Shown here: positions 1-20,000 of the stretch, in pieces
Layout of the letters: each line of letters opens with the position of its first letter
Position numbering within the stretch: the first letter of the stretch is position 1
Virus record (IMG/VR): IMGVR_UViG_2667528152_000001
Source: an uncultured virus (IMG/VR IMGVR_UViG_2667528152_000001)
Taxonomy: Duplodnaviria; Heunggongvirae; Uroviricota; Caudoviricetes
Strand: one strand, 5' to 3'
DNA: 20,000 nt
The notes under the pieces: model-generated
Told to the model about the DNA's origin: nothing
The model's database searches: none
Seen by the model: the letters and a program-made list of their open reading frames with translations, nothing else
Made by a program: the position numbers and the translations under genes

Positions 1-113
1 TGAGCGATTCAGAAATTGCAGACCTGTTGAAATTGAACCGTTCTACTGTCTATCGGCATAGAACCAGTGGACTAGCCTTAATTAAAAAGTTTATGGAGGA
101 ATTTGAAGAATGA
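1..113 (+). CDS. orf7: Tn916 Orf7, sigma-70 region 4-like regulator (3' end only)
   Basis: The frame from position 3 reads SDSEIADLLKLNRSTVYRHRTSGLALIKKFMEEFEE*. It is HTH-like and its stop overlaps the orf8 start (ATGA). Confidence 0.9.
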   Translation, partial: SDSEIADLLKLNRSTVYRHRTSGLALIKKFMEEFEE

Positions 114-340
114 AAACACAATATCCTATGATTCCCTTTCCTCTCATTGTAAAGGCAACAGATGGCGATACCGAAGCGATTAACCAGATTCTACATCATT
201 ACAGAGGGTACATAACGAAGCGTTCCCTACGACTTATGAAAGATGAATATGGCAATCAAAGTATGGTCGTTGATGAAGTCTTACGTGGAAGAATGGAAAC
301 CAGACTGATTACAAAGATTTTGTCATTTGAAATTAAGTAA
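110..340 (+). CDS. orf8: Tn916 Orf8, helix-turn-helix protein
   Basis: MKTQYPMIPFPLIVKATDGDTEAINQILHHY... recognised, with an upstream GGAGG RBS. Confidence 0.92.
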   Translation: MKTQYPMIPFPLIVKATDGDTEAINQILHHYRGYITKRSLRLMKDEYGNQSMVVDEVLRGRMETRLITKILSFEIK

Positions 341-460
341 TATCCTCTCTCCTTTCGTGGAAGCGTGCTAAACCATTCCACGCTTCCCGAACAGGGAGGT
401 TTGTTATTCCACCAAAGCATATTGAGCTTTCAATGTGTTTTGATAGGCTAACGAGCCATT

Positions 461-750
461 GTTCTTTGAAAACTGAATAAAAGTAATCGAATACGTTTCG
501 ATAAGAAAAGAGCCAACGGAACTAACCGCCATGACCTATCTTATAAAGATAGCGAGCGATTCATGTTAGTGATCCGAGAAGCAATCTTTAGCAGGATTGC
601 CTGCAACGACATTCTTATCGTGATAATGATACTCCCATACAGTCAATAGTCCGAGCGTGATAAAACCGTCGCAGGCAATGAGTATGGCTACATGAGAACC
701 ATGCAGGGGTGGAACTCCCGTGAGCTTTGCTAAAGCTGTTCGATTGCTGG
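461..750 (+). ncRNA. Candidate structured cis-acting RNA (antiterminator) in the Tn916 orf8-xis interval
   Basis: boxA-like GTTCTTTGAAAACTGAATA at 461-479. A 12-bp closing stem 482-493/737-748 has two G-U pairs, with internal hairpins. I recall a cis-acting RNA antiterminator (canT) being described for Tn916, but its exact position was not verified. Confidence 0.55.
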
Positions 751-800
751 TAAAACAACTTTTATGAAATCCAAATAAGTGATTTGGAAAGGAGGATTTT

Positions 801-1004
801 ATGAAGCAGACTGACATTCCTATTTGGGAACGTTATACCCTAACCATTGAAGAAGCGTCAAAATATTTTCGTATTGGCGAAAACAAGCTACGACGCTTGG
901 CAGAGGAAAATAAAAATGCAAATTGGCTGATTATGAATGGCAATCGTATTCAGATTAAACGAAAACAATTTGAAAAAATTATAGATACATTGGACGCAAT
1001 CTAG
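801..1004 (+). CDS. xis: Tn916 excisionase
   Basis: [31 protein letters not shown]..., with a GGAAAGGAGG RBS. Confidence 0.97.
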
Positions 1005-1085
1005 CGTCGCCAAAGGGTCTTGTATATGATAAAATAGTATTAAGTCGTATCAAGGCTCTTTCCATAAAGGAAAGGAGCAAATGCC

Positions 1086-2303
1086 ATGTCAGAAAAAAGA
1101 CGTGACAATAAAGGTCGAATCTTAAAGACTGGAGAGAGCCAACGAAAAGACGGAAGATACTTATACAAATATATAGATTCATTTGGAGAACCGCAATTTG
1201 TTTACTCGTGGAAACTTGTGGCTACAGACCGAGTACCAGCAGGAAAGCGTGATTGTATCTCACTTAGAGAGAAAATCGCAGAGTTACAGAAAGACATTCA
1301 TGATGGTATTGATGTTGTAGGAAAGAAAATGACACTCTGCCAGCTTTACGCAAAACAGAACGCTCAAAGACCAAAGGTTAGAAAAAACACTGAAACTGGA
1401 CGCAAATATCTTATGGATATTTTGAAGAAAGACAAGTTAGGTGTAAGAAGTATTGACAGTATTAAGCCATCAGACGCTAAAGAATGGGCTATTAGAATGA
1501 GTGAAAATGGTTATGCTTATCAAACCATCAATAACTACAAACGTTCTTTAAAGGCTTCATTCTATATTGCTATACAAGATGATTGTGTTCGGAAGAATCC
1601 ATTTGACTTTCAACTGAAAGCAGTTCTTGATGATGATACTGTCCCTAAGACCGTACTAACAGAAGAACAGGAAGAAAAACTGTTAGCCTTTGCAAAAGCT
1701 GATAAAACCTACAGCAAAAATTATGATGAAATTCTGATACTCTTAAAAACAGGTCTTCGTATTTCAGAGTTTGGTGGTTTGACACTTCCAGATTTAGATT
1801 TTGAGAATCGTCTTGTCAATATAGACCATCAGCTATTGAGAGATACTGAAATTGGGTACTACATTGAAACACCAAAGACCAAAAGTGGCGAACGTCAAGT
1901 TCCTATGGTTGAAGAAGCCTATCAAGCATTTAAGCGAGTGTTAGCGAATCGAAAGAATGATAAGCGTGTTGAGATTGATGGATATAGTGATTTCCTCTTT
2001 CTTAATAGAAAGAACTATCCAAAAGTGGCAAGTGATTACAACGGCATGATGAAAGGTCTTGTTAAGAAATACAATAAGTATAACGAGGATAAATTGCCAC
2101 ACATCACTCCACATAGTTTGCGACATACATTCTGTACCAACTATGCAAATGCAGGAATGAATCCAAAGGCATTACAGTACATTATGGGACATGCTAATAT
2201 AGCCATGACGCTGAACTATTACGCACATGCAACATTCGATTCTGCAATGGCAGAAATGAAACGCTTGAATAAAGAGAAGCAACAGGAGCGTCTTGTTGCT
2301 TAG
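1086..2303 (+). CDS. int: Tn916 tyrosine integrase
   Basis: N-terminal arm-binding domain, then TGLRISE, HSLRH, MGH and catalytic Y motifs; 405 aa. Confidence 0.98.
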   Translation: MSEKRRDNKGRILKTGESQRKDGRYLYKYIDSFGEPQFVYSWKLVATDRVPAGKRDCISLREKIAELQKDIHDGIDVVGKKMTLCQLYAKQNAQRPKVRKNTETGRKYLMDILKKDKLGVRSIDSIKPSDAKEWAIRMSENGYAYQTINNYKRSLKASFYIAIQDDCVRKNPFDFQLKAVLDDDTVPKTVLTEEQEEKLLAFAKADKTYSKNYDEILILLKTGLRISEFGGLTLPDLDFENRLVNIDHQLLRDTEIGYYIETPKTKSGERQVPMVEEAYQAFKRVLANRKNDKRVEIDGYSDFLFLNRKNYPKVASDYNGMMKGLVKKYNKYNEDKLPHITPHSLRHTFCTNYANAGMNPKALQYIMGHANIAMTLNYYAHATFDSAMAEMKRLNKEKQQERLVA

Positions 2304-2336
2304 TAGTACAAATGAATTTACTACTTATTTACCACT
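2302..2336. repeat. Tn916 integrase arm-binding repeats (DR-2 type)
   Basis: AGTAGTACAAAT (2302-2313) plus inverted ATTTACTACT (2316-2325) and ATTTACCACT (2327-2336). Confidence 0.8.
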
Positions 2337-2477
2337 TCTGACAGCTAAGACATGAGGAAATATGCAAAGAAACGTGAAGTATCTTCCTACAGTAAAAATA
2401 CTCGAAAGCACATAGAATAAGGCTTTACGAGCATTTAAGAAAATATAAAAAGATAATTAGAAATTTATACTTTGTTT

Positions 2478-2503
2478 GGATATAAAAATTGTTTTTTTTT
2501 CAT
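2478..2503 (-). pseudogene. 5' stub of a phage gene interrupted by Tn916
   Basis: RBS GAGGTG (2509-2514) and ATG at 2503 read MKKK... directly into the Tn916 end. Confidence 0.6.
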
Positions 2504-2520
2504 TCCGTCACCTCAAGATA

Positions 2521-2820
2521 TTACATAAACAAAGTCACTATCCAAAGCAATAACAATACGACTAGCGGAGAAATAAACGCTCTTGCAATCACTGTAGCAA
2601 AATCTTCATCTGTATTTTTTTTAGAAGCAAAAGGACTAATTAACACATTGATTACTACAGCTTGCGGTAAATTGATAGATGGTACGCCATCAATTGTTGA
2701 TAAAATGTTATTCCAACCGTATTTAATAACAAATCCAGATAATACTAAGCCGAACGGCAATAGAACTAAAAGTATAATAAAGTTCTTTTTAGCATCATTT
2801 TTATTTTTATCATAATTCAT
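2521..2820 (-). CDS. Phage membrane protein (2-3 predicted TM segments)
   Basis: 99-aa ORF with hydrophobic stretches, co-oriented with the phage operon. Confidence 0.7.
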   Translation of the reverse strand: MNYDKNKNDAKKNFIILLVLLPFGLVLSGFVIKYGWNNILSTIDGVPSINLPQAVVINVLISPFASKKNTDEDFATVIARAFISPLVVLLLLWIVTLFM

Positions 2821-2840
2821 AATTTTTATTTAACTCTCTT

Positions 2841-3341
2841 TCATTCATTTTCTACATCTTTTCTAAACTGCCAAGCCCAGTCAAAGTCTTTGCGGATTTC
2901 GGATTCGGTGACGTTTCTAATATTTTTGTATTCCTCTAATTGATCTTCATATGCTTCAATTAATTTTAGTTTCTTGTTTACCTTTACTAAAATTATTTTT
3001 AAATCACTATTCGGATTTGGTATCTCAACTGTATAAAGCTTCTCTTTTTCAATTGTGATATTTGGATAAGCTAGCCAAGCTTCATAAAACTCACGTTCAT
3101 TGTGAGTTAGCCACTCTCTAACTTCATCAGATTGTCGACTCATGTGTTGATGTAAATAATCTACATCATCATCAAAGCTTTTAATCACATCAAATATCAT
3201 TTGTGGCACTTCTGGTTGAGGTTGATCGAGTTGGTCGAGTAATACTTTTACAATATGTGTTTTCACTACTGGAATGTCGCCGACACCACCTTTACCAATA
3301 GACTGTTTGTCTATCAATTTCTTCGCTTCTTCAATATTCAT
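2841..3341 (-). CDS. DUF1642-like phage protein
   Basis: PEVPQ...EAWL...EKEKLYTVEIPNPN...TESEIRKDFDWAWQF pattern, with a GAGG RBS. Confidence 0.8.
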   Translation of the reverse strand: MNIEEAKKLIDKQSIGKGGVGDIPVVKTHIVKVLLDQLDQPQPEVPQMIFDVIKSFDDDVDYLHQHMSRQSDEVREWLTHNEREFYEAWLAYPNITIEKEKLYTVEIPNPNSDLKIILVKVNKKLKLIEAYEDQLEEYKNIRNVTESEIRKDFDWAWQFRKDVENE

Positions 3342-3481
3342 TTGCTACCTCGCTTAACTTCTTCAACAATTTCAATTGCTACACCTATTGCAGCCATATA
3401 ACCAGCGTAGCTTTCTTGTCCGTAGTTATCCAGATCATTGTCAAATTCTTTATTAAGTCTTTTTAAAATTTCGTCAATCAT
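3338..3481 (-). CDS. Small hypothetical phage protein (47 aa, MIDEILKRLNKEF...)
   Basis: Translated by hand; ATGA overlap with the downstream gene. Confidence 0.65.
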   Translation of the reverse strand: MIDEILKRLNKEFDNDLDNYGQESYAGYMAAIGVAIEIVEEVKRGSK

Positions 3482-3484
3482 ACC

Positions 3485-3704
3485 CTATCCCCCATTTCCA
3501 GTCAGCTCAGCAATCCGTTTTGTCTGTCTAGCTCTATCATCACTAGCACGTTTAAGCTGCTTTTGTGTCCTGCTTAACTGTGTCCGTAATTCTGTAATTT
3601 GCGACTTGTAGTGGTCTTGCAGTGCGACGTTTAAAATAGATATAGCCATCAATGCTATACATTTTTTTAGCTTTTTTGTTAAACACTCTAAATTTCGGTA
3701 TCAT
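3485..3704 (-). pseudogene. Deletion scar: YopX-like N-terminus joined out of frame to the 3' part of a coiled-coil phage gene
   Basis: ATG at 3704 with GAGGTG RBS reads MIPKFRVFNKKAKKMY (YopX-type start). A different frame at 3485-3649 reads MAISILNVALQDHYKSQITELRTQLSRTQKQLKRAS... Confidence 0.55.
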
Positions 3705-3859
3705 AACTCACCTCTCAAAAAATACTCTGCATCACTTTTAGCGATTAAGCTATCACGATAAGCAATAGCTTCGTCTTTAGTCTTAAACTCTTTGTCTTTA
3801 TAAACAGTAGGCAACACTCGTCCGCCGATGTGATCGTAAACCCTAACTACGTGTGTCAT
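3701..3859 (-). CDS. Small hypothetical phage protein (52 aa, MTHVVRVYDHIGG...)
   Basis: Translated by hand; GGAG RBS; overlaps both neighbours. Confidence 0.65.
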   Translation of the reverse strand: MTHVVRVYDHIGGRVLPTVYKDKEFKTKDEAIAYRDSLIAKSDAEYFLRGEL

Positions 3860-4139
3860 TTGCATTCTCCGTTTTCTCTAGCCAAATTGCTAGCATTGTG
3901 CAATAATTAGCCATGTCATTTAACGTGTCTGACAGGCTTTCTGAAACGTTTTTATCACTGCTTATAAGATTATATAGTCTATTGTATTTATCGCTTATAC
4001 GTACGATACCAGCAATAAATCCGAAGTCATTTAAAGACTTTTCGAACGAGTTCCCATAATCTGCATTTTTAGCTAAAAACATTTGATAATTTTCGTTGTA
4101 TGCAGCTTGCATACTCTCTGCGTTTATTTTATCTGCCAT
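3843..4139 (-). CDS. DUF1599 / nucleotide-modification-associated domain protein
   Basis: KNADYGNSF...RISDKYNRL...ESLSDTLNDMANY motif, with a GGAGG RBS. Confidence 0.8.
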   Translation of the reverse strand: MADKINAESMQAAYNENYQMFLAKNADYGNSFEKSLNDFGFIAGIVRISDKYNRLYNLISSDKNVSESLSDTLNDMANYCTMLAIWLEKTENANDTRS

Positions 4140-4150
4140 ACTATACCTCC

Positions 4151-4495
4151 TCAGAAAGTCATTGCTGCGTACATCAATCGCTTAACTTTCTTGTAATGGT
4201 CTAACTTTGTACCTCTGTGCTTTTTGTTTAACTTTATAAAAATATCAGTTTCATGGCTGTTTGGGTTGTGATACTCTCTGTATGATTTAAGATACATCTG
4301 TACATAAGTGTCTTCGTCAAAATAATCTTTAAACGCCTCAATTACATAAGGGCGTGGCAATGTTTTTCTACGCTTGTTATTTGAGATATTTAATCTTAGG
4401 CGTTCTGATGTTTCATCATCTAAATTTAACTCTTTGACACGTCTCAAAACACTGCCATTAAAGAGATTATAAAATTTATCCGTTAGTTCGTTCAT
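4151..4495 (-). CDS. Hypothetical phage protein
   Basis: 114-aa ORF within the operon, with a GAGG RBS. Confidence 0.75.
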   Translation of the reverse strand: MNELTDKFYNLFNGSVLRRVKELNLDDETSERLRLNISNNKRRKTLPRPYVIEAFKDYFDEDTYVQMYLKSYREYHNPNSHETDIFIKLNKKHRGTKLDHYKKVKRLMYAAMTF

Positions 4496-4973
4496 CTATT
4501 TCCTCAATTTTTACTTTTATTCTAGGGTTTGGACTATACTTTTTTGTTGCTCTTAAGTCACATACAATATTATCGTCTGACCAGACAATCCCCGATTTTT
4601 GTATTTTGTCATAACCCGCGTCTGAAATACTATCAAAAACAGCTTTAACTAGGTTATCAATATCAGGCTTCTTTACGTGCCATATAAGCTCGTTTATAAA
4701 TTTTTGATATATTTGTACGGTTTTACTTTTTGAGCGTGCCGTAGGCTCTTTTATTAGCGTTTGTGGCGCTCTCATGTAAAACGTGACATCTACTTTTACA
4801 CAGTTATCAAAAAATGGCCCATTATAGTTTTTTTCAATCCAACCAGTGACTTGTTTTCTCCACTTTTTCATTTTAGGGTCTTCATACGTTCCCCACTTGC
4901 TAAATTTTGGTCTTGTTTGTGGTTTTGGCTCTACTGGTATCTCAAACTCTGTTTTAAAATTCAATTTCTTCAA
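4476..4973 (-). CDS. rusA: RusA-family Holliday junction resolvase
   Basis: PKPQTRPKF, KKPDIDNLVKAVFD, WSDDNIV and KKYSPNPRI motifs. Confidence 0.92.
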   Translation of the reverse strand: MKKLNFKTEFEIPVEPKPQTRPKFSKWGTYEDPKMKKWRKQVTGWIEKNYNGPFFDNCVKVDVTFYMRAPQTLIKEPTARSKSKTVQIYQKFINELIWHVKKPDIDNLVKAVFDSISDAGYDKIQKSGIVWSDDNIVCDLRATKKYSPNPRIKVKIEEIDERTNG

Positions 4974-5154
4974 CTCCTACAAAAATAGCGATTCTTTTTG
5001 AGCTAGGTCTAGCTTGATAAGATTTAGTCATGTACTGTTCTATGGTTGCTTTTTTGATACCAAGCCGTGCTGATAACTCTTCTTTTGTGCCAACGTCGAC
5101 AAACTTGTCGTCGTCATATATTGCATATATCCTTTGCTTCCGCGGCTTCGTCAT
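4954..5154 (-). CDS. Small HTH DNA-binding phage protein
   Basis: YAIYDDDKFVDVGTKEELSARLGIKKATI pattern. Confidence 0.75.
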   Translation of the reverse strand: MTKPRKQRIYAIYDDDKFVDVGTKEELSARLGIKKATIEQYMTKSYQARPSSKRIAIFVGVEEIEF

Positions 5155-5156
5155 AT

Positions 5157-5573
5157 TTAGAATGGTAAGTCATCATCTGAAATATCCATTTTGTTGGCAT
5201 TGCCAAAATGAGAATTAGAACTATTGCCGCTTTGATTAGTCTGTTGTTGGCTATTGCGACTTTCTAATAATTGGAAATTTTCCGCAACAACTTCTGTTAC
5301 ATAGATACGTTGCCCTTGCTGATTTTCGTAATTGCGTGTCTGAATGTGCCCTGTGATACCGATTAAAGTCCCTTTTTTAGCCCAGTTTGCTAGATTTTCA
5401 GCAGATTGTCGCCAGATAACACAATTAATGAAGTCCGTCTCTCGCTCTCCGTTTTGCTCTTTGAATCTGCGGTTAACTGCAAGTGTAAACGTAGCTACAG
5501 CTACTTGACTTGGCGTGTGACGAAGTTCGGCATCCTTGGTCATGCGACCTACAAGTACAATATTATTAATCAT
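5157..5573 (-). CDS. ssb: Single-stranded DNA-binding protein
   Basis: [14 protein letters not shown] start, OB fold and DDDLPF tail. Confidence 0.97.
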
Positions 5574-6240
5574 TTTTTAGTCCTGCTTTCTTTTTGAGTT
5601 TATTGATTAATTCGTCTGCCGAAACAATGTGTTCCGTATGCAAATTTTCCAGTGTCCCCACTTTTAAAGTATCGGTTAGCCATTTTGTTAACTCTTCAAC
5701 GTTTTGGTTTGTGGCTTTCGCAATATCATTTAAATCAGACTTGTAAGTCTCGACTTGGATATTGCTTATTTTAGGAGTTTTAGAGGTTGTCGGTCGGGAG
5801 GTTTTTTGTTCTTTGCGTTGCGTATCTTCTGTAACAATCGCATCTACATCTTCCTCACCAATTCCAAACAGCCCTTGCAAGGCATACTTACCTGCGTACG
5901 AACTCACTGCACCAGTCCATTGCGGAACTTGCATTTGTTGTATTTGTTTAGGTTCTCCTGTTTTATAGTCTTTAGTATTTAAAACAGGCACACTGTCCAA
6001 CTCAGCATATCTTGTCGCTTGGTGTTGTTCATCACCAAGTCTAGCTGTTGCTGTTGCTTTGATAAAAATTCTGCCGATCAATTCCACCAATTCGTCAGAT
6101 ACCGTTAACTCCCACCCGCTATTTAGTGTTTTAAAGTGTGTAAAAATATCTTCTGCATTGCGAAATGTATATTTAACGCCTTGTTTTGTTGTTTTTGTTA
6201 TTTGCATTTTTGTCTGCAATTCTGCAAAAGTCATGCTCAT
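5566..6240 (-). CDS. ERF-family single-strand annealing recombinase
   Basis: YTFRNAEDI and [21 protein letters not shown] motifs; located between gp157 and ssb. Confidence 0.85.
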
Positions 6241-6723
6241 CTACTTCACCTGTAAACTTTCTGTTTCGATTAGTTGAACTCCAGATATATCAATTCCAGA
6301 TTTTAAAACTTTTGAGATTTCATCTTTTTTTGGTTTGTATTCAACTTTTTCTTGCATGTATTCAAAAGGTATTTTTGTTTCGTCCAAAACCTCAACCTTC
6401 TTACTTTTTCGCAAAGATACTTTAAACATTCCAGCATCAACTTTTTTCTTTTGACTTAAGTCCATTGCTAGCCTAATTGTATCTTTGTATTTTTCCGCTT
6501 TGGCTTCTGCTTGCTTTTGCTTTTTGTAAAAAGTTTCTTTTTCGTTTTTGTACATTTCAATATCAGCTTGTGTATTTTTTAACATCTTTACAAAATATTC
6601 AATATTATTCTCTAAATCTGATTGAAAATCGATGCTATCCAAAGTGTCTTGAAATGTTTCATCATCAAGATCCATAGCTGATAATTGCGCATAAATACCC
6701 TGTAACTCGTATAAATAAGCCAT
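6241..6723 (-). CDS. Siphovirus Gp157-family protein
   Basis: MAYLYEL...DTLDSI...coiled coil...KDEISKVLKSGIDISGVQL pattern. Confidence 0.9.
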   Translation of the reverse strand: MAYLYELQGIYAQLSAMDLDDETFQDTLDSIDFQSDLENNIEYFVKMLKNTQADIEMYKNEKETFYKKQKQAEAKAEKYKDTIRLAMDLSQKKKVDAGMFKVSLRKSKKVEVLDETKIPFEYMQEKVEYKPKKDEISKVLKSGIDISGVQLIETESLQVK

Positions 6724-6837
6724 TTATTTCCTCTTTCTATGTTTCAATTGCCAATTTTCGGCTTTTAATCTCTTCAACTGTTTCTTTAACTCTATATTTT
6801 CTTCAGCTACTAATTTCAAATCTGGTCTATTTTCCAA
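6724..6837 (-). CDS. Small coiled-coil phage peptide (37 aa, TTG start)
   Basis: GGAGG RBS; reads MENRPDLKLVAEENIELKKQLKRLKAENWQLKHRKRK. Confidence 0.5.
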   Translation of the reverse strand: MENRPDLKLVAEENIELKKQLKRLKAENWQLKHRKRK

Positions 6838-6973
6838 AGTCAATCCTCCCTCTGCGCAGTCTTAACTGCCTGTATTCTTCAATTTTTTTATTTCGACTAG
6901 TTTCATCTAGAGCCATAATTCTTGCTACATGCTCTTCTGATAAGCCAAAAAATGTTGTTAATGTTAGTTCCAT
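6827..6973 (-). CDS. Small hypothetical phage protein (48 aa, MELTLTTFFGLSEEH...)
   Basis: Translated by hand; TGATG coupling to the loader stop codon. Confidence 0.65.
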   Translation of the reverse strand: MELTLTTFFGLSEEHVARIMALDETSRNKKIEEYRQLRLRRGRIDFGK

Positions 6974-7815
6974 CAGAACCTCTTACTTTCTGCATTATCT
7001 GGATATTTAAAAATATTGTTTTTTGCACCTTTGATTATGCGATCGACAAAAGCAGCATCGTAGATTTTCATAAGCTCAGCTCTACTAAAATTTGTATTAA
7101 TGATAGTATTTGTCCGATTATCCAAAATATTAAATAAAAACGTATATGTCCAACCGCTAGCAGATTTAATGGTGTTACCTGTGGTTGACTCCTTGCCTAA
7201 GTCATCAAGTATCAGATAATCACAATTGATGAGAAGCTTTGACATTCTTTCTTGCGAATATTTGCTATTTTTTTTATCGTCATAATCGAATGTATCTTTG
7301 ACTAGTCCGGACAACAAAGGTACCGAAACAAATATCACACTCTTTGATTGATTGTAAGATTTAAACATCTCGTTAATATTTTTAGCAATACTCATAGACA
7401 AGTGGCTCTTGCCAACCCCTGGAGGTCCTTGTAAGAGGGAGTTACCTTCCATTCCTTTAACATAATCTCTGGTGATTCGTTTGGCATAGTTTAGCGCTTT
7501 TGTATCTACAGCACTATGTTCCTTGTAGTTTTTCAACGTAGCACTAGCAATTTCCTTTGATAAAACGCTCTCTTTATAAAACACTTTATAACCCTTAGCT
7601 AGCAACGACTGGTTGTTGTACGCAATGTCAACCGCATTACTTTTCGTTTGGATATACTCTGTTGTACATTGCCAACAAAATTCTGTTTCTCTATTGCCAT
7701 GATTTGGCATTTTCCTAGCATAAATTGGCATCTCGTGCTTTTCGCATATTTTCCCAGTATCTCTAATAATGCCATTCTCGAGCATGCTCTCTCTTGTCAT
7801 TAACCCAAAAGCCAT
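6973..7815 (-). CDS. DnaC/IstB-like helicase loader ATPase
   Basis: Zn motif CEKH...CWQC, Walker A GPPGVGKS, Walker B LILDDLGKE and TIINTN. Confidence 0.93.
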   Translation of the reverse strand: MAFGLMTRESMLENGIIRDTGKICEKHEMPIYARKMPNHGNRETEFCWQCTTEYIQTKSNAVDIAYNNQSLLAKGYKVFYKESVLSKEIASATLKNYKEHSAVDTKALNYAKRITRDYVKGMEGNSLLQGPPGVGKSHLSMSIAKNINEMFKSYNQSKSVIFVSVPLLSGLVKDTFDYDDKKNSKYSQERMSKLLINCDYLILDDLGKESTTGNTIKSASGWTYTFLFNILDNRTNTIINTNFSRAELMKIYDAAFVDRIIKGAKNNIFKYPDNAESKRF

Positions 7816-7824
7816 AGATACCTC

Positions 7825-8739
7825 CTAAAATCCATATTTCGGATCTGGTTTCTTAAGCTCATCTAACTCAGCTTGCGAAAATCGTTGGCCTTGTTGCTTC
7901 TGGTAATAATCACTTTTAGCAACTTCTGGCTGATTGAGATAGCTCTCAAACTTGCTAGCATTAAACAAGGTTGATGGCCTGAGATATTTTTCCATGTCAG
8001 AATTTACCCACTCGCTGCATTTTTTATCTATGACAGCTTTGAAATCTTCTAAAGTATAACTATCTTTTAGTCTCGCTTTGACTAAATCTGTGTTTGTTTT
8101 TACAAACTTATAGTTAGAGTTCATTTTTTGGTTGAGATAAGCTATTGGGATACGATAATCAAAATTTTTGGGATTACCTTTTTTGACTTGTTCGACATAT
8201 TTCTCTTCTAACCAGTCTGGAAAGAGATATTCAGTCGGGCTCTGCTCGACAATATATTCTTTCTCTTTATCTAACTCTCTCTCTTTATCTTTCTTTTTCT
8301 CTATATCTATCTCTATCTCTGTTGGACATTGGTTGGACATTGGTTGGACATCGGTTGGAATTTGTCCAATTTTTCTAGTTTCTCGTTTATATTTTGCCCA
8401 GTTCGTCTCGCTTTCCAGCATAGCTTTAGCTTGGGGCATTTGTGCGTTACCGCTACCGTCTATCTGGATTAGACCGCATTTTGTGAAGTAAGCTAATGTC
8501 ATATTGATATCGTCTTCAGACACCTCTAACTTGATGGCAAGCTCTTCTACCAAATTATCAAAGTATCCTTCGTAATATAAAATGCAGTCTGTTTCTAAAC
8601 TTTCTAGCATCAAACGAATATACAAGACTGTCATAGTGTCTCCGCCAGCCATCTTTTTTAAACGTTTGATAAAAATATTTTCAAAAAACTTCTTGTCGAA
8701 CTTTAGCCAAAAGTAGATTTTAGTTTTTTCTTTACCCAA
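7825..8739 (-). CDS. Phage replication initiator / replisome organiser
   Basis: N-terminal YFWLKFDKKFF...GGDT...YIRLML; C-terminal YLRPSTLFNASKFESYLNQ; GGAGG RBS and TTG start. Confidence 0.92.
   Translation of the reverse strand: MGKEKTKIYFWLKFDKKFFENIFIKRLKKMAGGDTMTVLYIRLMLESLETDCILYYEGYFDNLVEELAIKLEVSEDDINMTLAYFTKCGLIQIDGSGNAQMPQAKAMLESETNWAKYKRETRKIGQIPTDVQPMSNQCPTEIEIDIEKKKDKERELDKEKEYIVEQSPTEYLFPDWLEEKYVEQVKKGNPKNFDYRIPIAYLNQKMNSNYKFVKTNTDLVKARLKDSYTLEDFKAVIDKKCSEWVNSDMEKYLRPSTLFNASKFESYLNQPEVAKSDYYQKQQGQRFSQAELDELKKPDPKYGF
8321..8369. repeat. Iterons: putative phage replication origin
   Basis: 11-bp tandem units GTTGGACATTG, GTTGGACATTG, GTTGGACATCG, GTTGGAATTTG plus inverted TGTCCAA inside the initiator gene. 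Confidence 0.8.
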
Positions 8740-8740
8740 T

Positions 8741-8863
8741 TTATCCTCCTAACTTGCAGTCCACTAGTGTGATAAAGTAGTTCAACTTCGCTTTATCTCT
8801 TGTTTCTAGTTTGCTTTTGTCAATCTGTTTTAGTAAGTAGTTAACGCATATTTTTTTAATCAT
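8741..8863 (-). CDS. Small hypothetical phage protein (40 aa, MIKKICVNYLLKQID...)
   Basis: Translated by hand; fills the gap, overlaps the upstream stop and ends 1 nt before the initiator start. Confidence 0.6.
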   Translation of the reverse strand: MIKKICVNYLLKQIDKSKLETRDKAKLNYFITLVDCKLGG

Positions 8864-9296
8864 CTTCTAGTACCAATCCCTCTAATCGCTTATCATAGCT
8901 AGACACAAACCACTCTTTTAATTGATTGTAAAGTTCTATTGCTTGGTCGTATTCCTCAGGCAATACTTCCTTATTTTGACTTTTACCAAAGACATTTAAG
9001 ACAAGCAAACGAATATGGTTGTGCACGTCATGTGTTGTAATTTTGCTATAACTAATCTCGTTGTCCACACCAAAAACTTTTGGTGTCTGATTGAAGACGT
9101 GTTTTTCTGGTTTATAAGCACGTTCACGATTTAATTTCTTGAGTACTTTTGGGTATTTATTGTTGATCGGAATTAACTCATCATCAAAGCCGACATCTTT
9201 AAATAGCCCCTGTGGTGTGCGTTTTTCTTTCGCTTGTTTCATGCGCTCGGCTACTAATTCATTCAATTCTTCTTCAGTTAATGTGTAAGTTTTCAT
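8856..9296 (-). CDS. Hypothetical phage protein (146 aa)
   Basis: AGGAGG RBS before ATG at 9296 (MKTYTLTEEEL...). Confidence 0.8.
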   Translation of the reverse strand: MKTYTLTEEELNELVAERMKQAKEKRTPQGLFKDVGFDDELIPINNKYPKVLKKLNRERAYKPEKHVFNQTPKVFGVDNEISYSKITTHDVHNHIRLLVLNVFGKSQNKEVLPEEYDQAIELYNQLKEWFVSSYDKRLEGLVLEDD

Positions 9297-9324
9297 ACAG
9301 TCCTCCTGCGAATTTGAGGCACAC

Positions 9325-9470
9325 AAAAAGCGTACCTATAAATTTGAGTTGCACAAATACAGGTACGCTGTTATAATATAAGCGTATCCTGTATTCTTCT
9401 TGAATATGGGTGCGTTTGGCACTGCGTAACTAATCGGATTGGCGTTTGAGTAGTTACGTGGTGTTTTTTT
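9325..9470. promoter_or_regulatory. Putative attenuator with overlapping antisense promoter
   Basis: Three mutually pairing segments (9329-9339, 9356-9369, 9381-9395). Plus-strand promoter TTGCAC(9349-9354)-17-TATAAT(9372-9377) with TG extension. Hairpin about 9421-9462 followed by a T-run. Confidence 0.65.
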
Positions 9471-9472
9471 GT

Positions 9473-9643
9473 TTACCCTTTTAGCTCATTATAGACTTTT
9501 TCGAGCCCTTCCATGAGGATATCGGTTTTGCTTTTTCCAGTCTTTTCGGTACAAAAATCAAGCATTTCTACCTCATTTTTTGAAGCTCTGACACCGATAT
9601 ACTTATCCCTTGGATTGCTAGTAGGTCGCCCCATTTTTGCCAA
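9473..9643 (-). CDS. Ribbon-helix-helix (CopG/Arc-like) DNA-binding protein, 56 aa
   Basis: MAKMGRPTSNPRDKYIGVRASKNEVEMLDFCTEKTGKSKTDILMEGLEKVYNELKG: GRP, alternating beta strand, helix-G-x-S-helix. AGGTG RBS; absent from the ORF track. Confidence 0.8.
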   Translation of the reverse strand: MAKMGRPTSNPRDKYIGVRASKNEVEMLDFCTEKTGKSKTDILMEGLEKVYNELKG

Positions 9644-9652
9644 ATCTGTCAC

Positions 9653-9736
9653 CTATCGAAAACTCAAGGCAAGATTTAACAATTGCAAGACAATTAAAAT
9701 CCCTAACAAAATTTCAGTTCTTTTTTCGTGCTTCAT
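9653..9736 (-). CDS. 27-aa single-TM peptide
   Basis: MKHEKRTEILLGILIVLQLLNLALSFR. The RBS is weak and the stop overlaps the RBS of the RHH gene. Confidence 0.5.
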   Translation of the reverse strand: MKHEKRTEILLGILIVLQLLNLALSFR

Positions 9737-9814
9737 TTGCTAGCCTGTAGGAGCTATGTTATAATCGAAGTACACGAAACCACCGAGGGCTTTCGCCCTC
9801 TGGTTTCGTTGCTT

Positions 9815-9922
9815 TTAGAGAAGTTCTCGTATGAATCTGATTATTTCTATGATTATGCCGATAATCACAAATTTATCAGTCAGCGAGAGCTTTTCTTTTT
9901 GCTTAGTTTTTCGACTTCGCAT
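9815..9922 (-). CDS. 35-aa basic/hydrophobic leader peptide
   Basis: MRSRKTKQKEKLSLTDKFVIIGIIIEIIRFIRELL. GGAAAGGA/GGAG RBS; first ORF after a consensus promoter. Confidence 0.65.
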   Translation of the reverse strand: MRSRKTKQKEKLSLTDKFVIIGIIIEIIRFIRELL

Positions 9923-9972
9923 AGCTCCGTTTCCTTTCCGTTGGATTTAGTTAATTCCTTAACCATGATTTA

Positions 9973-10017
9973 ATTATAACTTATGTTTAAACAAATGTCA
10001 ATGGTTTTGTTTAAACA
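9973..10017 (-). promoter_or_regulatory. Consensus sigma-A promoter with two palindromic operators
   Basis: TTGACA(10001-9996)-17-TATAAT(9978-9973). TGTTTAAACA palindromes at 9984-9993 and 10008-10017. Confidence 0.85.
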
Positions 10018-10207
10018 TTTTTAAATATTTTTCTTTCTCTCAAAACAGCCCTAAAATCACTTCTGAGACAGTCTGTTATCTAGACATACATTTTACCGTT
10101 CTTGTCATCAGAAGCTATCAGGATTGAAATCTCGTAGCTTTTAGAAGCTTTAAATGCTATAATACTACTCGGCACTACTACACCGCCTTAGATTGGAGGT
10201 GAGAACC

Positions 10208-10300
10208 ATGTGCGAAATATTCTTCACAACAATCATCGCACCATTATTGGTCGGCATCGTCTTGTTGCTAGTCCAAAAGTGGCTAGACAACGATGATTAG
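10208..10300 (+). CDS. fst: Fst-family type I toxin, 30 aa
   Basis: MCEIFFTTIIAPLLVGIVLLLVQKWLDNDD has the APxxVG motif, W and a charged tail. The GGAGGTG RBS lies in a 5' hairpin, with TGCTATAAT at 10155-10163. Confidence 0.93.
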   Translation: MCEIFFTTIIAPLLVGIVLLLVQKWLDNDD

Positions 10301-10317
10301 TGTCTTCTAGGAAACTA

Positions 10318-10359
10318 GAAAAATCCCCTAGTATTTGCGGTACTAGGGGATTTCTTTTT
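10318..10359. terminator. Bidirectional intrinsic terminator of the Fst locus
   Basis: AAATCCCCTAGTA-TTTGCGG-TACTAGGGGATTT, flanked by A- and T-runs. Confidence 0.9.
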
Positions 10360-10390
10360 GGCACTAAATGTGCTAAATATTCTTCACTTC
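10318..10390 (-). ncRNA. Antitoxin RNA (RNA II-like) of the Fst/par locus
   Basis: Minus-strand promoter TTGATA(10425-10420)-17-TATACT(10402-10397). Direct repeats GGCACTA (10171, 10360) and ATGTGCkAAATATTCTTCAC (10208-10227, 10368-10387). Shares a terminator with the toxin. Confidence 0.85.
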
Positions 10391-10577
10391 CCCTAAAGTA
10401 TACTACGAAAAAAACGAAATATCAAGAAAAAATACACTTTAACCGTATTAAAACGGAAATTTGTAAAATATATTTTACTCCAACGCACCCATATTCAGTT
10501 GTCAAAGGACTATGTATTTCCTACCAAACCTGCTTACCAGGCAAACCATCTAGTTCCTAATTAAAATTGGATTCCAT

Positions 10578-10724
10578 TCATCCATGTTTCAAACCTTTCA
10601 TATAATTATGAAAATCATCATAAGCTTTCGCACCAACTTCCCAGCCGTGTGTTTCAATTGTCCTTTTTGGTTTTGGTTCTTCTTTTTTTGGTTTTGTAAA
10701 AATAAAGTTAAATAATTTTTTCAT
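10578..10724 (-). CDS. Small phage protein (48 aa, MKKLFNFIFTKPKKEE...)
   Basis: GGAG RBS before ATG at 10724. Confidence 0.7.
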   Translation of the reverse strand: MKKLFNFIFTKPKKEEPKPKRTIETHGWEVGAKAYDDFHNYMKGLKHG

Positions 10725-10938
10725 TTTGTAATTTTCTCCATTCTTCAAATTTTTTAACTTTTGTTGAACGACCGCCAACCTTGTCAATGTATTTGCGATA
10801 ATTTCTGTCTTTGTACATCTTTCTTAGTAATCGCTGCGTTTGGTCAAATGACTTTCCAATAAATTCGGATAAGTCGTTATCATTAAGCCAAAGCTCTTCG
10901 TAAGGTACTTCGATACCGCTTTTAAGTTTTGCTAGCAT
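10708..10938 (-). CDS. Small DNA-binding / excisionase-like phage protein
   Basis: 76 aa, basic and HTH-like, with a GAAAGGA RBS. Confidence 0.7.
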   Translation of the reverse strand: MLAKLKSGIEVPYEELWLNDNDLSEFIGKSFDQTQRLLRKMYKDRNYRKYIDKVGGRSTKVKKFEEWRKLQNEKII

Positions 10939-11043
10939 ATTGTTTCCTTTCTGTGATATAATTAAGTAAATTAAGTTTGTTTTGAGTCCGATTCCCGTCG
11001 GACTTTTTTAGTGGTATAATCATCTCGAAAGGAGGTGATTATA

Positions 11044-11352
11044 ATGAACGACGTTTTAAAAACTAATCTTATTGCAGATGTCGCTATTTTTTCGGAAAAA
11101 AGCAATTGTAAGCTTAATGTGATTACAGCGAGTGGAATATTCACTGGAACTTTATTACCTGAAAATCCTGATAAAGCCAAGTATGCTCATGTCCTTGAAT
11201 TCTTGGAATATCGTAAAGAAAATAAAGATGACAACGAAAGATTTATGTTGCTTGTTGATGCTACTTTGTCAACATCAAAAGAATCTACTTTGAACCTTCC
11301 ATTTGTTGTTCTGTTTATTGACCAGATAATCGGCGTATCTTCTGTTCAGTAG
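11044..11352 (+). CDS. Accessory hypothetical protein (102 aa), antisense to the lytic operon
   Basis: TGGTATAAT at 11012-11020 and GAAAGGAGGTG RBS. Confidence 0.85.
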   Translation: MNDVLKTNLIADVAIFSEKSNCKLNVITASGIFTGTLLPENPDKAKYAHVLEFLEYRKENKDDNERFMLLVDATLSTSKESTLNLPFVVLFIDQIIGVSSVQ

Positions 11353-11461
11353 TTAGCGTATTACTTAACTTTTCAGAATCTACTGTTACCACAGTAGGTT
11401 CTTTTAATTCTGCTAGGATTTCTTTTAGTGTTTGGTTTATTTCTTTTAAAATAGTAATCAT
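11315..11461 (-). CDS. Small hypothetical protein (48 aa, MITILKEINQTLKEILAELK...)
   Basis: AAGGAG RBS; convergent 38-nt overlap with 11044-11352. Confidence 0.6.
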   Translation of the reverse strand: MITILKEINQTLKEILAELKEPTVVTVDSEKLSNTLTTEQKIRRLSGQ

Positions 11462-11587
11462 GTTCTTTCTCCTTAGTGATATACACTTTGATTTTGTATG
11501 AACGCTCCATAGTATGGATTTCGTTCTTGCTGTTCAGCAAATGATGGCAACTCATTTAAAACAAGCTTTCGAACAGCAGCGCAAAAA

Positions 11588-11746
11588 TTAACTATCATGA
11601 CCGATATCCTCTTCTGAAGGTGTCGGTATTTGTTTGGCAATAATCTCAACGGCAATTTTTATGCCGGTTAAGAAACCTTTTCCATAGTCAGAACCTAAAA
11701 ATTCTAAGATATTTTCAGTGATCAACTGCTTGATGTCTTCTTCCAT
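11588..11746 (-). CDS. Small hypothetical protein (52 aa, MEEDIKQLITENIL...)
   Basis: AAGGGAG RBS; translated by hand. Confidence 0.6.
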   Translation of the reverse strand: MEEDIKQLITENILEFLGSDYGKGFLTGIKIAVEIIAKQIPTPSEEDIGHDS

Positions 11747-11778
11747 TCTTTTCTCCCTTCGTTAGTTTTGTTCCTTTC

Positions 11779-12234
11779 TTACCCAATCAGTTCAAGTTCA
11801 GTCTGTTTGTTCAACAGATTAATTTTTCGTTTAGTATTCGTGCACGGTTCCCACATAGCGATATATTCAAGCGCCTCTTCTTTCTTAGATTTAGACAATT
11901 CAGCGTAGCTATTGAGATCAAATTCTGCTTTGAAATCAAGTTCCATTTCTCGGAATACTTCACTTGAAAAACGATGCTTTCTGCCTTCCTCGTCTACTTT
12001 AAAGGTTTTATAAGCTTTTGCAGATTTTCCGCCCATACAATCAATGACACGTTTACGACGTTTTTTAGTAATCATATTAATAATTCCAGGATGTAAATAA
12101 GATGTATCCATGATTTCTTGAATATCATTCTGCGCTTGCAATAATCCTTTTTCTAAGTTATCAACCTTTTCTAAAGTCACTGTCTGCATTTTTGACATTT
12201 CAATCAGTTGTTGAGTTGTTGTTAGTTCATTCAT
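11779..12234 (-). CDS. ORF6C-domain (antirepressor-associated) protein
   Basis: KRVIDCMGGK...AY...VFREM..DFK..F...SY.EL.K...EEALEYIAMWEP pattern. Confidence 0.85.
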   Translation of the reverse strand: MNELTTTQQLIEMSKMQTVTLEKVDNLEKGLLQAQNDIQEIMDTSYLHPGIINMITKKRRKRVIDCMGGKSAKAYKTFKVDEEGRKHRFSSEVFREMELDFKAEFDLNSYAELSKSKKEEALEYIAMWEPCTNTKRKINLLNKQTELELIG

Positions 12235-13154
12235 AAGACTTCTCCTTCTAAAATTTCAGTGTTCTTACGCTTCATATCAAGGTCATTAAAGAGCTTTAGA
12301 CCTCTATCGACCAAGCTATCGAACTCTTGCTTAATAAGCCCGTCACGCTGGATATAGTGCGTTTCATCAGCATAGATAAGTCCGCTCATTTCAAGTAATA
12401 GCAAATCGCCTTTTTTGAGTAGTTCAGTGATATTCTTGTATGATGCAATCTTCTTTTGATAGCTATTGAGTTTACCTTCTGACTGTTTAATCGCTTCTGT
12501 TAGCTCATCATACTTAGCTGATTTATGATTGACCTCATCACGCTTAGCATAGAATTCTTTAAGTTGACTTTTTAAATACTCCTCGTGCTGCAAGGCATCA
12601 TCAACCATCTTACTTAGTTCTTTATTCTTGCCAAGCAAAGTCTGATTAAGTTGCTTAGTGCTTTCATAATCATCTGGAATAACTTCTTTGATAACTTCTT
12701 TTTCAACGATTTTAGCACTCAAGGCTTGCTCTGCTAAATTCTCTTTTTGTTGCTCTAAACGGGCATTTTCTGATTTTAAGCGGTTGTTTTCTCGCTTGAT
12801 TTCTTGCAACTCTCTGACAGTTGGGTTATCGCCACTTTCAATCCGTTCAATCTGTTCCTGCTTTTGCTCGTCTGGTAGGGTGGCTATGAGGTAGAGGGCT
12901 GACATCCCTAAATCGTTCAACGTTGAACGATTTGAAGTTAGTTCTTCTGCAATTGCCATCATTTTTCTAGCGCTACTTGGTTCAATCCTAATACTGTCTA
13001 ACCATTTTTCAAATTGTCCATGAGATAAATCATTTTCTTTTACATGCTTTATCCTCATTCCTATTTCAAAAATTGATTGTCCTGCAAGTCTTTTAAAGCC
13101 GATTATCTCGCTTGATATAACTTGCAAATCATTTGATAATGCTGGTTCCTTCAT
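12231..13154 (-). CDS. DUF3102-domain antirepressor-like protein
   Basis: SIFEIGMRIKHVKENDLSHGQFEKWL...ALYLIATLP...TVRELQEIK followed by a coiled coil. Confidence 0.85.
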   Translation of the reverse strand: MKEPALSNDLQVISSEIIGFKRLAGQSIFEIGMRIKHVKENDLSHGQFEKWLDSIRIEPSSARKMMAIAEELTSNRSTLNDLGMSALYLIATLPDEQKQEQIERIESGDNPTVRELQEIKRENNRLKSENARLEQQKENLAEQALSAKIVEKEVIKEVIPDDYESTKQLNQTLLGKNKELSKMVDDALQHEEYLKSQLKEFYAKRDEVNHKSAKYDELTEAIKQSEGKLNSYQKKIASYKNITELLKKGDLLLLEMSGLIYADETHYIQRDGLIKQEFDSLVDRGLKLFNDLDMKRKNTEILEGEVL

Positions 13155-13172
13155 GTCGTCCTTTCTAGTATT

Positions 13173-13189
13173 GTGTTATTTTTGTCAAC
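13173..13189. promoter_or_regulatory. Distal CI/Cro-type operator
   Basis: GTGTTA-N5-GTCAAC has the same arms as the site at 15674-15690. Confidence 0.7.
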
Positions 13190-13193
13190 TTTT

Positions 13194-13400
13194 CTATGAA
13201 ATTAAAATGGCTTCTAGGACTTTTCCGGGGTCTACCCCTAAAATATCCGCTAGCATTGCCACTTCTGACGCATCAAATGATTTTTTTGGTTTTTTACGTT
13301 TCTGATAAAATCCAGAGCGTGTAAAACCCATTTTAGTCGCGATAACTTTCTTTTTAATTCCGCTATCATCAATCAATTGCTCGAAAGCATTTTCCTGCAT
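13194..13400 (-). CDS. Cro-like HTH repressor
   Basis: SGIKKKVIATKMGFTRSGFYQK...FDASEVAMLADILGV XRE-type HTH. Confidence 0.85.
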   Translation of the reverse strand: MQENAFEQLIDDSGIKKKVIATKMGFTRSGFYQKRKKPKKSFDASEVAMLADILGVDPGKVLEAILIS

Positions 13401-13440
13401 TCCCCCACCCCCTTTCTATCTGTTTTTAGTACCTCTAATC

Positions 13441-13643
13441 TGCTATAATGTGAGCAGAAAGGAGGTGAATGTAAAGATATTACTTTCTATTTTTTCGATG
13501 GCGTAACAACAACTGGTTACTTATATCTTCAAAGTCTTAAAGATAATAATTTTTCGAGCCGTTTAAAGAATGTCCTTAAAGAAGAAGGTATCCCTCTTAC
13601 ACCAACTTCTATCACAAGGACTATCGCCAAACTAACCTTGTGA
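13441..13643 (+). pseudogene. Inactivated accessory gene (promoter and RBS intact, ATG-TAA, start-less 57-codon frame)
   Basis: TGCTATAAT at 13441, GAAAGGAGGTG, and ATG at 13469 followed directly by TAA. The open frame 13470-13643 reads ...GVTTTGYLYLQSLKDNNFSSRLKNVLKEEG... Confidence 0.55.
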
Positions 13644-13841
13644 TTTTGTAAAACTCTTGGCAATTATGGAAAGTGTTACTTCAACATAGCCATCGCCAAG
13701 GGTTTTTGTCTTTACAGAATCTTCAATAACATAATGAATCCTTTTATCATCTATCAAGAAATGATTATCGGTTTCAATGATGTTATGAAGCTTCGGCGCT
13801 GGATAGTTTTTTTGGCTATACGGATATTTTTTGGGGCGCAT
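13632..13841 (-). CDS. Small phage protein of the MRPKKYPYS type
   Basis: Characteristic streptococcal phage N-terminus, with an AAGGTGG RBS. Confidence 0.8.
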   Translation of the reverse strand: MRPKKYPYSQKNYPAPKLHNIIETDNHFLIDDKRIHYVIEDSVKTKTLGDGYVEVTLSIIAKSFTKSQG

Positions 13842-13895
13842 CTATTCCACCTTCTTTCTGTGGTATAATTTAAATAAAAATTGTGAGGTATTATT

Positions 13896-14591
13896 ATGAG
13901 TAAAAAATCTTGTTTCGTAGTATCTGCTATCGGTGAGGAAAGTAGCGAAATTCGGAACCACTCAGACAGTGTTTTAAATTATATAATTAAACCTGCATTG
14001 ATCGAAAAGTATCAAGTGACCAGAGCTGACGAACTGTATCATTCAGATAGGATTGACGATAAAATATTTGATGCTTTATCCACAGCAGACTTGGTAATTG
14101 TTGATATAACAGGAAATAACCCGAATGTCTTTTTAGAACTTGGGTTTAGAAAAGCGTTGAACTTACCTACTATTTTCCTTAGACAAAAGACTGATGAAGA
14201 TATCCCTTTTGATATTAGAACTATAAATACCATTCATTACGATCTCAAAAACTCTGAAAGTAAGGTTGTGCTTGATTCTGTCCAAGAAACAATTAGACGA
14301 ATTCAAAAAACAGAAGAAAACATTGATTTTTCTATAATCCATGAACCAAACGACCAAAGTGCTTCAGTGCAAGATATTATCCAATTAAAAACTTCAATTA
14401 ACAACATCTATGATGCAATTGAAAATTTATCTGATAAAATAGAAAATAATTCTACTCAAAAAAGACCAATGACTCAGGAAGACTTAATTATGATGGCTTT
14501 TCAAGAGCCAGAAAAGTTAGAAAAGATTTTTGAGTTACAAACAAAATACCCTAATGCCTTTAACAGCCCTTCGAACGCTCTAAACGACTAA
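13896..14591 (+). CDS. Nucleoside 2-deoxyribosyltransferase-like (NDT/TIR-like fold) protein with coiled-coil tail
   Basis: SCFVVSAIG...IIKPAL...RADE...ADLVIVDITGNNPNVFLELG...IPFDI. Own promoter TGGTATAAT at 13861-13869. Confidence 0.85.
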   Translation: MSKKSCFVVSAIGEESSEIRNHSDSVLNYIIKPALIEKYQVTRADELYHSDRIDDKIFDALSTADLVIVDITGNNPNVFLELGFRKALNLPTIFLRQKTDEDIPFDIRTINTIHYDLKNSESKVVLDSVQETIRRIQKTEENIDFSIIHEPNDQSASVQDIIQLKTSINNIYDAIENLSDKIENNSTQKRPMTQEDLIMMAFQEPEKLEKIFELQTKYPNAFNSPSNALND

Positions 14592-14697
14592 TTCGCTCCT
14601 CAAGGCCTTTGATATAACCTCTTAAGAATGAGATTGAGGTTGTATTTTCTTCTTCGTTCTGTTCTATTTTTTGAACTTTTTCTTCAAGATTAATCAT
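14560..14697 (-). CDS. Small coiled-coil protein (45 aa, MINLEEKVQKIEQ...)
   Basis: GGAGAGGGG RBS; convergent 32-nt overlap with the NDT gene. Confidence 0.6.
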   Translation of the reverse strand: MINLEEKVQKIEQNEEENTTSISFLRGYIKGLEERISRLERSKGC

Positions 14698-14737
14698 TTT
14701 TCTGACCCCTCTCCTTTCCACTCCCACTTGGGAGTTT

Positions 14738-14896
14738 TTATTTTGTAATAAACCAAGCGATCAGCCAAGTGATACCACCTAGCACTAACAGTGCTGGCAA
14801 TACGCCACCTTCAAATTCAATACTTGTTTTTTCTTTGCCATTACGACTAGTAAACGTGTGTTCTAGATCGCCAAACATTAGTTTTTTCCAATTCAT
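14738..14896 (-). CDS. Small phage membrane protein (52 aa, MNWKKLMFGDLEHTF...)
   Basis: AGGAGG RBS and a C-terminal TM helix. Confidence 0.8.
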   Translation of the reverse strand: MNWKKLMFGDLEHTFTSRNGKEKTSIEFEGGVLPALLVLGGITWLIAWFITK

Positions 14897-14953
14897 TTTG
14901 TACCTCCTAAAAATGTTATAATCAACTTATCCTAGCAGAAAGGAGGATAAGCT

Positions 14954-15136
14954 ATGTATTTTGTGATTAGAAAATCTTCTAATAACCAGTTTTATTTTGT
15001 AATAAAAGCTGATAATCATGAAGTTGTGGCAACTAGTGAGACTTACTATTTTAAAGATTCTGCCATTCGAACAATAAAATCTATTAAAAAAGGTATCTCT
15101 ACTGACTCTAATGTCGTTGATATGACAAGCGATTAA
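14954..15136 (+). CDS. YegP/DUF1508-family protein
   Basis: FVIRKSSNNQFYFVIKADNHEVVATSETY...A...IKSIKK. TGTTATAAT at 14914-14922 and GAAAGGAGG RBS. Confidence 0.88.
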   Translation: MYFVIRKSSNNQFYFVIKADNHEVVATSETYYFKDSAIRTIKSIKKGISTDSNVVDMTSD

Positions 15137-15242
15137 ACAAACTTGTTAATTCAGCAGAACACTCAAGTAAGATGGCTTTATTAAACTCTGGGTCGCTATT
15201 TGCTTCTTGGAGTTTTTTTATAATGTTTTCTAATTCCTCCAT
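15108..15242 (-). CDS. Small hypothetical protein (44 aa, MEELENIIKKLQE...)
   Basis: GGAAAGGA RBS; convergent 29-nt overlap with the YegP-like gene. Confidence 0.6.
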   Translation of the reverse strand: MEELENIIKKLQEANSDPEFNKAILLECSAELTSLFNRLSYQRH

Positions 15243-15255
15243 ACAATTCCTTTCC

Positions 15256-15399
15256 TCATAGAAGTTCATTTCTTGGGTGGAACTCTTTTGTTTCCACCAG
15301 CTGAATACCATCCACCGTGATAATAATCTTGCTATGTAAACATGTCTTCGCTAGAAATTTTGAACCAGCTTCTAGTTGTTTGATTAAATCCTCTGGCAT
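15256..15399 (-). CDS. Small hypothetical protein (47 aa, MPEDLIKQLEAGS...)
   Basis: GAAAGGAG RBS; translated by hand. Confidence 0.65.
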   Translation of the reverse strand: MPEDLIKQLEAGSKFLAKTCLHSKIIITVDGIQLVETKEFHPRNELL

Positions 15400-15489
15400 A
15401 ATCTCTCCTTTCATTCTTGCAGAGATACAGCCGATGTGCTAAACTAAACTTACCCCGTTAGGGGTGGGGGAATTTCACCCCCTATCCGA

Positions 15490-15591
15490 TTACCTCGTAA
15501 TCAGATATTTGATTTTGAGCTTAAACCAAAGAATCTTGATTTCGACTTCTAGTTCTTTGTGTTTAGGCTTTTTGTTTAGCCTAGATTTCAT
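15490..15591 (-). CDS. 33-aa basic leader peptide, first ORF of the lytic transcript
   Basis: MKSRLNKKPKHKELEVEIKILWFKLKIKYLITR, with a GAAAGGAGGT RBS. Confidence 0.7.
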   Translation of the reverse strand: MKSRLNKKPKHKELEVEIKILWFKLKIKYLITR

Positions 15592-15637
15592 CAGCTGTAC
15601 CTCCTTTCGTTTTGCTTAATTCCTTAAGCTTGATTAT

Positions 15638-15749
15638 AGTTTAACATCGTGTTTCCTTTTTGTCAACTATTTTGTGTTAAAAAAGTCAACTTTTTTGAAT
15701 TTGATTTTTTGCCATTTTTGTTGACATTTTGTAAACATGTAATTATAAT
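15638..15749. promoter_or_regulatory. Lysis/lysogeny switch: divergent promoters and three 17-bp operators
   Basis: Minus strand: TTGACA(15666-15661)-17-TAAACT(15643-15638). Plus strand: TTGACA(15721-15726)-17-TATAAT(15744-15749). GTxxxx-N5-GTCAAC sites at 15651-15667, 15674-15690 and 15720-15736 (inverted). Confidence 0.85.
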
Positions 15750-15782
15750 GTAGATAATTAAGCTATAAAAAGGAGAATTTAT

Positions 15783-16532
15783 ATGGCTTCCACTATCGCA
15801 TTTCCGGCAATGGTCAAAGAACTTAGACTTAGTAAGAATTTGACTATGGAACAGTTAGCAGAAGAACTTGGAAAAACAAAGTCGACAATATCAAAATGGG
15901 AAAAAGGGACGCGTTCTCCTAAAATATATGAGATTGAAGAGATAGCAAAATTCTTCGGTGTAGCGCCTAAGAAAATGATGTTTGGAGATAATCCCACTTC
16001 GATTAATCCCCAAGTCGAACTTATCCCATCAATCCTACAAAAAATAACCACAACATCATCACAGCTTGAACACAAGCGACAACTAAACGTGCTTGATTAT
16101 GCCGAAACACAATTAGAACAACAAAACACAGTAGAAGATAGTAAGAATACAGTAGTAGAATTATTCTCTTACAACTACTACGACCATGCTGCTTCTGCTG
16201 GTACAGGGCAGTATCTAAATGATGTACAAGTAGAAACAATTGAATTGCCAGTCGATTATGACGCTGATTTTGTTATTCCAGTCTATGGTGATTCTATGGA
16301 ACCCGAATATCACTCTGGGGACTACGTATTTGTAAAATTATCTGTAGAGCTCGTAGATGGCGATATAGGCGTTTTTGAATATTACGGTGACGCTTATATC
16401 AAACAGCTACTTATACACGCAGAGGGGGCATTTCTGCATAGTCTGAACGACAAGTATAACGATATACTCATAGATAGAGATAGTGATTTCCGTATTATCG
16501 GAAAAGTTGTCGGCAGTTACAGGGAGAGTTAA
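15783..16532 (+). CDS. CI-like repressor (XRE HTH + S24 autopeptidase)
   Basis: LTMEQLAEELGKTKSTISKWEKG HTH; ASAGTG cleavage site; GDSMEP and YIKQL catalytic motifs. Confidence 0.96.
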   Translation: MASTIAFPAMVKELRLSKNLTMEQLAEELGKTKSTISKWEKGTRSPKIYEIEEIAKFFGVAPKKMMFGDNPTSINPQVELIPSILQKITTTSSQLEHKRQLNVLDYAETQLEQQNTVEDSKNTVVELFSYNYYDHAASAGTGQYLNDVQVETIELPVDYDADFVIPVYGDSMEPEYHSGDYVFVKLSVELVDGDIGVFEYYGDAYIKQLLIHAEGAFLHSLNDKYNDILIDRDSDFRIIGKVVGSYRES

Positions 16533-16533
16533 T

Positions 16534-17091
16534 ATGCTGGAAAAAGTTGAACGCTTAATCTCGGAAATTAATAGAATACACCTTGTTTATTCGCAAGATT
16601 ATTTTGAAACTGGGAAAGTTGAAAAGATTAATCTAAAACATACCTTTTCAAAAGTACCTGTCAAGGCTATCCTAGACTATCGTTTAAATCTACACGAATC
16701 CATCAATGATTATTTGATGAAAGCCGATGTCAAAGATATCCCTTACGTCTATCGTGTCAAAACATCAGAAAGCATCTTAGACAAAATTGAGCGTTTTTCC
16801 AAAAGACAAGATGGTTATCCTGTGAATTCTATTCTTAATGATATTTTTGGCGCTCGTATCATTTTATCTTCTGAGGATATTTCACAAGTGATGGAGCAAC
16901 TTGATGAATGGAAAGATAAGTTTGACTTAAAAAACTGGTATTTACGAGATAAAGATAATTACACAGGAATACACGTTTATTTCAAGAATAAGAGCAATCA
17001 CTACTATCCTTGGGAGTTGCAAATTTGGGATGAGAAAGATGTTGATCAGAACATTGAAAGCCATAAATTATTTAAACGTCATTTTGTATAA
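16534..17091 (+). CDS. RelA/SpoT synthetase-domain protein (small alarmone synthetase-like), 185 aa
   Basis: YRVKTSESILDK, NDIFGARII, YTGIHVY and WELQIW motifs. ATG lies 1 nt after the cI stop, with a GGGAG RBS. Confidence 0.87.
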   Translation: MLEKVERLISEINRIHLVYSQDYFETGKVEKINLKHTFSKVPVKAILDYRLNLHESINDYLMKADVKDIPYVYRVKTSESILDKIERFSKRQDGYPVNSILNDIFGARIILSSEDISQVMEQLDEWKDKFDLKNWYLRDKDNYTGIHVYFKNKSNHYYPWELQIWDEKDVDQNIESHKLFKRHFV

Positions 17092-17262
17092 CGTGCCATT
17101 TTACCCCAGTCGAAACGTAAATAGGAAAATTAATAACTATGTGTAATATCTGAACCACGTTAGACGACGTTAAAGACTTTAACGTTTACAGATTTATGAA
17201 AGTTTACAAATTAAAAACAATAGCGAACGAAGCTATGGTTGTCAATGAGTTTAGGAGAAAAT

Positions 17263-18156
17263 ATGGAAAATGAAGTTTTACATGCAACTCACGAGGGTAA
17301 ATTAGTCTTAGATAATACAACTATTGATGTAGCAGTTTTAAATAACGGTCAGCGAATCATCACCCAAGCTGGTGTTTTTAAAGCATTGGACAGACCTAGT
17401 AGAGGCAATACCCGTGTGATCGGAATACCTACTTTTATGGATGCAAAAAACCTTCAACCATTGATATCAAAGGATTTAAGGGGTGTGATCAACAAAATTG
17501 AATATAGGGATTTAAATGGTAGGATTCAATTAGGTTTTGATGCTAACATTTTACCGCTAGTATCAGATTTATATTTAAAAGCTAGAGAAATTGGAGCTAT
17601 CAAATCAGAAGCTCAGATGAGAACTGCACAAAAAGCGGAAATGTTAGTTCGCTCACTTGCGAAAGTTGGTGTTACTGCTTTAGTAGATGAAGCTACTGGT
17701 TATCAATATGAGAGAGAACGTTTTGAGCTTCAAAAAATATTTAAAGCATATATTAGTGAAGAATTACTAAAATGGCAAAAGATGTTTCCAGATGATTTTT
17801 ATATGGAAATTTTTAGATTGAACGGGTGGAGCTACGATGTTCAATCAATTAAAAGGCGTCCAGGTGTTGTTGGTAAATGGACAAACGAATTGATTTATAA
17901 AAGACTGCCTGATGGAGTGTTAGAAGAATTAAAAAGAAGAACTCCAAAAACAAAGAAAGGTCAATATAAAGCTAGATTTTTCCAAACTTTAACACCAGAT
18001 ATAGGACATCCTGATTTAAACGCTCAAATTTATAAAGTTCTTGGGATTATGAGAATTTCATCTAACTGGAAAGATTTCAAAGAGAAATTTAATGTTATGA
18101 CATCTAGAGAAGACGGTATAATTGAATTAGATTTAGAATTTGATGAAGACAAATAA
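17263..18156 (+). CDS. P63C-domain protein
   Basis: ALVDEATGYQYER...WQKMFPDDFYMEIFRLNGW...RPGVVGKWTNELIYKRL...QTLTPDIGHPDL. AGGAG RBS before ATG at 17263. Confidence 0.87.
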   Translation: MENEVLHATHEGKLVLDNTTIDVAVLNNGQRIITQAGVFKALDRPSRGNTRVIGIPTFMDAKNLQPLISKDLRGVINKIEYRDLNGRIQLGFDANILPLVSDLYLKAREIGAIKSEAQMRTAQKAEMLVRSLAKVGVTALVDEATGYQYERERFELQKIFKAYISEELLKWQKMFPDDFYMEIFRLNGWSYDVQSIKRRPGVVGKWTNELIYKRLPDGVLEELKRRTPKTKKGQYKARFFQTLTPDIGHPDLNAQIYKVLGIMRISSNWKDFKEKFNVMTSREDGIIELDLEFDEDK

Positions 18157-18275
18157 AAAAAGCCCCACGCTCAAATTTTGGCCAAGGAGAGCGTGAGGCA
18201 AATTCTAGTATAGTAAAAACCTGCTTTTTGGGAGGGGTTTTTACCATACCTATTTTAACAGAAAATGAGGTATAA
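18155..18275. promoter_or_regulatory. Structured integrase leader with putative antisense promoter
   Basis: Hairpins GCCCCACGCTC/GAGCGTGAGGC and GTATAGTAAAAACC/GGTTTTTACCATAC. Minus-strand TGTTAAAAT at 18260-18252. ATACCT can pair with the AGGTAT RBS. Confidence 0.6.
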
Positions 18276-18279
18276 AACA

Positions 18280-19359
18280 ATGTGGATAGAGGAGCTAGCC
18301 AACGGGAAATTTAAATATATCGAAAGATATACTGACCCTCTAACAAATAAGTACAAAAAAGTATCTGTGACACTAGATAAAAATTCTAGTCAAGCTCAGA
18401 AAAAAGCTGGTTTAATATTGCAGGAAAAGATTGAAGATAGGCTCGCTATCAGAAATCACTCAGAAATGACTTACGGAGAACTTAAAAAGGAATATCTAAA
18501 GCAATGGATACCGACCGTCAAAGACTCCACAAAACGTGGTTATTTAGTATCTGACAGTCATATAGCAACCGTGTTACCAGATGATACAATTATCAACAAG
18601 TTGACTAAACGTGATATTAGACTAATCATTGATAAACTATTAAAACACAATTCGTATCATGTTACGCATAAATGTAGAAAGAGATTGCATGCTATATTTT
18701 CTTATGCGATACAAATGGACTATATGACAAGTAATCCGACGGAGAACGTCTTAGTTCCCAAACCAAAGGATGATTACAAGCCTGAAAAGGTGCTTTATTT
18801 AACATCTAACGAGGTTTACGACCTGTGCAATAGAATGATAGACAATGACGAACAAACGCTCGCAGACATCGTTTTATTCATGTTTTTGACGGGTGTACGG
18901 TATGGAGAATTAGCTTGTCTGACTTACGACAAAATAGATTTTGAAAATAAAGAAATTCTGATTAATGCAACTTACGATTTTAACACACGAGAAATCACTA
19001 CGACCAAGACCAAAAAATCAACACGCAAAATATCTGTATCAGATAATATTTTAGATATCGTCAATAGACAGAAAAAGACAAGTTCATTCGTCTTTCCAAA
19101 TTCGAACGGTGTACCGATTTTAAACGCGTACATCAATAAGCGATTGAAAATTTATGGAGATTATCACACGCACTTATTTAGACACTCGCATATATCATTT
19201 TTAGCAGAAAAAGGGATACCGCTAAATGCGATAATGGATAGAGTTGGTCACAGCGATCCAAAAACAACATTATCTATTTACAGTCACACAACTGTAAATA
19301 TGAAAGAAATTATAAATAAACAAACTGCCCCTTTTGTGCCCCTTTTAAAATCGAAATAA
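18280..19359 (+). CDS. int: Phage tyrosine integrase
   Basis: TGVRYGE, HLFRHSH, RVGH and IYSH motifs; GAGG RBS before ATG at 18280. Confidence 0.97.
   Translation: MWIEELANGKFKYIERYTDPLTNKYKKVSVTLDKNSSQAQKKAGLILQEKIEDRLAIRNHSEMTYGELKKEYLKQWIPTVKDSTKRGYLVSDSHIATVLPDDTIINKLTKRDIRLIIDKLLKHNSYHVTHKCRKRLHAIFSYAIQMDYMTSNPTENVLVPKPKDDYKPEKVLYLTSNEVYDLCNRMIDNDEQTLADIVLFMFLTGVRYGELACLTYDKIDFENKEILINATYDFNTREITTTKTKKSTRKISVSDNILDIVNRQKKTSSFVFPNSNGVPILNAYINKRLKIYGDYHTHLFRHSHISFLAEKGIPLNAIMDRVGHSDPKTTLSIYSHTTVNMKEIINKQTAPFVPLLKSK
19326..19346 (+). repeat. Putative integrase arm-type sites near the att junction
   Basis: Direct repeat TGCCCCTTTT at 19326-19335 and 19337-19346. Confidence 0.6.
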
Positions 19360-19362
19360 AAC

Positions 19363-19388
19363 AAAAAGCCTTTAATACAAAGGCTTTT
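19363..19388. terminator. Bidirectional terminator between int and the tRNA
   Basis: AAAAGCCTTT-loop-AAAGGCTTTT. Confidence 0.75.
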
Positions 19389-19401
19389 GACGTTATTTAC
19401 A

Positions 19402-19473
19402 TGTCCCCTGCCGGAATCGAACCAGCAATTACTCCTTAGGAGGGAGTTGTTATATCCATTGAACTAAGGGGAC
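19402..19473 (-). tRNA. tRNA-Arg (anticodon CCT), likely prophage attachment site
   Basis: Acceptor stem GTCCCCT/AGGGGAC, anticodon arm ACTCC-CTCCTAA-GGAGT and T-loop TTCGATT. Confidence 0.96.
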
Positions 19474-19583
19474 CTAGTAAAAAAACTGCCCACAGGCAGA
19501 TTTTTTACGTCTTGGTTGTCCAGTTTTAAAACATAGTTACTATCCTCAAACAACCAAGCATTTTTAAAATCTGATCATCAAAA

Positions 19584-19931
19584 TTAACGACGGATTTCTT
19601 TAATACGTGCAGCTTTACCTTGCAATGCGCGTAAGTAGTAAAGTTTAGCACGACGTACTTTACCATAACGAACAACTTCGATTTTATCAACACGAGGAGT
19701 GTGAATTGGGAATGTACGCTCTACACCGATACCACCAGAAATTTTACGTACTGTGTACATTTCTGAGATTCCTTGACCTTTACGTGAGATAACAACACCT
19801 TCAAAGATCTGAATACGTTCGCGAGTACCTTCGACAACTTTAGCGTGAACACGTACAGTATCACCAGCACGGAACTCAGGGATATCAGAACGAAGTTGAC
19901 CTTCTGTCAAACTTTGAATTAATGGATTCAT
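19584..19931 (-). CDS. rplS: 50S ribosomal protein L19
   Basis: [35 protein letters not shown]...[19 protein letters not shown]; 115 aa. Confidence 0.99.
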
Positions 19932-19947
19932 TTTTATTCTCCTTCTC

Positions 19948-19985
19948 TTACTAATCTTAAGTACTTGTCTCAGCGGATTAGCCGT
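19948..19985 (-). promoter_or_regulatory. L19 leader (autoregulatory RNA element)
   Basis: Hairpin CTAATC-CGCTG...AAGTAC...GATTAG directly 5' of the rplS RBS. Confidence 0.6.
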
Positions 19986-20000
19986 TTTTTGTGCGTCCAT

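Follow-up and report, generated by a model that had tools for sequence, protein, structure and literature searches.

FpRel2, a small alarmone synthetase encoded behind cI in a streptococcal prophage, appears to lack the antitoxin found with its tRNA-modifying relatives

How can a prophage carry an enzyme from a clade of tRNA toxins when nothing beside it looks like an antitoxin? In the literature searched, as far as its available text extends, every toxSAS that pyrophosphorylates tRNA is restrained by a neighbouring or fused antitoxin. The question is raised by fpRel2, a gene for a 185-aa small alarmone synthetase in a 20,000-nt stretch of DNA from an uncultured Caudoviricetes virus (IMG/VR IMGVR_UViG_2667528152_000001; hereafter the window, to whose whole length all positions refer). 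A first-pass annotation had read this frame as a four-motif RelA/SpoT synthetase beginning 1 nt after the cI stop, and had proposed that it serves as an autoinhibited or phage-triggered defence, or else as a modulator of the host stringent response. Features of the locus are collected in Table 1.

The frame and its junction are as first read. The opposite strand of 16534-17091 contains many stops, and the cI stop at 16532 is followed by a single T and then the ATG. An alternative GTG start that would give 202 aa and overlap cI is disfavoured, as close relatives start at the ATG, and an internal start at Met120 was also rejected (Met in 35 of 39 non-redundant genes, yet no conserved Shine-Dalgarno by eye). 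The four synthetase motifs fall at residues 74-76 (RxK), 103-108 (DxxGxR), 143-147 (YxxxH) and 161-163 (ExQ), with 73 residues preceding RxK and exactly 20 following ELQIW, where about 70 and about 20 had been estimated. The RelA_SpoT HMM match on which that annotation had staked its reading was found at 31.5 bits against a cut-off of 27; it is the sole Pfam domain in the protein, which has no hydrolase or regulatory domains, and PHROG 4012 matches residues 1-185 (E 8.5e-96). All this lies in the lysogeny arm of a prophage of the Streptococcus agalactiae type, with a P63C-domain gene, an integrase and a host tRNA-Arg lying 3' of fpRel2; eight phage records are at least 99% identical, the hosts given being S. 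agalactiae.

Table 1. Features of the fpRel2 locus, with positions in the 20,000-nt window.
Feature	Position	Strand	Basis or detail
Perfect sigma-70-type promoter match upstream of cI	15721..15749	+	12/12 consensus, 17-nt spacer
CI-like repressor, 249 aa	15783..16532	+	HTH_3 and Peptidase_S24 (Pfam); phrog_4
Shine-Dalgarno GGGAG of fpRel2, within the final cI codons, 7 nt 5' of the ATG	16522..16526	+	sequence
fpRel2, single-domain small alarmone synthetase, 185 aa	16534..17091	+	open frame, domain, subfamily, fold, tree
N-terminal helical module, residues 1-73, matching the FaRel2 tRNA-recognition region	16534..16752	+	profile and structural alignment
9-bp direct repeat, copy 1, at which related prophages lost fpRel2	16565..16573	+	scar comparison
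Catalytic core (R74, K76, S80, K84, R87, D103, G106, R108, Y143, H147, E161, Q163) and Ser99	16753..17028	+	alignment
9-bp direct repeat, copy 2	17127..17135	+	scar comparison
P63C-domain gene	17263..18156	+	PF10546
Hairpin element after the P63C gene	18157..18244	+	folds at -31.8 kcal/mol over 18150-18250
Phage tyrosine integrase	18280..19359	+	PF00589
Host tRNA-Arg(CCT) at prophage border	19402..19473	-	downstream of the integrase

Elsewhere in the window, positions 110-2303 hold the right end of a Tn916-like element (an HTH_16 gene, a Tn916 excisionase and an integrase), which abuts prophage early genes at about 2521 and so appears to have inserted into the prophage or next to it; the window contains no resistance gene. 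A 231-aa gene on the plus strand (13896-14591), found at 9 of 33 related viral loci, has a nucleoside deoxyribosyltransferase-like N-terminus; PADLOC matches it to an effector model that bears the label TIR (E 2.6e-18), which makes it a possible second defence gene.

On sequence grounds the protein belongs to FpRel2, a named small alarmone synthetase subfamily of predicted function (Atkinson 2011, PMC3153485; Jimmy 2020, PMC7229694). Dataset S6 of Jimmy 2020 (PMC7229694) classes the S. varani protein WP_093650247.1 (P0143, locus L001) as FpRel2 and places it in a prophage region; its locus is 94% identical to the query, and the FpRel2 rows of Dataset S5 of that paper carry identical motifs. 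In a quick IQ-TREE search of 61 proteins, from which FaRel2 is absent, the query clusters with two FpRel2-labelled rows (SH-aLRT 99; labels from Datasets S2 and S6 of PMC7229694, that of Mannheimia by species and not by accession), apart from RelP/RelQ and from PhRel2 as encoded by phages Lily and GBSV1. The available text of Kurata et al. (bioRxiv 10.1101/2021.04.30.441581) describes a supported clade of FpRel2, PhRel2 and FaRel2, reports that two tested members (FaRel2 and PhRel2) pyrophosphorylate tRNA, and states that no clear sequence signature marks tRNA-using toxSASs. Further matches in an ESM Atlas search were to RelA_SpoT clusters alone, and PADLOC, which has no model for the FpRel2 family, returned a partial and weak PDC-S33 match to the query. 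The FpRel2 name and its prophage occurrence are thus already in print; no functional study, structure or neighbourhood statement for FpRel2 was found in the literature searched, most subscription papers lying outside it. What appears to be new here is the absence of an antitoxin across FpRel2 within a clade of tRNA toxins, together with candidate residues that may explain it.

At the query locus no adjacent antitoxin-like gene was found by Pfam, PHROG, PADLOC or neighbourhood comparison. Across the subfamily, a profile built from 24 PhRel2-associated antitoxins, and so covering PAD1-Panacea only and not ATfaRel2-type antitoxins, matched at none of 224 FpRel2 loci (39 non-redundant at <90% nucleotide identity) and at 38 of 39 PhRel2-like loci, a figure owed in part to how the profile was built; the single miss ends at a contig edge. 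These control loci, treated alike, share one common downstream cluster at 32 of 39, and Panacea was recognised by Pfam in all eight PhRel2-like downstream genes tested. The neighbours of the sampled FpRel2 loci, a set that leaves aside the Neisseriaceae and Acinetobacter copies, form 56 clusters, none common across host groups. ATfaRel2-type antitoxins are excluded only through the missing shared small neighbour (ORFs of at least 55 aa) and through comparison of the 400-nt flanks, of which none is common to the Streptococcus phage, mitis-group and Pasteurellaceae contexts. Nor is there a fused pseudo-zinc-finger antitoxin domain, the toxin part of FaRel2 alone covering the 185-aa model. Because FpRel2 and PhRel2-like loci differ so sharply (0/224 versus 38/39), antitoxin absence appears to be a trait of the FpRel2 subfamily, which extends to 224 loci the initial remark that no adjacent or fused antitoxin was evident.

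Several less direct candidates were considered and set aside. PAD1-Panacea acting in trans was rejected, full-length genes being confined to three of the 301 Streptococcus genomes, of which two have the gene next to a PhRel2-like gene of their own and one has it broken, and missing from all 201 Pasteurellaceae. Of the 51 Streptococcus genomes in which fpRel2 is intact, a single one also has an undamaged full-length PAD1-Panacea gene, again beside its own PhRel2-like gene, and another has a broken copy. At L394:1261-1812, in a Streptococcus genome with fpRel2 at another position, lies a broken PAD1-Panacea gene not linked to fpRel2. A short C-terminal tail does not mark antitoxin loss, since the protein at L368, whose tail is 24 residues long, is accompanied by a Panacea antitoxin. 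The DUF1508 gene (14954-15136) is present at four of 33 viral loci and none of 110 genome loci; this 60-aa plus-strand gene occupies a variable slot upstream of cI, where other prophages have unrelated small genes. An antisense RNA was disfavoured, as three minus-strand promoter-like sites within the gene are not conserved (-35 hexamers in 1, 2 and 7 of 39); synonymous diversity along fpRel2 is flat (0.36-0.52), and an Rfam scan returned no relevant RNA family. A Fic motif lies near 33 of 223 loci, but near only 3 of 39 non-redundant ones. A nucleoid-associated protein of the PANGU type was absent among 45 neighbour representatives, and the model has no C-terminal DNA-mimic domain.

The fold points to the same clade. 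An AlphaFold2 model of the protein (pLDDT 92.9) is best matched by FaRel2 (Z 15.2, rmsd 2.7, 157 aligned, model residues 1-179 on chain residues 2-163), Foldseek agrees, and FaRel2 is also the best sequence match (E 7e-9; 27% identity). RelQ and RelP reach Z scores of at most 8.0 and align only from about residue 40; CapRel SJ46 gives Z 6.0-6.5 only. Query residues R74, K76, S80, K84, R87, D103, R108, Y143, E161 and Q163 correspond to FaRel2 R64, K66, S70, K74, R77, D90, R95, Y128, E145 and Q147, and all 12 catalytic-core residues of Table 1 are invariant in 39/39 non-redundant FpRel2 genes. The N-terminal module aligns with that of FaRel2 by structure from residue 1 and by sequence from residue 33, and in FaRel2 these helices are described as a tRNA anchor in the available text of PMC11782079. 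The 73-residue extension is therefore predicted to be a FaRel2-type tRNA-binding module and not an inhibitory domain, since its counterpart in the alignment is the set of tRNA-binding helices of FaRel2, an enzyme that is constitutively toxic; the earlier suggestion of an autoinhibitory N-terminus is not supported, and modelling of the protein alone revealed no sensor or inhibitory domain. Taken with the 1-nt gap and the Shine-Dalgarno within cI, the FaRel2 match supports the view of a toxSAS-type enzyme placed for reading together with cI.

FpRel2 thus resembles FaRel2 of the FaRel2:ATfaRel2 pair (Coprobacillus sp. D7; PDB 8PU1, 8PU3 and 8PU4) over its whole-length fold and N-terminal tRNA module, and retains the donor site, the G-loop Tyr and the equivalents of K28 and Y134, but it lacks the small upstream antitoxin and the C-terminal dimerisation helices (FaRel2 166-206). 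PhRel2 of the PhRel2:ATphRel2 pair (B. subtilis la1a, phages Lily and GBSV1) is phage-borne like FpRel2, about 30% identical over the whole protein, and shares its catalytic and WELQIW motifs, yet PhRel2-like genes are followed by PAD1-Panacea and form a separate clade. CapRel SJ46, likewise single-gene and prophage-borne, is a precedent for capsid-triggered defence by a tRNA pyrophosphokinase, but its 343-residue chain carries a fused pseudo-zinc-finger sensor that FpRel2 lacks. In the type I PANGU system GRel/Pag1B, according to the available text (bioRxiv 10.64898/2026.04.06.716658), the synthetase has no toxicity by itself and must be activated in the course of an infection; that system has two genes, a nucleoid-protein activator, a DNA-mimic domain and a pppGpp product, and nothing comparable stands beside FpRel2. 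RelP and RelQ, which are also single synthetase domains without an antitoxin, form a distant outgroup in the tree, their weaker fold match omits the N-terminal module, and their long C-terminal oligomerisation bundle is missing from FpRel2, where the ExQ Gln is followed by 22 residues, compared with 60 in one RelP/Q row. Longer FpRel2 forms are limited to three of 488 candidates (with Fic, with AAA_13 and with an unassigned tail); the fusions behind a Fic domain (P0332, 466 aa) and an AAA_13 domain (P0333, 566 aa) are probably read-through of the upstream gene.

FpRel2 differs from its toxic relatives at some of the predicted tRNA contacts. FaRel2 K28, H33 and Y134 map to K35, K40 and Y149, but R29 maps to His36 and R86 to Ser99; the counterpart of R114 differs between the two alignments, and the effect of R86 comes from a figure legend of the preprint, whose available text names K28, R29, R114 and Y134. 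At position 99 all 31 antitoxin-paired PhRel2-like proteins have Lys, and all 39 FpRel2 have Ser or Asn, Ser being nearly invariant, so that NKCLND of PhRel2 reads NSILND in FpRel2. At position 36, 28 of the 31 PhRel2-like proteins have Lys or Arg, and every one of the 39 FpRel2 genes encodes His.

The genomic slots of fpRel2 bear on its expression and on possible partners. At viral loci cI directly precedes the gene in 32 of 33 cases (31 with a 1-nt gap) and brings 10 different N-termini, yet cI is absent from all chromosomal fpRel2 contexts. Overall the upstream neighbours span 21 Pfam families, including cI, streptomycin adenylyltransferase, RmlD, Glf, TsaD, L31 and NeuB, often within 30 nt of fpRel2; the coupling to cI would therefore be a matter of borrowed expression. 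Chromosomal copies lie mostly in housekeeping operons (rmlD-rmlC, glf, tsaD and the parE-parC region) and not in evident defence islands; of the 10 neighbours scanned that were chromosomal or lay outside the slot, PADLOC matched only four. In Pasteurellaceae (L066-L079, L211-L240) the gene recurs within surface-polysaccharide operons, commonly rmlD-rmlC and also glf-glycosyltransferase, at junctions where stop and start codons overlap or nearly abut. P63C is found at 5 of 33 viral fpRel2 loci and elsewhere follows cI without fpRel2, and from this distribution it appears to be an interchangeable passenger and no fixed partner. CI and P63C, which the first-pass annotation had named for structure prediction together with the enzyme, are unlikely partners given the P63C count and the chromosomal contexts without cI.

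Transcription of cI, fpRel2 and the P63C gene likely starts from the promoter match that precedes cI, although promoter-like sites in the whole region show no excess (13 versus a shuffle mean of 12.0), and the hairpin is the likely end of the cI transcript. Its minus strand resembles the S. pyogenes sRNA Spy779816, scoring 58.4 bits where the Rfam gathering score is 67. Three raw-read RNA runs gave no reads on fpRel2 and on host rplS alike; in one RNA contig run the gene lies on a 19.5-kb contig that spans both prophage strands and may be DNA.

The distribution of fpRel2 is patchy: 60 of the 301 Streptococcus genomes searched have a match, as do 35 of the 201 from Pasteurellaceae; wide samples yielded one in 400 Gammaproteobacteria (the seed genome, with one genome unscored) and one in 401 Bacillota. 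Eleven of the 64 Streptococcus matches are partial or broken, and two are PhRel2-like. In four metagenome loci upstream of parC (L186, L187, L191 and L192; match 3001-3555) a premature stop falls after 142 codons, at or beside the G-loop tyrosine codon. The gene is under strong purifying selection, with dN/dS of 0.025-0.076 in the 7 of 15 pairs where dS was unsaturated and a value was given. Among the best 80 of 207 prophage loci sharing the cI C-terminus, close kin whose counts are not independent events, 18 carry intact fpRel2, 11 an identical deletion scar and 51 other cargo. The scar (L245, L248, L254, L257-L259, L262-L264, L275 and L279) stands behind several cI alleles, which suggests either one deletion spread by recombination or recurrence at the 9-bp repeat. 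The slot behind cI elsewhere holds AbiD, PDC-S13, PDC-S19, PDC-M24A/B, a MazF-like protein and Ltp lipoproteins of the superinfection-exclusion type, with 12 of 17 cargo representatives giving no PADLOC match. Because other prophages keep AbiD and PADLOC candidate systems in this slot, the defence role proposed in the first-pass annotation is plausible.

Our preferred reading, to which we give a probability of roughly 40%, is that FpRel2 is a damped tRNA-CCA pyrophosphokinase acting as a single-gene abortive defence. Like FaRel2 and PhRel2 it would be an ATP-dependent pyrophosphokinase capping the 3'-CCA of uncharged tRNA, having dispensed with an antitoxin. The gene would be a bare promoterless cassette that inserts behind any expressed gene; in this prophage it stands behind cI, and the lysogen would therefore make FpRel2 along with the repressor. 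Basal toxicity would be low, probably because the basic tRNA-contact surface is partly lost (Lys to Ser99, Lys/Arg to His36), and activity would matter on infection only, when a factor from the phage or a sudden rise in uncharged tRNA may act as trigger and the ensuing stop of translation would abort the superinfecting phage. The tRNA substrate, argued by analogy with the clade-mates, we hold to be moderately likely; damping, trigger and defence role together we would put only slightly ahead of even odds. Several points count against the preferred reading: chromosomal copies sit largely in housekeeping operons, published work offers no clear sequence mark of a tRNA-using toxSAS, the 185-aa model has no visible sensor or inhibitory domain and so leaves the trigger unexplained, and the invariance of His36 and near-invariance of Ser99 fit a changed substrate as well as they fit damping. 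A bolder version, which we regard as speculative, would make FpRel2 a minimal one-gene, one-domain anti-phage tRNA pyrophosphokinase whose catalytic domain itself acts as switch once a phage molecule, or the available uncharged or phage-encoded tRNA, completes it; its promoterless cassette would have spread between Streptococcus and Pasteurellaceae within core operons, and the family would document how a toxin-antitoxin pair gave way to an enzyme without an antitoxin.

The housekeeping positions invite a different use of the same chemistry, in which a domesticated tRNA pyrophosphokinase caps a small share of uncharged tRNA, blunts Rel/RelA activation and tunes the stringent response or translation, with no part in defence. 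Stable operon positions and strong purifying selection suit this proposal, and the available text of bioRxiv 10.1101/2021.04.30.441581 indicates that FaRel2 could block RSH activation by starved ribosomes; we nevertheless think it unlikely, given that patchiness, breakage and deletion on the scale seen here are typical of conflict genes and that the slot is shared with Abi genes. If FpRel2 were instead a nucleotide alarmone synthetase without toxicity, producing (pp)pGpp or (pp)pApp slowly or on a trigger in the manner of RelP/RelQ or PANGU GRel, the two altered basic positions would be accounted for; this view has models in RelP and RelQ, which require no antitoxin (PMC7229694), and in GRel with its pppGpp product. 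This too we hold to be improbable: the FaRel2-type N-terminal module is complete and conserved, the RelP/RelQ C-terminal bundle is missing, and both tested clade-mates act on tRNA. Between the two, tRNA is the likelier substrate.

There is a rather slimmer chance that FpRel2 is a potent toxSAS restrained by an unrecognised antitoxin, be it a conserved host protein, the host Rel/SpoT hydrolase, an RNA or phage CI. SAH hydrolases are able to reverse tRNA pyrophosphorylation, and long RSH hydrolase domains are encoded in all five hosts tested; cI precedes fpRel2 at nearly all viral loci, a small ribbon-helix-helix-like gene lies upstream of the FpRel2 gene at one metagenome locus (L183), and the profile used was of the PAD1-Panacea type. 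Panacea and HD_4 genes are, however, absent from 5/5 whole prophages and stand-alone HD_4 hydrolases from 5/5 hosts, no neighbour or flank is shared across the three host contexts, and the antisense sites are too poorly conserved to favour an RNA. An inactive passenger without function, for which broken copies and clean deletions might speak, is very improbable in view of the dN/dS values and the invariant catalytic residues.

FpRel2 therefore presents a member of the FaRel2/PhRel2 clade whose predicted fold and active site are retained under strong selection, with no antitoxin partner found. As such it offers a small and direct test of the proposal, made in the available text of PMC7229694, that small alarmone synthetases form a continuum of toxicity, and it bears on whether RNA pyrophosphorylation has uses other than as a toxin. 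Group B Streptococcus prophages with and without fpRel2 occur naturally, and the gene could affect the phage sensitivity of streptococci and Pasteurellaceae.
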